From positions 3,938,947 to 4,002,946 of the forward strand of contig OZ244722.1 of the NCBI GenBank assembly GCA_965219245.1: DNA of 64,000 nt, in the 5' to 3' direction. Numbering within the stretch: the first letter of the stretch is position 1; the number at the start of each line of letters is the position of its first letter. Origin of the DNA: Dehalococcoidia bacterium (GTDB lineage: Bacteria > Chloroflexota > Dehalococcoidia > Lucifugimonadales > VXLM01). The notes under the pieces are model-generated. The model was not told the DNA's origin. It searched no databases and was given only the letters and a program-made list of their open reading frames with translations. The translations under genes were made by a program, and so were the position numbers. This document shows positions 1 through 64,000 of this stretch, one piece after another.

Positions 1-165
1 TGCGTATGGGTGGAGGCCTGGGAACGATCTCAGAAGATGCCGCAGTTTGGCAGCGGGATTCATGAGGTCCTCACCCCAACGGACCGGCGGCTCGAGGGCA
101 CCTCGTCGTGGATCAACGACATCAGCCCAAACGTCACCAAGCGACCGGTTGGGTGGGCTGAATGA
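1..165 (+). CDS. 3' end (54 codons) of an upstream gene that runs off the window; function not assignable
   Basis: Frame 1 is open from nt 1 to TGA at 163-165. That stop overlaps the metF ATG (162-164) as ATGA, a typical translational-coupling junction. Confidence 0.3.
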   Translation, partial: CVWVEAWERSQKMPQFGSGIHEVLTPTDRRLEGTSSWINDISPNVTKRPVGWAE

Positions 166-1139
166 GGTCGGGCTCCCGACTCGAACGAGTCCTGCGAGCC
201 GGCCACTTTGCGGTAACGGCTGAGCTCCTCTCCCCGGACAGCGCCGACCCGCAGTGCGTCCTCGACCACGCAAGTGGCTTCGGCGGCTCGTGCGATGCCA
301 TCAACGCCACCGACGCATCGGGCGCGACCGCACACATGTCGAACGTTGCCGTCGCCGCTCTGCTCCGGCGGGCCGGATACGATGCTATCGTGCAGATGGC
401 TTGCCGAGACAGGAACAGGATCGCGATGCAGGGCGATCTCCTGGGGCTCGCCGCACTCGACGTGCGAAACGTCCTGTGTCTGACCGGCGACGGCGTTGGC
501 ACGGGCGATCACCCCGAAGCAAAGCCCGTGTTCGATATGGACTCCATTACGCTGCTCCAAACGGCGCGAATCCTTCGCGACAGGGGACGGTTCCTCAGCG
601 GCCGCACCATCACTTCGCCACCTCGCCTGTTTCTGGGAGGCGCAAGCAACCCGTTCGTCCCGCCCTACGATTTCCGTCCCCTACGGCTGAAGAAGAAGAT
701 CGAGGCGGGCGCGGACTTCATTCAGACGCAATACTGCTTCGATCTCCCGCGTCTGAGTACGTTCATGGAGCGCGTCGTCGACATGGGGCTCCACGAGCGC
801 GTGTTCATCCTCGTGGGCGTCGGACCGCTGCGCTCAGCCAGGGTTGCTTATTGGATGCGCGACAATATCCCCGGTGTGGTCATACCGGACTCGGTGATCA
901 GGCGCTTGATCGGCGCGGGGAAGCGGTCGCGCACCGAAGGCAAGCGCATATGCACCGAAATGGTCCAGCAAATAAAGGAAATTCCTGGTATCTCAGGAGT
1001 CCACATCATGGCCTACCGGCAGGAGCATCTCGTCCCGGAAATACTTGGCGAGTCGGGTCTGCTTCCCAGACCCAATCTGGAAGCCCTTGAGCGTGCTCAT
1101 ACCCCAGAAGTTGGTGCTGTCGAAACGGACCGAAGCTAG
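162..1139 (+). CDS. metF: 5,10-methylenetetrahydrofolate reductase (MetF family)
   Basis: 325-aa ORF with MTHFR-like blocks (DAINATD, VQMACRDRNR, NVLCLTGD, GADFIQTQYCFD, VGVGPL). Confidence 0.85.
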   Translation: MRSGSRLERVLRAGHFAVTAELLSPDSADPQCVLDHASGFGGSCDAINATDASGATAHMSNVAVAALLRRAGYDAIVQMACRDRNRIAMQGDLLGLAALDVRNVLCLTGDGVGTGDHPEAKPVFDMDSITLLQTARILRDRGRFLSGRTITSPPRLFLGGASNPFVPPYDFRPLRLKKKIEAGADFIQTQYCFDLPRLSTFMERVVDMGLHERVFILVGVGPLRSARVAYWMRDNIPGVVIPDSVIRRLIGAGKRSRTEGKRICTEMVQQIKEIPGISGVHIMAYRQEHLVPEILGESGLLPRPNLEALERAHTPEVGAVETDRS

Positions 1140-1276
1140 GCGCTCCCAATCCGAAAGACGGACTTCCCGCACACCTTGCAGATGCCCTTCGTGGCTTGGC
1201 GGCCGTTCTTCATGGTGATCAGTTCGCGCTCGATGACATCGCGTTCAGTTTTACACTTGAGACAATACGCTCGCAT
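1136..1276 (-). CDS. small zinc-ribbon protein (DUF5679-like), 46 aa
   Basis: Hand translation gives MRAYCLKCKTERDVIERELITMKNGRQATKGICKVCGKSVFRIGSA with two CxxC pairs. It is below the 60-aa cutoff of the ORF track. ATG at 1276, TAG at 1136-1138. Confidence 0.55.
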   Translation of the reverse strand: MRAYCLKCKTERDVIERELITMKNGRQATKGICKVCGKSVFRIGSA

Positions 1277-1488
1277 CACATTAACCCCTAAGAAATGGAT
1301 CCGCCCAGAGTTCCTCTACCGACGATCGGCCACCCTTCGGCAGAACTCATACCCCGGCGAGTCCATTGTATTGTCTTTACAAGTTTCGGACAAGTCCCAG
1401 AATGATTCAGGAAAATCCCCGCATGTGTTGCACGCCGCCAACTGCGCCACGCACTTTCGTAGCAGAGGTAACCTACCCTACGTGGCAT

Positions 1489-2028
1489 TCAAGTACGGGG
1501 AGAATCCACTACGACCTTCGTGCCGGCCAAGTAGTCGTGGACGCACCTGCGGTTCTTGGCGAAGATGAATGCATGATCGATGACGACGTAAGGCGGGATC
1601 AGGGTCAAGATCCAGTTGACGAAATATCGCAACACCACGTTCCTGTACGCGGTCCCCTTCACACCCGTTTCCTCATCGACGATTCGGATACGCAGCAACC
1701 GCTTCCCCACGGTCTGTCCCTCGCGTCGGAGAAGGGCGACCTGGAAGGGTACGCCCGTTACGCCGAGCAAGAGCAGCGCCAGCGTCGCTATCGCCGGGCC
1801 ACCCATGTCTGCCGAGAACATCCCGGCGACGAACGCGGCGGGAGACAGCGGCAGGTCGACGATCCACGCCACGAGACGTCTCCACCTCTCGGCCGGGTAC
1901 AGGACATCCAGCGGCGCGTCCGTTGAGCCGCCCAGGGGCGTCCTGCACCGTCGACACCAGCGGTCGTTCCGCGCATTCTTCGTCTCGCATCGGGGGCAGT
2001 TGATGGCCTGAAGCGGCTGAAGGGTCAT
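1489..2028 (-). CDS. RDD-family membrane protein with N-terminal zinc ribbon
   Basis: N-terminal CPRCETKN...CRRC ribbon, then hydrophobic segments and an RDD-like core (VGKRLLRIRIVD, HDYLAGTKVV). Confidence 0.7.
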   Translation of the reverse strand: MTLQPLQAINCPRCETKNARNDRWCRRCRTPLGGSTDAPLDVLYPAERWRRLVAWIVDLPLSPAAFVAGMFSADMGGPAIATLALLLLGVTGVPFQVALLRREGQTVGKRLLRIRIVDEETGVKGTAYRNVVLRYFVNWILTLIPPYVVIDHAFIFAKNRRCVHDYLAGTKVVVDSPRT

Positions 2029-2045
2029 CGTCCTTCCCGCAGTTG

Positions 2046-2074
2046 TTGACCAGCCTAGGGGGCAACACTACAAT
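2046..2074 (+). promoter_or_regulatory. sigma70-like promoter: TTGACC, 17-nt spacer, TACAAT
   Basis: The hexamers read directly at 2046-2051 and 2069-2074, about 40 nt upstream of the 2114 ATG. Confidence 0.35.
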
Positions 2075-2113
2075 AGCGCCAAAGTCGAGACGCCTTCCGA
2101 GAGGAACCGAACT

Positions 2114-2614
2114 ATGCCGGAGCTTACCCTAAGTCCCACTGCCGTTCAAGCGGAGCTTCACAAGAACGACGTGACGGACGTTGTATGGCTGCCCGATACG
2201 GAAAGCGGGCACATGTACAACCTGCTACAGGCAGATCCTGCCCTACGGATCATCCCTATCGCCCGCGAAGCCGAGAGTATGCCCATAGCGGCAGGCCTCT
2301 GGATAGGAGGGCGAAAGCCCGTAGTGATGATCCAAAACACGGGGTTCTTCGAGTCCGGCGACTCGGTGCGCGGCATGGCCGTCGATATCGCCGCGCCGCT
2401 CGTCATCTTCATCGGGTACCGTGGATGGACTCGACGCGGCGTCACGACCGACTCGGCCGCCCACATCACCGAGCCTACCCTTCACGCCTGGCGCATGACT
2501 TACTACCTCGTCGAGCACGACGAGGACATGGACCGTATCTCGGTGGCATTCGAAGACGCGGAAAGAATGAAAAGGCCCGTGGGCGTTCTCATCGGCGGGG
2601 AATATTCGGGCTAG
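2114..2614 (+). CDS. stand-alone thiamine-diphosphate enzyme N-terminal (Pyr) domain protein, similar to sulfopyruvate/phosphonopyruvate decarboxylase alpha subunit
   Basis: 166 aa with WLPDTESGH, PIAREAE, AAGLWIGGRKPVVMIQNTG, as in the TPP_enzyme_N fold. No adjacent beta (PP-binding) subunit gene. Confidence 0.55.
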   Translation: MPELTLSPTAVQAELHKNDVTDVVWLPDTESGHMYNLLQADPALRIIPIAREAESMPIAAGLWIGGRKPVVMIQNTGFFESGDSVRGMAVDIAAPLVIFIGYRGWTRRGVTTDSAAHITEPTLHAWRMTYYLVEHDEDMDRISVAFEDAERMKRPVGVLIGGEYSG

Positions 2615-2647
2615 GCCGAGCTATCCGTTCGAGGAAGTCTAGCTTCC

Positions 2648-3103
2648 TCAGCAGTTGCGCCGCTCGATATCGAGCACCTTGTTGAGCCGACGCACGTACT
2701 TCTCCTCTTCCTCGATGAACCTCGCCGAGAGGAAGGCCGTCACGACCTCTTTGGCCAACTCCTCCCCGATGATGCGCGCGCCGATGCAGACCACGTTCAT
2801 GTCGTCGTGCTCGACGCCCTGCCGCGCGGAGTAGGTGTCGTGGCACAGCCCGGCGCGAACCCCTCGCACCTTATTGGCGGCAACGCTCGCTCCAACGCCG
2901 CTTCCGCACACGATCAAACCGCGTTCCGCCCTGCCGTCGACCACCCGAACCGAGACCGCCTCGGAGAAGTCGGGGAAATCGTCGAGGGCATCGTACTCGT
3001 AGGCCCCGGCGTCGTCGACCGTGTGGCCGAGCGACCTCACGTGCTCGGCGACCAGGGTCTTCATCTCGAAGCCTGCGTGGTCTCCACCCACGGCTACCCG
3101 CAT
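2648..3103 (-). CDS. rpiB: ribose-5-phosphate isomerase B
   Basis: MRVAVGGDHAGFEMK..., GLIVCGSGVGASVAANKVRGVRAG and NVVCIGARIIG are characteristic RpiB/LacAB motifs. Confidence 0.85.
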   Translation of the reverse strand: MRVAVGGDHAGFEMKTLVAEHVRSLGHTVDDAGAYEYDALDDFPDFSEAVSVRVVDGRAERGLIVCGSGVGASVAANKVRGVRAGLCHDTYSARQGVEHDDMNVVCIGARIIGEELAKEVVTAFLSARFIEEEEKYVRRLNKVLDIERRNC

Positions 3104-3347
3104 TTGTACTCTCCCGCGTCTGCGTTTCTCGGTTCAAAGCTTACCACAGAGGCCCTCACGCCCTCAGGTGATAGAATCGAGTTACTCATACCTGTGTAGA
3201 CACACTGCCTTGGTCAAGAGAGCTTCAAACCCCGTTGTGTCCGAGCGCTTTTTCGCCAGCCCGGCGCGCGTTCGGAGATTGCTTGACGAGATAGATGATG
3301 GTAAGCCCGACAGCGGGACACTGTATCTTCAGCCTTGGAGCGGCAGA

Positions 3348-3998
3348 ATGCCCCCCTCTCTGAGTCTCTCCCTCGCGGGGGCAGAGATGGGAAGCTCTGC
3401 GGCAAAGGACCAGATTCGCAAGTTCTCGAACGCGGTTCCTGAATCAGAGACCGGAGCGGCTGTGTTTTGGACCGATCGCAAGGCATTGGCTATTCTTCCA
3501 CCCTTCCCTATCGACGAAGACCGGTTCACCGATGGAATCGACGGATCCGATCTTGAAGAGGTGTACAAGCGAGACGTAACCGTCGGAGTCGTGCTCCTGA
3601 GAATGGGCAGGTACGCGATAGGCGTGGTACGAGGCGATAAGCTGCTCGCCTCCAAGACCGATACTCGCCACGTCAAGAATCGCCACAGGGCGGGCGGGTC
3701 CTCCCAGCGGAGATTCATGCGGAGTCGTGACCGGTTGATCCGAGAGCTGTACGACGCGGGGTGCGAAGTCACCCGGCGAATCTTCGAGCCGCACCTCGAA
3801 TCCATAGACTGCGTGCTAACCGGTGGAGAACGCCAGACGATCAACGGCTTTCTCAAGCGGTGCGAGTTCCTCGAAAGGTCGAAATTGCCGGTGATGAAGC
3901 GGCTGCTGGCTGTCGAGCGGCCAAGCCACAAGGCGTTGGAAAGCATCCACCGCGAAGTCTGGAAGAGTCGCGTCCTCGTCTTCGACAGGGCCGAATAA
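3348..3998 (+). CDS. Vms1/ANKZF1-like (acVLRF1 family) peptidyl-tRNA hydrolase
   Basis: The motif HRAGGSSQRRFMRSRDR matches the GGxxQ-xRF release-factor-like loop of VLRF1 domains. GGAG lies 7 nt upstream of the ATG at 3348. The longer ORF from 3021 overlaps rpiB and is rejected; an alternative GTG at 3237 cannot be excluded. Confidence 0.6.
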   Translation: MPPSLSLSLAGAEMGSSAAKDQIRKFSNAVPESETGAAVFWTDRKALAILPPFPIDEDRFTDGIDGSDLEEVYKRDVTVGVVLLRMGRYAIGVVRGDKLLASKTDTRHVKNRHRAGGSSQRRFMRSRDRLIRELYDAGCEVTRRIFEPHLESIDCVLTGGERQTINGFLKRCEFLERSKLPVMKRLLAVERPSHKALESIHREVWKSRVLVFDRAE

Positions 3999-4001
3999 CG
4001 G

Positions 4002-4769
4002 CTATTGAGCCGTATATCCCCCGTCGACGGGTAGGTATGAGCCGGTCATGAAGGACGACTCGTCCGAAGCCATGAAGAGCGCCGCGTAGGCCACATCCTC
4101 GGGCCGGCCAAGTCGACCCATCGGGTGCCGCTCCTCCAGAAACCTCTTCATATCGGCGTCCTCCGTGAGCGATCTGGTCAGAGGAGTCTCCGTAAACCCG
4201 GGACCCAGACAGTTGACGCGGATGTTCTTCGCGGCCATATCGATGGCGAGGTTGCGGGTGAACTGGAGGACTCCGCCCTTCGAGACAGGATACGGATTGA
4301 ACCCGCTCTTCCAACTGGGCGGGTAACCCACGACGCTCATGATGGAACCGAGATTCACGATCGACCCGCCCCCTGCCCTCTCCATCTCGGGGACGGAGTG
4401 GAGGGCCATGAGATAGGTGCCCTTGAGGTTCACCTCGATAACGCGATCCCAGACCTCTTCGGGATGCGTCGTCGATGGAAGGCTCCGCGCGGTTATGCCG
4501 GCGCTATTTACGAGGATGTGCAGGGCGCCGTAGCCATCGACTGCCCTTTGGACGATGCTCAACGCCTCGTCGGAGTCCGTAACGTCGCCCAGGACGGGGA
4601 TGGATTCCCCTCCCCGTTCAACGATTGCGGCAGCGGTCTTCTCCGCTCCCTCTTGGTCGATGTCTGACGCGACGACGCTAGCCCCATGCTCTGCGAAAAG
4701 CAGCGACGTGGCCTCTCCGATCCCGGATGCGGCTCCCGTGACGATTGCGACCTTGTCCTTCAGTCTCAT
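4002..4769 (-). CDS. SDR-family oxidoreductase (FabG-like)
   Basis: TGAASGIGEA glycine-rich motif, NSAG, and the S...YxxxK pattern (YPVSKGG). Confidence 0.85.
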   Translation of the reverse strand: MRLKDKVAIVTGAASGIGEATSLLFAEHGASVVASDIDQEGAEKTAAAIVERGGESIPVLGDVTDSDEALSIVQRAVDGYGALHILVNSAGITARSLPSTTHPEEVWDRVIEVNLKGTYLMALHSVPEMERAGGGSIVNLGSIMSVVGYPPSWKSGFNPYPVSKGGVLQFTRNLAIDMAAKNIRVNCLGPGFTETPLTRSLTEDADMKRFLEERHPMGRLGRPEDVAYAALFMASDESSFMTGSYLPVDGGYTAQ

Positions 4770-4781
4770 CCAGACCTCACG

Positions 4782-5651
4782 TCAGTTGAGTTCGACGCCG
4801 ACCTCGCGAGCGACGCTGCGAATGTACTGCTGTCCCTGGACGGTCTGCGGGTACGGAAAGTGCTCTGCATGGACGGTCACGTCGTGGTCGAGAGCGTCCA
4901 ATCGACGCAACATCGTGTGATAGTCCATTGTGCCCTCGCCGGGGACGGCCTCTCCGACATGACTCACTATCTTGCCGCCTCCGCTGACCGCGACATCTTT
5001 CGCGTGGAGGCCGACTATATCGGGCCCCAGTCCGTCGAATATCTCGTCGACCAGCTCGGTCGTGCGATATGCCATATGGGGGTGAACAAGATTGACGGGG
5101 TCCATGAGTATCTTCAGGCGTGGAGACGCGACGGTGTCGAGCATCTGCTTGAGGCGATCCACCGAGTACATGCAGGTCATGACGTGGGGGTGCGCGCCGA
5201 TGTCAATCCCCGCATCCTCCGCAAGGTCGGCCAGTTCCCGGATGCCGTCGAGCACCTGCCGCCACGTGTCTTCCTCCCACATCTTCGGTGTCCCGCGACC
5301 GACCAGCGTGCCGAAACCTACGAGATGTGCGCCGAGAATCTTCGCGTGCCGCAGCTGACGCTCGTACAGCTCCAACGTGTAACGGTGGTCCTCTCGATCA
5401 TACCCGCCGAGACCGCCCCAGGGTCTGGTCCCCTTGTAGAAGCCGGTGAACTCGCCGACGCTCAGGCCGTTTTCATCGAGAAACTCCCGAAGTTCGTGCA
5501 CGTCGTCATCGTCGTATTCGGGACGCACTCTCTGGACGGTAATGGTCGTAACGTCCATCGTGGCCGCGTGTTTGATCAGTTCGTCTCGGTCGGCCTCACC
5601 TTCAGGACCGACGGTAAGGAATTGGCCGAGCGGGGGACTCAAGATAATCAC
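4782..5651 (-). CDS. sugar phosphate isomerase/epimerase (xylose isomerase-like TIM barrel)
   Basis: AP-endonuclease-2/TIM-barrel-like blocks (LGAHLVGF, IDIGAHPH, LHAKD). GTG start at 5651 is preceded by GGAGGA with a 6-nt spacer. Confidence 0.7.
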   Translation of the reverse strand: MIILSPPLGQFLTVGPEGEADRDELIKHAATMDVTTITVQRVRPEYDDDDVHELREFLDENGLSVGEFTGFYKGTRPWGGLGGYDREDHRYTLELYERQLRHAKILGAHLVGFGTLVGRGTPKMWEEDTWRQVLDGIRELADLAEDAGIDIGAHPHVMTCMYSVDRLKQMLDTVASPRLKILMDPVNLVHPHMAYRTTELVDEIFDGLGPDIVGLHAKDVAVSGGGKIVSHVGEAVPGEGTMDYHTMLRRLDALDHDVTVHAEHFPYPQTVQGQQYIRSVAREVGVELN

Positions 5652-5733
5652 AGTTTTCCTCCAAAGTGCTGCGTGCTTGCTACCAGGGTGATTGTACCGG
5701 AATTGCGACAAATCGTCCGCCGCCACGAATGGA

Positions 5734-7026
5734 CTATTCGACCTCTGCAATTACCGACTGCCCGTTCAGCCCAACGATTCGCGCCCATGTGATTTCATTC
5801 GCCAACTCGCATTCCGAGCGTGCAGTCATCCGGATGTAGTTGTCCGTGAGTCCCACCCACTTGCCCGCTTTTCGTGACTCCCACAGGACCTGCCGAGAGG
5901 TCCCGACGAACCGGACACGGAAGGCTGCTCCCTGTTCCTTTGAGAGTGCGATTAACTGCCCTACCCGCTCGGACTTGACCTGCGGGGCAACGTCGTCACG
6001 GAAATGCGCGGCGCTGGTACCCGGTCGTGCGGAGTACGGGAAGACGTGCATTGAGGCGAAACCGACCTCCCTGCACAGGCGATAGGTCTCCTCGAAATCG
6101 TTCTCGGTCTCTCCCGGAAAGCCAGCAATGACGTCCGTCGTGACGGCGGCATCGGGGATGGCCTTCCGAATGGCGTCTACCGCGTCGAGGAACTGCCGGC
6201 TGTCATACCGCCGTCTCATGCGCTTGAGGACCGCGTCGCTTCCGCTCTGCAACGGGAGATGAAAATGCGGCGCAAGCCTGTCGTCCGACCACGGCACCAG
6301 CAGACGCTCGTCGATCTCGTGGGCCTGCAGCGACGAGACTCGAAGCCGCGCCATGCTGCATCGGTTGAGCACATAATGGATGAGACCGGCGAGGTCGATG
6401 CCCTCCAGGTCGAAGCCATACGAGCCCAGCTGCGTTCCCGTGAGGACGACTTCCTTGTAGCGGCGGCTCGTGTATTCGTCTATCGTGCCAACGATCTCGT
6501 CCGGCGGAATGCTCCGCTCGCGTCCGCGCACCTTCGGCACGATGCAGTAGGCGCATACCTGATTGCAGCCCTCCTGAATCTTGACCATGGCGCGCGTTCG
6601 GGCCGCGCTCGGACTGATAGCCTGCACGTCGTCACCGGTGGCGCAGGGAACGATCTCATCCCCCGCCCAGTCGACGACGTGACGTACTAAAGTCGCCTTC
6701 GCGGTATTGCCGACCACGAGATCGACCTCGTCGAGCTTCCGCAGGGTCTCCGGGGAGCGTTGTGCGTAGCACCCTGTCGCCACGATGGTGGCGTTGGGAT
6801 GACGTCGCCGCGCGGAGCGGAGTGCGCGCCGGGCCTTCGAGTCGGCCACGTGCGTGACCGTGCAGCTGTTTACCAGGTATACGTCGACGGGCGTGTCCTC
6901 CCCAACGACCTCGAATCCGGCATCTGCGAATTCCGTCGCCAGACTGCCTGAATCGGCCTGATTGAGCTTGCAGCCATGCGTCTCGATGGCCACTCGCGGC
7001 TTTGACTGTAGTTCAATATCAATCAT
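5734..7026 (-). CDS. mtaB: radical-SAM tRNA methylthiotransferase (MiaB/MtaB family, MtaB-like)
   Basis: N-terminal UPF0004 block (VAIETHGCKLNQADS, VNSCTVT), CNQVCAYC radical SAM motif, C-terminal TRAM-like region. Start taken at MIDIELQ (ATG 7026). The 252 codons upstream in the track ORF are antisense to real genes. Confidence 0.8.
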   Translation of the reverse strand: MIDIELQSKPRVAIETHGCKLNQADSGSLATEFADAGFEVVGEDTPVDVYLVNSCTVTHVADSKARRALRSARRRHPNATIVATGCYAQRSPETLRKLDEVDLVVGNTAKATLVRHVVDWAGDEIVPCATGDDVQAISPSAARTRAMVKIQEGCNQVCAYCIVPKVRGRERSIPPDEIVGTIDEYTSRRYKEVVLTGTQLGSYGFDLEGIDLAGLIHYVLNRCSMARLRVSSLQAHEIDERLLVPWSDDRLAPHFHLPLQSGSDAVLKRMRRRYDSRQFLDAVDAIRKAIPDAAVTTDVIAGFPGETENDFEETYRLCREVGFASMHVFPYSARPGTSAAHFRDDVAPQVKSERVGQLIALSKEQGAAFRVRFVGTSRQVLWESRKAGKWVGLTDNYIRMTARSECELANEITWARIVGLNGQSVIAEVE

Positions 7027-7161
7027 TGGGGATACCTCGCTTGATTCTACCACGCCAGTGGCCCTATCCAAGGAAGATTCGCGTCGTTTGATAGTACAGG
7101 CGGCTGCGTTGTACGATGGTACCAAGCGGCGTTCGCCATACCTTCTCCGAGGGGAAAACGC

Positions 7162-7410
7162 ATGGAGCAAACAGGTATCACCGTTTACGGAACGGCGTGG
7201 TGCGGGGACTGCCGCCGAGCGAAGCTCTTCCTCGATACTCGAAAGATCGGCTACGACTGGGTTGACATCGAGCAGGACGCCGAAGCCGCCATCAAAGTCA
7301 TGGACATCAACGGAGGGTATCGCAGCGTTCCGACTATTGTGTTCGAGGATGGCTCCATTCTCGTCGAGCCGAGCAACGCCGAGCTCGCCCAGAAGTTCGC
7401 AGGCCGCTAA
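7162..7410 (+). CDS. glutaredoxin-like/NrdH-like small redoxin
   Basis: 82 aa with the WCGDC active-site motif and SVPTIVF, typical of the thioredoxin fold. Confidence 0.7.
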   Translation: MEQTGITVYGTAWCGDCRRAKLFLDTRKIGYDWVDIEQDAEAAIKVMDINGGYRSVPTIVFEDGSILVEPSNAELAQKFAGR

Positions 7411-7422
7411 TCGTGGCGACGA

Positions 7423-9051
7423 ATGGCGATGGCTGACCGTACCGTAGGCGACACCTTTGCCGAGGCGCTTCAACGCAGCGGAGTGCCGTGCGTATTCGGC
7501 ATCCCCGGCGGCGGAAGCGCGATAGACCTCATCGAGGCCTGCCGAGCGGTCGGGATTCCCTTCGTCCTCGTCCAGCACGAGACTACCGCGGCGATGTCCG
7601 CCATCGTCGCAGGCGAGCTGACCGGCTCCTGCGGTGTCTGCATGTCGATCATGGGCCCAGGCGCCGCGAACTTGGTAGGCGGAGCGAGCTTCGGGCTGTG
7701 GGAACGACATGCCGTCCTGAGCCTCACGGAAGCCTACCCTACCGCTCAGGCACCACAAATGTCGCTCCAGTTCATGGACCACTCGCAGATGTTCATGAGC
7801 TTCTCAAAGGCGTCCGAAGTGCTGAGCGGCGACCACCCCGGCGAACAGACCGAGCGTCTGATGAAGCTCGCCCTCTCCGAACGACCTGGACCCGTACACC
7901 TCGACATACCGAACGACTTGCTGACGCAGCACACAGGGCCGGAAGTACCTTTTACCCCCGACGTACAAGGTGACGCTTCCGAGGTCGTTGGCGATCTCGA
8001 TGCGATCGCGGACGCAATCAACGATGCCGTAAAACCCGTGCTCGTCGTCGGTCCCGCAGTCGTTCGCGCTGATGCCTGCGACGAGCTTCGAATGCTTGCC
8101 GAACGGCTTGGGGCCGCCGTGGTTACGACCTCGAAGGCGCGGGGCGCTATCCCGGAAGACCATCCGCTGGCGGCAGGTATCGTCACGGGCGTGTACGGCG
8201 AGACGACATTCGAGGGACGGATTATCGCCCAAAGCGACCTGATCGTAGCCGTCGGACTCGACCGCATGGAGCTCCTGTCTCCGTGGGAATACTCGCAGCC
8301 GCTCGTTTGCATAGACGCAATCGACCCTACTGCTGAGCCGGTCGGAAGTCCAAAGCACACGGTGTACGGATCGATCAGACGCATTTTGAGTCAGCTTGCG
8401 GAGGCCGTTCGGCCTGCTGAAGCGTGGAGCACGGCGGAACTGAGTGAGTTTCGGGACTATGCGCGTTCGGCGCTGCTAGCTGATTCGGATGAACTGAACT
8501 CGGCGACTCTACTCGAACGCGCTCAATACTTTGCTCCTCGCGACACAACGCTCGTCACAGAGACGGGTATCTACAACGCCGTCAACCTCTTCACATGGAA
8601 GGTACGCGTCCCCGACCTGTACTTCGGGTCCAGCGGCGCGAATACGATGGGCTTTTCGATCCCTGCTGCATTGGCATCCGCCCTCGTTCGGCCTCGGCAA
8701 AAGACCGTTGCCCTCGTCGGCGACGGTGGTTTCCTGATGAAGGTGTCCGAGTTGGAGACCCTCGCGAGAGAGAAGCTGGCCCCAATCATCATCGTGTTCA
8801 ACGACCGTTCCCTTGGCCTGATCCGAATCAAACAGGCAGCGAAGGGCTACCGTAGAAACGCCGTAGACCTCGCTCCGGTCGATTTCGCTCGGCTGGCCCG
8901 GAGCTTTGGCGGGCGAGGCGAGCGAGTAAGCACACTGGCAGCCTTCGACACCGCTTTCAAGGCCGCCCTCGATGACGACCGGTTCACCGTAATCGACGCC
9001 CGGCTCGACCCGGACGTATACGCCTCACATATGCTCCCGATCAGAGGATAA
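7423..9051 (+). CDS. thiamine-diphosphate-dependent enzyme (acetolactate synthase large-subunit-like)
   Basis: 542 aa with VFGIPGG, the HETTAA region, and the GDGGF...N TPP-binding motif (LVGDGGFLM...NDRSLG). Confidence 0.8.
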   Translation: MAMADRTVGDTFAEALQRSGVPCVFGIPGGGSAIDLIEACRAVGIPFVLVQHETTAAMSAIVAGELTGSCGVCMSIMGPGAANLVGGASFGLWERHAVLSLTEAYPTAQAPQMSLQFMDHSQMFMSFSKASEVLSGDHPGEQTERLMKLALSERPGPVHLDIPNDLLTQHTGPEVPFTPDVQGDASEVVGDLDAIADAINDAVKPVLVVGPAVVRADACDELRMLAERLGAAVVTTSKARGAIPEDHPLAAGIVTGVYGETTFEGRIIAQSDLIVAVGLDRMELLSPWEYSQPLVCIDAIDPTAEPVGSPKHTVYGSIRRILSQLAEAVRPAEAWSTAELSEFRDYARSALLADSDELNSATLLERAQYFAPRDTTLVTETGIYNAVNLFTWKVRVPDLYFGSSGANTMGFSIPAALASALVRPRQKTVALVGDGGFLMKVSELETLAREKLAPIIIVFNDRSLGLIRIKQAAKGYRRNAVDLAPVDFARLARSFGGRGERVSTLAAFDTAFKAALDDDRFTVIDARLDPDVYASHMLPIRG

Positions 9052-9118
9052 CTGTCTCCGGCGCCGGTGCGTTAACGTAACAGTTCAATACTTCCACCCC
9101 ACTCTGGATCCGTACGCC

Positions 9119-9928
9119 ATGCCGTTCGCCACAATCGCGTCAGGAACGAGAATCTACTACGAGCGGATCGGCTCAGGTCCTCCCCTACTGCTCATCATGG
9201 GGACCGGCCTCGACCACTCGGTTTGGGACGCTCAGGTCCAGGCCTACCGAAACGAGTTCGAATGCATCGTCTTCGACAACGCTGGAACCGGAAAATCGGG
9301 CCGACCGGATGAGCGATTGACGGTGCGTTCAATGGCCGGGGACACCATCGGGCTGCTGGAAGCGCTCGGCATCGAGCGTGCTCACGTCTCCGGCGTCTCG
9401 CTTGGATCGTGCATTGCCCAGGAACTGACTCTGGCCCGACCCGACATGGTCGCATCGCTCCAGCTTCACGGGACGTGGGCGCGGACCGATGGGTACGCCG
9501 GGCGGAAGTTCCGGGCACAAATTCGACTGATCGAGATGCTGGACATGCGCGACTTCTACGAGATCAACGTCCTGTGGTTCATCACGCCGGAGTTCTTCGA
9601 CGCCCACCCTGAGCGGGTCGAGGCCCAGATCGACGCAATCGTTGCCAATGCGCCGAGCCGCGAGTCGCTCATCGAGCAGTACCAAGCCGACATCGAGCAC
9701 TATACTCTCGACCGATTGCCGCAAATCGAAGCGCCCACGCTGGTGACAGTAGGGAGCTTCGACGTGGCCGTTCCACCGATGTACGGACGAGAGGTAGCAG
9801 AAGCGATTCCGGGTGCGGAGTTCGTGGTTGTCGACGTGGGAGGTCACCTCTACAACGTCGAGAATCCCGTAGAATTCAACCGGGTAACGCTCGAATTCCT
9901 CCGTCGCGTTCAAGTGGATGAAGGGTAG
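9119..9928 (+). CDS. alpha/beta hydrolase
   Basis: LLLIMGTG, nucleophile elbow GVSLGS, C-terminal GH catalytic region. Confidence 0.8.
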   Translation: MPFATIASGTRIYYERIGSGPPLLLIMGTGLDHSVWDAQVQAYRNEFECIVFDNAGTGKSGRPDERLTVRSMAGDTIGLLEALGIERAHVSGVSLGSCIAQELTLARPDMVASLQLHGTWARTDGYAGRKFRAQIRLIEMLDMRDFYEINVLWFITPEFFDAHPERVEAQIDAIVANAPSRESLIEQYQADIEHYTLDRLPQIEAPTLVTVGSFDVAVPPMYGREVAEAIPGAEFVVVDVGGHLYNVENPVEFNRVTLEFLRRVQVDEG

Positions 9929-10059
9929 GCGGCATGACCCATCCCTTCTGACATAGCATTCGTTTGAGGTCTTCGGTTTAGGCATACGTGTCCCGTTGCG
10001 ATTTGGTATCATTTATCGGATGAGAAAGTGAAGCGACTCAGAAAGTAGAAGGAGCCTGC

Positions 10060-10767
10060 ATGAAACTCGAGAGAAATCTCATTCCAATACTAGCCATTGC
10101 GGCCATCCTACTGTTGGCTGTTCCTGCGGTGGGAATGGTCGTCGGGATGGCGCTGGCTTCCGAACCTGGGGACGATTCTTCGGCCTCTACAGGCGAACCC
10201 GAGCTGCCGCCCCTAGAACTCCCTCCACTGCCGGAGAAGCAGTACCATCCGGCTGATTCACCTCCTAAACAGCCACCCATAGCGGGATCCCGCGCCGACT
10301 GGGACGGTTCTACCGATCAGGGAAAGGTCCACACGTATGAGGACGGTGATCGGACTATAAGAGTAGTCCTGCAGGACGATCTAGTCCTTCAGAAGAACTC
10401 GGCCGTCACGCCCAGCGACTCCGTGGTTGTTAAGGGCTCCACTCAGAGCATCATCAGAAAAGGGTCCGACGGCGGACTGGACAACCTCCCCGTGTTCCGT
10501 TCCGAGTCTGGAGGCGGGCTGATGACGCTGCCCGGCGGTGTCCTGCTCGCGCTGGACCCGGAATGGGAAAAGGCCCAGGTTGAAAAATTCTTCTCTGATA
10601 ACGGCATCTCGCCGGAACAGGTATCCGAGTTGGGTTTCATACCGAATGGCTTCCTCGTGGAAACCGAAGCCGGCTTCCCATCGCTCGACCTAGCTAACTC
10701 GCTGGCTAGTCAGGATGGCGTAGAGATTTCAAGCCCCAACTGGTGGAGCGAGGTCGAGGCTAAGTGA
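10060..10767 (+). CDS. hypothetical membrane-anchored/secreted protein with Pro-rich linker
   Basis: N-terminal hydrophobic helix (IPILAIAAILLLAVPAVGMVVGMAL), then a PELPPLELPPLPEK linker. AGGAG precedes the ATG. Lies directly upstream of the S8 protease gene. Confidence 0.5.
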   Translation: MKLERNLIPILAIAAILLLAVPAVGMVVGMALASEPGDDSSASTGEPELPPLELPPLPEKQYHPADSPPKQPPIAGSRADWDGSTDQGKVHTYEDGDRTIRVVLQDDLVLQKNSAVTPSDSVVVKGSTQSIIRKGSDGGLDNLPVFRSESGGGLMTLPGGVLLALDPEWEKAQVEKFFSDNGISPEQVSELGFIPNGFLVETEAGFPSLDLANSLASQDGVEISSPNWWSEVEAK

Positions 10768-10829
10768 GGAAGGCGTCCCCACAGGTCGACCCATTCGCCC
10801 ATATATTGTAGCCCTGGAGAGAAATACCC

Positions 10830-13800
10830 ATGCCCTTCATTTCGACTCAATATGCTTCCTCAATAACTTCTGCATTGAGGATGCTCATCCTCACCGTCTC
10901 CGTCGCCTCCCTCCTTGTCCTCAGTACCGGTGGTGCCGGGGGACAGACTGTCGAAGACGACCACGGGAACGACTTTGACACTGCTACGCTTGTGCCGCTG
11001 GGTACCTCGGTAGACGGACGTATTGATCCCGGCGACGATCGTGATGTCTTCAAAATTGACCTGTCCGACGCCTCCGGACCAATCGACCTCTGGGTATACA
11101 CGCTCGGCGAGTTCGATTCCTATGGCGGCTTGTACGACAGTACTGGGAATCCAATTGAGTTCAACGACGACAGCTTCTTTGCGGACAATTTTCGGGCCTT
11201 CAGCATACGAAGCGTAGTCCAGCCGGGGGTCTACTACGTGATCGCCGTTAGTTTCGAGGGGGAGCCGGGAGACTATACATTCCACGCCCAAGCTGTTGTT
11301 GATCCGGGCAGCACCATCGACACGGCGAAACCCCTTAGCCTCGGTTCGCCCGACGGAGGCACGATCAACACGGTGGACGACGCAGATTACTTCAAACTGG
11401 ATTTTACGGAGTCCAAGCACGTGATCATCGATGCGGTGAGCGCCGACATTTTCCCCATTGACGGGGCCTTGTTTGACGCCGACGGCAATGAGATATCCGC
11501 AAATATAAGACTGAGAGGACTCAGAGGCTTTGGGTCGCGATTCCGGATTGGTTTCACGATTGCGGAAGACTTTGATCCGGGCACGTACTATCTCAAGGTA
11601 GACAACCCACTTGCACCTGACTCCGAAGGGCCTGAGTCGGATGACCCACCCCCTCCGTTTAGGCCAATACCATACTCCATCTTCTACACAGAGGATACTG
11701 AATACACCGAGCTTCTTGACGACTGTGAGGACCAGACTCTCGCGTTGAACAACCCACAGATCAGAGATCCGCTGTACGCGTGCCAGTGGCACCTGAACAG
11801 TACTGAATGGCAGGACATTAACGTCGAATCCACTTGGGCGGACGGAATCAAGGGAGAAGGCATCAACGTCGCCGTGGTCGATGACGGGATGTACCACGCC
11901 CATGAGGACCTGCAGGACAACGTCGACGCGAGCCTCAACTTCGACTACGGCGGCAATGATGACATATATGACCGCCTCGAGCATCACGGCACTAACGTTG
12001 CCGGCATGATTGCGGCCAGGGACAACGACATAGGTGTGCGCGGTGTGGCCCCGAGTGCCACGGTCTACGGTTACAACTTTTTGGGTGGTTTTAACTCCAC
12101 AGGTTTCAACCTTTATGATGCAATGCTCCGCAATGGAGTTGTGACCGCGGTGTCCAACAACAGCTGGGGTTGGTCAGATGGGCCAGGGTTGAGCCCATCG
12201 GTGTCGTTCTGGAGACGGGCCATCGAAACCGGAATCACGGCCGGCTACGACGGCAAGGGTACTTTTTACGTCTTCACGGCTGGCAATGGACACCTTCTGG
12301 GTGATGACTCCAACCTTGAGGAATACTCCAACGACTATGGCGTGACCGCCGCCTGTTCCGTGAATAGACAGGGCACCAGGGCCGGTTACTCGGAAATGGG
12401 AGCCAACCTGTGGGTTTGCGCCCCCTCAAACGACCGGCCGGGCTTTCTTGGAGGAGTCCGCGGCATCTTGACGACCGAGAATTCCGATCGCTACTACCAA
12501 GACTTCGGCGGGACCTCTGCCGCAGCTCCAATTGTATCGGGAGTCGCAGCGCTGACGCGCGACGCCAACCCTGACCTCACGTGGCGCGACGTCAAGCTGA
12601 TACTCGCCGCAACGGCCCAGAAAAACGATCCCGCTAGCCCCGGATGGAAAGACGGCGCGAGCAAGCACCCCATCTCATCCACGGACCGATATCACTTCAA
12701 CCACGAATACGGGTTCGGTGTGGTCAACGTCGAGGGCGCCGTCGATCTGGCCAAGCAATGGTCGAATCTGCCTGCCACTCAGGAGACGACAGTGTGGTCG
12801 GAACTGCTCAACGTAGAGATTCCCGATGCTCTTGCCACAGGAGAATCGTCGACATTCACCCACACACTCATACTGGACACCGAGATCGGGTTCACCGAGT
12901 TCGTCGAGGTCGTACTCGCCTTCGATCACGATTCCTTCCGCGACTTGGAGATCCTGTTGGAGTCGCCGTCCGGAGCCGTTTCGAGACTGGCGGTTCCCTT
13001 TGACACCTACGACGCCTTTAACGTCATCTTTGACGAAGGCTTTATCCCGTTGCACGGCGCATTCCAGTTCGGGTCGGCAAAGCACCTGGGAGAAGATCCC
13101 AACGGGGAATGGAAGCTGCATGTAACCGACCGCATTCCCGTTGTGGACGGCACCTTCGTTGCGTTCGGCATCACCGTCTACGGGCACGAGCGCGCACCGG
13201 GCACTCCCACTCTAGACTCGGTCACGGTTCATCCAGGCGGAGGGATGCTCGACGTTGCTTGGACCGCTCCCGACGAGACCGGCGATTCTGATATCAGCGG
13301 ATACGACTTGCGCTACATTCCGATCGACGCCGATGAGACCGATCCATCCAACTGGACGATACTCGATAGCGTTTGGTCTGCCGACACCGGCGGCGAATTG
13401 AAGTATAGGGTCACCGGGCTGACTGACGGCACGGAGTACGACGTGCAAGTGCGGGCTGTGAACAGCGCCGGCGGCGGCCTATGGTCGGAAACCGGCAGCG
13501 GTACTCCTCGGACGAGCCCCTGTGTTGTCGGAGACGCGGTACGAGACAGGATGAACGCAGGCCTGATCCATGACTGCGAGGCGCTGCTGGAGGCGCGCGA
13601 TACTCTGGCGGGAAGCGCAACCTTGAACTGGTCGACGGATACTCGCATCTGGGCGTGGGACGGTGTCATCCGCGAAGGAGACCCCTTGCGCGTCACAAAG
13701 CTAGTCCTCCGTGACCGCAACCTTGACGGAACGATCCCGGCCGAGCTAGGAAAGCTGAGCAGCCTGGTCGTCCTGAACCTGCACAGCAACATGCTCAGTG

Positions 13801-14534
13801 GCGCGATTCCAGACCTCAGAAGTTTGATCGGCTTGGAAGAACTCTACCTCGCAAACAACGAGCTAAGTGGCGGTATCCCGGAGTCGCTGGGCAGCATGGC
13901 GAGTGTGAGGGAGTTGTGGCTCTGGGGCAACCAACTGGAAGGGACGATTCCGGACCTAAGCGGCATGACCGGCCTCGAAACGCTGAAGCTGGCAGACAAC
14001 ATGCTGGATGGTGGCCTCCCTGACGGGTCGATGCTGCCTCCGAACGTGGAGTGGCTGATCATCGACAGGAACCCGCTGGGCGGCACGATACCAGACCTGA
14101 GCAGCCTGACGAGCCTGAAACTCCTGTGGCTCCACAACAACGAACTGGAGGGCTCTATTCCGGCCTGGCAGGAGCTGCCCCCCAACGTGGACGACCTCAA
14201 CCTGCGCGACAACGACCTCAGTGGTGTGATACCGGACCTGAGCGGCCTGGACAAGGCGACGCGGGTGCGACTGCACAACAACGACCTGAGCGGCGAGGTT
14301 CCAGCCACGCTGGGCGACCTGGGCAGCCTGAAGCAACTTTGGCTGCACGGCAACGATTTGACAGGCATCGCGGCTGAACTGGGCGATCTGGCGGATACCC
14401 TGATCGAGATCGAACTCAAAGAGAACCCGTGGGGTACTGACGCCTGCGTGCCGGCCGAGTTGGCCGACGTGACAACCAATGACTACGACGAGGCTGGGCT
14501 TGAGGTCTGTGCAAGCTCGGACGGTTCTCAATAG
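10830..14534 (+). CDS. secreted multidomain S8 (kexin/furin-like) serine protease: pre-peptidase-like repeats + S8 + P-domain + FN3 + leucine-rich repeats
   Basis: Signal-like N-terminus. Repeated DDHGND/DDADYFKLD modules. Catalytic triad contexts VAVVDDG, HGTNVAG, GGTSAAAP. P-domain-like block (DLEILLESPSGAVSRL, GEWKLHV). FN3-like block (YDLRY...YDVQVRAVNSAGGG). About ten 24-aa LxxLxLxxNxLSGxIP repeats at roughly nt 13690-14430. Confidence 0.85.
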   Translation: MPFISTQYASSITSALRMLILTVSVASLLVLSTGGAGGQTVEDDHGNDFDTATLVPLGTSVDGRIDPGDDRDVFKIDLSDASGPIDLWVYTLGEFDSYGGLYDSTGNPIEFNDDSFFADNFRAFSIRSVVQPGVYYVIAVSFEGEPGDYTFHAQAVVDPGSTIDTAKPLSLGSPDGGTINTVDDADYFKLDFTESKHVIIDAVSADIFPIDGALFDADGNEISANIRLRGLRGFGSRFRIGFTIAEDFDPGTYYLKVDNPLAPDSEGPESDDPPPPFRPIPYSIFYTEDTEYTELLDDCEDQTLALNNPQIRDPLYACQWHLNSTEWQDINVESTWADGIKGEGINVAVVDDGMYHAHEDLQDNVDASLNFDYGGNDDIYDRLEHHGTNVAGMIAARDNDIGVRGVAPSATVYGYNFLGGFNSTGFNLYDAMLRNGVVTAVSNNSWGWSDGPGLSPSVSFWRRAIETGITAGYDGKGTFYVFTAGNGHLLGDDSNLEEYSNDYGVTAACSVNRQGTRAGYSEMGANLWVCAPSNDRPGFLGGVRGILTTENSDRYYQDFGGTSAAAPIVSGVAALTRDANPDLTWRDVKLILAATAQKNDPASPGWKDGASKHPISSTDRYHFNHEYGFGVVNVEGAVDLAKQWSNLPATQETTVWSELLNVEIPDALATGESSTFTHTLILDTEIGFTEFVEVVLAFDHDSFRDLEILLESPSGAVSRLAVPFDTYDAFNVIFDEGFIPLHGAFQFGSAKHLGEDPNGEWKLHVTDRIPVVDGTFVAFGITVYGHERAPGTPTLDSVTVHPGGGMLDVAWTAPDETGDSDISGYDLRYIPIDADETDPSNWTILDSVWSADTGGELKYRVTGLTDGTEYDVQVRAVNSAGGGLWSETGSGTPRTSPCVVGDAVRDRMNAGLIHDCEALLEARDTLAGSATLNWSTDTRIWAWDGVIREGDPLRVTKLVLRDRNLDGTIPAELGKLSSLVVLNLHSNMLSGAIPDLRSLIGLEELYLANNELSGGIPESLGSMASVRELWLWGNQLEGTIPDLSGMTGLETLKLADNMLDGGLPDGSMLPPNVEWLIIDRNPLGGTIPDLSSLTSLKLLWLHNNELEGSIPAWQELPPNVDDLNLRDNDLSGVIPDLSGLDKATRVRLHNNDLSGEVPATLGDLGSLKQLWLHGNDLTGIAAELGDLADTLIEIELKENPWGTDACVPAELADVTTNDYDEAGLEVCASSDGSQ

Positions 14535-14744
14535 CTGAATAGTTTGTGAGGATGGGTGATCCCTGTCCGCAACGACAACAATCAAACGAATGCCAGCGCC
14601 GCCGAGAAACTTGGAGGCGCTGGAGTTCTTAATGTGCCTCTGAGTTTCTCGAACGCCGTTGGAGTCAACTTGCGTTCTCGTACTCCTAGTCTAGTTTCCT
14701 ACGGGGCGTGATATGATGCGCCACGCACCAATTGTCACGGGAGA

Positions 14745-15392
14745 ATGATGGGCGAATTCTGGATTGAGAGTGGCGAGAGAATGCTGTTCATCGGTGACAG
14801 CATCACCGACTGTGGACGGCGAGAACGCGCGATTCCCCTCGGCGACGGCTACGTGAGCATGTTCGCGGAGCTTGCTACGGCAAGATACCCGGAGCGAAAC
14901 ATAGAGTGGACCAATATGGGTATAGGAGGCAATCGGACTACCCACTTGAAGGAGCGTTGGCAGTCCGACGTAATCGAACACAGGCCGGATCGTCTCTCGA
15001 TCAAGATTGGAATAAACGATCTCAGCAGCTTTCGACGTGGTGATCCGGACTGCGTCCCGCCTGACCTATTCAAGAGAAACTACGATCAGATAATGACCTC
15101 AACCCGTCAGGCCCTCGGCGAAATCCCCGTCCTCTTGATTACGCCGTTCTACATCTCGACCAACATGGACGACGATGTCGAAGGCGCTATGCTCCGTACA
15201 ATTCCCGAATACACAAGCATCGTCGAAGAGATGAGCGTCAAGTACGACACGCTGCTGCTCAATCTCCACAACGTGTTCCAGGAACACCTGCAGTATCGGC
15301 CGCCCAGCACGTTTTGTCCCGAGCCGGTCCACCCGAATCACACTGGACATCTGGTTATCGCTAACGCTCTGATGGAGTTTCTCAGTCGATGA
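14745..15392 (+). CDS. SGNH/GDSL hydrolase
   Basis: Block I FIGDSITD, block III GINDL, block V DxxH-like (VHPNHTGH). Confidence 0.8.
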   Translation: MMGEFWIESGERMLFIGDSITDCGRRERAIPLGDGYVSMFAELATARYPERNIEWTNMGIGGNRTTHLKERWQSDVIEHRPDRLSIKIGINDLSSFRRGDPDCVPPDLFKRNYDQIMTSTRQALGEIPVLLITPFYISTNMDDDVEGAMLRTIPEYTSIVEEMSVKYDTLLLNLHNVFQEHLQYRPPSTFCPEPVHPNHTGHLVIANALMEFLSR

Positions 15393-15493
15393 GAATCTGC
15401 TGGAGAACGGCGATCACACTGACCGAAACTGCGTGCTTTGATCGACCTAGTTGAGATTGTCCTCGTCGGCTTGGACGAGGGCCGGATGAGGAT

Positions 15494-16675
15494 ATGGAGT
15501 CCATGAAACGTCGTTCCCCACTCGCCAAGGAATTCGTCGGCGCCCGAGAAATGGACAACATGGGCCTGCGTCCCGGCTACCGAGTCGGCCACTTGGATGG
15601 GACAACCAACTACGTCACCGACGACCGTTTTGACCGCGCACAGCACGACCGGCTCCACCGCGAACTGACGGTGGTAGACGCCTACTCCGCGCTCGTCGAC
15701 ATCGAGGAACTGCAGCGGGGCCGTATCAACGTCGTCATTCAGGCGCTCGGCCCTGAGGAACTGTTTGTCCAGGAGGAACTGCAGGACCCGTCGGACGAGC
15801 CTCCGCGTGGCGTTCGGTCGTGGCGACCGGTCTTTACGGGCGATCAGCTGGTCGAGCGCATAAAGATCGGAATCGACGAGCACCTGCGATTCGCGAAGGC
15901 GCACGAAGACTACATTGAGGTCGCCCTCACGGAAACGGACATCAGACGCATTGTCGCCGATGGCAAAATCGCGATGGTGCTGATGCTCGTCAGCGGCTAC
16001 ATCGCCGACAGTCTTGACGTCCTCAAGGAGTTTCACGAGCTCGGCATTCGGGTGTTGTGTCCCAGCCACCTCGCGGCGACGACCTGGGCCGATTCGAGCG
16101 CGGAACTGAACGACCCTCCGGGATTGACCGACTTCGGACGTGACGTGATTGCAACGTGCAACGAGATTGGTGTCCTGGTAGACCTCGCTCACTGCTCCGA
16201 CTACACCTGCCGCGACACCCTAGCGGTTGCGAACGCGCCAGTGATCGCAACGCATACAAAGGTCAGGGCCATCACCGGGAGTCTGCGCGACATGAGCGAC
16301 GATGTGCTTAGGGGCGTCGCCGACACCGGCGGAGTGGCCTGCGTCTTGGCGGCGATTCCTCGGACTCCTCAGGAGCGTCACGCGGCCCGGCTCAAGCGCG
16401 ACCGCGACCTGGCGAATAGATACAAAGACCCCTTCGATCTCGCGGCGGCAAAGCTTGCCGACGCGCAAATCTGGGGCACGAAGCTCGATCTCGAAACCAT
16501 CGACCACGCCGTCAACGTTGCCGGCGCCGATCACGTTGGGCTTTCATCTCACGGGCAGAGCGTTCCGCAATGGAAGGAGTTCACCGAGGCGTTCATAGAA
16601 CACGGATACACTCAGGAGGACGCGTCGAACATCCTCGGCGGCAACGTGCTCCGTGTCCTCAGTGAGATCATATGA
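15494..16675 (+). CDS. membrane dipeptidase (peptidase M19 family)
   Basis: M19-like blocks (VDLAHCS, ATHTKVRA, GADHVGLSSH, NILGGNVLRV). Exact start uncertain. Confidence 0.7.
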   Translation: MESMKRRSPLAKEFVGAREMDNMGLRPGYRVGHLDGTTNYVTDDRFDRAQHDRLHRELTVVDAYSALVDIEELQRGRINVVIQALGPEELFVQEELQDPSDEPPRGVRSWRPVFTGDQLVERIKIGIDEHLRFAKAHEDYIEVALTETDIRRIVADGKIAMVLMLVSGYIADSLDVLKEFHELGIRVLCPSHLAATTWADSSAELNDPPGLTDFGRDVIATCNEIGVLVDLAHCSDYTCRDTLAVANAPVIATHTKVRAITGSLRDMSDDVLRGVADTGGVACVLAAIPRTPQERHAARLKRDRDLANRYKDPFDLAAAKLADAQIWGTKLDLETIDHAVNVAGADHVGLSSHGQSVPQWKEFTEAFIEHGYTQEDASNILGGNVLRVLSEII

Positions 16676-16734
16676 CGGGTGGGGCAGGAGTCGTCCCTGT
16701 TCTGCCTATGATAAGAACTCGTGAACCGAGTCTT

Positions 16735-16892
16735 AGAGGGTGTTTGCGAAGTCCTCTCACGATGTTCCTACTGTCATACGCAACCCTCAAGATTCGATAA
16801 TCTCTCCCCCGTTCGACGGGGGAGAGATACAGAGAGGGGGGGTCTCTTGCCTAAAGACCTGGCGCGAATCCGCACCTTTGCAAACACCCTCT
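16735..16892. repeat. 158-bp MITE-like unit bounded by 17-bp inverted repeats
   Basis: AGAGGGTGTTTGCGAAG (16735-16751) against CTTTGCAAACACCCTCT (16876-16892), complementary at 16 of 17 positions. The unit encloses triplex-hairpin repeat copy A. Confidence 0.45.
16800..16840 (-). repeat. three-arm Py/Pu hairpin repeat, copy A (reverse orientation)
   Basis: ATCTCTCCCCCGTTCGACGGGGGAGAGATACAGAGAGGGGG is the reverse complement of the consensus CCCCCTCTCTGTATCTCTCCCCCG-N-CGGGGGAGAGAT seen at 24190 and 45424. Confidence 0.8.
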
Positions 16893-17084
16893 TACTGTGG
16901 ACGAAACTTTCGAGCCCTTGGCTCACTAGCAGCATTTGGGCGGTTCCGCGGCGCCCCTGCCGGCTGAATGTCTCTGAGGATCGGCTGCCTTCACGAGGGT
17001 ACAGAGTTTCGACCCGAAATAGCATTGTCTCACCGAGAGGATAGGCGTAAACTCCGTGCAATATTTGAAGATGGAGGTTCGCAG

Positions 17085-18326
17085 GTGACACAGACTGTTG
17101 TAATCGAAAGTCTCAGGCGGCGTCGACTGCCGATCAACCTCCGGCAAAGCGGCAACAGCGACGCCCAGATGCTGATCTCCGCCCGTGTCAGGAAGTCCCC
17201 CTGGTGGCACTTGTCAAAGGCAGCCGGATGCTGGGCCTATACGACGTACAACCACATGTACCACCCAAGGGCATACATCAAGCCCGAGTATGGAGGGCTG
17301 ATGGCCGAGTACGAATATCTGACTGAACACGTCAGCATGTGGGACGTGGCGGTCGAGCGTCAGATCCGGGTCAAGGGTCCCGACGCTGCGGAATTCGTGA
17401 ACATGCTGATCACTCGCGACGTGCACTCCGTGGTGCCCACGATGCAGGCGCGATACGTGATTCTTTGCAACCAGTACGGCGGCGTCATCAACGACCCGGT
17501 GCTGCTTCGAGTGGCAGACGACGAGTTCTGGTTCAGCATCTCCGACTCCGATCTCCTCCTGTGGGCGCAAGGAGTCAACACCTCCGGCAAGTTCAACGTC
17601 GACATCCACGAGATAGACGTGTCTCCGGTCCAGATCCAGGGCCCCAAGTCGGTACTGCTGATGGAAAAGATGTTTGGCTCCCACATAAGGGATATCCCGT
17701 ACTACCACCTGATTCACGACACCCTCAATGGCCACGCCGTAACGATTTCGCGTACAGGTTTCTCTGCCGAGGTCGGGTTCGAGATCTACCTGCACGACGC
17801 CATGCTCAATGCGGACGACGTCTGGCCCCACATACTCGAGCAAGGGGAGGAGTTCAACCTGCGTGTCATCGCTCCCAGTCACATCCGCCGACTGGAGGCC
17901 GGCATTCTGTCCTACGGCCAGGATATGGACATTGAGAACAACCCCTTCGAAGTCCGGCTCGGCTGGCAAGTGGACCTGACAAAGAGTGATTTTATAGGGA
18001 AGGATGCCCTGGCCAGGATCAAGGCTGAGGGAGTTCAACAGCGCCTGGTCGGCTTGAAGGTGGGCGGCGAGCCAATCGTCTGGTACAACGAAGATTTCTA
18101 TCTGGTCAAGGACGTTGACTCCGGCGACGACGTTGGCTACGTGACCAGCGCCTTCTGGTCGCCGACGCTGGAGTCGAACATAGCGCTGGCCGTCATGCCT
18201 CGGTCTCACTGGAGGAGGGGGACCAACGTGAAGGTCCGGCTGCCACAGGACGGCGTTGTGGATGCCGAAGTAGTGCGGGCGCCATTCGTCGACCCGACCA
18301 AGGAGCGTCCCAAGACGGAGTTGTGA
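17085..18326 (+). CDS. aminomethyltransferase-family protein (GcvT/DmdA-like)
   Basis: GcvT-family blocks (WDVAVERQIRVKGPDA, ISRTGFSAEVGFEIY, LEAGILSYGQDM). GTG 17085 follows GGAGG with a 7-nt spacer; ATG 17169 is the alternative start. Confidence 0.75.
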   Translation: MTQTVVIESLRRRRLPINLRQSGNSDAQMLISARVRKSPWWHLSKAAGCWAYTTYNHMYHPRAYIKPEYGGLMAEYEYLTEHVSMWDVAVERQIRVKGPDAAEFVNMLITRDVHSVVPTMQARYVILCNQYGGVINDPVLLRVADDEFWFSISDSDLLLWAQGVNTSGKFNVDIHEIDVSPVQIQGPKSVLLMEKMFGSHIRDIPYYHLIHDTLNGHAVTISRTGFSAEVGFEIYLHDAMLNADDVWPHILEQGEEFNLRVIAPSHIRRLEAGILSYGQDMDIENNPFEVRLGWQVDLTKSDFIGKDALARIKAEGVQQRLVGLKVGGEPIVWYNEDFYLVKDVDSGDDVGYVTSAFWSPTLESNIALAVMPRSHWRRGTNVKVRLPQDGVVDAEVVRAPFVDPTKERPKTEL

Positions 18327-18393
18327 AGCCGCTCGACCTCTGGACCTTCTCTCCCGGACGCCCCGAGGCATCGGCAGCTGCGAACGCGCCGGA

Positions 18394-19944
18394 TTAGCTA
18401 CCCTTGATGAAGTCGGCTGCGCGCTCCGCCATGGCAAACACCGTAAGGTTGAGATTAGCCCGGACCGTGTCGGGCATGATCGAGGCATCGACGATGCGCA
18501 GTCCGTCGACGCCGTAGACCCTCCCGTACTGGTCCACCACGGCCAACGGGTCATTTGAAGGCCCCATTTTGCAGGTGCTCGATACGTGGTGTGCGGTGAT
18601 GACCTCCCGCTTCATCCAGGAGTCCAGGGCATCGTCGTTGTATAGGACGTCGTCCGATGGCGCGAGCCGCTCCTCTGCTATTTGATCGAAGGCCTCGTGC
18701 TTGAACAGGTCAGCGCATGTCCTGAGGGCTTCACGGAGCCGCGACCTATCGAACGGATCGTCCAGAAGGTTGAAATCGAGGTAGGGAGGCTGCCTGGGGT
18801 CGGCGGATTGGATGCGCAGCTCCCCCTGGCTCAAAGCCAAGTAAAGGCACAAGCTTACGCCTACTCCTACCGGGTTCCTATGGTCCAATCCCCTCATGGG
18901 CCTCGCCGCCGAGTAGTTGCCCATGTAGATGACCATGTCGTTCTTGAAGGGCGAACCCGAGGCCGTAAACCGCAGGGTGACGGTGCCAGTCGTGACCTGG
19001 TCGATGTCTAACGGGAACCCTTCGCGTGTGCGCCAAGCCATTGGGACATCGGGATGATCCCGAAGATTTCGCCCGACTCCGGGGAGGTCCTGTACAACGG
19101 GTATGTCCAACTTCCGCAGCCGGTCCGGGGGCCCAATACCCGAAAGAGCGAGGATGTGCGGCGATCCTATGGCGCCGGCACTGAGGATGACCTCATCGCC
19201 GTAGACGTGAAACTCTTCATGACCGCTGATTACCCGCAGTCCTATCGCCCGATGGCCCTCGAAGATGACACCGATGACAAGGCAGTGAGGTCTGATGGTC
19301 AAGCCCGGTCGATTGCGAGCCGGGTCGAGGTAGCCACTTGCCGCACTCACGCGCACACGGCCGGCGATGTTGAATGCCAGGGGCCCTACGCCCGTCGAAT
19401 TGGGTCGATTGTGGTCAGGGCAGTCTGGGAACCCGGCGTCTCGACATGCCCGATAGAAGGCGTGTTGTTGGGGCCCCCATTCGTCGGGCCGGTACCTGCG
19501 GCAGCTGATGGGGCCATCCGAACCATGGTATTCATCCGTGAAGTCCTGGTCGGCTTCCAACTTTCGCAGGTAGGGGAATATCTTATCGAACCGCCACTCT
19601 GTGTTCTCCCACTCCGCCCAACGGTCGAAGTCCTCCGGCATTCCTCGAAGAAACTGAGCGTCGTTGATGGCGCTGGAGCCGCCAGTTACCTTCCCGCGAG
19701 GGACATCTATCCAGGCACTGTCCGTGGCCCTGGCGCGAAAATTCCATGCGTGTTCGCTATCCCAAAGTTCTTCCACTGCCCCGTAGGCGTACTTCACCGA
19801 ATCGGGCATGCCTTCCGGCGTAGGATAGTCTCCTCCCGCCTCGAGAAGCAGGACAGACCGGTGACTGTCTTCCGATAGACGGGCCGCCAAGACCGCGCCT
19901 GCCGAACCTGCCCCAACAATAATATGATCGTATTTCTTACGCAT
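18394..19944 (-). CDS. GMC-family FAD oxidoreductase (choline dehydrogenase-like)
   Basis: [22 protein letters not shown] Rossmann motif, GMC signature regions, and C-terminal HxxxTCKMG ([10 protein letters not shown]). Start taken at ATG 19944 (MRKKYDH). Confidence 0.85.
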
Positions 19945-19954
19945 GTCGCCCAAT

Positions 19955-21349
19955 CTAGAGACGCAGCTCCAATCGTGGCTCTAATAGCCGGTCCGGCACG
20001 CTGGTTTCGCGCATGAACCCGACCAGAAGCTGATGGATGTCTTTGGCTACGTCCATGTGCCTCTCAAACACATTGTCTAGCTGTTGGGGATCGGACGCCA
20101 GATTGTATAGCTGAGACACTCCTGGGGCAGGACTGTATAGCAGGCTCCAATGTCCCGCAGTCACGGTCGTGACCGGAGGGTCCTTGAGATCCCGGAGGAA
20201 GTTGTCTACTGATTGCACCTGATCGCCCGGATTGGCGAATGGGATGCTGCTTACCACATAGTCGCGTCCTGATCGTGTGACGTCGCCCATGGCAGGCGAA
20301 AGGGAGCGGCCCTGAACGAAGTCCGGGATATCCAGACCCAGCAGATCAAGCACTGTGGGCATCACATCAATTGCGGAACTCAATCCGCTGTACACGCCGG
20401 GAGATACCCCGGGCGCACGGATCAGAAGAGGCAAATGAACGATCTCTTCAAAGAGCGGAGAGTAGCTCCACTGCGAACCCGGTTCGTCATATGGCCGAAG
20501 CGTTCCGTCCGGGTACTTGTCAGAGCTCATCTTGCCAAAGAGACCTCCATGCTCTCCGAAGTAGAAGCCATGGTCTGTGGTGAAAATGACAACCGTCTCG
20601 TTCGCAAGTCCCATATTCTCGACGGATTTCAGCAAGAAACCCAACCACGTGTCGACCATAGTGATCTCACCACAGTAGGCAGCGTGGCCCTTCCGGAGCT
20701 TCTCTTCGTCGTAGCCCGGCACATCATGCCAGTTGCCGTAGAGCGGGAGCACCACCTCGCCGTCGTACTCAGGCAGGTAGAGCTCAGTGTAGTAGGATGG
20801 GGCATCCCAGGGTTCGTGGGGATCCCATGTGTCCACATACAGGAAGAAATCCTCCTTGTAGTGGCGTTCCAACCACTGCATGGCAGTCATGAATGTCTTC
20901 GGTGCATTCCTGTCCGATTCATAGCGCCATCTATCCCTGATATCCAATGCCTCATTGTGATAGCCGGGCTCTGGAATCAACGACCACAGGGTGTCTTGTC
21001 CGGTGTTCATGAAGAAAGTCTGGAAGCCGCGGTCGTAGTTCATTCCATTCCTGAGGTAGTATGGCGTGTCCACGGAAGCCGCCGTGTGAAGGCCATGTTC
21101 GGCCAGTATCTCCGCCAGGGTGGTCACCCCCGCAGGTAGAGCTTCCCACCCCATGAAGGACATCGTCCAGCGCCCGGTATGATGGTCTGCCCGGGTGGGC
21201 ATGGTCGGGAATCCGGCAGAATAGTGTCCGTCGAACCTGACCGACCTGGCTGCCAGGGCATCAAGAGAAGGCGTCCGAATCGTCGGATTGCCGTATGCGC
21301 CTAGATGGTCCCTGCGGAAGGTGTCAGCAACGATCCAGATGACATTCAT
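19955..21349 (-). CDS. sulfatase-like (alkaline phosphatase superfamily) hydrolase
   Basis: N-terminal [15 protein letters not shown] metal-binding block and TTDHG. The nucleophile position reads TMPTR instead of C/S-x-P-x-R. GGAGG precedes the ATG. Confidence 0.75.
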
Positions 21350-21804
21350 CTAGGTCACCTCCATGCTCTGTCACCGGAAATGTATCACAGGTCGCGGAAC
21401 CCCGGAATGACCGTGAACCGGTCGAGACCGTCAGGAACAACGTCACTACCGAATAGACTTCCTGTGAGAAAGTTCACGTGCCGCTCAGAATCTTGATCAG
21501 CCGGATACAGAGCAGACATATCTACCCAGCGGACCAGTAGGAGAAAGCCACGCCAATGTTCGTGATCGGGGTAGAGAATCCCTCTCCAGAGCTGGGCGTC
21601 TGCTTAAAGCGTTGGGGGCAGCCCCATGTCAACCACGCTGGAAGAAAAGGTCTTGTTGACCGGACTCAGCTCATCGACGGGGCAGTAGCCAACTTTCCGT
21701 GAGATACACGATTCTCACGCCGAGTGACATTCCCTTGCCAGGATGGCCAAGACATCCTTCTACTCAGTCCGGTCCTGACTGCCGTTAAGAACTGGTGAGC
21801 CGCT

Positions 21805-21823
21805 TCTTACTGTAGACAGAACC
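21805..21823 (+). repeat. 19-mer TCTTACTGTAGACAGAACC, copy 1
   Basis: Perfect inverted match to 23762-23780. A diverged 21/26 copy lies at 16890-16915. Confidence 0.8.
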
Positions 21824-22565
21824 TTCGAACTCCTGATTAGCTTGGAACTCTAGGGGAAACTGACTGGTTCGAGTCAAGTTTGGTAGAGCGTGCCGATCTG
21901 GAGGACTCGGCAGTCGGGCTTCTCCTTCGCCTGCCGCGCCAGTTGCCCCATGGAGCGGTGCAACGCCACTGTGTGTTCGAAGGCGCGGGCTGGGGGACGG
22001 CTCCCCGCCCCGGGGAGTCATGCCAACTCATGGGCCCCTTGTCATCAACTGGTTCCACGCTCTATTTTTGGACCGCTCCTGACACGGAGGCCCGCTCCCG
22101 GCGGGTCAGCACCGCCAATCCCAGACGGCAGAGGACAAGGCGCTTGCGGCCACCTAGCGATACGCGAGATTCCAGGCCAGCGACGGTCTGCCAAGGGATG
22201 TCGAGAATGTAGTCTCGTCTTAGGGTCTACGCCTGGCTGGTCTTATCGCCACTCTTGCCGACAATTGGTATATGATGACCCGGCCGTTACCGAGCCACTA
22301 GGAGGTGATTGGGGCTCGACGCCGATTGGGTTACCATCATGGGGTGGAAGTTGGCGCTGGATCCTCGGTTATTCAGATAGGAGACATGGTCTTAAGTCCG
22401 AGTCAAAGGGCGGCAACAGCGCTCAGACGAAAGAAACTGAAGGTAAGGCTAGTCACGCGGAACCGCGGAGCGAAACTTGGCTCCTAGCGGAACCCCAGAT
22501 GAATGCGCAGGCAGACCTGCTTAGAGGATTCCTAGGGCGGTCGTAGACAGGGACTATTTGAAACC

Positions 22566-23690
22566 GTGCTCGAGCAACTGAGTAATCTCTCCCCTCTCGC
22601 TCGGCGGCGCATAAGGCTTCTGGCATCAGTTGCCGTCGCCATCGGGCTGCTGATGGCCGCCTGGCAACTGCTACTGATCCTTCTGCCCCTAGTTATAAGC
22701 GGACTTACTGCCTACTCGCTCATGCCCCTGGTGCGCGCCGGCGAGCGGACAGCGCCGGCGCGCCGCTGGCCCGGCCCTAGCAGCGTGATCATCGCCATCG
22801 CCGTCTCCGCCCTGGCGGTCATCATCGTCCTCGGACTCTTCGCGATAACCGTGTGGGCGCTGGTGGACGGGGTGTACACCCTTGCTGAAACGATGCCCGT
22901 CCTGCTGGAAGGGGCCAGCGAAGAGTGGATCAAGCTTGAACGCTTCTACCGCGAACGAGTGCCCCTCACCATCCAGGAGGCGGTTGATCCGCAAGTGGCG
23001 AAAATGTACGACTCGATTCTAGAAGCAGCGGCTAATGCAGTGGGAAGCATTCTCACCGCAATCCAAAGCAACATCGCCCAATTCATAACGCTCGTAGCTG
23101 CTCCAGTAACGATTTTCCAGATGCTTCGTGCGCCGTCAGCTCTCTCCAACAGTAGCCGGAGGCTGATACCGGGTCCGCTGCAAGAGGACTTGCCGGAAAT
23201 GGTCCGGATCGCCGGTGAGGTCATCGTCGCCTACTTCCGGATTCAGCTTCTGCTGGGCGCAATCGTGGGTATGGTCATCTTCCTCGCCTACTCGGCGCTG
23301 GGGATACCACTGGCGATGGCGTTGGGTTTACTCGGAGTGCTCTCGGAGTTGCTGCCGGTCATTGGGACCACCATCTTCGTCATCCTGACTAGCACCCTGC
23401 TGGTGCTGACTGACATATCAAAGTTGCCGCTGGCGCTGGGAGTCTTCATCATTGTCCAGGTGGTGCAGACTACCGTGGTGCAGCCCAGGCTCCAGGGGAG
23501 AGCTTTGGGATTGAATCCCATGGCGCTGGTGTTTGCCATGGCCGTATTCACGCTGTTCTTCGGGTTGCTGGGAGCACTGGTGGCGGCTCCTCTTACCGCA
23601 GCTGTATATCACGTCCTGCGATACGTGGGCCGGGAATGGGAATGGAGTGAACACCCGGCGGACATCTCATCAGATTTAGGCGACGGGTAG
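22566..23690 (+). CDS. AI-2E family transporter (PerM/UPF0118-like permease)
   Basis: 374 aa with multiple TM segments and family-typical blocks (LLPVIGTTIF, VQPRLQG, ALGLNP). GTG start without a clear SD, so the start is uncertain. Confidence 0.75.
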   Translation: MLEQLSNLSPLARRRIRLLASVAVAIGLLMAAWQLLLILLPLVISGLTAYSLMPLVRAGERTAPARRWPGPSSVIIAIAVSALAVIIVLGLFAITVWALVDGVYTLAETMPVLLEGASEEWIKLERFYRERVPLTIQEAVDPQVAKMYDSILEAAANAVGSILTAIQSNIAQFITLVAAPVTIFQMLRAPSALSNSSRRLIPGPLQEDLPEMVRIAGEVIVAYFRIQLLLGAIVGMVIFLAYSALGIPLAMALGLLGVLSELLPVIGTTIFVILTSTLLVLTDISKLPLALGVFIIVQVVQTTVVQPRLQGRALGLNPMALVFAMAVFTLFFGLLGALVAAPLTAAVYHVLRYVGREWEWSEHPADISSDLGDG

Positions 23691-23761
23691 TGCCCAGTCA
23701 AACTTGAATCAATACTGTCAGCCTGAATCTCAAGCTGAGAGTTCTTGATTTTGTCAAGTCT

Positions 23762-23780
23762 GGTTCTGTCTACAGTAAGA
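23762..23780 (-). repeat. 19-mer TCTTACTGTAGACAGAACC, copy 2, 2 nt downstream of the tRNA-Lys 3' end
   Basis: The plus strand reads GGTTCTGTCTACAGTAAGA, the exact reverse complement of 21805-21823. Confidence 0.8.
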
Positions 23781-23782
23781 GG

Positions 23783-23859
<77 letters not shown>

Positions 23860-23901
23860 ACGTGCGTGCATGGCTGATGAAGTATGGGCGCGGCGGATTC
23901 C

Positions 23902-23931
23902 ATTGTAGCGGCGGCTTCTTTTGAGCGTCAA
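23902..23931 (-). promoter_or_regulatory. sigma70-like promoter for tRNA-Lys: TTGACG, 18-nt spacer, TACAAT
   Basis: The hexamers read on the minus strand at 23931-23926 and 23907-23902, about 43 nt upstream of the mature tRNA 5' end. Confidence 0.4.
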
Positions 23932-24180
23932 GGTAAATGCCGCGCTCGCGGGGTTGTTCTGGCAGTGCAGTGCGGGACAGACGGTGACGGCGGGGGCAAG
24001 ACGCAGGTCCGTAGGGTCGTAAGTGGGGCGAGCTTCATGGGGCAGAACATGCTCGACGCCCACTTCGGTGTCGGGGAAGCTGACGAGATTGATTCCGTGA
24101 CGGTGCACTGGCCGAGTGGGAAGGTGCAGCGGGTCACGGACGTTGAGGTGGACCGGGTAATCGCGGTGGTGGAGCCGTAG
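23932..24180 (+). pseudogene. C-terminal fragment of an ASPIC/UnbV (CRTAC1-like) protein
   Basis: GKTQVRRVVSGASFMGQNMLDAHFGVGEADEIDSVTVHWPSGKVQRV matches only the conserved ASPIC/UnbV C-terminal domain. The several hundred N-terminal residues expected for this family are absent. Confidence 0.6.
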
Positions 24181-24189
24181 CGGGGGGAG

Positions 24190-24226
24190 CCCCCTCTCTG
24201 TATCTCTCCCCCGGCGGGGGAGAGAT
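24190..24226 (+). repeat. three-arm Py/Pu hairpin repeat, copy B
   Basis: CCCCCTCTCTGTATCTCTCCCCCGGCGGGGGAGAGAT, followed by two degenerate Py/Pu hairpins up to about 24300. Confidence 0.8.
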
Positions 24227-24403
24227 TAGGCGGGGTGATCTTCCCCGGTTGGGGAGAGGCTTGGGCAGGGTGATCTCCCCGGCGGGCGGGCTGGGGTAGA
24301 CAAACGGGAATTGTAGCCCTTTTCCGGGTCCCGTGTTCCTGACATTCCGGGAGGAGCGAGGATTCCAAAGTCAAACACCCAAAGACCGGTCAGCCGGCGC
24401 CTA

Positions 24404-25610
24404 GTACCGGTTCCATATGTATTTGACAAATATAAGAAGTAGGTTAGTATTGTGTATGATCCTATAGGGAGGACATACGAAGACATGCCTGCTCTCAAGT
24501 ACAAGGTGGAGTTGAACGAGTCGGAACGGACACATCTCAAAGAGATCGCGAGTCGTGGGGAGACTTCTGTCCGTAAGGTCAAGCGAGCGCTGGTGTTGCT
24601 TAAGGCAGACGAAGGTCTGATCGACCGTGACATCGCCAGCGGTCTATTGATAAGCACATCCACGGTGGGACGTGTGCGCACGCGGTTTGTGAAGGAGGGA
24701 CTCGACTGTGCGATCAATGAACGCACGCGACCGGGACAGAAGCGCAAGTTGGACGGCAGACAGGAAGCGCATCTGATAGCCATCGCGTGCAGCGATGCAC
24801 CCGAAGGACACGCGGACTGGACGCTGCAACTAATTGCCGACAAGGCGGTGGCGATGGGGTTTGCCGAGAGCATCTCCCTCGAGACGGTGCGCCAGATACT
24901 AAAAAAAACGAACTCAAACCGTGGAAGAAGAAGGAGTGGTGCATCCCCGAGGTGAGCGGAGAGTTCGTGGCTCGAATGGAGGACGTGCTGGACCTGTACC
25001 ATCAAGACTACGACCCGGACCATCCCGTGGTCTGCTTCGACGAGACATCCAAGCAGTTGGTGGCTGATAAGAGGCCCGCTATCAGGGCCAAGCCGGGTCG
25101 GGTGGAACGATATGACTACGAGTACAAGCGAAACGGGACACGAAACCTGTTCATGTTCTGTGAGCCGAAAGCTGGTTGGAGGCATGTCGAGGTGACCGAG
25201 CAACGCACTGCTGTGGACTTCGCTCATCAGATGAGATGGCTGGTTGATGAGGCATATCCTCACACCGAGACGATACGGCTGGTGCTGGACAATCTCAACA
25301 CTCACAAGCTGGGTTCGTTGTACGATGCCTTCGAGCCAGTCGAAGCGCGGCGCATCGCCAAACGCCTGGAGTTTCACTACACACCCCTACACGGCAGTTG
25401 GCTGAATATGGCTGAGATAGAGTTGAGCGTCTTGAGCAACCAGTGTCTCAACCGTCGAATCAGCGACGAGGTGGTACTGAAACGAGAGGTCTTGGCGCTG
25501 GAACGTGAACGCAATGAGGCTGTCGCCGTCATTGACTGGCGCTTCTCCACTCAGGACGCTCGCACTAAACTTCAACATATCTATCCATCATATTCAGATT
25601 GAACCGGTAC
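24404..25610 (+). mobile_element. IS630/Tc1-mariner family insertion sequence (1207 bp) flanked by TA
   Basis: Terminal inverted repeats GTACCGGTTCCATATGTATTTGAC (left) and GTACCGGTTCAATCTGAATATGAT (right, reverse complement) match at about 19 of 24 positions. TA dinucleotides at 24402-24403 and 25611-25612. Confidence 0.85.
24452..25602 (+). CDS. IS630-family DDE transposase, two overlapping frames joined by a -1 shift at an A8 run
   Basis: ORF1 carries the HTH region and ends just after ...VRQILKK. The -1 frame continues NELKPWKKKEWCIPE...DETSKQ...LDNLNTH...NMAEIE (DDE). The slippery A AAA AAA lies at 24901-24908. Confidence 0.8.
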
Positions 25611-25612
25611 TA

Positions 25613-25638
25613 GTACCGCTTCCATATGATTTTGGTAG
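25613..25638 (+). repeat. solo left-end-like IS630 terminal repeat abutting the IS right end
   Basis: GTACCGCTTCCATATGATTTTGG resembles the left TIR at 24404 and follows directly after the right TIR and TA. Confidence 0.45.
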
Positions 25639-25920
25639 CTTACTCAAAGCACCCTCACCCCCGTATCAAGTACGGGGCAGGCTCTAGCCCTCTCCCACGA
25701 CGGGAGAGGGGATAAATCGGCATCTTCCTGATCCTTATATTCAAGTTGACTGAGTACTAGCCTGTATTGTGACCAATGGGGGAATTCAGCGTAAGAATTC
25801 TCCAGACCGGCGTTATGACACCATAGATTCTTCGACTCTGCCCTGCTTCGCACAGAATGACAGTGACGGGGTTGCTTTCTCAATCAATGGAGAATGTCAA
25901 ATGCCTATCCCTGTCAGGCC

Positions 25921-26379
25921 TCACCGCCGGAGTGAGTTTGGGTTGTATGTGCGGGGGGCATCGGGATGGCGGGCGTGGTAGTCGTCTTCCTTTTCGAAGT
26001 TGGAGATGAGGCGGTTGAGGCGTTCGACCACCTTACGGTTTCCTTCGGCGTCGGCTACTTTGAGGCCATAGGTCATTACGTCGCGGGATGCGCGGGCGCG
26101 TTCTTCGGGGTCGTCAGACTCGAGACGTTCGGAGAGGACGTGGGCGGCTTTGAGCATGAGGGCCCTGATCTCGGCAGTGGCGAGGGCGGCGGCCTCCTCC
26201 CGCTGTCGCTCATATAGTTCTCTAAAAGCGGGTTCGTTCAACCAGCGATGAAAGGTCATACGTGAGATGCCCGCGTTCTCGGCGGCTTCGGTCTGTGACT
26301 TGGAGGAGGTCAAGTATGGGAGCGCAAGGAGCTGTCTCTCAGAGAGTTCGCCCGAATCTTCTGTAACATCTTGTAACAT
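25921..26379 (-). CDS. helix-turn-helix protein (phage/mobile-element-like regulator or small-terminase-like), paralog 1
   Basis: LSERQLLALPYL...TEAAENAGISRMTFHRWLNEP is an HTH. Start assigned to MLQDVTEDS (ATG 26379, GGAG 11 nt upstream), because a TTGACA-N17-TATCCT promoter lies inside the longer track ORF. Confidence 0.6.
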   Translation of the reverse strand: MLQDVTEDSGELSERQLLALPYLTSSKSQTEAAENAGISRMTFHRWLNEPAFRELYERQREEAAALATAEIRALMLKAAHVLSERLESDDPEERARASRDVMTYGLKVADAEGNRKVVERLNRLISNFEKEDDYHARHPDAPRTYNPNSLRR

Positions 26380-26389
26380 TTCGTAACAT
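26363..26389 (-). promoter_or_regulatory. three ATGTTAC direct repeats with exact 10-bp phasing over the SD and start codon of HTH paralog 1
   Basis: The minus strand reads GGAGAATGTTACGAAATGTTACAAGATGTTACAGAAG. Plus-strand GTAACAT at 26363, 26373 and 26383. Confidence 0.6.
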
Positions 26390-26433
26390 TCTCCTATGTC
26401 TTGAGTGGAGCGACGGAGGGTCGCTTGGATCCG

Positions 26434-26462
26434 AGGATAGTACATCTGTTCTTACATGTCAA
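26434..26462 (-). promoter_or_regulatory. sigma70-like promoter of HTH paralog 1: TTGACA, 17-nt spacer, TATCCT
   Basis: The hexamers read on the minus strand (26462-26457 and 26439-26434). The arrangement is duplicated at 27019-27047. Confidence 0.45.
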
Positions 26463-26964
26463 GTCGGGGTTTAGGGAACAGGGCACGAAGGTGCGGGTAC
26501 GAGGGCGTTTCGCTTGTATGATTTCGTGGACGTGACACGGTACGGTGTTTTGCATGGCCGGAACGGTTGCAGTCGTTCTTGGCGTCGGAGATGAGTTGGA
26601 TGAGGCGTTTGTGAGCCTCGCGTTCTCTTTCGTCGTCAGCCCTCTCGAGGTTGGAGACGGTCACGTATCGGAAGGTGGGGGTGGGTCTTCGTGGACCGTC
26701 GGACACGAGGCGTTCGGCGAGGGCGATGAAGGACTTGAGCATGAGGACTCTGATCTCGTCAATGGAGATTTCGGCGGCCTCGTCCCATTGTCGTTCGTAT
26801 ACGTCTCTAACGGTGGGGTCGTTGAACCAGAGGGACATGGTCTCGCGTGAGACTCCCAAGTTCTCCGCGGCTTCGGTGAATATCATGGCGGCGGACAGAT
26901 AGGGGACGGCGCGCAGCTGTCGCTCAGAGAGTTCGGACGAGTCTTCTGTAACATCTTGTAACAT
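26452..26964 (-). CDS. helix-turn-helix protein, paralog 2
   Basis: LSERQLRAVPYL...TEAAENLGVSRETMSLWFNDP. The leader and first roughly 30 codons are near-identical in nucleotide sequence to paralog 1. Start at ATG 26964. Confidence 0.6.
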   Translation of the reverse strand: MLQDVTEDSSELSERQLRAVPYLSAAMIFTEAAENLGVSRETMSLWFNDPTVRDVYERQWDEAAEISIDEIRVLMLKSFIALAERLVSDGPRRPTPTFRYVTVSNLERADDEREREAHKRLIQLISDAKNDCNRSGHAKHRTVSRPRNHTSETPSYPHLRALFPKPRLDM

Positions 26965-26974
26965 TTCGTAACAT
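26948..26974 (-). promoter_or_regulatory. three ATGTTAC direct repeats (10-bp phasing) over the start codon of HTH paralog 2
   Basis: Plus-strand GTAACAT at 26948, 26958 and 26968; same arrangement as 26363-26389. Confidence 0.6.
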
Positions 26975-27018
26975 TCTCCTATGTCTTGAGTGGAGTGACG
27001 GAGGGTCGCTTGGAATCG

Positions 27019-27047
27019 AGGATAGTACATGTGTTCTTGCGTGTCAA
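27019..27047 (-). promoter_or_regulatory. sigma70-like promoter of HTH paralog 2: TTGACA, 17-nt spacer, TATCCT
   Basis: The hexamers read on the minus strand (27047-27042 and 27024-27019). Confidence 0.45.
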
Positions 27048-27194
27048 ATTGGGGACTTGGGCGCTAAGCGCTGGGGAGCCGACCGCATTGCGTTTGGTGG
27101 GCGTCCGTATCATGCGGCGCGCGGAAGTTTGGGGGCTTGATCGTCATAGTATTCGAACTGCAGCGATTGTGACTCTTCCGGGGAGCAATAGGGT

Positions 27195-27959
27195 ATGACG
27201 AAGAGCGAATTTGTCGGAGTGGACGGCTGTCGCTCGGGGTGGTTCAGCGTGGGGTTCGGCTCGCGCGGCTGCTATGAGCTGAAGGTGTTTCCTGCGTTTA
27301 GCGAACTGCTTGCCTACTATAGCGACGCCAAGCTGGTGCTGGTCGACATCCCGATTGGGCTGCCTGAGGGACCGGGAGGTCGTCAGTGTGATCAGGAAGC
27401 CCGTAAGAAATTACTTTCTCCCCGTAGCTCCAGTGTTTTCTCAGCGCCGACTCGCCAGACGGTGGAACAGGTGGCGGAGTCTCCGGGGGACTACGACTGT
27501 GCCAAAGAGGTCGAGAAATGTGCGACCAGGACGGAGTGCTTTCCTGAAGGAAAAGGGATTAGCAGACAGGCCTTTGCGATAGCTCCCAAGATTACGCAGG
27601 TCGACGAATTGCTGAAGTGCCGCGATAGGAAGGCGACTCCAAGGGTTCGTGAGGTCCATCCTGAGATATGCTTCTGGGCGTTGAACGAAGAATGTGCCAT
27701 GAAGAGCAATAAGAAGAGCGAATCAGGAGAGAAGGAGCGGTTTGAGGTACTTGAACGGTTTGAACCACAGAGTTGCGAGATATACAGCGAGGCTTGCCGT
27801 CGGTTTGTTGGGGGCGGCGTTGCCAAAGACGACATCCTCGATGCCCTGGTTGCAGCAGTAACCGCTCGCTGCGGTCACGACTGCCTCAAGACGATACCCG
27901 ACTGCCCGCCGAAGGACTGCAAGGGCCTCCCGATGGAGATGGTGTATTACAAGCCGTAG
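27195..27959 (+). CDS. DUF429-family protein (predicted RNase H-fold nuclease)
   Basis: N-terminal VGVDGCRSGW and IDIPIGLP blocks, and HPEICFWAL, are typical of DUF429. Confidence 0.65.
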   Translation: MTKSEFVGVDGCRSGWFSVGFGSRGCYELKVFPAFSELLAYYSDAKLVLVDIPIGLPEGPGGRQCDQEARKKLLSPRSSSVFSAPTRQTVEQVAESPGDYDCAKEVEKCATRTECFPEGKGISRQAFAIAPKITQVDELLKCRDRKATPRVREVHPEICFWALNEECAMKSNKKSESGEKERFEVLERFEPQSCEIYSEACRRFVGGGVAKDDILDALVAAVTARCGHDCLKTIPDCPPKDCKGLPMEMVYYKP

Positions 27960-28053
27960 GGTTGCCCTACCCTAGCTCACGCAGACATGATCGATTCGGG
28001 CTAAGCCCACCTCTCTGCTACAATCCACGAAACCCCTTTCTTGAAGGTACCCA

Positions 28054-29835
28054 ATGGCTAATCCGTTCATATTGTCGGCAACCGTAGATTTTCCCGACGA
28101 CGTTATTCCCGGTCCGTATGATGGGCGTCTGCTGGACGAGCTCATGGGCACGCTGAAGAGCATGGGCGTCGGGCGGGTGTACTGGCTGTACTATGGGGAC
28201 GTGGAGCCGGATTCCTTTTGGGCGGGCAGTCTCTACGAGAATCCGCAGATACCCTATGGGACACAGACGCTTGAGGCTATCGGAGAGCCTCTGAAGGCGG
28301 CGGCGCCGGTCGCGCACCGGCATGGGCTGGAGATCTATGGGGTGCTCAAGCCTTACAACACGGGGATGTCGGGCGCGAACGGGCCATGCAGCAGAAGAAG
28401 ATTGAGCGGGATCGAGCGCATAGGCGGGGCGGTGCCGCAGGTGATCCCGTTTGTCGAGCGCTATCCCCACACGCGGCTGCGGAGGCGGCCTGATATCAGG
28501 ACAGGTCATGGCGTTCCGGTTTCCAGGATACGTCTGCTGAAACGGGATGCCTCCCCTACCCGCGTCCGACCTGAGAACCTGCAACTGTGGACGAGTATAG
28601 ACAACGGGCGTTATAGCAGGCTGGACGCTGCCTTATCAGTGACCGAGCGGGTGGAGCCGGCTCCGCGTGAGGTGAGGAACTACTACGGCGAGCTTGTCGT
28701 GGCGAAGGGCGCGGCGGTGCGGACGCTGACTATCGACGGGCTGAATATTCGTGAGCGGTTCGTGGTCGTGACGACCGATTTCCGTGACGAAGCGGGTGAT
28801 TTCATCAACACGGCGTGTGGGATGGTCGAGGCATACGGGGACGACTCTGCCACTCCCCTGCCCGTCGTCGTGGCGTCGAGGGGGGCGTTCTGGACGGGCC
28901 CGCGCGATCTGGGGAGCAATACGCCGGACTTCGACAGCGGACTCGGTCATATCGAGATACCTCTCGACGTGAACGCCTCGTCGGAGAGAGAAGGCTTCTT
29001 TTGGAACCGCCTGGCCGGGGGCGGACTCGTCGGGTTCGCGCAGGGGAAGAACGAATACCTGCCGGGAACGGTGTCGGAGGTGTACCCGGAGGTACATCGA
29101 CTGTGGGACGGGTGGGTAGACCGGATTCTGGAGACGGGCGTGGACGGCATAGATATCCGGGTGTCGTCGCACGGGAGCCTCGTCGACGAGCCGTGGGAGT
29201 ACGGTTTCGACGATCCGGCGGTCGAGGCGTATAGATTGAAGTACGGCGCGGACCCCTGGAGCACCCCCGAAGACATCGTCCGATTCTCGCGTCTGCGTGG
29301 TGAGCACTTCACGTCGTTCATTCGCCGGACGAGCAATCGCGCGCGCAGCATGGGCCGGAAGATGCAGGCGCACATCCATACCGAGGCATTCCGGCCGGAC
29401 ATCGTTCACGGTCAGATCATGGGGTTCCCACCGAATACACACTTCGCATGGCAGGACTGGATGCGGGACGGTCTGCTGGATGGGATCACCTTCCGCACCA
29501 GCTGGTTCGAGGCGTTGGAGGACCTGCCGGGCGAACTTCCCGTGAGGAGCAGGCTAGCCAATGCGCTCAAGGACCACGTGGCGGTCGAGGTACTCGAACT
29601 GGCGTCGGAACTCGGCATACCGGCATACATGAACCGCTATATCGAACGGGCCGTAGGTGACGAGGAGTACCTGGCCGACATGGAAGCGGCTCTGGTGGAC
29701 GACCGATTCGCCGGGTTCGACCTGTATGAGTCCGCTTGCTACTTGCGTGCGACGTCTGACGGGTCGCGTCTGGAGTCTTACAAGGACCGAGTCGAAATGT
29801 TACGGGAGAAGGCGCGGGAGTTGGGGTTTCTTTAG
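28054..29835 (+). CDS. hypothetical 593-aa protein, possibly a TIM-barrel glycoside-hydrolase-like fold
   Basis: Long ORF with coding-like composition; no diagnostic motif recognised. Blocks such as GVDGIDIRVSSHG suggest a barrel enzyme, but this is speculative. Confidence 0.45.
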   Translation: MANPFILSATVDFPDDVIPGPYDGRLLDELMGTLKSMGVGRVYWLYYGDVEPDSFWAGSLYENPQIPYGTQTLEAIGEPLKAAAPVAHRHGLEIYGVLKPYNTGMSGANGPCSRRRLSGIERIGGAVPQVIPFVERYPHTRLRRRPDIRTGHGVPVSRIRLLKRDASPTRVRPENLQLWTSIDNGRYSRLDAALSVTERVEPAPREVRNYYGELVVAKGAAVRTLTIDGLNIRERFVVVTTDFRDEAGDFINTACGMVEAYGDDSATPLPVVVASRGAFWTGPRDLGSNTPDFDSGLGHIEIPLDVNASSEREGFFWNRLAGGGLVGFAQGKNEYLPGTVSEVYPEVHRLWDGWVDRILETGVDGIDIRVSSHGSLVDEPWEYGFDDPAVEAYRLKYGADPWSTPEDIVRFSRLRGEHFTSFIRRTSNRARSMGRKMQAHIHTEAFRPDIVHGQIMGFPPNTHFAWQDWMRDGLLDGITFRTSWFEALEDLPGELPVRSRLANALKDHVAVEVLELASELGIPAYMNRYIERAVGDEEYLADMEAALVDDRFAGFDLYESACYLRATSDGSRLESYKDRVEMLREKARELGFL

Positions 29836-30003
29836 GTGGGAGTCGCGAAGGACAGAGGCGGACGTTGGTTGTGGGTGTGTGGGATCAGGGCCGGTTACAT
29901 CTCAGTTATAACGCATACTGGTTGCATTCACTTAGCACGACAAAGGGCCGTCATTCCGAGCACATCACCCTTGATGTTGTTCACCAGGAATGAGTATGCA
30001 GGC

Positions 30004-31347
30004 TTACTCCCCCACCGATACGACTGAGGCCCCAGATAGGTGGTTGTGTCCGTTTGTGTCAGCCTTTCGCTTTCCTGTGGGAACGGAGAACGCGAATCGA
30101 GGCTCGCCAATCATTCCCGCGGCGACGGTGGCGTTGGTTCCTTCGTCGATGAGGATGAAACTGCCGGTGACGCGGTTGCTGGTGTAGTCGTCGACCGCCA
30201 AGGGAGTGCTAACCTTTACATGGACGCGGCCGATCTCGTTTAGCCGCAGGGAATCCGCATCCGGTTCGCCAGTGAGCGACGTGATGCTGAACAACGACGG
30301 GAGGTCGGTGACCACTGCCTTCGCCGATCGCGTCGTGTGCTTGATACGGTACGCATTACCGGGGCGAAGCGCGGTGCGCTCGTCCATCCAGCAAACGACG
30401 GCGTCGAACTCCTGGGTCATCACCGGCCCGGCGTCCGTCCCACAGATCATCTCCCCGCGAGCAACGTCGAGGTCGTCGGCGATCTGGACGGTGACGGCGT
30501 CGGGAGCATACGCCTCCTCCACGGCGCCCCAAGGCGCTTCGATGGTCGTGATGACGCTCTCCATGCCGGAGGGCATGAAGCGCACTCGCTGGCCCACGCG
30601 TAGGACGCCCGACGCTACGCTCCCCGCATAGCCACGGTAGTCGTGGTACTCCTTGCGGTGGGGGCGGACGACGTATTGAACGGGCATTCTCAACGGCATC
30701 GCATCGAGTCCTTCATGCACCGGCAGGGTATCAAGGTAGGCCCGCAGCGGGCCACCCTGGTACCAAGGCATGTTCGCCGACGGCTCGACCACGTTGTCAC
30801 CTTTAAGCGCCGACATGGGGATGAAGGTCGCATCGTCCACATCGAGCCGCGCCACAAATGGAGTGAACTCGGAACGGATTTCCTCGTATGCCCGCTGCTC
30901 ATAGCCAACGAGATCCATCTTGTTGACGCAAACGATGATGTGATCGATGCCCAACAACGAGGCGGTGACGGCGTGGCGGCGTGATTGCTCCACCACGCCG
31001 TTGCGCGCATCAATCATGATGAGCACCGCCTCGGCGGTGGACGCCCCGGTGACCATGTTGCGCGTGTACTGCACATGCCCCGGCGTGTCTGCCAGGATGA
31101 ACTTGCGCGTCGGAGTGGAGAAGTAGCGATAGGCAACGTCGATGGTAATACCCTGCTCCCGTTCGGCGCGCAGGCCATCGGTGACAAGAGCGAGGTTCAC
31201 ATAGTCGCCGTTGTGGCGCAAACTGGCTTCCTCGACGGCGGCGAGTACGTCATCGTCTAGGGCCTTCGAGTCATACAGCAGACGACCGATGAGCGTGCTC
31301 TTGCCGTCGTCCACGGATCCGGCGGTGGCGATGCGGAGGAGGTCCAT
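30004..31347 (-). CDS. cysN: sulfate adenylyltransferase subunit 1 (GTPase), no fused APS kinase domain
   Basis: GSVDDGKSTLIGRLL (G1), DTPGH (G3), NKMD (G4); 447 aa. Confidence 0.9.
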   Translation of the reverse strand: MDLLRIATAGSVDDGKSTLIGRLLYDSKALDDDVLAAVEEASLRHNGDYVNLALVTDGLRAEREQGITIDVAYRYFSTPTRKFILADTPGHVQYTRNMVTGASTAEAVLIMIDARNGVVEQSRRHAVTASLLGIDHIIVCVNKMDLVGYEQRAYEEIRSEFTPFVARLDVDDATFIPMSALKGDNVVEPSANMPWYQGGPLRAYLDTLPVHEGLDAMPLRMPVQYVVRPHRKEYHDYRGYAGSVASGVLRVGQRVRFMPSGMESVITTIEAPWGAVEEAYAPDAVTVQIADDLDVARGEMICGTDAGPVMTQEFDAVVCWMDERTALRPGNAYRIKHTTRSAKAVVTDLPSLFSITSLTGEPDADSLRLNEIGRVHVKVSTPLAVDDYTSNRVTGSFILIDEGTNATVAAGMIGEPRFAFSVPTGKRKADTNGHNHLSGASVVSVGE

Positions 31348-31349
31348 TG

Positions 31350-32306
31350 CTAGAAATACCCCTCGCGCTTGCGGTCTTCCATCGCCGCCTCGGCGGTCCG
31401 GTCATCAGCCCGGGTCGCACCGCGCTCAGAGATGCGAGTTGTCAGCGTTTCGGCGATGACTGCTTCGGGTGTAGCAGCTTCCGATGGTTCGGCTGCTGTG
31501 GAGGTCATGTCACCGACGGTGCGGAAACGTACGCTGCGGACGGCCACCGGCTCGCCACGCTGTGGTTGCATCACCGGCGATAGCGACATGAGCATCCCGT
31601 CATGCTCAAATACCTCACGTCGATGACCATAGTAGATTTCCGGCAGGTCGATGTTCTCTTCGGCTATGTAGCGCCAGATGTCCAACTCCGTCCAGTTGGA
31701 GAGCGGGAAGACACGCATGTGCTGGCCCAAGCCAATGCTGCCGTTGTAGAGATCCCAGACCTCGGGGCGCTGATTGCGTGGGTCCCACTGGCCGAATTCG
31801 TCGCGCACGGAGTAGACACGCTCCTTGGCGCGTGATCGCTCCTCATCGCGCCGCGCACCGCCCATAACCGCGGTGAACTTCCCATTGCGAAGGGTTTCCA
31901 GCAGCACCGGCGTCTGCATGCGGTTGCGGGGGAAATCAGGGCGCGGTGGAGTCGGAATACGCCCGGAGGCAATTGCGTCGTCAACCGAGCCCACCACTAG
32001 ATCCACGCCAAGCCGCTTGACGACGCGATCGCGGAAAGCAATGACCTCGGGAAAGTTGTGTCCGGTGTCGATGTGGAGCACAGGGAACGGCAGATGCGAA
32101 GGCCGAAGCGCCTTAACGGCGAGATGCAGAAGCACGGCCGAGTCTTTGCCGCCGGAGAAGAGCAGGCCTGGCCGGTCGAACTCCGCGACTACCTCCCGAA
32201 TGATGTGGATTGCGTCCGACTCAAGTGCACGGAGATGCTTGGACTCGGAGTGCAGCTCATGGAGAAGAGCTTGGGTTGTCATTGTTAATTCGCTAGTTGC
32301 GATCAT
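31350..32306 (-). CDS. cysD: sulfate adenylyltransferase subunit 2
   Basis: HLRALESDAIHIIREV and FSGGKDSAVLLHLA PP-loop motifs. The ATG at 32306 overlaps the cysH TGA as ATGA. Confidence 0.9.
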   Translation of the reverse strand: MIATSELTMTTQALLHELHSESKHLRALESDAIHIIREVVAEFDRPGLLFSGGKDSAVLLHLAVKALRPSHLPFPVLHIDTGHNFPEVIAFRDRVVKRLGVDLVVGSVDDAIASGRIPTPPRPDFPRNRMQTPVLLETLRNGKFTAVMGGARRDEERSRAKERVYSVRDEFGQWDPRNQRPEVWDLYNGSIGLGQHMRVFPLSNWTELDIWRYIAEENIDLPEIYYGHRREVFEHDGMLMSLSPVMQPQRGEPVAVRSVRFRTVGDMTSTAAEPSEAATPEAVIAETLTTRISERGATRADDRTAEAAMEDRKREGYF

Positions 32307-33052
32307 GAGCTTGCCGCCAGCGTCACTAGGTGCAACCCGCATTCCTTGGCGTTGGGGTCAGACTCCCACCACCAACGTCCTGCGCGAGGGTCCTCTCCCG
32401 ACTCGATGGCCCGCGTGCAAGGCGCGCACCCGATCGATGGGTAGTTCTTGTCGTGCAACTCGTTGTAAGGGACAGCGTGCTGTTCCACGTAGTTTCGCAC
32501 CTCCTCGAAGGTCCAGTTAGCGAGCGGGTTGATCTTGTAGATAGCGCGGGGCTCCTCCCACTCGACGATGCCAATGTTGCCGCGCTCCATACCTTGGTCC
32601 CGGCGCAGGCCCGTAATCCATGCTTCGATGCCAGCCAGGGCGCGCTCCATAGGCTCGACCTTCCGCACGTGACAACAGGCCAGGCGTTTCTCCCGGCCTC
32701 GGTAGAATAGATTGAACCCATGCTCACCGACCATGCTGGCCACAGCCCCGGGGTCAGGTTGGTGCACCTCAATGCGTGCGTTGTAGCGGAGCCGGGTCTG
32801 GTCCATGACCGTGTACGTTTCCGTCGGCAGGCGCCACGTGTCGAGCGTCACAAGGCGCGCCTGCCGGTTGACTCGCCAGAACATGTCGAACAGCGCGACA
32901 TCCTCGAGGCCGAAGCTGGACATCTGTGCCGCGCCCGCACCGAAACGCTCATCGACCCATGCAAGCACATCGCTTGGGGGGGCGGACTCAAAGCGTTCGT
33001 TTAGATCGGCTAGCTCTTGTACACCCAATCTTCTTGACTCGGGTACCGGCAT
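32303..33052 (-). CDS. cysH: assimilatory adenylyl-sulfate (APS)/PAPS reductase, Fe-S type
   Basis: CC...RKxxP (LACCHVRKVEP) and SIGCAPCT cluster cysteines plus the C-terminal KECGLH motif. AAGGAG lies 5 nt upstream of ATG 33052. Confidence 0.85.
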   Translation of the reverse strand: MPVPESRRLGVQELADLNERFESAPPSDVLAWVDERFGAGAAQMSSFGLEDVALFDMFWRVNRQARLVTLDTWRLPTETYTVMDQTRLRYNARIEVHQPDPGAVASMVGEHGFNLFYRGREKRLACCHVRKVEPMERALAGIEAWITGLRRDQGMERGNIGIVEWEEPRAIYKINPLANWTFEEVRNYVEQHAVPYNELHDKNYPSIGCAPCTRAIESGEDPRAGRWWWESDPNAKECGLHLVTLAASS

Positions 33053-33079
33053 CTGTGCTCCTTCTCGGGATTTTCGGGC

Positions 33080-33105
33080 AAAAAAAACCCTCCGCAAGCG
33101 GAGGG
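33080..33105 (-). terminator. intrinsic terminator inside the cysHDN leader (attenuator)
   Basis: The minus strand reads CCCTCCG-CTTG-CGGAGGG followed by T8, ending 28 nt upstream of the cysH ATG. Confidence 0.7.
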
Positions 33106-33144
33106 GCCAGAGGTCTTCACTTTTGAACTGTCGGCGTTAGTCGG

Positions 33145-33207
33145 TCACCGGCACGCATGTCGAAGCAGAAGACTCTCTGGTCTCCGGCAACAACAGCAGC
33201 AAACCAT
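33145..33207 (-). CDS. cysHDN leader peptide, 20 aa, MVCCCCCRRPESLLLRHACR
   Basis: Hand translation of the minus strand: ATG GTT TGC TGC TGT TGT TGC CGG AGA ... TGA. Five consecutive Cys codons at 33187-33201. It lies between the promoter and the terminator. Confidence 0.65.
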   Translation of the reverse strand: MVCCCCCRRPESLLLRHACR

Positions 33208-33233
33208 ATGTGTAACGGCACTCACAACGATAC

Positions 33234-33262
33234 ATATTACGAGTGCTCATCAGGAATGTCAA
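33234..33262 (-). promoter_or_regulatory. sigma70-like promoter of the cys leader: TTGACA, 17-nt spacer, TAATAT
   Basis: The hexamers read on the minus strand (33262-33257 and 33239-33234). Confidence 0.55.
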
Positions 33263-33374
33263 GGTACGTACCGCTCAGGTAGTGTCCAGTTTGAAATGTT
33301 CGAGTTCTGTTCTAGTCCGAGCATATGGCTTAAGTTGAGTATCGCACTTCCCTCAAGGGAGAGAAGTTTCCTCA

Positions 33375-33704
33375 TTGTTCTCAATGTGTGACTCATACAA
33401 CGCATTGGTGTTTCGTACTTGGACGAGGATCATGAATGGGAGCGACGCTCCCGTCATCGTCTCGATGTCGATTGGCATCGGAGGGATCATCCTCCTGGAA
33501 TCGTCTCTGAGCTTCCTCGGATTCGGGATCCAACCTCCAGGCGCAAGCTGGGGGAGCATGGTAACGGAGAACCTATTCCAGTGGCGCACTTATCCGCATC
33601 TGGTGCTCATGCCCGGTCTGACCCTGGCCATTGCGGTCATCGGGTTCAACTTCCTGGGTGACGGGCTAAACGACGCACTGAACCCGCGGCAGATTCGCCG
33701 ATAG
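33375..33704 (+). pseudogene. 3' fragment of an oligopeptide/dipeptide ABC permease (DppC/OppC-like)
   Basis: Only the last roughly 85 residues are family-like (ESSLSFLGFGIQPPGASWG...NFLGDGLNDALNPR). The N-terminal two thirds are missing. Confidence 0.7.
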
Positions 33705-33732
33705 CTGTGTAGCTGAAGGCAGTATTTCTCAA

Positions 33733-34718
33733 ATGTCAGAACCGGTACTCAGCGTAAGAGAACTCGAAACGCACCTGTACTCTCGCGAGGGCACCATCAG
33801 GCCGGTGAACAGCGTGAGCTTCGATATCCACGAGGGGGAGACCCTGGGAATTGTCGGCGAGAGCGGCTCCGGCAAGACGATGACGGCCCTTTCGATCATG
33901 GGGCTGATTCCGAAGAACCTCGGCGGGGTCGTAGGCGGGAGCGTGATGCTGGACGGGGAAGACCTGGCGATGATGACCGATTCGGAGGTCCGCCGTAGAC
34001 GCAGCACAAGATGGGCATGATATTCCAGGACCCGGCCACGTCGCTCAACCCGACGATGAAGGTGGGCCCGCAGATAGCAGAGACGATGAAGACCCACCTC
34101 GGCATCAACGACAGCACCGCGCGCAGCAGGGCGATAGAGTTGCTCGACCGCGTGGGCATCCCGTCCCCTGAGGGCAGGTACAAAACAATTACCCGTTCCA
34201 GTTCAGCGGCGGCATGAGGCAGCGGGTGATGATCGCCATCGCGCTTTCTTGCGATCCGCTGCTGCTCATCGCGGACGAGCCGACGACGGCGCTCGACGTG
34301 ACCATTCAGGCGCAACTGCTGGACTTCGTCCGCGAGATCTAAAGAGGAACGCGGAATGTCTGTCATGTGGATCACGCACGACCTGGGCGTGGTAGCAGAA
34401 CTGTGCGATCAGGTTGCCGTCATGTACGCCGGTTCGATTGTCGAGATGGCGTCGATAGACGACATCTTCGCGCGGCCAAAACGTAGGTATACGTCGATGC
34501 TGCTCAACTCCATGCCCTCGATCGAGGAAAGGACGGCGGGAGGACTGATGTCAATCAAGGGTCTGCCGCCTAATCTCGCGAGTTTGCGGCCAGGCTGTCC
34601 ATTCGCCGTCCGATGCAGCGCGCCGGTGGAACGCTGCACCATGGAACATCCTGCCCTGCTGCCCGTTGGCGAGAACCATCTGGCCGCGTGCTGGAACCCT
34701 GTACCGGATCCCGCGTAA
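33733..34718 (+). pseudogene. peptide ABC transporter ATPase (DppD/OppD-like) broken by three frame disruptions
   Basis: Walker A GESGSGKT (frame 1), MGMIFQDP (frame 3), [13 protein letters not shown]...[11 protein letters not shown] (another frame, ending in TAA), then MSVMWITHDLGVV and the C-terminal oligopeptide domain. The pieces are collinear. Confidence 0.75.
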
Positions 34719-34740
34719 TTCTAAGAGTTAGACGACGCAA

Positions 34741-35761
34741 ATGACCCAAGACTCCAACACGAACAACAACGTGCTCGTCGACATCAAGGGCCTGAAAACC
34801 CACTTCGAGGTAGGGTCGAAGGGGATTATCTTCGGGCTGGGCGCCAACAGAAACATCGTCCGCGCGGTCGACGGCGTTGACCTCACCATCCGTGAGGGTG
34901 AGACGCTCGGACTCGTCGGAGAGAGCGGGTGTGGCAAGTCGACGCTCGGCTATTCGATCCTCCAGCTCGAAAAGCCGACCGATGGCGCAGTCTCTTTCGA
35001 GGGCACCGACCTAACAAAGCTCAAGAAGAGCGAAATACGCCCATTCCGCAAGAAGATGCAGATCGTGTTCCAGGACCCGGCCGCGGCGCTCGACCCGCGC
35101 CAGACCGTCGGTGAGGCAATTGCGGAGCCGATCAGGATCCACCGGATCGTGGAGGACGAAGAGGTGGAGGACCGCGTCGAGGAGCTTCTCAAGACGGTGG
35201 GGCTGAACCCCTACTTCAAGAACCGGTATCCACACGAGTTCAGCGGTGGGCAGCAGCAGCGCATCGTCATTGCGAGAGCGCTGTCGGTCAATCCCACGTT
35301 CATCGTTGCCGACGAACCGATCTCGGCCCTAGACGTATCGATTCAGGCGCAGATCATTCAACCTGCTGGAGGAGTTGCAAGACCAATTCCAGTTGACCTA
35401 CCTATTTATTTCGCACGACCTGCGGGTGGTGCGCCACATCAGCGACCGCGTGGCCGTGATGTATTTGGGCAAGGTGGTCGAGCGGTCGGCGACGGGCGAC
35501 CTCTATAGTGAACCGCTCCATCCCTACACCAGGGCGCTCTTGTCGGGCGTGCCCGCGCCTGACCCGGTTTTGGCTCGAAAACGGGACAGGATCATCCTGG
35601 TGGGAGACGTGCCCAGCCCGATCAATCCGCCAAGCGGGTGTCGGTTCCGTACTCGGTGCCCCATAGCCGTCGAGATGTGCGCCCAGGACGAGCCGCCCTT
35701 GGAGGAGAAGCGTGACAACCACTGGGTAGCGTGTCATCTCGTAGAGGCGGAGGCGAGCTAG
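34741..35761 (+). pseudogene. peptide ABC transporter ATPase (DppF/OppF-like) with one frameshift near 35357
   Basis: GESGCGKST and [15 protein letters not shown]...ADEPISALD lie in one frame. [21 protein letters not shown] continues in another after an extra C in ATT-C-AAC. Confidence 0.75.
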
Positions 35762-35914
35762 GAGGTCTCTTCCAAGCCATTCCTGAAACGACGCAGGCGC
35801 ACGAGAATCTCCCTGTGTAGCCTCACAGCCTGCACGGCGAACAATGAAAATGTTGGACAGCGGGTAGGGGCAGGTTTCAAACCTGTCCCTACCGTAGAAT
35901 GACAGCCACGGTAG

Positions 35915-36720
35915 AGGTGCAGCCTGCGTACATTCGCCCTTCTCGGATACCGCGTCCTTCTGGTCGTCGTCCTCGTCTCGCTCTTCAGCTATGCTGCCCT
36001 CGACCAATCGGTTCTTCGCGCCCTTTATGATTTCGTAACGCGTCTCCAGACAACGCTTTCGAGCTACTTCGACTTCCTCACGAGTTTCTGGGAGCACGGC
36101 GAGGAGTTTTCTATAGTCGCTCAGGCCTACTGGCAGACGCTGCTTCTCCTCATGTGCGCGGTAGTGCTGGGATCGTGCGTTGGACTGGCTCTCGGTCTGG
36201 TGGGCGGTCTCTGGCCGGGGTCGAAGGTCAGCGGCATCGCTTCGGCCCTCAGCTTCGTGGGGGTGCTTACGCCGAGCTTACGAACGTCGTCAATGGCGCG
36301 GTCCGATACACCAAGAACCAGCCGTATATTGAAGGCACCGTTGCCCTCGGATCATCGACACCGCAGCTCTTTCGCAAGCACCTCTTGCCCGCCATCATGC
36401 CGCAGCTTCTACCCGCCATTGCCCTAGAAATCAGCGCGGTAATGCTCATGCTGGGCGAATTGGGTTTCCTGGGCTTGCTGCTGGGTGAGCGCTACATCGA
36501 GATATCGATCCAGATGCAGCGGGCGTCGGTGAGGATGCCCGCGACGCCGGAGTGGGCGGCTCTGCTCTCCGGGGCGCGCTTGGCGATATTCCAGTGGCCG
36601 TGGCTGTCGCTGGGGCCCGCGCTCGCGTTCCTATTTGCTATACTTGGCTTCAATTTGCTGGCGACCGGGCTGCGTACTTGGTTCGACCCCTATCGAGCGC
36701 GGCTATTCGGCGGAAGATAA
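35915..36720 (+). pseudogene. ABC transporter permease (DppB/C-like), no canonical start, frameshifted near 36270
   Basis: TM-rich N-terminal part (LLGYRVLLVVVLVSLF...GLALGLVGGLWPGSKV) in one frame. The C-terminal part (EGTVALGSSTPQLFRKHLLPAI...NLLATGLRTWFDPY) is in another. Confidence 0.6.
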
Positions 36721-36735
36721 TCGGAGGACGCCGAA

Positions 36736-38094
36736 ATGAGCGCTGAGACACCCGTGGAGATCGGCGAAGACCGACAGCTCTTCGTCGACGACTCTTGGAT
36801 CGCCGATTCCACGGGCGTCGAGCGCGTCCTCCACTCCCCGACCCGACAGAGCGTGGCTCTGGAACCGGAACATCCATGGGAGGTTGGCGGGCTTTCCTAT
36901 CTCATCGCCTTTCCCGATCAGGGCAAGTTTCGAGGGTGGTACCGCGCCGACCCCCAGCTGCAGGACACCGACTACAACTCGATCACGTGCTACGCCGAGA
37001 GCGAAGACGGTATTAGCTGGACGAAACCCACTCTCGGTCTCATCGAGTTCAACGGCTCGAAGGACAACAACATCGTATGGATGGAGCCGGGCATCAACCT
37101 GGCGCCGTTCAAGGACGCGAATCCCGACGCAAAGCCGGAGGAGCAGTACAAGGCATTCATCCGCGTCAAGAGGGTAATGCTGGCGCTCTCCTCTCCCGAC
37201 GGGCTTCGGTGGCAGATGATGCGAGAGGAACCGATCCTGACGGAATACCCCTTTGATACGCTCAATATTCCGTTTTGGGACACGTGGCGAAGGGAATATG
37301 TGGGGTACTTCCGCGGTGTTGCGGGTCAAGGCACGAGCGACTTCTTCACGGGCGTTCGCTGGATTCGCCGCGGCACGTCGACGGACTTCCTGAACTGGAC
37401 GCCGCTCGAGAACATCGACTGCGGTGACACTCCCTGGGAGCACTTCTACACGAACTCGTGCATCCAGTACCACCGAGCGCCGGGGACGTATCTCATGTTC
37501 CCGTCGCGGTTCGTCCACGACCGGTCGCCCGACCCGGACTGGACCTACGACACGGGCGTGAGCGACATCGTCCTTATGTCCAGCCGAGACGGGTTCAACT
37601 TCGACCGGAGCTTCATGGAGGCGTTCATCCGTCCGGGGCCGGACTTCAACAACTGGCACGACCGGGGCATCTACTTCGAGGTGGGCATCCTGCACACGTC
37701 GGATAAAGAGATGTCGATGTACGGTATGGAGAATGCCCACCTGCCGACGCAGCGCATCCGCCGCTATACACTCAGGACGGACGGTTTCGTGTCGGTGAAG
37801 TCAGGCTTTCGGGGCGGCGAGTTTACGACGCGGCCACTCACCTTCAGCGGAAGCGCGCTCGAACTGAACTACTCGACCTCCGCGGTTGGCTCGATCAAGG
37901 TCGAGATCCAGGATGCGGACGGGCACGCCATTCCCGGCTTTGGTCTCGACACCTTTCCCGAGAAGTTCGGCGACGAGATCGGCGGCAAAGTGTCGTGGAA
38001 CCGAGGCGGAGACGTGAGCGAGCTTGCCGGAACGCCGGTCCGTCTACGGTTCGTCCTCAAGGACGCGGACATCTTCGCCTTCAAGTTCGGATGA
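36736..38094 (+). CDS. GH32/GH43-like beta-propeller protein with C-terminal beta-sandwich (uncharacterised family), paralog 1
   Basis: RQLFVDD, YAESEDGISW, NIVW and the C-terminal TLRTDGFVS...LRFVLKDADIFAFKF pattern. About 50-65% identical by eye to 39026-40474. Confidence 0.6.
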   Translation: MSAETPVEIGEDRQLFVDDSWIADSTGVERVLHSPTRQSVALEPEHPWEVGGLSYLIAFPDQGKFRGWYRADPQLQDTDYNSITCYAESEDGISWTKPTLGLIEFNGSKDNNIVWMEPGINLAPFKDANPDAKPEEQYKAFIRVKRVMLALSSPDGLRWQMMREEPILTEYPFDTLNIPFWDTWRREYVGYFRGVAGQGTSDFFTGVRWIRRGTSTDFLNWTPLENIDCGDTPWEHFYTNSCIQYHRAPGTYLMFPSRFVHDRSPDPDWTYDTGVSDIVLMSSRDGFNFDRSFMEAFIRPGPDFNNWHDRGIYFEVGILHTSDKEMSMYGMENAHLPTQRIRRYTLRTDGFVSVKSGFRGGEFTTRPLTFSGSALELNYSTSAVGSIKVEIQDADGHAIPGFGLDTFPEKFGDEIGGKVSWNRGGDVSELAGTPVRLRFVLKDADIFAFKFG

Positions 38095-38128
38095 AGGCTT
38101 CGCATAGAACTGGGCGAAAGCCAGATGC

Positions 38129-38157
38129 TTGCAAAACGCTTGCATTGCTGTCATAAT
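38129..38157 (+). promoter_or_regulatory. sigma70-like promoter of vapBC: TTGCAA, 17-nt spacer, CATAAT, with a GCTTGCA direct repeat
   Basis: Read directly. GCTTGCA occurs twice within the spacer region and could be an antitoxin operator. Confidence 0.4.
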
Positions 38158-38177
38158 GCTTTCACAGGAGAAATGAC

Positions 38178-38414
38178 ATGGCAGTACAGATCACCATAAG
38201 GGGCGTCCCCGAGTCAGTCCGTGACGAGCTTGCGTCGCGCGCTGCGCTCCAGCGCCAGTCCATGCAAGAGTTTCTGCGCGGCGAGTTGGAGCGTATCGCA
38301 TCGCGCCCGTCGGTTGACGAATGGGTGAGAGAAGTACGCGAACGCAAGGCGGCTTATAGGACTAACGTCCCAACTTCCGCCATTCTGGCCGCTCGCGACG
38401 CTGACAGGACTTGA
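38178..38414 (+). CDS. ribbon-helix-helix antitoxin (FitA/VapB-like)
   Basis: MAVQITIRGVPESVRDELASRAALQRQSMQEFL is an Arc/RHH N-terminus. Overlaps the PIN gene by 4 nt. Confidence 0.75.
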   Translation: MAVQITIRGVPESVRDELASRAALQRQSMQEFLRGELERIASRPSVDEWVREVRERKAAYRTNVPTSAILAARDADRT

Positions 38415-38827
38415 CCAAGGTCGTCGATGCGTCCGTCTTGGTCGCGGCCCTCGTAGATTTGGGCCCCGAAGGGGCGTGGTCGGAACAGACGATAGCCGAG
38501 GGATTATTGATCGCACCCGAACTGGTCTTGGTCGAGGCCAGCAATGTCCTCCGTCGCCTGGAACGATCTCGCGAGATATCCGAAATCGAGGCCGCCTTGG
38601 CCAACGCATCCTTGCTTCTCCTCGAACTCGAACTGTTCCCGTTCGCCCCGTTTGCGGATCGAGTATGGGAATTACGCGAGAACCTCACTTGCTATGACGC
38701 GTGGTACGTGGCGATCGCCGAGTCGTTCGGGTGCCAGCTTGTGACACTCGATCGGAAGCTCAGCCGGGCGAGCGGTCCAACTTGCGAGATGGTTATCCCG
38801 CCTGAGGTGGATCGCGCCGCAAGGTAA
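38411..38827 (+). CDS. vapC: PIN-domain toxin (VapC family)
   Basis: VVDASVLV (first acidic residue), APELVLVEASNVL, CYDAWYVAIAE, LVTLDRKL. TTG start overlaps the antitoxin stop. Confidence 0.8.
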   Translation: MTKVVDASVLVAALVDLGPEGAWSEQTIAEGLLIAPELVLVEASNVLRRLERSREISEIEAALANASLLLLELELFPFAPFADRVWELRENLTCYDAWYVAIAESFGCQLVTLDRKLSRASGPTCEMVIPPEVDRAAR

Positions 38828-39025
38828 CGAAAGTAGTTCCAACCACTTTTGAACACTAAAATGACTGCCTTGGGTCAGGGTTGCATGAGGAATTTCCTCG
38901 CTACGGTAGACTTATGGGCGGTAGGTCGCTAGGCTATAGTTCGGCTCTCTTGCCGACTAGCGGACGCTCATCGGGCGGTGTTTGACCATCGCTTCCGCGA
39001 GTCAAGAGCTAGATTGCGCCGAGCT

Positions 39026-40474
39026 ATGCAATTTGGACGAAACACAAGCCCAAATGGCCAATCGCACTTCGCCGCAGGACTAAACAACGTGCAGAACCCC
39101 ACCGACATCGGCACCAATCGACAGCTCTTCCTCGACGACCAGATCATCGACACCATGGGTGGCGCGAAACGGATCATGCACTCGCCCACTCGACGAGAAA
39201 CTGTCCTCGTGGGGGACAAGCCGTGGGACGAGGCCAGCATCTCGTACATGTCGATCATCCGCGACGGAGACTTGTATCGCGGCTACTACCGATGCTATCA
39301 GCAAGGCCCTGACCGGGCGAAGAGCCCACGCTACACCGCCTATGCGGAGAGTACGGACGGCATCCACTGGGAGAAGCCGAGCCTTGGGGTGTACGAATTC
39401 AACGGATCTAGGGACAACAACCTCATCTGGTTGGGTCCGGGAGCGAACTTCTGCGCATTCATCGACAACAACCCCGCCGAGCCTCCCGAACGCCGGTACA
39501 AAGCCGTCGTGCGGACGGGACACGCCGAATTGGAGCCACTAGGCCTGCCCGGCCCCTGCGTCTTCGCGCTGTCGTCAGCGGACGGCATCAGCTGGGGCCT
39601 GATGCAAGATGCGCCAATTCTGACTGAAAGCCCATTCGACTCATTCAACATCGCATTCTGGGACGAACGGATCGGTCAATACGTGATCTTCACAAGAGGC
39701 GTCGGTGGGTCCGACGGCCCGTTCAAGGGTGGCGTTCGCTGGATCAGACGCGCTACCTCCGACGACTTCCTCAACTGGAGCGGCCTCGAGCTGATCGACA
39801 CCGGCGAAGTGCCGTCCGAGCACCTGTACACCAACGCCTGCGTCCCGTACGACCGGTCGCCGGGCACCTACCTGATGTTCCCTTCCCGTCTCGTCCTCGA
39901 ACACACGCCCGACCCCGATTGGCCGAACGGACCAGGGGTCAATGACATCGTCTTTATGAGCAGCCAGGACGGAATCACATGGGACCGCACATTCAAGGAG
40001 GCGTTCATCCGTCCGGGTCTCGATAAGGAAAACTGGCACGAGCGGGGGATATACTTCGAGCGGGGCATATTCCAGACCTCGGAGGACACCCTGAGCATGT
40101 ACTGCTCCGACCACTGGCGCTACCCCACCACCCGCATATCGCGGTACACTCTGCGAACGGACGGTTTCGTCTCGGTAAACGCCCGCTATCGTGGTGGGGA
40201 GTTCTTCACGAAGCCGCTAGTATTCGAGGGGAGCGAACTGGAGATCAACTACTCGACATCGGCAGTGGGTTCGGTGCAGGTCGAAATTCAGGACGATCAG
40301 GGCCGGCCACAACAGGGATTTGCTCTAGCCGACTCTCCGGAGCAGTACGGCGACAAGATCGACCACCGAGTTTCATGGTCGGGCGGACCCGACGTTAGCT
40401 CGTTCGCAGGAAGGCCGGCGCGTCTGAGGTTCGTCCTGAAAGACGCGGACCTGTACGCATTCAAATTCAACTAG
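39026..40474 (+). CDS. GH32/GH43-like beta-propeller protein, paralog 2
   Basis: Same block structure as 36736-38094 (RQLFLDD, YAESTDGIHW, TLRTDGFVS, LRFVLKDADLYAFKF). Confidence 0.6.
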   Translation: MQFGRNTSPNGQSHFAAGLNNVQNPTDIGTNRQLFLDDQIIDTMGGAKRIMHSPTRRETVLVGDKPWDEASISYMSIIRDGDLYRGYYRCYQQGPDRAKSPRYTAYAESTDGIHWEKPSLGVYEFNGSRDNNLIWLGPGANFCAFIDNNPAEPPERRYKAVVRTGHAELEPLGLPGPCVFALSSADGISWGLMQDAPILTESPFDSFNIAFWDERIGQYVIFTRGVGGSDGPFKGGVRWIRRATSDDFLNWSGLELIDTGEVPSEHLYTNACVPYDRSPGTYLMFPSRLVLEHTPDPDWPNGPGVNDIVFMSSQDGITWDRTFKEAFIRPGLDKENWHERGIYFERGIFQTSEDTLSMYCSDHWRYPTTRISRYTLRTDGFVSVNARYRGGEFFTKPLVFEGSELEINYSTSAVGSVQVEIQDDQGRPQQGFALADSPEQYGDKIDHRVSWSGGPDVSSFAGRPARLRFVLKDADLYAFKFN

Positions 40475-40493
40475 GCTTTCAGAGGTATTCATT

Positions 40494-41096
40494 TTGGGAG
40501 CAGAACGAGTTGCAGAAAACAAAACATTGGTCTGGTCGGGAGAGCATTGGATCGCCTTCCTGAAGAACCATGACAATCAGGCGGACGTTGGGCGAGTCAG
40601 CCTCTATCGTGTGACATACAGCGCCGCCGGTGAGGGTCACGTAGCGTTCGTTGATATCCCTGATGAGACTTTCGCCGGGATATACACGGACAGCATCAAG
40701 TTGGCGGAATTCATAACCAAGACTGTCGCGCGTGGAACGAGCAACAACAACTTCTACAGGCACGACCTGCCGATCGTGGAGGCTGAGATCACGCGCGGAG
40801 GTGACGTGCGGACCACACCGTCGTGGACCATCGATGCGGAAGGGAGCGCCGTTGAGGCGGTTTGGAGCAGCATCCATCCGCCGGTGATCCTCGAAGGACC
40901 GGGGCCTGGAAACGACGGCACGGCCGTAACCCACTCCCTGCTGTTCTTTGCCAACGAGGCGGCGATATCCCTTAACGGCAAGTCCATCGGCGGCGTGGTA
41001 TACGTGCGCGACGAGTGGATTCGCGCGATAGGCAGGCAGGGGACCTCGGCGGTGTTCGCTATAGCCGAGACCACGACGACAACGACGAACGACTAA
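40494..41096 (+). CDS. hypothetical protein
   Basis: 200-aa ORF with coding-like composition, a TTG start and no recognised motif. Confidence 0.4.
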   Translation: MGAERVAENKTLVWSGEHWIAFLKNHDNQADVGRVSLYRVTYSAAGEGHVAFVDIPDETFAGIYTDSIKLAEFITKTVARGTSNNNFYRHDLPIVEAEITRGGDVRTTPSWTIDAEGSAVEAVWSSIHPPVILEGPGPGNDGTAVTHSLLFFANEAAISLNGKSIGGVVYVRDEWIRAIGRQGTSAVFAIAETTTTTTND

Positions 41097-41110
41097 TCGG
41101 AGGAAGACGC

Positions 41111-41908
41111 ATGGATGTTAGTGACCAGATTGCCATCGTGACGGGTGGGGGAAGGGGGATCGGACGCGCCATCACGCACGTGCTGGCGCACCATGGAGCG
41201 GACGTTGTGATCGCTGACATAAACGAGGGCGATGCCCAGGCCGTTTGCGATGAGATCAACGAACATGGAGGTCGTTCTCTCGCGGTCTCGGTAGACGTGA
41301 CCGACAACGAATCGGTCAAAGGCTTGGCCACGCAAACCCTCGATGCGTTCGGGCGCATAGACATCGTCGTCAACAACGCGGGAACCATCGGCGCGCCCGG
41401 CTGGGAGGGACGCGACCGCCCCAACGATGACGACTGGAACTACATACATGACGTAAACGTCCACGGCATAGCGAGAGTCACCGACGCCGTGGTCGAGCAC
41501 ATGAAGTCACGCAAGTACGGCAAGATCGTGAACATCGCCTCGGTGGCGGGACGCACCGGCACGCGGACGAACTTCGCGTATGGCGCGTCGAAGGCGGCGG
41601 CGATCAACCTGACGCGGTGCTACGCCTCGGATTTGGCGCCGTACAGCATCAACGTGAACTGTGTGTGCCCGGGCCTCGTTTGGACGAAGATGTGGGAGCG
41701 TATCGCCAGTCGACGGATCGGGTTGAGCATTGACGACGAGATGACCACGCGCGAGTCGTTCGACAGGTTCGTGGAGTCCAACACCCCCCTCGGCAGGGAG
41801 CAGACTCCCGAGGAGATCGCGAATGCCGTCGCGTTCCTCGCGTCCGAGGCCGCGAGTGGCATAACAGGACAGGCCCTGAATGTGGACGGCGGGTATGCGA
41901 TGAACTGA
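41111..41908 (+). CDS. SDR-family oxidoreductase
   Basis: TGGGRGIGRA, NNAG, YGASKAA. GGAGGA precedes ATG 41111. Confidence 0.85.
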   Translation: MDVSDQIAIVTGGGRGIGRAITHVLAHHGADVVIADINEGDAQAVCDEINEHGGRSLAVSVDVTDNESVKGLATQTLDAFGRIDIVVNNAGTIGAPGWEGRDRPNDDDWNYIHDVNVHGIARVTDAVVEHMKSRKYGKIVNIASVAGRTGTRTNFAYGASKAAAINLTRCYASDLAPYSINVNCVCPGLVWTKMWERIASRRIGLSIDDEMTTRESFDRFVESNTPLGREQTPEEIANAVAFLASEAASGITGQALNVDGGYAMN

Positions 41909-42067
41909 GGTTTCTGCGCGAAGCGGCTTAGGGGTTTGTCTCCGCCTTGCGGACGGAGAGCAAAGGGCCGTATCATCGAAGGTAACCGGGGTGCGGCGCA
42001 GCAAGATTCATGGTGGCCGGGCAGGTTCCAAACGTTCCCGATCGGCGTTCCCATAGCCGAGGAGCTG

Positions 42068-42616
42068 ATGAGCACATCGACGAGATCGGTTACGGCCGAC
42101 GATCTGTTGCGAATGCCCGACGATGGCAGGCGGTACGAGCTTGTCGAAGGAGAATTGATCGGTATGGCGCCTGCCGGAGGACGTCACGGGCACGTCGCCA
42201 TGCAGATAGGTTGGCGTCTTGCGGAGTACGTGGAAAGGAACGGACTCGGTACGGCGTTCGCCGCCGAGACCGGATTTCTTCTAACACGCAGTCCCGATAC
42301 CGTTCGAGCGCCTGACGCCGCCTTTATCGCGGCTGAACGAATTTCCCCCGGCGGGATAGCCGCCAGCTTCGTCGACATAGTTCCCGATCTCGTCGTCGAA
42401 GTGGCCTCTCCCGGTGACTCTACTCCCGAACTCCTGTCGAAGACCGAAGAGTGGCTTCGCTACGGCGTTCGAATGGTCTGGGTCGCTAACCCGAACACCC
42501 GCACGATAGCCGTCTATCAGTCCCCTGTTGATGTTCGCATCCTCAATGTCGGAGATGAAATCGAGGGCGAGCCCGTGCTTCCCGGCTTCCGGTGTCCCGT
42601 CGACGACATCTTCTAA
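42068..42616 (+). CDS. Uma2-family (DUF820) PD-(D/E)xK endonuclease-like protein
   Basis: YELVEGELI..., PDAAF, PDLVVEV and VWVANP are the standard Uma2 blocks. GAGGAG precedes the ATG. Confidence 0.75.
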   Translation: MSTSTRSVTADDLLRMPDDGRRYELVEGELIGMAPAGGRHGHVAMQIGWRLAEYVERNGLGTAFAAETGFLLTRSPDTVRAPDAAFIAAERISPGGIAASFVDIVPDLVVEVASPGDSTPELLSKTEEWLRYGVRMVWVANPNTRTIAVYQSPVDVRILNVGDEIEGEPVLPGFRCPVDDIF

Positions 42617-42779
42617 AGGCTAACCAAGACCTATCGACTCCCTCGGACTCGCCCTTCAAGAATTTCCCAGCAGGGATGGGATTGACAGGCTTTCATTCCG
42701 AGCAGGGACCGATCTTCAACACGCTCCCCTACTTATCACATAGGGAAAACAACGACCCACGAGAGGAACCCACACACTA

Positions 42780-43748
42780 ATGAAAGCAATTCGAATGACG
42801 CGAACCGGCGGACCTGAGGTCCTCGAATACGTGGATGTGCCCGACCCTGTTCCTGGTTCCGGAGAAGTGCTCATCGATGTCGAGCGCATCGGTATCAACT
42901 TCATAGACACCTACGTGCGGCGCGGGGCCTATCCACGACCTCTGCCGTTGATCCCCGGGTACGAGGTGGCCGGAACTGTCGCTGAGACCGGGGCTGATGT
43001 CACAGATCTTGCCGTCGGAGACCGCGTCGCTATGGCGGGGCTGTCGATTGGATCGTATGCCGAGAAGATGGTCATTCCGGAATGGCAGGCCGTCAGGGTG
43101 CCGGACGGAGTGAGCCTCGAGGACGCGGCAGCAGTCATGGAGCAAGGACTGACTGCCCACTATCTATGCTATTCCACCTACCCGTTGGGTGCGGAGGACA
43201 CCGCCTTGATACATGCCGGAGCGGGCGGAGTTGGCCGCCTGCTGATTCAGATGGCAAAGCGGCTCGGGGCGGCCGTCATCACTACCGTCTCAACTGATGA
43301 GAAGGCGGAGATGGCGCGGTCCGTCGGGGCCGATCACGTCGTGCTGTACACCGAACAAGACTTCCGCGAAGAGGCGATGAGGATAACGGACGGGCGAGGA
43401 GTCGATGTCGTATTCGACTCAGTCGGACAGGCGACGGCCGACGACAGCCTTGCCAGTCTCAGACCGCGTGGGATGATGGTGCTGTACGGCGCCGCGAGCG
43501 GGGCTGTGCAGTCGCTGCCGGTCTCCGTCATCAACGCCAAGTCCCTCTTCTTCACGAGGCCGGGACTGAACGACCATGTAGCCACGCGCGAAGAGCTCAT
43601 GTGGCGGGCGGACGACGTGCTAGGCTGGGTGGAGTCGGGCGAGCTGTCGCTGCACATCCACGATACCTACCCGCTTGCGGACGCGGGACGCGCGCAGGAC
43701 GATCTCGAGAATCGTCGGACGATGGGCAAGGTGCTGCTGGCGCCTTAG
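42780..43748 (+). CDS. NADPH:quinone oxidoreductase (MDR/zeta-crystallin family)
   Basis: PGSGEVLIDVERIGINFIDTY, HAGAGGVG, C-terminal GKVLL. Confidence 0.8.
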   Translation: MKAIRMTRTGGPEVLEYVDVPDPVPGSGEVLIDVERIGINFIDTYVRRGAYPRPLPLIPGYEVAGTVAETGADVTDLAVGDRVAMAGLSIGSYAEKMVIPEWQAVRVPDGVSLEDAAAVMEQGLTAHYLCYSTYPLGAEDTALIHAGAGGVGRLLIQMAKRLGAAVITTVSTDEKAEMARSVGADHVVLYTEQDFREEAMRITDGRGVDVVFDSVGQATADDSLASLRPRGMMVLYGAASGAVQSLPVSVINAKSLFFTRPGLNDHVATREELMWRADDVLGWVESGELSLHIHDTYPLADAGRAQDDLENRRTMGKVLLAP

Positions 43749-43754
43749 GAAGAG

Positions 43755-43831
43755 TGGAGGCGACGGGCGGATTCGAACCGCCGAATAGAGGTTTTGCAGA
43801 CCTCCGCCTTAGACCACTTGGCTACGCCGCC
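43755..43831 (-). tRNA. tRNA-Cys (anticodon GCA), CCA encoded
   Basis: Hand fold: acceptor GGCGGCG/CGTCGCC, anticodon arm GAGGT-CTGCAAA-ACCTC, T arm GGCGG-TTCGAAT-CCGCC, discriminator T. Confidence 0.9.
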
Positions 43832-43845
43832 TCATCGTGTAGACA

Positions 43846-43932
43846 TGGTGCCGAGGGAGGGACTCGAACCCTCACAGCCTTGCGGCCACAGCGCCCTCAA
43901 CGCTGCGCGTCTACCAGTTCCGCCACCTCGGC
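43846..43932 (-). tRNA. tRNA-Leu (anticodon GAG), long variable arm, CCA encoded
   Basis: Hand fold: acceptor GCCGAGG/CCTCGGC, anticodon arm CAGCG-TTGAGGG-CGCTG, variable arm GTGGCCGCAAGGCTGT, T arm GAGGG-TTCGAGT-CCCTC. Confidence 0.9.
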
Positions 43933-43979
43933 CGGGGTCCTCAGCCGCACGTGCGATCAGCCGAGGTTGGTCTATTCGT

Positions 43980-44008
43980 ATTATAGCCAAGCGCCGTTGC
44001 GCTGTCCA
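43980..44008 (-). promoter_or_regulatory. sigma70-like promoter for tRNA-Leu/tRNA-Cys: TGGACA, 17-nt spacer, TATAAT
   Basis: The hexamers read on the minus strand (44008-44003 and 43985-43980). Confidence 0.4.
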
Positions 44009-44080
44009 TAACGACGTGCGTGTTCGAGCCTGTATCGGTTGATCGGGTAGTGTTGATTATAGGGGTTGACTCCACCCGGC

Positions 44081-44121
44081 CTCTCTGGATTCCGGCCTCC
44101 ACCGGAATGACGGTGTGGGTG
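44081..44121 (-). repeat. dispersed GTCATTCCGG...GGAATCCAGAGAG repeat, short form
   Basis: The reverse complement reads CACCCACACCGTCATTCCGGTGGAGGCCGGAATCCAGAGAG and shares both ends with 63879-63943. Confidence 0.6.
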
Positions 44122-44160
44122 TTGCCGTTCATTGCATGGTTGCAGTTTCCGTACTTTTAA

Positions 44161-44799
44161 TCACTCTTCGGGAGTGTCGGATGAACGACGAAGTCGCCGG
44201 AAGAACAGCACCAAGAGGCCACCTGAGACGAGAATTCCTATCCCCCATCCTGCTATGAGAAGCCACGTCAACAGGCCTCTGCCTTCACTCGGCAAAACCT
44301 CGAGGGGAACATCCGTCGTCACGTTGCCGAGAGGGCCTGAGACATCGAGGGTGAATGTCCACTGCCCTTCCTGGCCGACGGGGATTCTAACGTCGAAGTG
44401 ACTGAATCCCGGCAGGACGGTCTGAGGCTGGAAAGGCCCCACCGTCGTACCGGCGGGTCCTTCACCTCGGAGGACCAGATCGGAGGAAATGGGCGCGAGA
44501 TGCGCTTCATCGCCACCGTTGGTCGACGCGACGGCTTGGATGAGCACGGTGAAGACCAAAAGGCCGGTCTTCGGCTCGGGCGGCCACACGGTCACGGCGA
44601 TGTCGTAACCGCCCTGCTGTTCACGATGAACGAGCATCCCGCCGTTGGCCGTCGCGCTGGAGACGAAAACGGCAAAGACAACGGCTGCTAGTACAAGACC
44701 TGTTAGATATTGCACCACTTCATGGTAGCCGAAGTAGGCCGACCGTGACAAAAGCACAGAGCATGAGCAAAAACGTAGCTGCATAGTCGGAGTAGGCAT
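44161..44799 (-). CDS. hypothetical membrane-anchored protein (signal peptide + Ig-like region + C-terminal TM)
   Basis: LTGLVLAAVVFAVFVSSATA signal-like segment and C-terminal LLTWLLIAGWGIGILVSGGLLVLFF helix. True start probably internal, for example GTG near 44718. Confidence 0.5.
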   Translation of the reverse strand: MPTPTMQLRFCSCSVLLSRSAYFGYHEVVQYLTGLVLAAVVFAVFVSSATANGGMLVHREQQGGYDIAVTVWPPEPKTGLLVFTVLIQAVASTNGGDEAHLAPISSDLVLRGEGPAGTTVGPFQPQTVLPGFSHFDVRIPVGQEGQWTFTLDVSGPLGNVTTDVPLEVLPSEGRGLLTWLLIAGWGIGILVSGGLLVLFFRRLRRSSDTPEE

Positions 44800-44864
44800 A
44801 GACTGGTAAACAGTCGCGTGATGATCAGGCTACGCCCCAATCAAACAGCGGAGAACCGGAAATC

Positions 44865-45413
44865 ATGACCGAAGAACAGCCCGTATTGCAGACCGAACGA
44901 CTCACCCTGCGCCGGTTTCGTCTGACAGATGTGGACGATGTCCTTGCGTATGCGAACGACGAGGAATGGCAACGATACCTCGCTCCGCTACCCTTTCCAT
45001 ACGAGCGCGTTCACGCCGAGCAGTTTGTTGCCGAGTTATTCCTCAAGGGCTGGAAGTCCAAGCCAACCTTCGCGATCGTCCTCGACGATTCGGTGATAGG
45101 CGGTATCAACCTGAGCATAGACAAGAGACACCAGAACGCAGAGATGGGATACTCCATCGCGCGAAAGCATTGGGGGAACGGCTACGCGACCGAGGCGGCC
45201 CGCGCCGTCGTCAACTGGGCCTTCGAGACATTTTGCCTAGCCAAGATATCTTCCGAGGCGAATGTCGATAACAGACGTTCATGGCGCGTGATGGAGCGCA
45301 TTGGCATGACCAGAGAGGGTGTCCTGCGCAGCGAGGCTCCCGACGGTCGCGACGCGAACCGAAGACAGGACGTGGCTTACTACGGTATCCTCCGCGAGGA
45401 GTGGGAGCAATAA
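44865..45413 (+). CDS. GNAT-family N-acetyltransferase (RimJ/RimL-like)
   Basis: LTLRRFRLTD, the WGNGYATEA acetyl-CoA motif, GMTREGVLR. Confidence 0.8.
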   Translation: MTEEQPVLQTERLTLRRFRLTDVDDVLAYANDEEWQRYLAPLPFPYERVHAEQFVAELFLKGWKSKPTFAIVLDDSVIGGINLSIDKRHQNAEMGYSIARKHWGNGYATEAARAVVNWAFETFCLAKISSEANVDNRRSWRVMERIGMTREGVLRSEAPDGRDANRRQDVAYYGILREEWEQ

Positions 45414-45423
45414 ACGGGAAACG

Positions 45424-45464
45424 CCCCCTCTCTGTATCTCTCCCCCGTTGAACGGGGGAGAGAT
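45424..45464 (+). repeat. three-arm Py/Pu hairpin repeat, copy C
   Basis: CCCCCTCTCTGTATCTCTCCCCCGTTGAACGGGGGAGAGAT, located between convergent genes. Confidence 0.8.
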
Positions 45465-45481
45465 GGTAAGCAGAGTTGGCG

Positions 45482-46759
45482 CTAGCTGCCGACCGTGACG
45501 CCCTTCAGCGCCGCGGGGGCCGGAGCCCTGTCCGCTCCTCGGCGTCTGAGGACCTCGACGATGATCTCGGCTGCGTCGGCGATGGTCATCCTGTCGAGAT
45601 TGACCGTGATATCGAACTTGCTCGAGTCGTCGATATCGCAGTCGAACAATCGCCTGAAAATCTCCCGCTGCTCCTTGTCGGCACGATCGAGGCGCTTGCG
45701 AGAGGCCTCGGGCGTGTCCCCGTATTGGGCAAGATGCACGGCGCGAGCCTCGGCTGACGCCGACACAAAGACCGTGAGGCCATCGACCTGATCGGGCAGG
45801 AAGAGGTGACAGCCGTTGCCGTGGAGCACGGCGTCGCCGTCGGCGGCGCGCCGTCGGACGATTCGTCGCAGCTTCTTGACGTACTGCCGCTTGGACATTG
45901 GCTCATGGAGCAACTCGTCGTACTCGTACGGTCGGCTGGGAACGTAGGCGTGATACCCGCTCTCGTAGGCCGTGGTGACCTCCGTGGGCACGACGATGGA
46001 AGCGAGCAGGCGCATCCAGAACGACTTGTGGCTGCTCTCGAACGACTCAAGCTCCGCCCTGGAGCACTGGAGTCGCTCGCTGAGGGGGTCCTTGATCTCG
46101 TCGCCGATGCACTCGCTTTCGAGCAGGCGGGCGATCTCCTGGCCCAGCGCCTCGCTTTCGCTGCCGGGCAGCCCAGCGATTGCCACAACCGGAGTAAGCT
46201 CCTGCTCCTTGTGAGCGCGAGACTCCCTCGCCGAGTAGCGGGCCGATGACACGGTCATGTGCGCTACGTCTATCTCTCCGTGCTTGACGTTCTCTCCGCT
46301 GGCTATCACGAAGCCCAGTTTCTCGAATAGACCTATCGCGGGCCGGTTTTCGATGGGAACGGTCACCCAAGCGGACTCAAGGCCCATCGTGTTGAACACC
46401 TTGTCGAGCAACTCGAGCATCGTCGCGGTACCGTACCCGTGGTGCCACAGATCCTTCCGCCCGATGATGACCGTTAGCTCGGCGCCGCCCTCCCCGTCGT
46501 GCTGCACCTGGCACTCGCCAACATGCTCATCTGCCGTGTTGTAGATCGAAAATATAGCCCGGCGCGGGTCGCCGAAAGTCCTGCGCCACTCCCAGTCGCT
46601 CGCCTCGAGCATGTGGCTGGGGTCGTACCCGGGGTGTACGGGGTCGTCAGCACCGTAGTGGCCGAACCACCGGCTAGACAAGTCGTCATCCTGCAGCCAC
46701 CATGCAATCCTGTCAACATCATCTCTCGATACGCTTTTGAGCATTACCTCTGGCAGCAT
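45482..46759 (-). CDS. fusion protein: N-terminal GNAT acetyltransferase + C-terminal cytidylate-kinase-like (P-loop-like) domain
   Basis: N-terminal WHHGYGTATM and GLFEKLGF (GNAT). The C-terminal VVAIAGLPGSESEALGQEIARLL and following helices resemble the cytidylate_kin2 family. Confidence 0.6.
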   Translation of the reverse strand: MLPEVMLKSVSRDDVDRIAWWLQDDDLSSRWFGHYGADDPVHPGYDPSHMLEASDWEWRRTFGDPRRAIFSIYNTADEHVGECQVQHDGEGGAELTVIIGRKDLWHHGYGTATMLELLDKVFNTMGLESAWVTVPIENRPAIGLFEKLGFVIASGENVKHGEIDVAHMTVSSARYSARESRAHKEQELTPVVAIAGLPGSESEALGQEIARLLESECIGDEIKDPLSERLQCSRAELESFESSHKSFWMRLLASIVVPTEVTTAYESGYHAYVPSRPYEYDELLHEPMSKRQYVKKLRRIVRRRAADGDAVLHGNGCHLFLPDQVDGLTVFVSASAEARAVHLAQYGDTPEASRKRLDRADKEQREIFRRLFDCDIDDSSKFDITVNLDRMTIADAAEIIVEVLRRRGADRAPAPAALKGVTVGS

Positions 46760-47130
46760 GTCATCCTCCTTTCCTTGTAGATATATTGCTACTAATAATC
46801 AATTCATCTTCAAGCAAGTCCACCCGATTGGGTACAACGTACATGATGGATTGATGACGTGTCAACTTTCCGTCTCAAGTTCCTGATTTCGTAAAAATTC
46901 GTACGATAATACACATAATATAATTCACGCAAGGGGAATACTGAAAAACTTTTCGTATATTCTGCTGCATGTAAATCGGGGCACTTCCTGGGGACTGAAA
47001 GGTCCCTGCGATGGGTTCCTTTGGGGCGTCGTTGACACCCTTTGGAACGTGGGATACCATCGGTTTTCAGGCGACGGCATAGCGGCTCATGCCCGCAGCC
47101 ACGGTCGGAAGTGTATGGGGCGGAACCTCC

Positions 47131-47466
47131 ATGATAACCTTGAACATGCGGCTGACAGCCAAGCAGGGGCGGGAGGCCGAGTTGTCCTCCGCTATTCAGG
47201 ACAAGTGGATGAAGGCCATGTCGCAGCAGCCCGGCTTCATCCGCGGTGTCATGCTCAAGCCGTATGAAGGAGAGGACGCGGCAAACATCGGACTGCCTGA
47301 ACAGGACTTTTCGTTCGAGGTCGTCTCGTTTTGGGAGAGCGAGGAGCAGCGCGCGGCATGGGCGGGGAGCGACATCCATGCGGAGGTGATTGCGTACGTC
47401 AATGACGCGATCTTGCCGGAAACCGGCAAGAAGGCCGCCATGTTTACGATTGAGGAACACTGGTAA
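47131..47466 (+). CDS. ABM/Dabb-like (antibiotic biosynthesis monooxygenase fold) protein
   Basis: About 110 aa with the ferredoxin-like pattern ITLNMRLTAK...GFIRGVMLKP...FEVVSFWESEEQ. Confidence 0.55.
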   Translation: MITLNMRLTAKQGREAELSSAIQDKWMKAMSQQPGFIRGVMLKPYEGEDAANIGLPEQDFSFEVVSFWESEEQRAAWAGSDIHAEVIAYVNDAILPETGKKAAMFTIEEHW

Positions 47467-47546
47467 GCATCGTGCTAGTGAGGCGGCGTACAACGGCCTC
47501 TCAAACGCGATGCAAACAAGCAACACATGACGAGGAGTAAGGAAGT

Positions 47547-48494
47547 ATGACGGAAGGACGATTGGTCTACATGAGCGGCGATTTCGTGCCCGAATCGGAG
47601 GCGCGGGTGTCGATTTTCGACACGGCCCTGATGTTCGGCGACATGGTGTTCGAGATGACCCGGAGCTACAACATGGAACCGTTCCGCCTCCGACACCACC
47701 TCGAGCGTCTGTACGCGGGGATCAAGATCCTGGAGATCGACTGCGGTCTGGACATCGACGAGATGGAGGCCGCCACGATGGAGACGATCGAGATCAACAA
47801 AGACCGGATGCCGGAAGGCGTCGATTACCAGATCATGCACAACGTCTCCAACGGGCCGCTGGGGCTCTATTCATCCGTATTCCCCAACGGGATCAAGCCG
47901 ACCATCTCGATCAACGTCTGGCCGCTCACGTGGCACCTTGCCGGCATCGCCGACTACTACGACACGGGAGTCCACTCCATATTGACCCAGCAGCAGTCGG
48001 TGCCCGCACGGTACATCGACCCGAAGATCAAGAACCGCAGCCGCGTCTTCTACCAGGTCGCAAATCTGCAGGCCCACAAGATCGACCCGAAGGCCTATGC
48101 GCTGCTGAGCGACGAGGACGGTTTCATCACCGAGGGCACGGGCAACAACTTCTTCATTGTCAAGGACGGCATAATCTACACGCCGGAGGGTCGAAACATC
48201 CTACGGGGCGTCACGCGAGGCGCGGTGATCGATCTGGCCGCCGAGCTGGGCATACCGCTGCAGGAGACGAACCTCGAGGCCTACGACGTTCACGGGGCGG
48301 ACGAGGCGTTCGTGTCCAGCACGTCGATGTTCATACTGCCGGTGACGAAATTCAACACGCTGCCGGTCGGCGACGGCGAGATCGGCCCCACAGTGCAGCG
48401 ACTCACGGACGCCTTCAGCGGAACGGTAGGAGTGGACATCGTCACGCAGGCTAAGCAGTATCAGGCGGAAGCGGAGGCGATGGCGGCGGGTTAG
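47547..48494 (+). CDS. class IV aminotransferase (branched-chain or D-amino-acid aminotransferase)
   Basis: Fold-type IV blocks (FEMTRSY, the Lys region, ITEGTGNNFFIVKDG, RGVTR, EAFVSST). Confidence 0.8.
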   Translation: MTEGRLVYMSGDFVPESEARVSIFDTALMFGDMVFEMTRSYNMEPFRLRHHLERLYAGIKILEIDCGLDIDEMEAATMETIEINKDRMPEGVDYQIMHNVSNGPLGLYSSVFPNGIKPTISINVWPLTWHLAGIADYYDTGVHSILTQQQSVPARYIDPKIKNRSRVFYQVANLQAHKIDPKAYALLSDEDGFITEGTGNNFFIVKDGIIYTPEGRNILRGVTRGAVIDLAAELGIPLQETNLEAYDVHGADEAFVSSTSMFILPVTKFNTLPVGDGEIGPTVQRLTDAFSGTVGVDIVTQAKQYQAEAEAMAAG

Positions 48495-48520
48495 TTCCCC
48501 TGCCCTCCCCGTCACTGGTG

Positions 48521-49567
48521 CTACAAGGCGTTCTCGACACGCACTCGAAGTCGTTTGGTCCACGACCTGAAGAGCGCATTCGACCACGCGCACGGAATCG
48601 AGCGGATCATCATCCAATATACCCAGCGGCGCGAGACCCTTATTCGCGTGTCGGGGTCGAGCCAGTTGGGACTGCGCATCAGTAGATGCAGTGTGGCAAG
48701 ACCGATGAGGATGGGCCAGATCATCGCAAGTCGGAGCCGCGCGCTCCGCCGGGGCGTGGCCACAACGTACTCCTCCGCAGAGCCGTAGAATTCGAGAGCG
48801 CGACGCATCAAGTCCGCGAGCACCGGTCTCGCGTCTTCTCTTGCGGCGGGACTCAGCAAGTCCTCCGGTGTCAGCCCAACCGACTCCAGCATCTCACTGG
48901 GTATGTAGCACCGCCCTGCCCGCAGGTCCTTTGGCACGTCTCGAAGGATATTCGTCATCTGAAGCGCCTTCCCGAACCGGACGCCGAGGTCGACCATACG
49001 CTGCCTGTCCCATTTCCGTACGGCAAGATCGTGGGCGATCAAAACGTCCGTCCAGAACTCGCCGACGCACCCCGCCACGAGATAGGTATACCGGTCGAGA
49101 TCGTCGAGTGTTTCCAGAGCGCCGATCCGCCCCGACTCCGGCGCCGGAAAGGTCGCCAAGTCAAACTCCATGCCGCTTACCAGCGTATTGACCGTCCTTT
49201 GGACGTTCCAGCGGTCGTCCTCCGACATTTCGTCCAGCAGATCGAAAAGACCAGGAAGAGCCTGCAAGAGTTCAGTCTCCGGGTCTTCACGGGGAGACTG
49301 CATCATGGTGGTAGCGCAGAGGGCAGGAGGAGGCTCGATATGCGGGTTCGTCAGCCACTCGCGAAACCCGGTCAGGTGCTCCAGGCGGACATCAGAAGGA
49401 AGCGTGCCGGTGTCGGCAATGGTATCCGCTGCGCGCGCCAGCAGGTACGCAAGCTGAATCGGTCCCCGAACCGGCCTCGGCAGGACGCGAATCGTGAGAT
49501 AGAAGGACCGGGATACCCCGCGCAGGAGTCCGGCCGGGATGTCGCTGCGATTTTCCAAAGAGGTCAT
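48521..49567 (-). CDS. squalene/phytoene synthase family protein
   Basis: VSRSFYLTIRVLP, Asp-rich ARAADTIAD, and a second acidic motif NILRDVPKDL. Start at MTSLENRS (ATG 49567). Confidence 0.75.
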   Translation of the reverse strand: MTSLENRSDIPAGLLRGVSRSFYLTIRVLPRPVRGPIQLAYLLARAADTIADTGTLPSDVRLEHLTGFREWLTNPHIEPPPALCATTMMQSPREDPETELLQALPGLFDLLDEMSEDDRWNVQRTVNTLVSGMEFDLATFPAPESGRIGALETLDDLDRYTYLVAGCVGEFWTDVLIAHDLAVRKWDRQRMVDLGVRFGKALQMTNILRDVPKDLRAGRCYIPSEMLESVGLTPEDLLSPAAREDARPVLADLMRRALEFYGSAEEYVVATPRRSARLRLAMIWPILIGLATLHLLMRSPNWLDPDTRIRVSRRWVYWMMIRSIPCAWSNALFRSWTKRLRVRVENAL

Positions 49568-49664
49568 GACGGTTCGGCGGCGGACGGAGCTATGGTATGC
49601 TTCGGCCCTACCCTCGTCAACGACGAAGGAAGTTCCCATATCCGGAAGGCAAGGAGAATCACAG

Positions 49665-50081
49665 ATGTCTACCGCTCCGACAAGCGAAGACCTCTCTCGA
49701 CTAGGCGAGTTCCTCGCGCCAACGAAAATCGCCGTCGTCGCCACTATTGGACGGGATGGAATGCCGCAGCTCACCCCGAACTGGTACGTCTATCACGACG
49801 GCAGGGTCGCCATATCGACGACCAAGCAGCGAGTGAAGTATCGAAACCTCCTTCGTGACTCTCGCCTGGCCGTGTGCATAATGACCGAACCGCTTGCCCA
49901 AGAGTACGTAACGGTTCGAGGACCAGCGGAGATCATCGACGACGATTCGATCTGGCTCGTCACGGAGGCCATCGTGCGGCGATACGTCCGCTCTGAGCGG
50001 GTGCAGGCCCGCATGGAGCAGCTTCGCACCGAGGACAGGATCATCATCAGCCTCAGGCCTGAGCGAGTGCACTTTCGGTAG
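49665..50081 (+). CDS. pyridoxamine 5'-phosphate oxidase-family (PPOX class, possibly F420-dependent) protein
   Basis: VATIGRDGMPQLTPNWY, VKYRNLLRDSR, VTVRG. AAGGAG precedes ATG 49665. Confidence 0.7.
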   Translation: MSTAPTSEDLSRLGEFLAPTKIAVVATIGRDGMPQLTPNWYVYHDGRVAISTTKQRVKYRNLLRDSRLAVCIMTEPLAQEYVTVRGPAEIIDDDSIWLVTEAIVRRYVRSERVQARMEQLRTEDRIIISLRPERVHFR

Positions 50082-50329
50082 TATGCGGTACGCCTTGTCA
50101 GTACCCCTCTTCTGTAAGGCGCCGTTGCGCAATGGTAATGCCGGCGATGGCGGGCATCAGAAGGAGTCTGGAAACAGAGACGCGGCTCCTATGGGATCTT
50201 CACGCACAGAGGAACCAGGCTGTCCCAGAAGCGAGAAGGTCGCCATGCGGTGTTGCCCAACATCGCGAAGGGCTTACTTCGAATGTCCAACGTGTGCGGA
50301 AAGTAAGGTGAATGTGCTACGCCAATCGG

Positions 50330-51130
50330 TCAGTACAGCAAGGACTGTTCTCTCAGCCAAGGCACCACCGCATCTAGAGCTGAGTCGGGTATCCTCGTGC
50401 CATCGTGACCGGGGATACACGTCATGTCATGCGTGAGCCTGCTCAAGGCCTCTTCCCCAGCGTAGGCCTTTCGCAGCGCATGGGTCAGCGAAGTAATCCA
50501 CTCCTGCCCGACTCTCCGGTCGGAGTACCCCGTCTGTATGAATAGCGGACGCGGGGGGAACCGTTCGATGCGCGGAAAAAGACCGTTCCTCTCAACGATT
50601 CGGTTATCATCCATTCCGATGAACTCCGACATGCGCGGCCAATGGATCACGGGCTGATGAGCGACGGCGGCCGACACGTCGGGATTCAGAGCCATAGAGT
50701 GCAGGATTGCGAATCCGTGCCTTGAACTGCCCATGACAACTACCCTGCCAGGACGGGTGTACTCCTTGGCCAGAGCATCGTCGATGACGGCCCTGAGTCG
50801 AGCTTCCATGAGTACGAATCCGTCCACTCCCATCGTCGCCCGTTCAGCCAAGAGTTTGAGGTCGTCGTAGTATTCCCCGTGCATCAGGAGGATGCTGGCC
50901 CCGGCGGCGGTGAGCCTGTCCAGCCATTGGGACATCACGTTCGGCTTTTCCTTCAGCGATGCGGGGTCGGCCACGACGTTCTTGGCCTGAGTGGGTATCA
51001 AACACAGGGTCGCATTCTCACCGGCGCCCGGCTCAGGGTTCAGGTTGCACAGTATTTCTTCGTTCTCGCTGTTGAGGGTATAGGGCTCCCACGCCTCACG
51101 AATGTATTGTCTGGACTCCCCTTCCGGCAC
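50330..51130 (-). CDS. alpha/beta hydrolase (dienelactone hydrolase/peptidase S9-like)
   Basis: Nucleophile elbow MGSSRHG; C-terminal D/H region. Confidence 0.6.
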   Translation of the reverse strand: MPEGESRQYIREAWEPYTLNSENEEILCNLNPEPGAGENATLCLIPTQAKNVVADPASLKEKPNVMSQWLDRLTAAGASILLMHGEYYDDLKLLAERATMGVDGFVLMEARLRAVIDDALAKEYTRPGRVVVMGSSRHGFAILHSMALNPDVSAAVAHQPVIHWPRMSEFIGMDDNRIVERNGLFPRIERFPPRPLFIQTGYSDRRVGQEWITSLTHALRKAYAGEEALSRLTHDMTCIPGHDGTRIPDSALDAVVPWLREQSLLY

Positions 51131-51240
51131 CGGAACGACACCTCATATCCCTTGACTTGGAATCGATGCGCCCACAATTGTTTCAGGCGCGATGTTTCAA
51201 TACAATAGCGCCTTCCTAGAACAGGAGCGGGAGGTGATCG

Positions 51241-51966
51241 GTGACACAGGAAGCAGAGATAACGGACGATCAACTGGAGACCCTCAGAGGCATCCCCACC
51301 CAGACGATTATCGACGCTCTATGGGTCAAGGGCTATCCCTCGACCATGATCGAGGAAGCGCGGCCCTTGCGAACGGGCCAGCGGATGGCGGGTCGGGCGG
51401 TTACCCTGCGCTATGTCCCCCACCGTCCCGATCTTGCGGAAGACAAGCCCAAAGGCGCGGACTCGGCGGAATACGTTGCATTCGAGTTGTGCGGGCCGGG
51501 TGAGGTGCTGGTCATAGACGCCATGGGCTGGAAATACAGCTCCGTAGGCGGCGATATCAAGTTCTTCCGCCTCTTCCAGAGGAAGGTGGGAGGCCTCGTG
51601 ACCGACGGCTCTGTTCGGGATAGCTCCTCTCTCTTGGAATACGGGTTTCCCGTCTATTCCTACTCGACGACCGCCAAGCAAGGCCCCTCCGACTTCTGGC
51701 CGTGGCAGGTCAACGACGCTATACAGTGCGGCGGAGTGCTCGTGAGACCGGGCGACGGCGTGGTCGGTGACGACGACGGTGCGGTCGTGGTCCCTCGTGC
51801 GATGGTCAACGAGGTCATGAGAATTGCGGAGGAGCGACACGCGGTGGAAGAAGTCGTCAAGGCTCAACTCGCCATTGAGAACGTTTCACCCGGTAAGTAT
51901 TACCCCTTCAACGACCGCACGTGGGAGCTCTATGAGCAAAAGACCGGGAAGAAGCGGGGCGACTAA
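51241..51966 (+). CDS. RraA-family protein (RNase E regulator / HMG-CHA aldolase fold)
   Basis: GDIKFFRL..., GGLVTDGSVRD, GDGVVGDDDGAVVVP. GTG start with GGAGG 7 nt upstream. Confidence 0.75.
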   Translation: MTQEAEITDDQLETLRGIPTQTIIDALWVKGYPSTMIEEARPLRTGQRMAGRAVTLRYVPHRPDLAEDKPKGADSAEYVAFELCGPGEVLVIDAMGWKYSSVGGDIKFFRLFQRKVGGLVTDGSVRDSSSLLEYGFPVYSYSTTAKQGPSDFWPWQVNDAIQCGGVLVRPGDGVVGDDDGAVVVPRAMVNEVMRIAEERHAVEEVVKAQLAIENVSPGKYYPFNDRTWELYEQKTGKKRGD

Positions 51967-52017
51967 AGAAGCCAAGATCACGAGAATCGAAACTTCAAGG
52001 AATGCAAGGAGACCTAC

Positions 52018-52386
52018 ATGGAATTCATTGGATCGAACCTCGACAGGCCGTTTAGCTCAGCCGTCATCCACAGCGGCAGAACTCTGGAAACGGTCTTGAC
52101 CGGCATGAAGCCCGGCACTACGACTCCGGTTGAGGGCGGAGCGGCAATGGAACTGCGCGAGATATTCCGGCAGCTCGACGAAATTCTAGCGACGGCCGGA
52201 GTAGACAAGACCAGCGTGTGTTCCGCTCGCATATACCTCCAGCACGTCAACCGGGATGTGGGCGAGATCAACAAGGTCTGGAAGGAGTACTTCGGCACTC
52301 ACCCACCCAACCGGCGCTGCTACGGCGTTGACCTTCAGTCAGGGATGCTCGTCGAAGCAGGGTTCGTGGCTGAGTTGCCGGACTGA
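52018..52386 (+). CDS. RidA/YjgF-family protein
   Basis: 122 aa with ILATAGVDKTSV, ARIYL and the C-terminal VE...AE pattern. Confidence 0.65.
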   Translation: MEFIGSNLDRPFSSAVIHSGRTLETVLTGMKPGTTTPVEGGAAMELREIFRQLDEILATAGVDKTSVCSARIYLQHVNRDVGEINKVWKEYFGTHPPNRRCYGVDLQSGMLVEAGFVAELPD

Positions 52387-52566
52387 TCTTCCTGCGCTGC
52401 TCTCAGTGACACAAGGGGCCGCCACGGGAACGTAGAAGTGGGACGGACACCGTGTCACTAGGTGCTTGCCTGTCGGTCGTATTCCCCTGCCCGCCTCAAA
52501 CGGTTGTCGGATCATGCCGTCGAGGGGTATCCTGAAAGCCAAATCTTTCGGCTCAGGAGGACGAGT

Positions 52567-52803
52567 TTGGTCCGAGCATTCATCTTGATCGAAGTCGCGG
52601 CCGGCTACTCAACGGCTGTAGTTGACAGCCTGTCCGGGCAAAGCGGAATCGTCGATGTGGTAAGGGTTACCGGACCTGTCGACGTCATTGCGATCGTCAC
52701 GGCGTCTACTATCAGAGACGTCAGTGATCTCGTTGGCGAAAAGGTTCACACGCTGCAGGGTGTCATTCGCACGACTACGTGTGTAGCGCTGCAAGGCTCA
52801 TAA
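52567..52803 (+). CDS. stand-alone Lrp/AsnC ligand-binding (RAM) domain protein
   Basis: 78 aa. VRAFILIEVAAG...IVDVVRVTGPVDVIAIV...VIRTTTCVAL is the AsnC_trans_reg fold without an HTH. TTG start with AGGAGG 6 nt upstream. Confidence 0.6.
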   Translation: MVRAFILIEVAAGYSTAVVDSLSGQSGIVDVVRVTGPVDVIAIVTASTIRDVSDLVGEKVHTLQGVIRTTTCVALQGS

Positions 52804-52853
52804 GATCTACCACCCGTAACCGCTCCACCCCTAAAGAGGCGGCGCGAGATCGG

Positions 52854-53522
52854 CTAGGACTGCTCCGTCGCGCCGGTAGAGTCTGCCACCTCGTCCCAGT
52901 CCTCATCGACCTGCCTGCGACGTCGGTGACCAAACAAGGCGTGGGCGAGCACAAGACCGCAGAGGCCGCCCATGCCGAACACGAGCGCCGTGTCGTCGGG
53001 ATTGTAGTAGACCGTCAGCGCCGCCAAAACGGCGTATCCGAAGACGACGTTCAGCAGGGATGAGTATGGCAGCTTCTGGCCGCCGAGGGCCACGATCGAT
53101 GCCAACGCAACGCTGATGAATCCATGAATCGGAAACAGCGCCAAGATCGCGCCTCCCAGGGTGACGAGGCCGTCGCCGCCCCGAAAGCCGGTGAACATCG
53201 ATTTCCAGTGTCCGAGGACCGCCGCGCCCGCGGGAAGCAGCAGCCAGGGACTCTCCACCCCCATGACGTTCCCGATCATGACGTTCCCGAGAAGAATCGC
53301 CAGGGCTCCCTTTGCCATGTCGCCGAGGAACACCATGACCGCGGGCAGCTTGCCCACGTTGCGCATGACATTCGACGCGCCCGGAAGCCCCGTGCCTACC
53401 TCGAAGATATCGACGCCGCTGTGACGTTTGCTGATGAGATAGGCCAGCGGGATGGAGCCTAGCAAGTAGCCGCCGGCGGTCGCAATCAGCACAGTCGGCA
53501 GGCTGCCAAGGAAATCATCCAA
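52854..53522 (-). CDS. plsY: glycerol-3-phosphate acyltransferase PlsY
   Basis: GYLLGSIP, GTGLPGASNV, FRGGDG(L)VT. Confidence 0.8.
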   Translation of the reverse strand: MDDFLGSLPTVLIATAGGYLLGSIPLAYLISKRHSGVDIFEVGTGLPGASNVMRNVGKLPAVMVFLGDMAKGALAILLGNVMIGNVMGVESPWLLLPAGAAVLGHWKSMFTGFRGGDGLVTLGGAILALFPIHGFISVALASIVALGGQKLPYSSLLNVVFGYAVLAALTVYYNPDDTALVFGMGGLCGLVLAHALFGHRRRRQVDEDWDEVADSTGATEQS

Positions 53523-53739
53523 GACTGATCACTCCTCTCGGGGTTATCGCCGTGATTATATATCCAATCTTGCCATATACGCTATAGGTTACCGGTGCTG
53601 ATTTGCCGCTTCTCACGCACCCAAGGACTATTGGATCGTCTTGCCGACCCGACCCTCAGCCCCGGCTACAGCACACATGTCGACCAGTACGGGCTATAAT
53701 GGGAGAACTGAAATGCATTCCGAGGTGGAGTGAATTCGA

Positions 53740-54084
53740 ATGGCGAAGGTGCGCGTAATGTACTGGAAGGAAATTCCCGTGCAGATACAGGCTGCGGACG
53801 GTCCTGAGCAGGTGTCAAAGCCCCTCGACGAGCGATTCCAGCAGGGAGCGGACGCCATCTCGATGTTCGACGGCAGCGCCGGAACCGACGACTACCTCAT
53901 GGCCTGGAACTGGGGAGAGTATTTTGAGGTCGAGGGATCGGTGGATGAGGCCGCGACGGCGACGGCGGAACGATACAACGCGGGCTTCCCGCCCGATTTC
54001 GTAGCGCGAATCCGCGACCTACACGGCGCAGGCAAGCGCAACACATCTCCAGGCGCAATAGACGGCTGGATGAACAGCGGCTAA
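53740..54084 (+). CDS. small conserved protein, tentatively of the family annotated as 'virulence factor' (about 110 aa)
   Basis: The N-terminal VRVMYWKEIPVQIQA resembles that family as I remember it. First gene of the same-strand methyl-transfer cluster. Confidence 0.4.
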   Translation: MAKVRVMYWKEIPVQIQAADGPEQVSKPLDERFQQGADAISMFDGSAGTDDYLMAWNWGEYFEVEGSVDEAATATAERYNAGFPPDFVARIRDLHGAGKRNTSPGAIDGWMNSG

Positions 54085-54093
54085 GGAAAAACG

Positions 54094-55014
54094 ATGGAAC
54101 ACCCGACCATACTAGAGCGACTTGCAAACGGAGACGTCCTGGTCTCCGACGGCGCCACGGGCACCTACCTCCAGGCGTGCGGCCTGGAGCCGGGCGGTTG
54201 TCCCGAGGCGTTCACCGTCGATCAGCCCGAGACCATACGCAGAATGGCCGCCGACTACTTCAACGCCGGCTCCGACATGGTGCTGACCGCATCGTTCGGA
54301 GGGTCCCGGTTCATGTTGGATAAGTATGGATACGCCGGTCGCGTCCGTGAATTCAACCGTCTGGCCGCCACTCACGCCAAGACGGTGGCGTCGCCGTGGC
54401 ATTTCGTAGTCGGCTCCGTCGGCCCGACGGGAGAGATTCTCCAAAGTAACGGAGGAACCACGCCGGACGGCGAGATATACGAAGCCTTCGTTGAACAGGT
54501 TACCGGCCTCGAAGAGGGAGGGGCCGACGCGGTCGTCATCGAGACGATGATCTCCGTCGAGGAAGCGCTGCTTGCCATCAGCGCCGCAAAAGAGCACACG
54601 AACTTGCTCGTCATGTCCACGATGATGTACGACAAGGGCCCGCGAGGCTGGTTTACCATGATGGGAGACACACCCGGCGCGGCTACGAAGAAGCTCCGCG
54701 ACGCCGGCGCAGATATCGTCGGCGCGAACTGTGGCAGCGGCAGCGACCTCATGGTCGAGCTTGCCACGATAATCCGAGACACGTATGACGGCCCTATGCT
54801 TGTCCACTCCAACGCAGGCATACCGGAGATAAGGCAGGGCCAGATCGTCTACCCGGAGACGCCCGAGTACATGGCCGAGCGGTTCCTAAACTTGGTCGAA
54901 GTCGGCGTCAACATCGTCGGCGGCTGTTGCGGCACGACTCCCAAGCACATCGAACGGTTAGCCGATGCGGTCCATGAGCGCACCCCCATCGGCTACCCGG
55001 TACACGCTTCCTGA
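54094..55014 (+). CDS. homocysteine S-methyltransferase domain protein (MetH Hcy-binding module as a separate polypeptide)
   Basis: [22 protein letters not shown] zinc-site cysteines; 306 aa. Confidence 0.8.
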
Positions 55015-55044
55015 ATCACGCAACACGCAGCGAGGAGAAACAGA

Positions 55045-55722
55045 ATGACTAGCCTCAAGAACGCTAAACGGGGTCGAGTCCTGGAGGTGATTGCCAAGTA
55101 CGGCAAATGCATGGAGCTCATTTCCATGGACCCCAACTTCCACGAAATCTCCGTCGGGCTGTACTTCAAGGACGGCACAGGCACGGTGTGGACATTCAGC
55201 GGGAGACCCGGCGTCGAGAAGCGCGTCGAGGAAATTCGGGACCAGCTTGTCGAGCTCGGGGACATGGTCCCCGTCGAGGGTACCCACAACCAAGCGAGAT
55301 TCCCCGACGGCGAGATTTACGTCCGACCACTCCGGTTTCTGCTGCGGCAGGCAGTGGAAAAGCCGTTCGGCACCCGACACCCCGATGGCCGCATCGAGAT
55401 CAAGGACCTCCGCTCCCCGCTCCAAGTCATCGCAACGCCGGAGCAGGCAGATGATCGCTGGATCTACCGAATCACGGCCGAAGGCGAATACAAGAACCCC
55501 AGAATGCGCGTCCGCGCCATCACTCAGGGTTTCGTCCGCTACGGCGAGATGGAAAAGGTCGACGTCGACGCCGTGACCTTCCCCCACGGTGGCCGCAGGG
55601 ACTCCCTGATGCGCCTCATCCTCCCCTACGCCCGCAACGTCACCGGCACCGCCGACATGCTCGAAGCCGAGGCCCTCCGCGGCCAGATGACCACGGGAAC
55701 CTTGGGGTTCTCGCAGACGTAG
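55045..55722 (+). CDS. hypothetical protein, no recognisable motif
   Basis: 225-aa ORF. GAGGAG precedes the ATG, 30 nt after the Hcy methyltransferase stop. Confidence 0.5.
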   Translation: MTSLKNAKRGRVLEVIAKYGKCMELISMDPNFHEISVGLYFKDGTGTVWTFSGRPGVEKRVEEIRDQLVELGDMVPVEGTHNQARFPDGEIYVRPLRFLLRQAVEKPFGTRHPDGRIEIKDLRSPLQVIATPEQADDRWIYRITAEGEYKNPRMRVRAITQGFVRYGEMEKVDVDAVTFPHGGRRDSLMRLILPYARNVTGTADMLEAEALRGQMTTGTLGFSQT

Positions 55723-55732
55723 GGGGCAAATC

Positions 55733-55945
55733 TTGAGTACGGTCTTTACCATAGAAATCGAGGAAGAAGTCGACGGCCGCTGGATCGCCGATGTAATCGA
55801 GATACCGGGCGCAATGGCCTACGGCAGAACCCAGGAGCAGGCCATCGCAAAGGCGCAGGCTATTGCCCTGCGTGTACTTGCAGAACGCCTGGAACACGGG
55901 GAGGCTAGCCCAGAATTCGTTAACGTATCGTTCCAAGCGGCATGA
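55733..55945 (+). CDS. hicB: HicB-family antitoxin
   Basis: FTIEIEEEVDGRWIADVIEIPGAMAYGRTQEQAI matches the HicB/UPF0150 fold. Overlaps hicA by ATGA. Confidence 0.75.
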   Translation: MSTVFTIEIEEEVDGRWIADVIEIPGAMAYGRTQEQAIAKAQAIALRVLAERLEHGEASPEFVNVSFQAA

Positions 55946-56157
55946 CGAGTCGATGGCCCAGCACTCGTGCCAGAAGAGTTCTGGCAGCCCTTCTACGAAA
56001 GGGGTGGATGATAAAGAGGCAGTCAGGCTCACATAGAACTTTGTCAAAGGAAGGTTGGCCCGACTATACTTTCGCTTTTCATGATCGAGAGGAAATTGGC
56101 CCTCGCCTATTGGCTCGAATCGGCAAAAACACCGGGTTAGAGCCGAAGGACTTGTAG
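55942..56157 (+). CDS. hicA: HicA-family toxin (mRNA interferase)
   Basis: LLRKGWMIKRQSGSHRTL is the HicA/YcfA signature. Confidence 0.75.
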   Translation: MTSRWPSTRARRVLAALLRKGWMIKRQSGSHRTLSKEGWPDYTFAFHDREEIGPRLLARIGKNTGLEPKDL

Positions 56158-56159
56158 CA

Positions 56160-57113
56160 ATGGTAGAACTAGCAAAAATTGAAAAGGTCGAACTCCGCGA
56201 ACAGTGGCCGAACGAAGCAGACGACTTCACGCCGTGGCTTCAGGACAATATGGAGTTGCTTGGCGACGCATTGGGAATAGAGTTGGAAGTTCAACAGCGC
56301 GAAGCTTCTGTCGGAACATTCTCGCTCGACCTATTGGCGCGTGATGTTGGCAACAACCGTCCAGTCATAATCGAAAACCAATTGGAACCAACAGACCACT
56401 CCCATCTCGGTCAGTTGCTCACCTACGCGGCCGGATATGAAGCAAGTGCGATCGTTTGGATTGCCAAAGAGTTTCGGGACGAACACAGGGCTGCGCTAGA
56501 CTTCCTAAATGGTCGTACGGGCGAAGATACCGAGTTCTTCGGGGTGGCTGTCGAGCTCTGGAAGATCGAAAACTCTAGGCCTGCCCCGCACTTCATGGTC
56601 GTGTCGGCTCCAAACGATTGGCAGAAGGGAACTAAGTCACAAACCACCCAAAGGTCGGAACGAGGTGAAAGGTACCGGGAGTTCTTCCAGCCTCTCATGG
56701 ACAGATTGAGGGAGGACGATAGATTCACCCGCGCACGTCAAGTCCGCAAAGCGCTGCCGCAAAACTGGTGTAGTTTTTCCACAGGCTATAGAGAAGGTAC
56801 GAGCTATAACCTCCAACTTGACGCTTACAAGAGAGCTAGAGTCGACGTTTATATTAACAGTCGCGATAAAGAATGGAACAAGTGGCTATTCGACCAACTT
56901 GAGGAGCGCAAAGGTAAAATCGAATCCGAGATCAAAAGCAATTTCGAGTGGGAAAGTCGGGAAGATCAAGCGGTTTGCCGCATATCCGTAGTGGTGCCGG
57001 GCTCGATTGACGATGACCCGGAAAAGCTGGAAGAAATCCGCGAATGGATGTTTGACAAGCTCATTGACTTCGAGCGCGTATTCGGCCCGATACTGGCCGA
57101 GTTGGTGGAGTAG
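56160..57113 (+). CDS. PD-(D/E)xK-like nuclease N-domain fused to DUF4268
   Basis: FSLDLLARD...PVIIENQLEPTDHSHLGQLLTYAAG (D...ExQ nuclease-like core), then a C-terminal DUF4268-like region (YREFFQPL...). Confidence 0.6.
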   Translation: MVELAKIEKVELREQWPNEADDFTPWLQDNMELLGDALGIELEVQQREASVGTFSLDLLARDVGNNRPVIIENQLEPTDHSHLGQLLTYAAGYEASAIVWIAKEFRDEHRAALDFLNGRTGEDTEFFGVAVELWKIENSRPAPHFMVVSAPNDWQKGTKSQTTQRSERGERYREFFQPLMDRLREDDRFTRARQVRKALPQNWCSFSTGYREGTSYNLQLDAYKRARVDVYINSRDKEWNKWLFDQLEERKGKIESEIKSNFEWESREDQAVCRISVVVPGSIDDDPEKLEEIREWMFDKLIDFERVFGPILAELVE

Positions 57114-57123
57114 GAGACGTACT

Positions 57124-57588
57124 ATGCAGCAGACAAGTGAGACCGGGGCAAAAGTAATCGTAATCAAGCCGGGGGACCCTATTCCTCCGCTTGTCGACCT
57201 CGACGAGGTTTCCAGGGAGGGCCCCGTCTTCGAGGGAACGGACGTGCCTGTGCAGTACATGTTTGAATATCTGGACAGAGTGCATAACCTGCACGCCTTC
57301 TTGGACGACTTCCCGGAGGTAAGTATGGGACAGGCGGTGAAGGCGATCAGGGAGCGCGTCAACGCAACCAGCGTCATTCACAGCAACAGGGACTACGTGA
57401 GCGGCACACCCGTTTTCAAGGGAACGCGTGTGCCGGTTGATACGCTGTTCGATTTTCTGGCAGCAGGCGACAATCTCGAGGAATTCCTTGAGGGCTTTCC
57501 CACTGTAAGCCGTGAACAGGCGATCGAAGCTCTCAACCTTGCCAGGCACGCCTTGGAAAGCATCGCTTATGAAGCAGCTCATAGATGA
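57124..57588 (+). CDS. tandem DUF433 domain protein (antitoxin-like)
   Basis: Two copies of the G.PVF.GT.VPV...F(L/D)..FP.VS pattern (EGPVFEGTDVPV and GTPVFKGTRVPV). Confidence 0.7.
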   Translation: MQQTSETGAKVIVIKPGDPIPPLVDLDEVSREGPVFEGTDVPVQYMFEYLDRVHNLHAFLDDFPEVSMGQAVKAIRERVNATSVIHSNRDYVSGTPVFKGTRVPVDTLFDFLAAGDNLEEFLEGFPTVSREQAIEALNLARHALESIAYEAAHR

Positions 57589-57892
57589 ATCTCTAGACGT
57601 TCGGCTAAGGCATCAGTTCCCTGAACATGACGCTCGGACAGTTGAATATATGGGTTGGAAGAGCATTGGAAATGGTGAACTCCTAGCGTTAGCGCGGCAG
57701 GAGTTTGACGCTTTCATCACGCGGGACCAAAATATACCAGACCAGCAGAACATCACACCGGAGGAAATTCCAATCATAGTGCTTCATGCTCGCTCAAATC
57801 GCATGAGCGACTTAGAACTATTGGTGCCCCAGATTCTTGAAGCGCTGCAAAGCATAAAGCGCGGGCAGGTTGTCCGCATTGAGGCCCCTTAG
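57569..57892 (+). CDS. DUF5615-family PIN-like protein (Mut7-C-like), toxin candidate
   Basis: MKQLIDESLDVRL...ELLALARQEFDAFITRDQN. Overlaps the DUF433 gene by 20 nt. Confidence 0.65.
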   Translation: MKQLIDESLDVRLRHQFPEHDARTVEYMGWKSIGNGELLALARQEFDAFITRDQNIPDQQNITPEEIPIIVLHARSNRMSDLELLVPQILEALQSIKRGQVVRIEAP

Positions 57893-58025
57893 AAAAGGGA
57901 GACACAATATGTCACTTGGAGCAGATTTGGGAGTGAGGGGAATAAGGAAAACCGTGGAGTCTAAACGAGTGCTGGGGCTGATGCCGGCGAGGCTCGCTCA
58001 ATAGGAATGAAGTGAGGTTGCCAAG

Positions 58026-58304
58026 ATGGTCGAAAAAACTTTCTCTGTTACCCTACCCGACTATATTCTCCCGGGCTTTGGCTGGCAGGAGTCGGAAGCG
58101 CCCTATCGCATCCGAGAAGCATTAGTGATGGAACTGCTTCGGCTCGACCGCATATCCGAAGCTGAAGCTGCCGAATCGCTTGAACTCGACCGATGGGACC
58201 TGCTGACCGTGATGGGAAGGTACCGGATACCCGCCATTCGAATCACCCCTGAAGAATTGAGAGACGAACTTGCTAGGAGCATCGAAGACGCTAAACCGAG
58301 ATGA
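58026..58304 (+). CDS. UPF0175-family antitoxin
   Basis: REALVMELLRLDRISEAEAAESLELDRWDLLTVMGRYRIP is typical of UPF0175. Confidence 0.7.
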   Translation: MVEKTFSVTLPDYILPGFGWQESEAPYRIREALVMELLRLDRISEAEAAESLELDRWDLLTVMGRYRIPAIRITPEELRDELARSIEDAKPR

Positions 58305-58768
58305 TTGTATCCGACAGCGGACCAATTATTGCCCTCAGCAGAATTGGACGCATGGACATATTGAGGCGTCTCTTCGGACAAGTCATTGTACCGAACGCCG
58401 TATATGAGGAACTTGTAATCGCAGGCAAAGGGAAGCCCGGCGCTGCCGAAGTGAGGCGTAGTTCATGGATTCAAAGCCGCGAAGTGAGGAATCGAGAGGA
58501 CATGATTGCGTTCCCATCAAGCCTTCACAGAGGGGAACGAGAGGCGATTGTCCTTGCTCACGAGTTTGGGATACCGTTACTCATTGATGAAAGGCGAGGC
58601 AGGCGGACGGCGGTAGAAATGGGAATTAATGTGATGGGAATCCTCGCCATTCTTGCTCAAGCTCATAAAGAAAGAATCATTGAGGATGTACCCTCGTTGA
58701 TACAGGATCTTCTAAACGCTGGTTATTGGATAAACCCCGAAGTCGTAGATGCATTCCTCGCAAGTTGA
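58301..58768 (+). CDS. DUF3368-family PIN-like nuclease (toxin candidate)
   Basis: VSDSGPIIALSRIGRMDIL, VPNAVYEEL, GEREAIVLA, LIDERRGR. 4-nt overlap with the UPF0175 gene. Confidence 0.7.
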   Translation: MIVSDSGPIIALSRIGRMDILRRLFGQVIVPNAVYEELVIAGKGKPGAAEVRRSSWIQSREVRNREDMIAFPSSLHRGEREAIVLAHEFGIPLLIDERRGRRTAVEMGINVMGILAILAQAHKERIIEDVPSLIQDLLNAGYWINPEVVDAFLAS

Positions 58769-58784
58769 AGAAAGGAGACACACC

Positions 58785-59846
58785 ATGTCACTCCAAGAGA
58801 CAATGACCCCCAGAGAACGTGTGCTGAACGCCCTCGCGGGCAAGCCGGTCGACAGGACGCCCGTGTCGAATCCCACGAATGTGGCGACCGTCGAGCTTAT
58901 GGACATGGTCGACGCGCCGTTCCCGGACGCCAACCGCGACCCGGAGATGAACGCGCGACTCGCCGCTACGGGCTACACCGAGCTCGGCTTCGACTCGATC
59001 ATGCCCTACTTCACCATCATTCAGGAGTCGTCGGCGCTCGGCTGCGAGATGCAGTGGGAGGAGAAGGACAACTGGCCCACCGTGCGCATGAACAACCCGA
59101 TCTGGGACGGCCCCGACGACGTGCACATCCCCAGCGGGTTCCTCGAGCACAAGGACAACGTCGCCATCACCCGCTCCCTCTCCATCCTGCAGCGGGAGTT
59201 CGGCGACGAGGTCGCCATCATCGGCAAGACGATGGGGCCTTGGACCCTCGCCTACCACGTCTTCGGCGTGGAGAAGTTCCTGCTCATGTCCATCGACGAC
59301 CCGGCCATGACCCTGGAGACGCTCCACAAGCTCAAGGAGATATCGGTCCTCTTCGGCCAGGCGCAGATCGACGCCGGGGCCGACGCCCTCACCTTCCCCG
59401 ACCACGCGACCGGCGACCTCGTGAGCGGCGCGTACTACGACCGCTTCCTGCTGGAGATTCACCAGGAGATGGTTGAGCGTCTTCAGGCGCCGTTGATCCT
59501 TCACATCTGCGGCAAGACCGTCGATCGGATGGCAGCCATCGCCAAGAGCAACATGGCCGCATTCCACTTCGACTCCAAGAATGATCCGCAGGAGGCAATG
59601 GACACCGTCGACGGCGGCATCCAACTCGTTGGCAACATAAACAACCCCGTCACGCTGTACTCGAAGGGGCCGGAGGAGGTCCGCGCCGAGGTCTATCGCG
59701 CCCTTGATGCAGGGGTCAACATGATCGCCCCGGAGTGCGCGATTCCCCTTGCCACGAAGCTCGAAAACCTCCTCGAAATTCCCCAGGCCGTCAAGGACTG
59801 GCACGAGGAGCACGACGGCGAGAACGGCAACGGCGCGTCGGCGTAG
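58785..59846 (+). CDS. uroporphyrinogen-decarboxylase-family methyltransferase (MtaA/MtbA/CmuA-like, methylcobamide-dependent)
   Basis: MTPRERVLNALAGKPVDRTPV, GPWTLA, the HICG zinc-ligand region, APECAIP. AAAGGAGA precedes ATG 58785. Confidence 0.75.
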   Translation: MSLQETMTPRERVLNALAGKPVDRTPVSNPTNVATVELMDMVDAPFPDANRDPEMNARLAATGYTELGFDSIMPYFTIIQESSALGCEMQWEEKDNWPTVRMNNPIWDGPDDVHIPSGFLEHKDNVAITRSLSILQREFGDEVAIIGKTMGPWTLAYHVFGVEKFLLMSIDDPAMTLETLHKLKEISVLFGQAQIDAGADALTFPDHATGDLVSGAYYDRFLLEIHQEMVERLQAPLILHICGKTVDRMAAIAKSNMAAFHFDSKNDPQEAMDTVDGGIQLVGNINNPVTLYSKGPEEVRAEVYRALDAGVNMIAPECAIPLATKLENLLEIPQAVKDWHEEHDGENGNGASA

Positions 59847-59883
59847 CCCGCGAATTGCCGAGTTGGGCTTGAAAGCGGAACAC

Positions 59884-60262
59884 GATTGTTTTCGATAAGT
59901 CACATAAACGATAATAACGGCCACAACTCTTTTCGCTTCCGCTAATAAGGAACGGCGTGGCAGCGGCCTCTGAGCGAAAATGCCGGCCTCATGGCCGTCC
60001 GGCGGAAGGGATTGTTTTCGTAAAGTTACATAAACGATAATAACGGCCATGACTCTTTTCGCTTGCGGTAACAAGGAACGGCGTGGCAGCAGCCTCTGAA
60101 CGAAAACGTCAGCCTTATGGCCGTCCGGTGAAAAGACTTGTTTTCGATAAGTCGCATAAATGATAATAACGGCCATGATTCTTTTCGCTTCCGCTAATAG
60201 GGAATGGCGTGACAACAGCCTCTGAACGAAAACGCCAGCCTCATGGCCGTCCGGTGAACTGT
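59884..60262. repeat. three tandem copies of a 126-bp unit (about 85% identity by eye)
   Basis: Unit starts at 59884, 60010 and about 60136. Each contains TGTTTTCG..CATAAACGATAATAACGGCCA..CGAAAA..ATGGCCGTCCGG. Confidence 0.85.
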
Positions 60263-61369
60263 CCTGGGGGCTATCAGGCCTATGTGCCGTCCCCGCTCCC
60301 TCCACGCCTGATGTGGGATGAAGGACTCACCCTCAGTCTCTCATCCGCCGACCGGGCTATCGGCAGGCTTGCGGGCGAAGGACGGCGCTTGCCTAATCCC
60401 CACCTCTTGATACGGCCCTTCGTCCGCAAGGAGGCAGTCCTGTCGAGCCGCATTGAGGGAACCCAGGCGACCCTGGGAGAGCTGCTCGCTGCCGAGGCGG
60501 GCGCCGCCGTGGAGCGAAGCCCTGACGACCTGCGCGAGGTAGGCAACTACGTGGCTGCCCTGGAATATGGCCTCGAACGCCTAGAGACGCTGCCCGTGTC
60601 GCTGCGGTTGGTGCGCGAGATGCACGAACGCCTCATGCGCGGCGTCAGGGGCGACGTGGCCGCGCCCGGGGAGTTCCGGCGCACCCAAAACTGGATCGGA
60701 CCTCCCGGATGCACGCTGAACGACGCCACCTATGTTCCCCCACCCCCCTCGGAACTCATTGCCTGTTTGGATGCATGGGAACGGTTCCTGTATGACGAGA
60801 GACCGCCGCCGCTGGTGCACGCCGCTCTAGTCCACTCCCAATTCGAGGCGATTCACCCGTTTCTCGACGGCAATGGCCGAGTTGGACGCCTGATCATTAC
60901 CCTGCTGCTGGTCAAGCGAGATATCATCCCCTCACCGTTGCTCTATCTGAGCGCCTACTTCGAGGCCACGCGGGAGGAATACTACGCTCGGCTCCTCAGC
61001 ATGACGGAGCGGGGAGAATGGGAGGAGTGGCTGACCTACTTCGTGAGAGGTGTCGCCCTTCAGTCTGAAGACGCCGTAACCAGGATTCAGCGTATCGACG
61101 ACCTGCTCTCCCTGTGGAAGCGAGAGGTGTCCGGCAGCCGGTCCCAGTTCCCTGAGAAGGTGCTGGACCTCTTCGCAGAGAATCCCTTCTGGACATTGAG
61201 GGGCATAGCTGGCAGACTGAACGTGGCGTTTACGACAGCCCAGCGTGCCATTGACCGCCTGGAAGAGTTGGGCGCCATCGCCCAAGTCGGGAAGGCTCGA
61301 CGCAACAGGGTGTACTGCGCCGGGGCCGTTCTTGACGTCTTGGAAGAGCCGCTCCACCTGCCGGGTTAG
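60254..61369 (+). CDS. Fic/DOC-family protein (AMPylase-type Fido domain + C-terminal winged helix)
   Basis: HPFLDGNGRVGRL matches HxFx(D/E)GNGRxxR. The N-terminal YQAYVPSPLPP is typical. Start uncertain: GTG 60254 or GTG 60209, both inside repeat unit 3. Confidence 0.8.
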   Translation: MNCPGGYQAYVPSPLPPRLMWDEGLTLSLSSADRAIGRLAGEGRRLPNPHLLIRPFVRKEAVLSSRIEGTQATLGELLAAEAGAAVERSPDDLREVGNYVAALEYGLERLETLPVSLRLVREMHERLMRGVRGDVAAPGEFRRTQNWIGPPGCTLNDATYVPPPPSELIACLDAWERFLYDERPPPLVHAALVHSQFEAIHPFLDGNGRVGRLIITLLLVKRDIIPSPLLYLSAYFEATREEYYARLLSMTERGEWEEWLTYFVRGVALQSEDAVTRIQRIDDLLSLWKREVSGSRSQFPEKVLDLFAENPFWTLRGIAGRLNVAFTTAQRAIDRLEELGAIAQVGKARRNRVYCAGAVLDVLEEPLHLPG

Positions 61370-61453
61370 ACGTTCCACAGCGCACGGTATTGCCTAACAC
61401 CTTCCAACCTCTTTATATTGAGACTACCATCCGAAGGACACCATTAGGAAACA

Positions 61454-62497
61454 ATGCCAAGAGTTATCGATTCACCAGAAGAGTTCACCATCGTCGGGGA
61501 GAATATTCATGCCACCCGCGTCCTTCTCCGCAACGGGCGGCGCGCCAAGACACTCGAAGACGGGACCGAGGTCGTGCCGTTCAGGGGACCGAACGGCGAG
61601 CGGCGTATGCTCACCGTCCCCGAGTGGTACAAGTCCACGCAGCCCTACCAGCAGAACCAGATCAAGCATTTCCTCATCGCCATGCGGAAGGGTATCGAGG
61701 ACGATGCCGACGAGCGCGAGGAGGGCAAGGCGTACATCCAGTACGAGGTACGAAGGCAGATACGCGCGGGGGCCAAGTATCTCGACATCAACCCCGACGA
61801 GGTGCACTACGACCTTGAGACCCAGAAGGCCTGCATGAGGTTCGCCGTCGAGGCCGTGCAGGAGGTCTCCCCTATTCCGCCGTCGATAGACTCATCGAAT
61901 TCCGAAATCATCGAGGCGGGACTGACGGCGTACGACGGCTCCGCCGGCAGGCCGATCATCAACTCCGTCGCGGCAGAGCGCATGGAAGCCCTCGATATGG
62001 TCGTCGAGCACAACGCCCGCATGGTCCTCATGTGTACCGGCCCCGACGGCATGCCGCAAAACGACGAGGAGCGAGTCGACAACCTCAAATTCATCATGGA
62101 GCACGTGCAGTCGAAGGGCATCCCCATGGACGACATCTACGTCGACGGCATCATCTTCCCGATCTCCGTCGATCCGCAATACGGGAACCACTACTTCGAC
62201 GCCGTCCGCTCGATCCGCGAGCAGTACGGGAATGACATTCACATCGGCATGGGTCTCAGCAACGTCTCGTTCGGTATGCCTGAGCGACGGCTCCTGAACG
62301 ACACCTTCATCTACCTCGCACTTGAAGCGGGAATCGACGCGGGAATTCTCGACCCCATCGCGACAAAGCTCCATAGGGTATTCGCTCTCGACACCGAGTC
62401 TGAGCCGGTAAAGCTGGCCCTGGACGTCCTCGAAGGCCGAGACGACTTCTGCATGAACTACATCATGGCCTACCGCGACGGCAGGCTGAAGACATAA
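61454..62497 (+). CDS. pterin-binding (DHPS-like) methyltetrahydrofolate:corrinoid methyltransferase module
   Basis: IVGENIH, LDINPD, SIDSS, INSV and GMGLSNVSFG resemble the MeTr/AcsE/MetH pterin domain. Confidence 0.75.
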   Translation: MPRVIDSPEEFTIVGENIHATRVLLRNGRRAKTLEDGTEVVPFRGPNGERRMLTVPEWYKSTQPYQQNQIKHFLIAMRKGIEDDADEREEGKAYIQYEVRRQIRAGAKYLDINPDEVHYDLETQKACMRFAVEAVQEVSPIPPSIDSSNSEIIEAGLTAYDGSAGRPIINSVAAERMEALDMVVEHNARMVLMCTGPDGMPQNDEERVDNLKFIMEHVQSKGIPMDDIYVDGIIFPISVDPQYGNHYFDAVRSIREQYGNDIHIGMGLSNVSFGMPERRLLNDTFIYLALEAGIDAGILDPIATKLHRVFALDTESEPVKLALDVLEGRDDFCMNYIMAYRDGRLKT

Positions 62498-62526
62498 AAT
62501 GTCGTCAAATGTCGCGGTTTGTCGCC
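62497..62526 (+). promoter_or_regulatory. three TGTCG direct repeats with 10-bp phasing
   Basis: AAATGTCGTC AAATGTCGCG GTTTGTCGCC, starting at the methyltransferase stop codon, about 190 nt upstream of the corrinoid protein gene. Confidence 0.3.
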
Positions 62527-62712
62527 TATTTCACGGTTTTTCCTACCGTCGAGATGGCAGCCCGGCCATCCATAGGGCACGCCGCGGGCTAGTGCGACTA
62601 TCCCATTTTTCAGGTTCCAGAGCCCTTGGAACGCTGGGGAATAATTTGACAAAACCCCGTATCTGGCCGAATAATACGTACCCTGTGATACCGACCACAA
62701 ATGGAGCGTTGT

Positions 62713-63447
62713 ATGCCAACGACGGAGCATGAAGAGTTGGAGCGGGAGTTCCAATACGTAACCAACGACTTTGAGGCGAAGCACATCCGGAGCCTCTACG
62801 AGGGCAAAGACCCTCTGATGCACGACATCGCCTACGCCTTGATAACGGGCAACGACGGCGAGGTAAACCGGCTCGTCGAGCAGGCATTGTCGGACGGATG
62901 GCAGGCCAACGACCTGCTCGACGACGGTCTGATCGCGGGCATGGCCGTCGTCGGCGTGAAGTTCAGAGACAACATTATCTTCGTGCCGGAGGTGCTCATC
63001 TCCGCCCGCGCGATGAAGGCCGGCATGGCCCACATCGAGCCGATCCTCTCCGCGTCCGGCGTCGAGCCGATAGGCACCGTCATCATGGGCACCGTCAAGG
63101 GCGACCTGCACGACATCGGTAAGAACCTGTGCATCATGATGCTTCGCGGCTCGGGGTTCGTCGTCCACGACTTGGGTGTTGATACAAAGAACGAGGAGTT
63201 TATCGACGCGGTCATGGAGCATGAGGCCAGGGTGCTCGGCATGTCCGCCCTGCTGACGACCACAATGCCAAACATGGGCCGCGTCATCGAGGCGTTCGAG
63301 GACGAGGGGATGCGGGAAGAGGTCAACATCATGGTTGGCGGCGCTCCCGTAACCCAGGAATTTGCCGAGGACATGGGCGCCGACGGCTACGGCGAGAACG
63401 CCATCGCCGCTGTCGATCTAGCAAAGAGCTTCGTGACTTCAAGCTAA
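62713..63447 (+). CDS. corrinoid (B12-binding) protein, MtaC/MetH-cobalamin-module-like
   Basis: B12-binding cap helix region, then GDLHDIGKN (DxHxxG), MSALLTT (SxL) and MVGGAP (GG). GGAG lies 7 nt upstream of ATG 62713. Confidence 0.8.
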   Translation: MPTTEHEELEREFQYVTNDFEAKHIRSLYEGKDPLMHDIAYALITGNDGEVNRLVEQALSDGWQANDLLDDGLIAGMAVVGVKFRDNIIFVPEVLISARAMKAGMAHIEPILSASGVEPIGTVIMGTVKGDLHDIGKNLCIMMLRGSGFVVHDLGVDTKNEEFIDAVMEHEARVLGMSALLTTTMPNMGRVIEAFEDEGMREEVNIMVGGAPVTQEFAEDMGADGYGENAIAAVDLAKSFVTSS

Positions 63448-63464
63448 GCCGGAGCTTTCGTCAC

Positions 63465-63731
63465 ATGACTTCCGACAAAACAGGCACAGCACAGCAGCGG
63501 GTCGACAAGCGTCGCTATGAGGCCAGTCTCGACCGCCTGTACGACATCTTCAAGGGCATGTCGAACACGGCGGACGAGGTCTCACAGTGGCGCTGTCCGT
63601 ACAAGAACGTCGAGTCACGCTGCACCGCAAAGTTTTCGTGCCGGAATCAGCATTTCACGAACATTCCCGATGATCTTCCCATCTGCACCGGAAGCGACAA
63701 GCTCGACTACCGGAGCGCCTGGGAGGTCTAG
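63465..63731 (+). CDS. small Cys-containing hypothetical protein (88 aa)
   Basis: ORF 18 nt after the corrinoid protein stop. Contains WRCPYKNVESRCTAKFSCRN...PICTG (5 Cys). No family recognised. Confidence 0.45.
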   Translation: MTSDKTGTAQQRVDKRRYEASLDRLYDIFKGMSNTADEVSQWRCPYKNVESRCTAKFSCRNQHFTNIPDDLPICTGSDKLDYRSAWEV

Positions 63732-63878
63732 CAAAGCACCGAACGCCGCTCGTAGAGGGACGTGAAATTCCACGAACGACCTCTTCTCACTCGAAAGATC
63801 AAAGATCGTGGCACGTCAGGCTCACCGCGACCCCCATTCTCAACTCCACATTCCTTCAGACGCACTCAATTAGCAACC

Positions 63879-63943
63879 ACACCCACCGTCATTCCGGCGA
63901 AGAGCCTGCCCCGTACTCCGATACGGGGCAGGAATCCAGAGAG
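63879..63943 (+). repeat. dispersed GTCATTCCGG...GGAATCCAGAGAG repeat, long form with internal 11-bp hairpin
   Basis: CACCCACCGTCATTCCGGCGAAGAGCCTGCCCCGTACTCCGATACGGGGCAGGAATCCAGAGAG. Stem CCTGCCCCGTA (63905-63915) pairs with TACGGGGCAGG (63922-63932). Confidence 0.6.
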
Positions 63944-64000
63944 TGCAATTACCGAGAACACTGCGCCACGGCCACCAGTTGGCATAATCATGCAAAACAT

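Follow-up and report, generated by a model that had tools for sequence, protein, structure and literature searches.

A GA-type intrastrand-triplex-motif family of the BoxC/PIT/TM_ECO class appears in Dehalococcoidia, partly as MITE cargo

Repeats of three arms, with a hairpin joined to a mirror image of one of its arms, have been known since the 1990s, and the novelty claimed in an initial annotation of the DNA analysed here, which knew of no described bacterial repeat family of this design, therefore falls. Elements of the BoxC/PIT/TM_ECO class have exactly this layout: a Y arm, a loop of 3–6 nt, an R arm, a 3-nt loop and a third arm (PMC4666352). Hoyne and Maher (2000, 2002) described the BoxC repeats of E. 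coli anew as PIT elements (for potential intrastrand triplex), and in Holder et al. 2015 they became TM_ECO, with the consensus CCCTCNCCC-N3-6-GGGNGAGGG-N3-GGGNGAGGG (PMC4666352). The G-rich strand of TM_ECO gives a class II purine-motif triplex and the C-rich strand a pyrimidine-motif triplex; oligonucleotides form a very stable triplex (CD, NMR, Tm 70–82 °C), addition of the complementary strand gives a duplex with no triplex signal, and DMS footprinting in vivo did not detect the triplex (PMC4666352). Work cited in the same paper describes PIT elements as blocking DNA polymerase in vitro and as lacking promoter or terminator activity in E. coli. TM_ECO occurs between genes without a preferred orientation, at loci that vary more among strains than control loci do; Holder et al. 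2015 found no link of TM_ECO to mobile elements and left the origin of the motifs unanswered (PMC4666352).

Several other described systems share part of what we report here. Like the present cores, the REP/BIME sequences and REPINs of Proteobacteria are short GC-rich extragenic palindromes in mosaic and tandem arrangements, enriched at gene 3′ ends and varying in presence between strains, but REPs have no conserved mirror third arm, whereas our cores lack a GTAG head, and no RAYT gene was found near them. H-DNA mirror repeats are matched by arms 1 and 2, which form a perfect mirror repeat; the differences are an extra inverted-repeat arm in our cores, which lets one strand fold alone, and a tract much shorter than that of classical H-DNA. 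Rickettsia palindromic elements are repeats that insert in frame, as one of our copies (copy D) has done. MITEs with structured cargo resemble the carrier of copy A, which ends in inverted repeats, is flanked by a target duplication and is missing from the orthologous site of relatives, although the 40-nt core has neither inverted repeats nor a duplication of its own.

Three-arm cores in the window

Within the window (the whole 64-kb stretch of Dehalococcoidia DNA analysed), the C-rich strand of copies A, B and C reads CCCCCTCTCT-GTA-TCTCTCCCCC-loop-GGGGGAGAGA-T, exactly so in all three (Table 1), and the G-rich strand of the core is 5′-TCTCTCCCCCGGCGGGGGAGAGATACAGAGAGGGGG-3′. The initial annotation had recognized this shared layout at 16800, 24190 and 45424, where it is present as described, with a hairpin loop that it put at 5–8 nt and that is in fact 3 nt (copy B) or 7 nt (copies A and C). 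It had counted three intergenic copies; copy A is not free-standing but lies inside a 156-bp MITE, and a fourth, degenerate and intragenic copy (copy D) had been overlooked. Copy D carries about two to three mismatches, with one pair broken and one wobble pair.

Table 1 Features of the three-arm copies and associated elements in the 64-kb window.
Feature	Position	Strand	Length	Composition
Copy A core	16801-16840	(-)		three exact 10-nt arms; on the + strand, Y arm (16801-16810) and R arm (16818-16827) joined by the loop GTTCGAC (16811-16817), then TAC as turn (16828-16830) and a purine third arm (16831-16840)
MITE carrying copy A	16736-16891		156 bp	16-nt terminal inverted repeats GAGGGTGTTTGCRAAG at 16736-16751 and 16876-16891
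Target duplication of copy-A MITE	16733-16735 and 16892-16894			TTA (up to TCTTA)
Copy B core	24190-24226	(+)		arm 1 24190-24199, GTA, arm 2 24203-24212, loop GGC, arm 3 24216-24225, closing T
Copy B tail	24227-24300	(+)		two degenerate hairpin units (ATCTTCCCCGGTTGGGGAGAG, ATCTCCCCGGCGGGCGGG), terminal GGGCTGGGGTAG module
Copy C core	45424-45464	(+)		between convergent genes; arm 1 45424-45433, GTA, arm 2 45437-45446, loop GTTGAAC, arm 3 45454-45463, closing T
Copy D, decayed	3352-3388	(+)		arm 1 3352-3361, GAG, arm 2 TCTCTCCCTC 3365-3374, GCG, arm 3 GGGGCAGAGA 3378-3387
IS630-family insertion sequence	24401-25613			two overlapping ORFs (HTH_32, then DDE_3); 26-nt inverted repeats CTAGTACCGGTTCCATATG...; adjoins copy B
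MITE with inverted repeats of the adjacent IS630-family element	25611-25760			bears a BoxC/TM_ECO-type motif
Split TM_ECO-type motif in the 25611-25760 MITE	25652-25710			CCCTCACCC ... CCCTCTCCC-ACGAC-GGGAGAGGG

The 23-nt string of arm 1, turn and arm 2 occurred three times in the window and in none of 100 dinucleotide shuffles, and the same counts were obtained for the hairpin pattern. A scan of the 64 kb for intrastrand triplex motifs (Y arm, R arm, mirror arm) returned copies A, B and C only, with no hits in 50 shuffles. When folded as single-stranded DNA, either strand of these copies gave a hairpin of 11–13 bp (about -15 kcal/mol, z = -3 to -6) in which the third arm remained unpaired, and copy D folded no better than shuffles. 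An Rfam gathering scan of the window brought only tRNAs to threshold, with no match to the cores, and a scan of four related loci at E ≤ 1 gave nothing overlapping the cores.

Class II/IV motifs are defined in the ITxF scheme by a Y arm, a complementary R arm and a third arm that mirrors the R arm, consecutively placed, the third arm setting G against G and either A or T against A (Holder et al. 2015). Copies A, B and C have 10-nt arms with no mismatches, inside the ITxF stem limits of 6–15 nt and at most one mismatch. The turn is 3 nt in every copy, and the hairpin loop is inside the ITxF limit of 1–6 nt in copy B and 1 nt beyond it in copies A and C; a 7-nt loop fits the limit of 0–10 nt used by Hoyne et al., and its outer G-C pairs can shorten it.

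The likeness to BoxC/PIT/TM_ECO extends well beyond block order, to G/C-rich arms of 9–10 nt, a second loop of 3 nt and the triplex classes, which are II for the G-rich strand and III/IV for the C-rich one (IV in the orientation found here). Both groups have many near-identical intergenic copies with arms more conserved than loops, show no orientation bias and no linked gene class, and are gained and lost among close relatives; copy D, which is intragenic, is the exception here to a multi-copy, intergenic and orientation-free distribution. The differences lie in sequence (GGGGGAGAGA here, GGGNGAGGG in TM_ECO), in host (Chloroflexota rather than Proteobacteria), in the occurrence of cores here within MITEs with inverted repeats and target duplications and once in frame in a gene, and in the fold, a triplex seen in vitro for TM_ECO and a predicted one here. 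The TM_ECO consensus had no match in the 64-kb window and 20 matches in the related loci fetched, which included the same Dehalococcoidia MAGs. With the layout of TM_ECO and no match to its consensus in the window, the cores are a new sequence family of a described class: a GA-type intrastrand-triplex-motif family appears to exist in Dehalococcoidia (Chloroflexota) alongside canonical TM_ECO-type copies.

Conservation of the third arm in related genomes

The initial annotation would have given up its three-arm design had other copies conserved the hairpin while arm 1 varied freely. A scan for the hairpin alone (TCTCTCCCCC-N3-9-GGGGGAGAGA, one genome per species) returned at least 116 loci. A third arm was scored when at least 8 of 10 positions were triplex-compatible with the mirror of the purine arm (G against G, A or T against A), a threshold that about 1% of random flanks pass. 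Among the matches listed, such an arm was present on exactly one side in 85 of 130 hairpins (perfect in 64), and nearly all listed hairpins in Dehalococcoidia and other Chloroflexota MAGs had one, with a GTA or GTG turn. One Anaerolineae MAG has the same hairpin tip within a long palindrome and no arm 1, so the hairpin is able to exist alone. Across nine copies found without requiring an exact hairpin, arms 1, 2 and 3 had 2, 6 and 9 mismatches, respectively, and thus no excess in arm 1.

Among the matches listed for this stem, mirror copies outnumbered direct copies 54 to 2, which rules out a direct-repeat (slippage) origin of arm 1, and for other asymmetric stems in the same loci the counts were 8 and 0. 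These other three-arm families pair GGGGGAAGGA with AGGAAGGGGG, GGGGGAGGAA with AAGG[T/A]GGGGG, GGGGGAGGGA with CCCCCTCCCT (on the other strand) and GGGAGAGGG with GGGTGAGGG; such family-to-family co-variation is in part ascertained by motif. When third arms were permuted among stem classes, matches at 7 or more of 8 positions were found for 0.7–0.8 of arms with their own class and 0.25–0.4 with others, a weakly discriminating result with many ties, the stem classes being shifted forms of each other. At the orthologous site of copy D, the core is perfect in one relative (L127), and in another (L128) two compensatory pair changes preserve the hairpin; position 7 differs between the two relatives in each of the three arms, (C,C,G) having become (T,T,A).

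Arm 1 is thus as conserved as the hairpin arms, is the mirror image that the initial annotation took it to be and tracks the stem in other families, which argues that the three-arm geometry, and not the hairpin alone, is maintained, as judged from these sequence comparisons.

Carriage, sites and genomic context

The 156-bp carrier of copy A has the terminal inverted repeats, target duplication and empty orthologous sites expected of a MITE: the sites are empty in two relatives (TCTTA|CTGTGG in L117 and L118), and copies 94–96% identical occur at non-syntenic places in MAG OZ240223.1. A second MITE family, 158 bp in L117, has inverted repeats of about 21 nt (TAACTGTT.AG..TC.GTGAG), an 8-bp duplication and the same core, which is present in 13 of 13 copies; the corresponding site in the window is empty at 21646/21647. 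A third family derives from the IS630-family element of the window and has a TM_ECO-type core; it is filled in L086 and empty near window position 44148. The window's own MITE with IS630-type ends has copies 92–97% identical in L011, L059, L071 and L093, and the turn of its motif is interrupted by a nested 27-nt hairpin insertion. Cores are therefore central in at least three MITE families (two GA-type, one IS630-derived and TM_ECO-type), with clean filled and empty sites in all three. Neither the 40-nt core itself nor copies B and C showed these features of a MITE (synteny with L117 ends before copy B). A core common to unrelated MITE families is a module, not a transposon, and the suggestion in the initial annotation that three intergenic copies were selected in place has to yield at least for copy A, which came as MITE cargo.

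By its nearest DNA matches, the window belongs to the chromosome of an uncultured member of the Dehalococcoidia. The region from 5.6 to 23.8 kb of the window is 83–96% identical to a metagenome contig (L117), and the surroundings of copy C are 88–91% identical to MAG OZ240223.1. Copy B heads a short array of degenerate hairpins closed by a GGGCTG..GGGGTAG module, and the same layout of core, hairpin array and terminal module occurs in L027, L058, L070 and L093. The core of copy C is conserved in the two closest relatives (L086 and L121), and in its place the spacer of more distant relatives (L122–L125) has a canonical terminator-like hairpin, AAACCCCGG...CCGGGGTTT; the last GNAT codons differ too, so the segment was replaced. 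Copy D is a 12-codon in-frame segment, translated PPSLSLSLAGAE, in a variable linker of an acVLRF1/Vms1-like protein (gene about 3237–3998; acVLRF1 is listed in the gene content of the window as an ‘Actinobacteria/Chloroflexi’ release-factor-like protein). Homologues conserve the N-terminal VSERFFASPARVRRLL that precedes this segment, and the segment itself holds an intact core in L127, is decayed in the window and is absent, as a 12-residue gap, from one relative and all distant homologues. The acVLRF1-like gene of OZ220720.1 is without these 12 codons. This in-frame insertion has no inverted repeats.

The surroundings of these sites are themselves variable. In the spacer 3′ of the M19 dipeptidase gene (window 16676 onward), which holds copy A and is a rearrangement hotspot, gene order differs in three of four relatives (L117–L120), the dipeptidase gene being followed by an IS-type DDE transposase in L118 and by different genes in L119 and L120. 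A dispersed motif of about 45 nt (..CCGNTTCTTACTGTAGACAGAAC..) is found at 21800–21822 (+), at 23763–23785 (-) and, split by the MITE, at 16720–16735 and 16895–16920; the MITE of copy A had inserted into the TTA of one such motif, and in L118 and L120 the motif is found again after the dipeptidase gene. Synteny with L117 stops exactly at a tRNA-Lys gene (window about 23792; region 23783–23859), with copy B just beyond. Past this tRNA gene lies an IS66 transposase in L117 and, in the window, an UnbV_ASPIC fragment ORF of 98 aa together with copy B and the IS630 element; the region looks like a tRNA-linked variable region. In L122–L125 the convergent GNAT/GNAT-cytidylate-kinase spacer (45414–45481) has two hairpins, one of which is bidirectional and terminator-like (AAACCCCGGATCG...CGATCCGGGGTTT).

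For 130 ORFs lying no more than 1.8 kb from Chloroflexota copies, a Pfam scan showed enrichment of no family and no transposase: the 25 most frequent families are ordinary metabolic ones, and a linked transposase or RAYT gene is not among them. Across about 40 loci of 8 kb, the combination of a GTAG head with a Y1 (RAYT) gene was not found, the turn being GTA or GTG and then T, and variable. By crude ORF calling, 17 cores lie between tandem, 10 between convergent and 4 between divergent genes, and relative to tandem genes the purine version is in the mRNA sense more often (11:6). The same ORF calling placed 11 copies ‘inside ORFs’, mostly spurious long ORFs across repeat-rich spacers, and copy D alone was verified as intragenic. 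Scans for intrinsic (Rho-independent) terminators and promoters at the three sites did not call the hairpins, the sequence after the hairpin lacks a T tail in both orientations of copies A, B and C, and the three-arm pattern was absent from viral contigs.

The C-rich strand of the core tends to fall on the locally G-rich strand (25 concordant and 8 discordant; about 21:7 without same-locus duplicates), a count made over 29 loci in four large MAG assemblies of Dehalococcoidia, one of them a 3.3-Mb contig and the others complete chromosomes, against local skew with no mapped origin. This tendency could reflect replication-strand selection.

Other small repeats share these genomes, among them a GTAG-headed palindrome (GTAGGGGCGGGTTTCAAACCCGCCC), CCCCGTA..TACGGGG hairpins and an CCCTTCGACAGGCTCAGGGCGAACG module, and they are combined in BIME-like mosaics (L081 5400–5560; L027 5680–5740; L119 11300–11400). 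The window also has a 126-nt tandem repeat in three copies 85–87% identical (59884–60261) and two pairs of paralogous segments in neighbouring genes, each 68–70% identical (37351–37650 and 39731–40030; 25988–26287 and 26573–26872).

Folding strand and competing explanations

The geometry proposed in the initial annotation is correct for an intrastrand triplex, which would belong to class IV if the C-rich strand folds and to class II if the G-rich strand does; it is the emphasis on the pyrimidine (Hoogsteen, C+) motif that our data do not favor. That motif would need five adjacent protonated cytosines, and adjacent C+.G-C triplets are disfavoured close to neutral pH. T stands opposite A in the third arm of several lineages (AGAGTGGGGG, AGTGAGGGG, GGGTGAGGG, AAGGTGGGGG), the substitutions opposite A being T and not G, and T.A-T fits the antiparallel purine motif. 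A interruptions in the pyrimidine arm of related families (CCCCCACTCT, CCCTCACCC) break the pyrimidine-motif triplet and fit T.A-T on the purine strand. The same adjacent-C+ objection has been raised for TM_ECO, in a paper that treats T.A-T as a legitimate triplet of the antiparallel purine motif and states that the purine motif does not form in RNA (PMC4666352); pyrimidine-motif intrastrand triplexes can form in RNA, according to Hoyne et al. 2000 as cited there. The five adjacent C+, the T opposite A and the absence of the purine motif from RNA together point to G-rich single-stranded DNA as the likeliest folded species, and a purine-strand DNA triplex is the more plausible candidate when set beside a pyrimidine or RNA triplex.

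We consider it reasonably probable that the cores are a Dehalococcoidia family of BoxC/PIT/TM type, essentially selfish or neutral and spread partly as MITE cargo, whose fold is somehow required for persistence or spread, and it is this requirement that would keep all three arms. Copies are gained and lost between close relatives, and cores occur in MITEs, free-standing, in arrays and once in frame within a gene. When the G-rich strand becomes single-stranded, in replication, repair or transposition, the 11–13 bp hairpin would form and the 3′ purine arm could fold back antiparallel to the purine arm, giving G.G-C and A.A-T (or T.A-T) reverse-Hoogsteen triplets and a compact triplex of class II; as part of duplex DNA, the element would mostly be ordinary B-form. 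These folding steps draw on in-vitro work on TM_ECO of E. coli and on purine-motif triplet rules. Local side effects might include polymerase pausing, instability and rearrangement of the neighbouring DNA and, where transcripts have their 3′ ends, a stable hairpin; a dedicated regulatory role is less likely. The steps from a geometry that is kept to a triplex that forms, and from there to a triplex that does something, are ones that we infer. A counterpoint is that the core of copy C sits exactly where relatives have a terminator-like hairpin, which hints at a role at the transcript level.

That counterpoint is the best argument for a plain REP-like or transcript 3′-end hairpin, a terminator or stabiliser whose arm 1 is a conserved flank inherited by copying, with no structural role. 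The location of copies after stop codons or between convergent genes agrees with such a hairpin, as do the tandem arrays, which repeat the hairpin unit and have arm 1 once, and the Anaerolineae palindrome with the same tip and no arm 1. We nevertheless regard it as unlikely, though it stands first among the alternatives, given that families with different stems have their own matching mirror arm (54:2 and 8:0 over direct copies), that all three arms changed at one orthologous site (copy D), that a T tail is absent in either orientation, that the cores have no orientation bias relative to genes and that PIT elements lack terminator activity in E. coli in the work cited in PMC4666352. Another transcript-level possibility is that a bacterial RNA triple helix may protect transcript 3′ ends: in a C-rich transcript, arm 1 would Hoogsteen-pair with the hairpin and protect or terminate the end. 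The five adjacent C+.G-C triplets that this would need near neutral pH, the A interruptions that break the pyrimidine motif, the greater frequency of the purine version in the mRNA sense for tandem genes (11:6) and the transcription of copy A as the purine version, a motif that does not form in RNA, make it very doubtful, despite the correct class IV geometry, the position of copies at gene 3′ ends and the RNA triplexes of Hoyne et al. 2000 cited in PMC4666352.

At the DNA level, the cores may owe their spread to the three-stranded fold itself as a cis-acting feature, a reading that we hold to be rather unlikely. A single-stranded triplex or hairpin clip would then stall replication or be captured by recombination, the module of 36–40 nt would be copied into new sites, including the centres of unrelated MITEs and coding linkers, and MITEs that acquired it would do better; if true, this would supply both a mechanism and an origin for BoxC/TM repeats, the question left open by Holder et al. 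2015. Less likely again is a protein recognition site, at which a RAYT/IS200-type single-strand DNA transposase or a host factor reads the hairpin with its adjacent purine/pyrimidine tract and the mirror symmetry is due to the mode of binding and not to a triplex. A mirror repeat offers a dimeric protein no dyad symmetry, the design recurs with different sequences in distant phyla, and neither a transposase nor any other family is enriched in the 130 ORFs within 1.8 kb of copies; the REP/BIME-like behaviour (mosaic contexts, arrays, gain and loss), the GTAG-headed REP-like palindromes in the same genomes and the in-frame insertion of copy D without inverted repeats would fit it. The least probable reading is duplex H-DNA, in which the 23-bp homopurine-homopyrimidine mirror repeat of arms 1 and 2, perfect over 10 + 3 + 10 nt, would extrude a triplex under negative supercoiling and serve as a topological or recombination signal, with arm 3 adding cruciform potential only. 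Instability has been linked to H-DNA (PMC4666352), and copies do lie at synteny breaks and in variable regions, yet H-DNA needs no inverted-repeat partner and arm 3 is as conserved as the other arms, a tract of this length is short to be extruded at neutral pH and duplex TM_ECO gave no triplex signal (PMC4666352).

The favoured account, a largely selfish or neutral family of BoxC/PIT/TM type, extends the intrastrand-triplex-motif class to uncultured Dehalococcoidia. A third arm that follows its stem from family to family and between phyla, and in one case at orthologous sites, is comparative evidence for a three-arm constraint, and the carriage of cores by MITEs in Dehalococcoidia genomes makes the question of origin left by the 2015 study testable.

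Follow-up and report, generated by a model that had tools for sequence, protein, structure and literature searches.

The cysHDN locus and its upstream region

The window, the whole 64,000-nucleotide (64 kb) stretch of Dehalococcoidia DNA that was analysed, encodes on its minus strand a (phospho)adenylyl-sulfate reductase, cysH (32303..33052, with its ATG at 33052; NCBIfam NF002537, E = 4e-78), as well as the small and large subunits of sulfate adenylyltransferase, cysD (31350..32342; NCBIfam NF003587, E = 1e-129) and cysN (30004..31347; NCBIfam TIGR02034, E = 3e-157). These assignments confirm the operon identity given in an earlier note on this DNA, and the product of cysHDN, sulfite for cysteine synthesis, fits a regulator with Cys specificity. 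No additional sulfur-metabolism genes were found near the locus, and searching public assemblies for the exact CysH of the window returned no record; a look-up of P0029 led to ordinary metagenome contigs. All of the evidence presented here is computational, consisting of sequence comparison and RNA folding.

Upstream of cysH, a promoter scan of the minus strand identifies a -35 box, TTGACA (33257..33262), seen in 19 of 19 close (group-A) leaders, and, after a 17-nt spacer, a -10 box, TAATAT (33234..33239), whose TAnnnT pattern is kept and which lies 8 nt 5' of a conserved GTG at 33225. This GTG opens a 26-codon leader ORF (33145..33225) that encodes MSAVTHMVCCCCCRRPESLLLRHACR and ends with a TGA at 33147-33145; an ATG at 33207, in the same frame and with the same stop, encodes MVCCCCCRRPESLLLRHACR. 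The ORF includes five consecutive Cys codons, TGC TGC TGT TGT TGC (33187..33201), which are the proposed sensor. Its stop codon falls within a conserved middle hairpin (33134..33156, RNAalifold consensus), which also contains a TAA (33139-33137), the other-frame stop used by relatives with an indel. Further downstream is an intrinsic terminator, found by scan and by conservation, with the stem-loop CCCUCCG-CUUG-CGGAGGG (33088..33105; -12.3 kcal/mol), a 7-bp stem with six GC pairs, and a U-tract, T8 (33080..33087), that ends 27 nt before the cysH ATG. The cysH Shine-Dalgarno sequence, AAGGAG (33059..33064), has no conserved sequestering pairing. The positions that the earlier note had given for the promoter, short ORF, Cys codons, terminator, AAGGAG, and cysH ATG are all correct on the minus strand.

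Several of these elements stand out from the surrounding DNA. The promoter is the sole promoter-like match in 1.5 kb, and the terminator is the sole match in 1.5 kb and the sole strong match in 20 kb, where 13 further matches are weak and at chance level. The terminator sequence occurs once in the window, which rules out a repeated or mobile terminator element. A row of at least four TGY codons is found here alone in 64 kb on both strands (0.09 expected), and no second short ORF with five Cys in a row occurs elsewhere in the window. A few other short ORFs, in which three of six codons are Cys, were considered as further Cys leaders and rejected, as each stands alone; the ORF at 35211-35303 (minus strand), at least, is inside an opposite-strand gene. 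Neighbouring genes are on the other strand, and the terminator, which lies downstream of the promoter, can be assigned to no upstream gene. The best candidate promoter between the terminator and cysH, TTGCGG-N16-GAAAAT, does not pass the scan, and relatives, judged by eye, do not conserve its -10 box. Because the gap from the U-tract to the cysH ATG is 27 nt and contains no conserved promoter, expression of cysHDN depends on read-through. Taken as a whole, the leader folds with an unexceptional energy (z = -1.17), so the case rests on comparative evidence and not on the single sequence.

Distribution across relatives

We scored a leader as present when at least three Cys codons within seven, followed by a hairpin and a T-run, occur upstream of cysH. 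Of the 35 Dehalococcoidia/Chloroflexota genome loci, 26 contain a short ORF before cysH followed by a hairpin and T-run, as do 12 further metagenome loci with a Cys leader and an additional lineage (L140-144; relatives are designated by L numbers). Ten more loci carry leader versions with one or two Cys codons only, while one related lineage (L017, L079, L083, and L107) has no leader at all. Outside the clade, the same pattern was found upstream of cysH in 0 of 42 more distant loci, and in all about 45 cysH loci outside it lack the arrangement. The scan of relatives suggested by the earlier note thus reveals a Cys-run ORF and terminator that are conserved within the clade. In total, the arrangement is present in ~40 loci from marine and sponge Dehalococcoidia, with Cys clusters of 3-6 codons.

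These leaders fall into 13 sequence-distinct types that are mutually unalignable and share a common order of elements: -10 box, start codon, Cys cluster, G-rich segment, and terminator. In all 13 types, the G-rich segment is complementary to the terminator 5' arm. A GC-rich hairpin with an immediate run of 5-9 T is found in almost every leader-bearing lineage, and across lineages the hairpin energies span -9 to -26 kcal/mol. The central idea of the earlier note, a Cys-codon leader ORF and a terminator/antiterminator switch preceding cysHDN, is therefore strongly supported by the relatives.

Start codon and peptide of the leader

The earlier note placed the start of the leader ORF at ATG 33207, some 27 nt after the promoter. 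The conserved start is instead GTG 33225, and L002 and L011 contain no in-frame ATG before the Cys codons. In at least 12 lineages, the start codon occurs 7-10 nt after the TAnnnT box, which implies a 5' UTR of 0-3 nt; the L087/L140 lineage may instead start via a GGAG. GTG 33225, and not ATG 33207, is thus probably the leader start codon, and because this conserved GTG is only 8 nt after the -10 box, the 27-nt 5' UTR is probably absent and the mRNA probably leaderless.

In the peptide, the Cys codons alone are conserved, and across lineages the remainder is unrelated; close relatives share a fairly well preserved N-terminus, MSTAMHMV. In L005, L007, L009, L015, L016, and L049, 1-nt indels that directly follow the Cys codons shift translation to another frame and another stop. 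It is the nucleotide sequence and its pairings that are conserved, not the amino acids.

Mutually exclusive helices

Three mutually exclusive structures can form in the leader RNA: an anti-antiterminator, an antiterminator, and the terminator. The anti-antiterminator consists of helix P1, which pairs UGUUG (33191..33195), located in Cys codons 3-4, with CGACA (33158..33162), and of hairpin A, GGAGAC-CAGAGA-GUCUUC (33168..33185). Both strands of P1 come from the RNAalifold consensus, and 93% of cells are paired in P1 and 97% in hairpin A. The latter also shows a CG to UA compensatory change (alignment columns 51:56) in four relatives. Hairpin A with the G(-10)...Y(-1)G(+1) that follows 11 nt later fits, by eye, a class-I pause signal, a candidate that we do not claim.

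In the antiterminator, CGGAGACCAGAGAGUCUUC (33168..33186) pairs with GAAGACCUCUGGCCCCUCCG (33099..33118), the last bases of which are the terminator 5' arm; the complementary segments named in the earlier note (33188-33168 and 33118-33098) read exactly as it claimed. Among 19-20 close relatives, 92% of antiterminator cells are paired, as compared to 46-65% in slid controls, so the pairing is conserved overall. Its distal helix, GUCUUC/GAAGAC, is poorly conserved, with pairing at alignment columns 58:124 in just 9 of the 19 relatives, and we do not retain it as part of the conserved antiterminator. Many relatives could, by eye, pair CUUCUG/CAGAAG in its place. When the segment after the first Cys codon is paired with the terminator 5' arm, it outperforms its dinucleotide shuffles for all 16 of the lineages represented, with a mean z of -1.57. 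In L003, the closest relative, CGAAG replaces CGGAG (ddG 0), which removes the grip of the antiterminator on the terminator arm.

The covariation analysis that the earlier note had called for yields a clear result for one part of the structure and a thin one for the other. For the inner hairpin and terminator, 96% of cells are paired in the 19-20 close relatives, with two compensatory pairs (six cells), and none of 500 shuffles matches either the paired percentage or the covariation score. The antiterminator has a single compensatory pair, GC to CG in L081, and 16-26 of 500 shuffles do as well; we attribute this to the close relatives being too similar. Terminator energies range from -12 to -16 kcal/mol, and the antiterminator holds the terminator arm with -6 to -10 kcal/mol. 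These values resemble those of the classical trp leader.

Predicted effect of ribosome position

When the complete terminator is included, equilibrium folding assigns it a probability of ~1 at every ribosome position. Comparison of the two conformers, also proposed in the earlier note, therefore shows the terminator to be the stronger, wherever the ribosome sits, so that occupancy computed in this way is uninformative and the switch must be kinetic. For this reason we modelled the ribosome as a mask on RNA truncated before the terminator 3' arm. Placing the ribosome on Cys codons early in or midway through the run, as opposed to on the stop codon, favours the antiterminator by 3-11 kcal/mol more in 20 of 20 close relatives. 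Folding the window's leader length by length points in the same direction: when no ribosome is present, the anti-antiterminator forms first and persists, but it gives way to the antiterminator once a ribosome is placed on Cys codon 1. In the mask model, a stall must fall within the first two to three Cys codons of the run for the GGAG segment to be free, and a stall on the last one or two of the five would block the antiterminator as well.

In the earlier note, full translation to the stop codon was thought to disrupt the antiterminator. This does not fit the geometry of the window and its close relatives, in which the stop codon is ~20-27 nt beyond the antiterminator 5' strand (~20 nt in the window) and the strand is left free; for this lineage we reject blocking by a ribosome at the stop, where antiterminator occupancy is the same as in free RNA. 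A ribosome at the stop codon does mask the antiterminator 5' strand in the sister lineages L023, L024, and L025, and for the L087, L023, L024, L025, L102, L096, L101, and L029 lineages the simple mask model yields the textbook pattern, with antiterminator occupancy high for a ribosome on the Cys codons and low for one at the stop. Stop-codon masking is the typical geometry of leader-peptide attenuators and not a strict requirement. Judging from these models, the OFF state in the window would be better explained by the anti-antiterminator (P1 and GGAGAC/GUCUUC) than by a ribosome at the stop codon.

Proposed mechanism and alternative explanations

These observations indicate that cysHDN is likely controlled by a ribosome-mediated leader-peptide transcription attenuator that senses charged tRNA-Cys. 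We infer that transcription begins at GTG 33225 or within a few bases of it and that the 26-codon ORF is translated first, probably as a leaderless message. When Cys-tRNA is plentiful, the ribosome would clear the Cys codons and cross the antiterminator 5' strand; once it has gone, the anti-antiterminator domain could refold locally, leaving the terminator 5' arm free, so that the terminator forms and transcription ends before cysH. With Cys-tRNA in short supply, the ribosome would stall on the first Cys codons and occupy the 5' strand of P1, and only the weak inner hairpin could form. The downstream strand would displace this hairpin once transcribed, and the antiterminator, CGGAGACCAGAGAGUCUUC with GAAGACCUCUGGCCCCUCCG, would reach and bury the terminator 5' arm before the 3' arm exists, allowing RNA polymerase to read through into cysHDN.

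Other explanations account for parts of these data. The leader may act on translation, alone or atop termination, with a stalled ribosome exposing the cysH ribosome-binding site and the hairpin and T-run being mainly structural. The closest experimental system, Ms5788A of Mycobacterium smegmatis, works in this manner, as its polycysteine leaderless ORF controls Shine-Dalgarno access (10.1101/834739), and folding predictions for L004, L006, L009, and L012 pair the U-tract with the purine-rich Shine-Dalgarno region, the GGAG core having pairing probabilities of mostly 0.8-0.96. However, the predicted partner varies, being the U-tract in some relatives and the Cys codons in L001 and L002, nothing consistent pairs with the Shine-Dalgarno sequence in the window, L015, or L049, and a sequestering helix is conserved nowhere among the relatives. 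Because the partners are inconsistent even between close relatives, we reject sequestration of the mycobacterial type, and the GC-rich hairpin with its 5-9 T in almost every leader lineage is the signature of an intrinsic terminator; translational control, alone or combined with termination, is unlikely. We consider it about as improbable, or slightly more so, that the ORF is an independent small gene whose Cys-rich peptide (e.g., metal-binding or redox) is itself the product, with its own promoter and terminator and an incidental adjacency to cysH. Promoter, short ORF, and terminator do form a unit, Cys-rich small proteins exist, and MSTAMHMV is shared among close relatives, but the frame after the Cys cluster differs between those same relatives, the peptide is unrelated across lineages, conservation lies in nucleotides and pairings, cysHDN needs read-through from this promoter, and the association is specific to cysH across the 13 leader types.

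A leader in which a ligand, tRNA, or protein selects between terminator and antiterminator, the short ORF being incidental, would also be consistent with the conserved alternative helices, and S-box and T-box leaders control sulfur-metabolism genes in Firmicutes; PMC1262725 cites both types. Such a sensor is quite improbable here: an aptamer-like conserved core was not found, and the structured part differs between lineages while the in-frame Cys cluster and the start near the -10 box are conserved. An Rfam 15 scan of 2.5 kb (E <= 10) returned four chance-level matches, all far below gathering scores, and no match to a sensor of this kind even at E up to 10. The unremarkable fold energy of the single sequence would be expected if another transcript's terminator had merely happened to lie next to a promoter-like site and a run of Cys codons. 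Yet the arrangement recurs in ~40 loci of 13 sequence types and not in the controls, a (TGY)4 run is expected only 0.09 times per window, and the terminator lies 3' of the promoter with no upstream gene to own it, the neighbours being on the other strand. The comparative sequence data have effectively refuted coincidence already, and we regard it as extremely improbable.

Significance

Leader-peptide attenuators with terminators are known for Trp, His, Leu, Thr, Phe, and Ile/Val. We found no description in the literature of a terminator-based leader-peptide attenuator for Cys; the sole experimentally studied Cys-sensing short ORFs are mycobacterial and act on translation. On balance, we favour the view that the cysHDN leader represents both the first Cys-specific attenuator of the classical intrinsic-terminator class and the first leader-peptide attenuation in Chloroflexota, with a leaderless start and at least 13 sequence-unrelated versions in many marine and sponge-associated Dehalococcoidia, and that it reinvents the mycobacterial Cys 'ribulon' independently, its output being transcription termination.

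If this is correct, the textbook set would gain its missing Cys member, built on a conserved terminator, and leader-peptide control would extend to Chloroflexota, here abundant uncultured bacteria of the ocean and of sponges (SAR202-like Dehalococcoidia). It would also mean that leaderless initiation in these bacteria is fast enough, and sufficiently coupled to RNA polymerase, to decide termination ~150 nt downstream. The existence of 13 unalignable versions of one plan suggests that such sensors may evolve easily from a leaderless start and a few Cys codons. Leader ORFs of this kind are missed by annotation pipelines, and the leader could be added to the annotation. In metatranscriptomes, cysteine and sulfur limitation of uncultured populations could possibly be read from how terminated and read-through transcripts are proportioned.

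Comparison with known systems

A comparative genomics study from 2005 described Cys-run short ORFs that precede cysteine genes, as well as the trp and ilvB leaders of Actinobacteria, which are leader-peptide transcription attenuators (PMC1262725). Those Cys leaders have no recognisable terminator, and the authors suggested a possible involvement of Rho (PMC1262725), whereas the leaders described here have clear intrinsic terminators and antiterminators.

The earlier note knew of no experimentally characterised Cys-run leader; the polycysteine leaderless short ORFs of M. smegmatis are, in fact, characterised as Cys-responsive attenuators that are translational and have no terminator (bioRxiv 10.1101/834739, published in Mol Microbiol 2020). 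In mycobacteria, cysteine-related operons are controlled via such ORFs, and the Cys 'ribulon' includes Ms5788A as well as Rv2334A, Rv0815A, Rv0485A, and Rv2391A of Mycobacterium tuberculosis (10.1101/834739; PMC13096801). The Dehalococcoidia leader resembles these in being an unannotated short ORF that is the first cistron of a cysteine/sulfur-assimilation operon. At least two consecutive Cys codons precede a cysteine-related operon here as they do there (the mycobacterial ORFs have two to six clustered Cys codons), and the start codon, which there is at or beside the transcription start, is predicted to be so here from the -10 spacing. The peptide sequence is likewise not conserved, and a stall when Cys-tRNA is scarce is proposed to relieve repression. 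The characterised mycobacterial example lacks an intrinsic terminator and hides the downstream Shine-Dalgarno sequence by pairing, whereas here the GC hairpin, U8, and antiterminator are conserved and no conserved Shine-Dalgarno sequestration was found. The phyla also differ, Chloroflexota here and Actinomycetota there, and as there is no sequence similarity to the mycobacterial leaders, the two systems probably arose independently.

The S-box (SAM) riboswitches and Cys T-box of Firmicutes resemble this locus in that sulfur or cysteine genes are preceded by a 5' leader that decides between terminator and antiterminator. Their sensor is an RNA aptamer or tRNA binding, whereas the proposed sensor here is a translated ORF, and no such motif was detected.

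The classical leader-peptide attenuators are trpL, hisL, leuL, thrL, pheL, and the ilv leaders of Proteobacteria. The cysHDN leader differs from them in its amino acid, cysteine, in its phylum, Chloroflexota, in an initiation that is apparently leaderless and not Shine-Dalgarno-directed, and in the distance of its stop codon from the antiterminator 5' strand, although L023-L025 have the textbook geometry. It has in common with them a leader ORF with a run of codons for the amino acid of the pathway, nested exclusive helices (anti-antiterminator, antiterminator, and terminator), and an intrinsic terminator just before the first structural gene. As in those systems, the anti-antiterminator overlaps the regulatory codons, so a stalled ribosome would prevent the helix from forming, and the terminator is more stable than the antiterminator, which argues that this switch, too, is kinetic.

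Leader elements in the window

Reading the minus strand toward cysH confirmed every element and coordinate of the earlier note: a promoter (TTGACA at 33262-33257, 17 nt, and TAATAT at 33239-33234), a short ORF from ATG 33207 to TGA 33147-33145, five consecutive Cys codons (33201-33187), a terminator, CCCTCCG-CTTG-CGGAGGG (33105-33088) followed by T8 (33087-33080), AAGGAG (33064-33059), and the cysH ATG at 33052. Promoter and terminator, also recovered by scans, are the only matches of their kinds in the surrounding 1.5 kb; over 20 kb, 14 terminators were found against 13.4 expected from shuffles, and only that of the leader is strong, the remaining 13 being weak. A run of at least four TGY codons occurs at a single site in 64 kb (expected 0.09). 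The identities of cysH, cysD, and cysN were confirmed, and because a convergent ORF follows them, the operon is cysHDN. The single-sequence fold energy of the leader is ordinary (z = -1.17), so the case rests on comparison with relatives.

Just upstream of the leader promoter, the opposite (plus) strand carries pieces of an Opp/Dpp-type ABC transporter (33375-34718). A permease is represented by its C-terminal half (33375-33704), an ATPase by an N-terminal fragment (33733-34020), and an oligo_HPY C-terminal portion stands apart (34356-34718). If the permease were complete, its N-terminal part would run into cysH; the fragments look like pseudogenes or long-read assembly frameshift errors.

Distribution and diversity among relatives

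The CysH proteins closest to that of the window are metagenomic, the named ones coming from Chloroflexota and Dehalococcoidia MAGs. Relatives' cysH loci (L-numbers) were gathered by a genome-collection scan (78 loci) and a metagenome scan (61 more). The closest genome-collection loci (82–96% CysH identity) are without exception Dehalococcoidia MAGs, some judged sponge-associated from isolate and bin names, and remoter ones include marine, Caspian, and Baikal Dehalococcoidia. Related upstream regions were scanned, as suggested in the earlier note. Among the loci retrieved, 26 of the 35 from Dehalococcoidia/Chloroflexota genomes have a short ORF with at least three Cys in seven codons, then a GC hairpin and T-run, 90–290 nt 5' of cysH; by the same criterion it is found in none of 42 remoter loci (Leptospiraceae, Proteobacteria, Bacillaceae, and others). 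One flagged ORF of 56 codons, in L033, looks spurious. Such leaders also occur in 12 additional metagenome loci and in the L140-144 lineage, with one- or two-Cys versions in 10 loci (L029, L089, L092-097, L099, and L101). They sort into about 13 mutually unalignable types, the order of parts staying constant; example peptides are MSAVTHMVCCCCCRR..., MSFQNACCCLPTRD..., MNIMKGTCCCCCCPTGVGV, MTLLCLCTACCCTS..., MRTSPSKCHCCTV..., ...ARVCLCCNPLRRRDN, ...LCLCICGRQMGVW, ...NCACACCATLL..., ...YACACCGTPEGETA, and MLEEARSAKCSCCKAAGG.

In L089, L092-L097, and L099 (CysH identity 63–65%), the leader region lies 150–300 nt upstream of cysH; a short, probably leaderless ORF has just one or two Cys codons (MKITYITTRNCACTSE...) and is followed by two successive T-runs, the second preceded by a clear hairpin, and then by a spacer of ~150–190 nt before cysH. 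Four loci (L017, L079, L083, and L107; ~73–77% CysH identity) carry no Cys leader, and the preceding gene and a terminator-like hairpin come immediately before cysH; the leader was thus lost or never gained there, and lineages of both higher and lower CysH identity carry it. In a Thermoflexus sp. MAG (L021:~1270-1440), a leader-like region combines a -10 box with an ATG ORF and a terminator, but its Cys codons (TGC GGC TGT TGC) are out of frame with that ORF; either the leader has decayed there or the MAG contains a frameshift.

Reading frame and start codon

Among 19 close relatives, six leaders (L005, L007, L009, L015, L016, and L049) have indels just 3' of the Cys codons that lead to another frame and another stop codon, the Cys codons being in frame in every case. 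These changes indicate that the peptide is not conserved and that the Cys codons and RNA are, which is the signature expected of a regulatory leader ORF. Two minus-strand stops, TGA 33147-33145 and TAA/TAG 33139-33137 (columns 84-86 and 91-93 of A1, the alignment of close-relative leaders), stand in different frames within one small hairpin and are largely kept across the close relatives. Where a 1-nt indel follows the Cys codons, translation is predicted to end at the second (TAA or TAG); only L007 and L016, genomes that do not read the TGA, have lost it.

The start at ATG 33207, as first proposed, is not upheld. No Shine-Dalgarno sequence precedes it, and close relatives instead conserve a GTG (33225 in the window) 8 nt past the -10 box and in frame with the Cys codons; as an in-frame ATG 5' of these codons is missing from L002 and L011, GTG is their sole plausible start before the first Cys codon. 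In at least 12 leader types the start codon lies 7–10 nt past a TAnnnT box, a spacing that implies a 5' UTR of ~0–3 nt and hence a predicted leaderless mRNA; type L087/L140 may use a GGAG 13 nt upstream instead. Leaderless genes are predicted in some Chloroflexi genomes (PMC3160421).

Conserved RNA structures

The RNAalifold consensus over 19 leaders is the terminating (OFF) conformer. On the minus strand it comprises helix P1, in which Cys-codon UGUUG (33195-33191) pairs with CGACA (33162-33158); hairpin A, GGAGAC/GUCUUC (33185-33168); a middle hairpin holding both alternative stop codons; and the terminator. P1 and hairpin A form an anti-antiterminator that competes with the antiterminator. 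In the OFF conformer 95.5% of cells are paired versus 44–55% in slid controls, a percentage matched by 1 of 500 shuffles, and there are three compensatory pairs, including columns 51:56 (CG to UA, four genomes).

Covariation, a check proposed in the earlier note, supports hairpin A and the terminator: 96% of cells are paired versus 46–72% in slid controls, with two compensatory pairs (six cells), and 0 of 500 shuffles attain either the paired percentage or the covariation score. The originally proposed antiterminator is also well paired (92% of cells versus 46–65%), but has one compensatory pair, is equalled by 16–26 of 500 shuffles, and is least conserved in its distal helix, GUCUUC/GAAGAC. 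That pair is a GC to CG change in L081 (CCGCAGGG with CCCUGUGG), and one-sided changes are all wobble-compatible. Column 51 contributes a pair to each of the two structures; where it has changed from C to U, the antiterminator tolerates U·G and hairpin A has a compensating change. Complementarity to the terminator 5' arm in the segment after the first Cys codon exceeds that of dinucleotide shuffles in 16 of 16 lineage representatives (mean z = -1.57).

The closest relative (L003:1327-1476, OZ240223.1; 96% CysH identity) has CGAAG in place of the window's CGGAG, which abolishes the predicted antiterminator hold on the terminator arm (ddG 0 versus -6.1 kcal/mol); this could be a weakened variant that occurs naturally, or an error in the sequence. 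A conserved G(-10)...Y(-1)G(+1) pattern (CUG CUUCGACAY G; 33168-33152, minus strand), spotted by eye on the alignment 11 nt past hairpin A, resembles a hairpin-dependent RNA polymerase pause site and could synchronise ribosome with polymerase.

Folding energies and ribosome position

Predicted energies are -12 to -16 kcal/mol for the terminator, ~ -4.5 to -11 for hairpin A alone, -14 to -19 for P1 plus hairpin A, and -6 to -10 for the antiterminator hold on the terminator arm, proportions that resemble those of the trp leader. In the suggested comparison of conformers the terminator always wins at equilibrium, so the switch must be kinetic. When the ribosome-free window leader is folded length by length, P1 plus hairpin A forms by nt 64-72 and is the minimum-energy structure up to nt 120; the antiterminator is favoured only at nt 124-136, by ~2–6 kcal/mol, and would require a large rearrangement, making termination the default outcome. 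The footprint of a ribosome was assumed to run from 15 nt upstream to 8–12 nt downstream of the A-site codon's first base. A ribosome placed on the first Cys codon blocks P1, leaving hairpin A alone (-6.5 to -10 kcal/mol). At nt 116-120 hairpin A gives way to a long helix that involves the downstream strand (-19.5, then -27.9 kcal/mol) and reaches CUCCG by nt 128, before the terminator 3' arm exists.

When RNA forced into the antiterminator was compared with RNA forced into hairpin A, the antiterminator was favoured by 3–11 kcal/mol more with a ribosome on early or middle Cys codons than at the stop in 20 of 20 close relatives (window values -12 to -15 at early/middle Cys, -9.9 at the stop, and -5.6 kcal/mol for free RNA). 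The idea of stalling at Cys codons is supported for the early and middle codons, but a ribosome on the last one or two covers GGAG and blocks both structures. Disruption of the antiterminator by a ribosome at the stop codon fails in the window's lineage, where the antiterminator strand is left uncovered. The textbook mask-model pattern, with the antiterminator high at Cys codons and low at the stop, appears in eight other lineages (L087, L023, L024, L025, L102, L096, L101, and L029). One leader type (L018, L019, L080, L082, L084, and L086) has sequence resembling Cys codons in the inner part of its terminator stem (CAACA/UGUUG or GCA/UGC), so the Cys codons are complementary to the terminator 5' arm, and in the mask model a ribosome there lowers antiterminator occupancy.

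Alternative explanations and proposed mechanism

Recurrence of the arrangement across relatives excludes chance and bears out the core of the original interpretation, a Cys leader ORF with terminator and antiterminator. An independent gene for a Cys-rich peptide is contradicted by the frame shifts and unrelated peptides, and past the terminator there is neither room nor conservation for a cysH promoter. For a riboswitch or T-box, no conserved aptamer core was found across lineages, and no Rfam 15 family matches the leader. Translational attenuation in the mycobacterial style would act at the cysH Shine-Dalgarno sequence, but the partner predicted for it differs from one close relative to the next and is lacking in the window, and a canonical terminator is conserved. 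In full read-through transcripts of L004, L006, L009, and L012, folding predicts pairing between the terminator U/C-tract and the purine-rich Shine-Dalgarno region, GAGAAGGAG (GGAG core pairing probability mostly 0.8–0.96); this pairing, not seen in the window or several other relatives, could be fortuitous or could add translational control in that lineage.

On entirely computational evidence, we regard the Cys attenuator model for the cysHDN leader as probable. A ribosome on the first Cys codon would prevent P1, letting the antiterminator replace hairpin A and transcription read through. Since a ribosome at the stop codon leaves the antiterminator strand free, the OFF state would have to depend on the anti-antiterminator refolding rapidly and locally after normal translation; steric hindrance may contribute, as that ribosome would sit inside the antiterminator's 45-nt loop.

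Comparison with known systems

A 2005 study (PMC1262725) predicted terminator-free Cys-run leader peptides in Mycobacterium, P. acnes, and B. longum. The impression in the earlier note that none had been characterised experimentally is contradicted by the polycysteine leaderless short ORFs of M. smegmatis, which experiments showed to be Cys-responsive attenuators that expose the ribosome-binding site downstream of them (10.1101/834739); M. tuberculosis has four recognised ORFs of this kind (PMC13096801; also PMC13236596). According to a 2010 survey, leader-peptide systems had been known in Proteobacteria and Actinobacteria only, and the survey added a Firmicutes His leader (PMC2965389). Our literature search, incomplete in coverage such that prior work is possible, found no Chloroflexi leader-peptide report and no terminator-based Cys attenuator. 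The cysHDN leader resembles classical attenuators in how it would work and mycobacterial Cys short ORFs in its sensor and start, a combination that we did not find described and that is in a new phylum for such systems.

Follow-up and report, generated by a model that had tools for sequence, protein, structure and literature searches.

The three 126-bp repeats that precede a Fic gene in the window, i.e. the whole stretch of 64,000 nucleotides of Dehalococcoidia DNA that was analysed, are probably a tandemly triplicated operator-promoter module through which this SoFic-like Fic protein represses its own gene. One module would comprise a weak sigma-70-type promoter (TTGTTT-N18-GATAAT), four binding boxes, a Shine-Dalgarno (SD) sequence, a GTG codon and codons 1-17 of Fic. 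Dimeric Fic would bind the boxes via its C-terminal winged helix and repress its own transcription. Slippage or unequal recombination would have placed three promoters and twelve boxes in series before one intact gene, and the distal copies would act as extra copies of operator and promoter, shifting the set-point of autorepression.

Anatomy of the array

The array and its surroundings have the following features.

58749 to 59846, plus strand: URO-D/MtaA-like methyltransferase gene, left flank (Pfam PF01208, E 8.6e-63)
59884 to 60261, plus strand: tandem array of three 126-bp units (Tandem Repeats Finder, alignment, homologous arrays in six sister species)
59884 to 60009, 60010 to 60135 and 60136 to 60261, plus strand: units 1, 2 and 3
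59957 to 60040, plus strand: pseudo-start of unit 1, with SD sequence, GTG and a 27-codon ORF copying Fic codons 1-17 (translation)
60083 to 60163, plus strand: pseudo-start of unit 2, a 26-codon ORF that stops within box 2 of unit 3
60209 to 61369, plus strand: Fic gene, 386 residues, with its GTG start inside unit 3 (Pfam Fic_N and Fic)
61454 to 62497, plus strand: pterin-binding (MtrH-like) methyltransferase gene, right flank (Pfam PF00809, synteny)

Tandem Repeats Finder (TRF) delineated positions 59884-60258 as a repeat of period 126, with 3.0 copies, 86% matches, 0% indels and a score of 561. The three units align without gaps at pairwise identities of 84-85%. Both results bear out the original prediction, which had placed the unit starts at 59884, 60010 and about 60136 and estimated the identity by eye at about 85%. 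The rest of the 4.4-Mb genome (60% G+C) lacks the unit, the array being its sole locus.

The anatomy of the array and the homology of its units with the 5' end of the Fic gene are direct observations. Every unit contains, in order, promoter-like hexamers together with four boxes, an SD sequence, a GTG codon and codons 1-17. Each unit thus represents, in one copy, the control region at the 5' end of Fic followed by these codons. In the Fic frame, the 3' third of every unit reads V-[AT]-[AT]-A-S-E-R-K-x-x-P-x-G-R-P, and the coding part of unit 3 continues without a break into NCPGGYQAYVPSPLPP. The last unit had indeed been described as running into Fic; its 3' end corresponds to codons 1-17 of the gene.

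The 362 nt upstream of the Fic start consist of the array only, and the ORFs of 26-27 codons found there copy the Fic N-terminus. That of unit 1 ends at a TAA within box 2 of unit 2, and all three plus-strand frames across the array contain stops. The coding capacity of these pseudo-start ORFs is not conserved: distal copies in sister species have GGG in place of GTG and a 1-nt deletion.

Other types of repeats were considered. The array had been said not to be a CRISPR, and this holds true: the 126-bp units directly abut head to tail without unique sequence between them, rather than forming short repeats separated by unique spacers. An iteron or centromere was dropped as a candidate, there being no replication or partition gene nearby and the unit being homologous to the Fic 5' end.

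On the minus strand, a 505-codon ORF (58788-60305) antisense to the URO-D gene is open through the whole array, which might then encode part of a protein with 42-residue repeats. One frame is open throughout the array both in the window species (G000) and in its sister species G005, but it is interrupted in three of five sister arrays (G008, G001 and G009), and the ORF runs antisense through the well-conserved URO-D gene, as is typical of shadow ORFs at 60% G+C. The ORF is a shadow ORF, and we give practically no credence to a repeat protein.

The Fic protein

An SD sequence, AGGGA, lies 6 nt before the GTG at 60209, and the resulting N-terminus, VTTASERKRQPHGRPVNCPGGY, aligns with the N-termini of orthologs. 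The pattern RxPHGRxVxCPGGYxAFVP is shared by the orthologs of Alphaproteobacteria, Latescibacterota, Planctomycetota and others, which begin 14-20 codons ahead of GGY. The shared N-terminus and start position therefore identify GTG 60209 as the Fic start. In an AlphaFold2 model built on 52 orthologs (mean pLDDT 92.4, pTM 0.91), residues 11-20 have a pLDDT of 93.

The protein contains HPFLDGNGR, in agreement with the active-site motif HPFx[D/E]GN[G/K]R; H216, P217, F218, D220, G221, N222, G223 and R224 are invariant in the 52 orthologs. The same polypeptide harbours SSRIEG, which corresponds to the class II inhibitory motif (S/T)xxxE(G/N) and sits in helix 65-82 and adjoining residues of the model; S79, S80, I82, E83 and G84 are likewise invariant in this set. 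A C-terminal winged helix is confidently predicted at approximately residues 314-379 (helices 314-324, 330-337 and 341-354; strands 327-329, 358-360 and 368-370), and this fold is directly seen in the model. Fic thus belongs to class II and, with a winged helix at its C-terminus, is of the SoFic/CccR type.

Full-length Foldseek comparisons gave TM-scores of 0.83 with the Mycobacterium marinum FIC protein (7cb8) and of 0.77-0.83 with SoFic (SO_4266 of Shewanella oneidensis; PDB 3EQX and 3ZCN). SoFic shares 23-24% identity with the window Fic and matches it in sequence over residues 45-362. Fic is not a SoFic equivalog, as it scores 151 bits against NCBIfam NF046030, for which the cut-off is 550. 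CccR (PDB 7XUX) has the same set of domains (Foldseek E 1.6e-12) but is a looser match, with a TM-score of 0.58 and a phmmer match limited to residues 73-294; the sequence search agrees with the fold matches.

Given the intramolecular SSRIEG, no separate antitoxin is expected. A type II toxin-antitoxin pair, consisting of Fic/Doc and a separate antitoxin, was rejected, as no small antitoxin gene adjoins Fic.

Boxes in the putative promoter region

Four boxes were delineated in each unit.

59886 to 59894, plus strand (also 60012-60020 and 60138-60146): box 1, TTGTTTTCG, forward half-site
59909 to 59917, plus strand (also 60035-60043 and 60161-60169, TGATAATAA): box 2, CGATAATAA, reverse-type half-site
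59927 to 59935, plus strand (also 60053-60061 and 60179-60187, TTCTTTTCG): box 3, CTCTTTTCG, forward half-site
59940 to 59948, plus strand (also 60066-60074 and 60192-60200, CGCTAATAG): box 4, CGCTAATAA(G), reverse-type half-site

All four are half-sites of one motif, which reads YTNTTTTCG in the forward and CGAWAATAR or CGCTAATAR in the reverse orientation. They form two inverted pairs. Boxes 1 and 2 (23 bp from centre to centre) cover the -35/-10 region, and boxes 3 and 4 (13 bp from centre to centre) the leader and the SD sequence. Box 1 overlaps the -35-like TTGTTT, box 2 contains the -10-like GATAAT, and box 4, CGCTAATAAG, abuts the SD sequence AAGGA. Box 4 of unit 2 is degenerate (CGGTAACAA, 60066-60074). 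At the level of sequence, the arrangement is that of an inverted-repeat operator overlapping its own promoter.

We aligned 14 full units from seven species to compare boxes and spacers. The conservation of the boxes is a direct observation: the four (TTGTTTTCG, CGATAATAA, CTCTTTTCG and CCGCTAATAAGG) have pairwise identities of 90-95%, i.e. 93, 95, 90 and 91% for boxes 1 to 4, respectively, and the spacers 41-68%, with 66% in the spacer adjacent to box 1. The composite patterns box1-N13-15-GATAATA and box3-N3-5-CG[CA][TA]AATA were not found outside the array in the 4.4-Mb genome.

The TTGTTT-N18-GATAAT combination reported earlier is present in all three units. A simple sigma-70 scan of the region yielded no promoter reaching the threshold, because these hexamers match at only 8 of 12 positions. 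A terminator scan gave only two weak hits, both on the minus strand and formed by the b' and a' sequences described below. The hexamers and the boxes lie at offsets shared with Fic orthologs of other phyla, which argues for two of the earlier proposals, namely that a weak promoter faces Fic and that the array represents iterated protein-binding sites controlling this gene.

Complementary sequences and RNA structure

The original prediction further described two pairs of complementary sequences per unit in the interleaved order a-b-a'-b', and one of its readings of the array was a tandem structured RNA with a pseudoknot in each unit. The four sequences do exist. In unit 2, they are GTTTTCG (a, 60014-60020), ACGGCCAT (b, 60043-60050), CGAAAAC (a', 60101-60107) and ATGGCCGT (b', 60117-60124); unit 1 has CGAAAAT for a' and ACGGCCAC for b, so that only 7 of the 8 b-b' pairs form there. 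When one unit is shuffled with its dinucleotides preserved, interleaved complements of 8 and 7 nt arise in only 0.5% of cases (a lone 8-mer complement in 9%, a lone 7-mer in 32%). This is in favour of an RNA, as is the b-b' stem that units 2 and 3 form in their minimum-free-energy folds. The three units are copies of each other, and therefore they are not independent evidence for the complementary boxes.

The other analyses argue against such an RNA. Rfam 15, searched in E-value mode with positions 59000-61000, returned nothing above noise (only one 19-nt hit, E 2.3). On the plus strand, the folds of the single units are like those of shuffles (z-scores of -0.04, -1.05 and -1.22); the best minus-strand z-score, -2.49, was obtained for one unit only. 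Among the 14 units, compensatory changes are absent from helix a-a', and in 9-10 units the inner pairs of b-b' (36/115 and 37/114) do not form. Changes on both sides affect one of 15 pairs, and the observed covariation score was reached by 55 of 500 shuffles. RNAalifold run on the 14 units predicted two small local hairpins (-9.5 kcal/mol, with a covariation term of -0.49).

Two of the complementary sequences are part of the Fic coding sequence.

60227 to 60233, plus strand (also 59975-59981, as CGAAAAT, and 60101-60107): a', CGAAAAC, Fic codons E-R-K-R
60243 to 60250, plus strand: b', ATGGCCGT, Fic codons H-G-R within the conserved PHGR

In the Fic-proximal units of G008, G015, G005 and G001, a' is CGAAAGC or CGCAAAC, and the ERKR residues are unchanged; a' thus changes silently in four of five sister species, and in the fifth, G009, it is CATAAAC. 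This pattern points to a constraint at the level of the protein and not of an RNA. As for the other partners, b (positions 60169-60176 of unit 3) closely follows the -10-like box and falls within the least conserved of the variable spacers (46% identity), and a is included in box 1 with the -35-like hexamer, so that a transcript initiated at the unit's own promoter, after GATAAT, would not contain it. A pseudoknot RNA is therefore highly improbable.

The candidate operator motif in other phyla

A search for relatives with the window Fic returned 80 loci. In the 200-nt upstream regions of 51 orthologs, TATTTTC is found in 24 (1.4 in shuffles), TTTTCGA in 21, GATAATA in 19 (1.6 expected) and CGCTAAT in 15 (1.1 expected). 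The motif common to several phyla is a 9-bp half-site present in both orientations, forward YTWTTTTCG and reverse CGAAAATAG (CGAWAATAR), with variants CGATAATA and CGCTAATAG. A locus has 3-6 half-sites, which alternate every ~21 bp across the -35/-10 region; two that are closer together (~11-13 bp) immediately precede the SD sequence.

The motif of box 1 is thus also present upstream of Fic orthologs in other phyla. In an alphaproteobacterial ortholog (L031), the boxes, box 3 included, are as far from the conserved GGY codons as those of the window unit. Two other loci (L027 and L039) have clearer promoters, TTGAYT-N17-TAATAT/TATGAT, whose -35 and -10 elements are on the same boxes.

We counted half-sites around the starts of closer and more distant homologs.

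Orthologs with at least 54% identity, 46 loci from many phyla: on average 3.1 half-sites within the 190 nt that surround the start; shuffles 0.07-0.18; control region 200 nt further upstream 0.3-0.8
Homologs with less than 54% identity, 33 loci: mean of 0.30 half-sites; shuffles 0.13; control region further upstream 0.10

The half-site patterns were derived from the very loci on which they were counted; independent contrasts are provided by the shuffled sequences, the region further upstream and the homologs of low identity.

Homologs below 54% identity have other palindromes at the same place, including TTGAAG/CTTCAA, GATACTTTC/GAAAGTATC, CTTTGAAAG/CTTTCAAAG, GTGTAAAT/TTTACAC and GCCAATAAG/CTTATTGGC. 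The co-variation of the motif with the subfamily is directly observed, and the operator sequence itself thus appears to change with the Fic subfamily. Each of the distant winged-helix Fic subfamilies represented by L073, L075, L079, L085-L094, L097 and L099 has its own inverted repeats around the promoter.

A conserved neighbour might be an alternative regulator. No protein family is common to more than 4 of 42 loci outside Dehalococcoidia, so that Fic alone accompanies the motif. The boxes could also be recognized by another factor, such as a global regulator of the host or a special sigma factor: boxes 2 and 4 resemble -10 elements, and it is from sequence comparisons that Fic is the presumed binder. 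However, in many phyla and next to unrelated neighbours, the motif goes with the Fic subfamily, it is present in both orientations with several copies per locus, its composite patterns are confined to the array in the genome, and two relatives of Fic, CccR and SoFic, are reported to bind their own promoters. We consider recognition by another factor to be very unlikely.

Amplification of the control region was found in other loci. In a Dehalococcoidia locus (L024, OZ220748.1), the same operator module is repeated in tandem with a period of 82 (2.8 copies according to TRF, approximately four sets of boxes by eye). This array is located ~90-315 nt upstream of its Fic start and leaves out the coding part, and its genomic surroundings are different. 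In a Thermoanaerobaculaceae locus (L098, CAVZUZ010000009.1), the gene of a Fic homolog with 51% identity is preceded by a 72-bp module in 1.9 tandem copies. That module is ~25-160 nt upstream of the start and is built on a different palindrome, GCTTTGAAAG...CTTTCAAAGC. Arrays of 126-bp, 82-bp and 72-bp modules are thus present in three lineages, and in G019 there is a second operator module further upstream. The L024 and L098 amplifications are independent of that of the window.

Insertion site and variation within the genus

The comparison covered all 16 species of the genus. The unit is present in the window species and in six others, with the gene order DUF4268, sometimes a UPF0175/PIN pair, URO-D, array, Fic, pterin-binding and B12-binding genes. 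Nine of the 16 species (L101-L109) have an empty site, in which the URO-D gene is followed by 47-160 nt and then by the pterin-binding gene. The array and Fic therefore represent an accessory insertion in a corrinoid methyl-transfer cluster. Some of the empty sites contain a small hairpin element, GGCGGGTTTGAAACCCGCCC. Just upstream of the URO-D gene of the window is a UPF0175/DUF3368 (PIN-like) gene pair (58026-58768); it is found in G008 and is missing at the same position in several sister species.

The number of copies varies from one to at least three across the genus. The window species has three full units. In G008, one unit is followed by a ~120-nt insert and then by two units. In G005, a truncated unit carrying an 85-nt hairpin insert is preceded by one unit and followed by another, and G001 and G009 have a truncated unit and a unit. 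In G015, the array is divided between two contig ends by an inserted repeat. In G004, a lone unit follows the URO-D gene, and Fic is absent from the 7.6 kb fetched downstream.

Several details of these loci can be added. The 85-nt insert of G005 (L014) and G001 (L015) is G+C-rich, forms a strong hairpin, GCCCGGCTCTCCCTCAAGCGGAGAGGGCTGGG, and replaces the 3' half of the distal unit; it looks like a small REP- or MITE-like element, and the G008 insert differs from it. In G015, the insertion is inside box 3, with TCTATACTTTGTACA at both junctions (L012 and L018, at the ends of contigs C63 and C14). Both contigs end nearby, which suggests that the insert is a repeated mobile element that broke the assembly. 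The single unit of G004 (L017, contig C24) has a degenerate start and is followed by an unrelated Cys-rich ORF. The pterin-binding and B12-binding genes are absent from the same 7.6 kb, which indicates that a deletion or rearrangement left one unit behind. Two pattern scans of metagenomes, with box 3-box 4 and with box 2-box 3-box 4, gave no hits.

Proximal units of different species are 83-86% identical, compared with 84-85% among the three units of the window species. Given these similar values, the duplications are about as old as the species. The boxes are 90-97% identical within both the proximal and the distal groups of units, with the same pattern in both. In the distal units, the spacers have fallen to 41-65% across species, and the boxes are kept at 90-97%. 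Three of the distal units (in G008, G004 and G015) have GGG for GTG, and these three and a second one of G008 (G008_2) have a 1-nt deletion. In the distal copies, the duplicated codons are thus in decay and the boxes are retained.

An alternative is that the distal copies are neutral leftovers of slippage, units 1 and 2 being decaying relics and only the Fic-proximal module being at work. The distal units of sister species without start codon and reading frame would fit this explanation, as would the range of copy numbers. Two observations count directly against our own model in this respect: the truncations, the inserts of 85-120 nt and the inserted repeat indicate that distal copies are at least partly dispensable, and the window itself has a degenerate box 4 in unit 2. 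Nevertheless, neutral decay would hardly account for distal boxes that remain nearly identical across species next to diverging spacers, gene conversion would homogenize the spacers as well, and at least two other lineages have amplified the operator module independently. We regard neutral relics as unlikely.

A related earlier suggestion was that of a satellite created upon insertion of Fic. It was half correct: the array is part of the inserted Fic module and was amplified from the module's own 5' end, but the conservation of the boxes across species is unexpected for junk DNA. That the distal boxes are kept while spacers and copied codons drift suggests a continuing role for the additional operators and promoters, a notion supported by the independent amplifications at L024, L098 and G019. 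Most likely, the distal copies serve as additional operators and promoters that tune the expression of a potentially toxic AMP-transferase.

Discussion

We infer that Fic binds the boxes and represses its own gene, that the promoters of the array are used and that the number of copies may have an effect. Autorepression by Fic is proposed because of the conservation of the motif, its co-variation with the subfamily, the lack of any other protein that travels with it and the precedents of CccR and SoFic.

CccR of Yersinia pseudotuberculosis represses its own promoter at two inverted AGATAATCAT boxes near the -35 and -10 elements, to which it binds as a dimer with its C-terminal HTH domain (PMC9755527). 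Like the window Fic as proposed here, it is both a class II Fic enzyme and its own repressor, and its 10-bp inverted boxes contain GATAAT (PMC9755527). CccR has one pair of boxes with centres 36 bp apart, whereas the window module has four boxes, with distances of 23 and 13 bp, and is triplicated. In addition, CccR is an effector of a type VI secretion system, and nothing points to such a role for the window Fic.

According to a 2026 preprint, dimeric SoFic binds the 100-bp region preceding its own start codon, and it AMPylates EF-Tu (bioRxiv 10.64898/2026.07.09.737422). The text consulted defines no operator sequence for SoFic, and no tandem amplification of its promoter is reported. The arrangement is also reminiscent of autoregulated type II toxin-antitoxin operators, where a potentially toxic enzyme is likewise repressed at repeated palindromes over the promoter and a mobile gene likewise carries its own operator. 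Unlike in those systems, there is no antitoxin gene with the window Fic: the SSRIEG helix is the inhibitor, and the DNA-binding domain is within the enzyme.

Knowledge of self-repression by winged-helix Fic proteins comes from one case with footprints, CccR, and from one study of binding, on SoFic. In a limited full-text search of the literature, we found no description of the present operator consensus or of a tandemly amplified module of this kind. The present work adds a candidate operator consensus for a Fic subfamily spread over many phyla and evidence that the operator sequence changes with the Fic subfamily. The upstream regions of the distant subfamilies could serve directly to match recognition helices to their operator sequences.

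What was suspected to be a new RNA is best explained as a regulatory duplication. One may speculate, and we do so only tentatively, that amplification of the module is selected rather than accidental, providing a heritable copy-number dial on the repression and switching of a toxic AMP-transferase. The genus offers a natural series of one to three copies of the control module, which may be used to test the tuning of autorepression by operator number.
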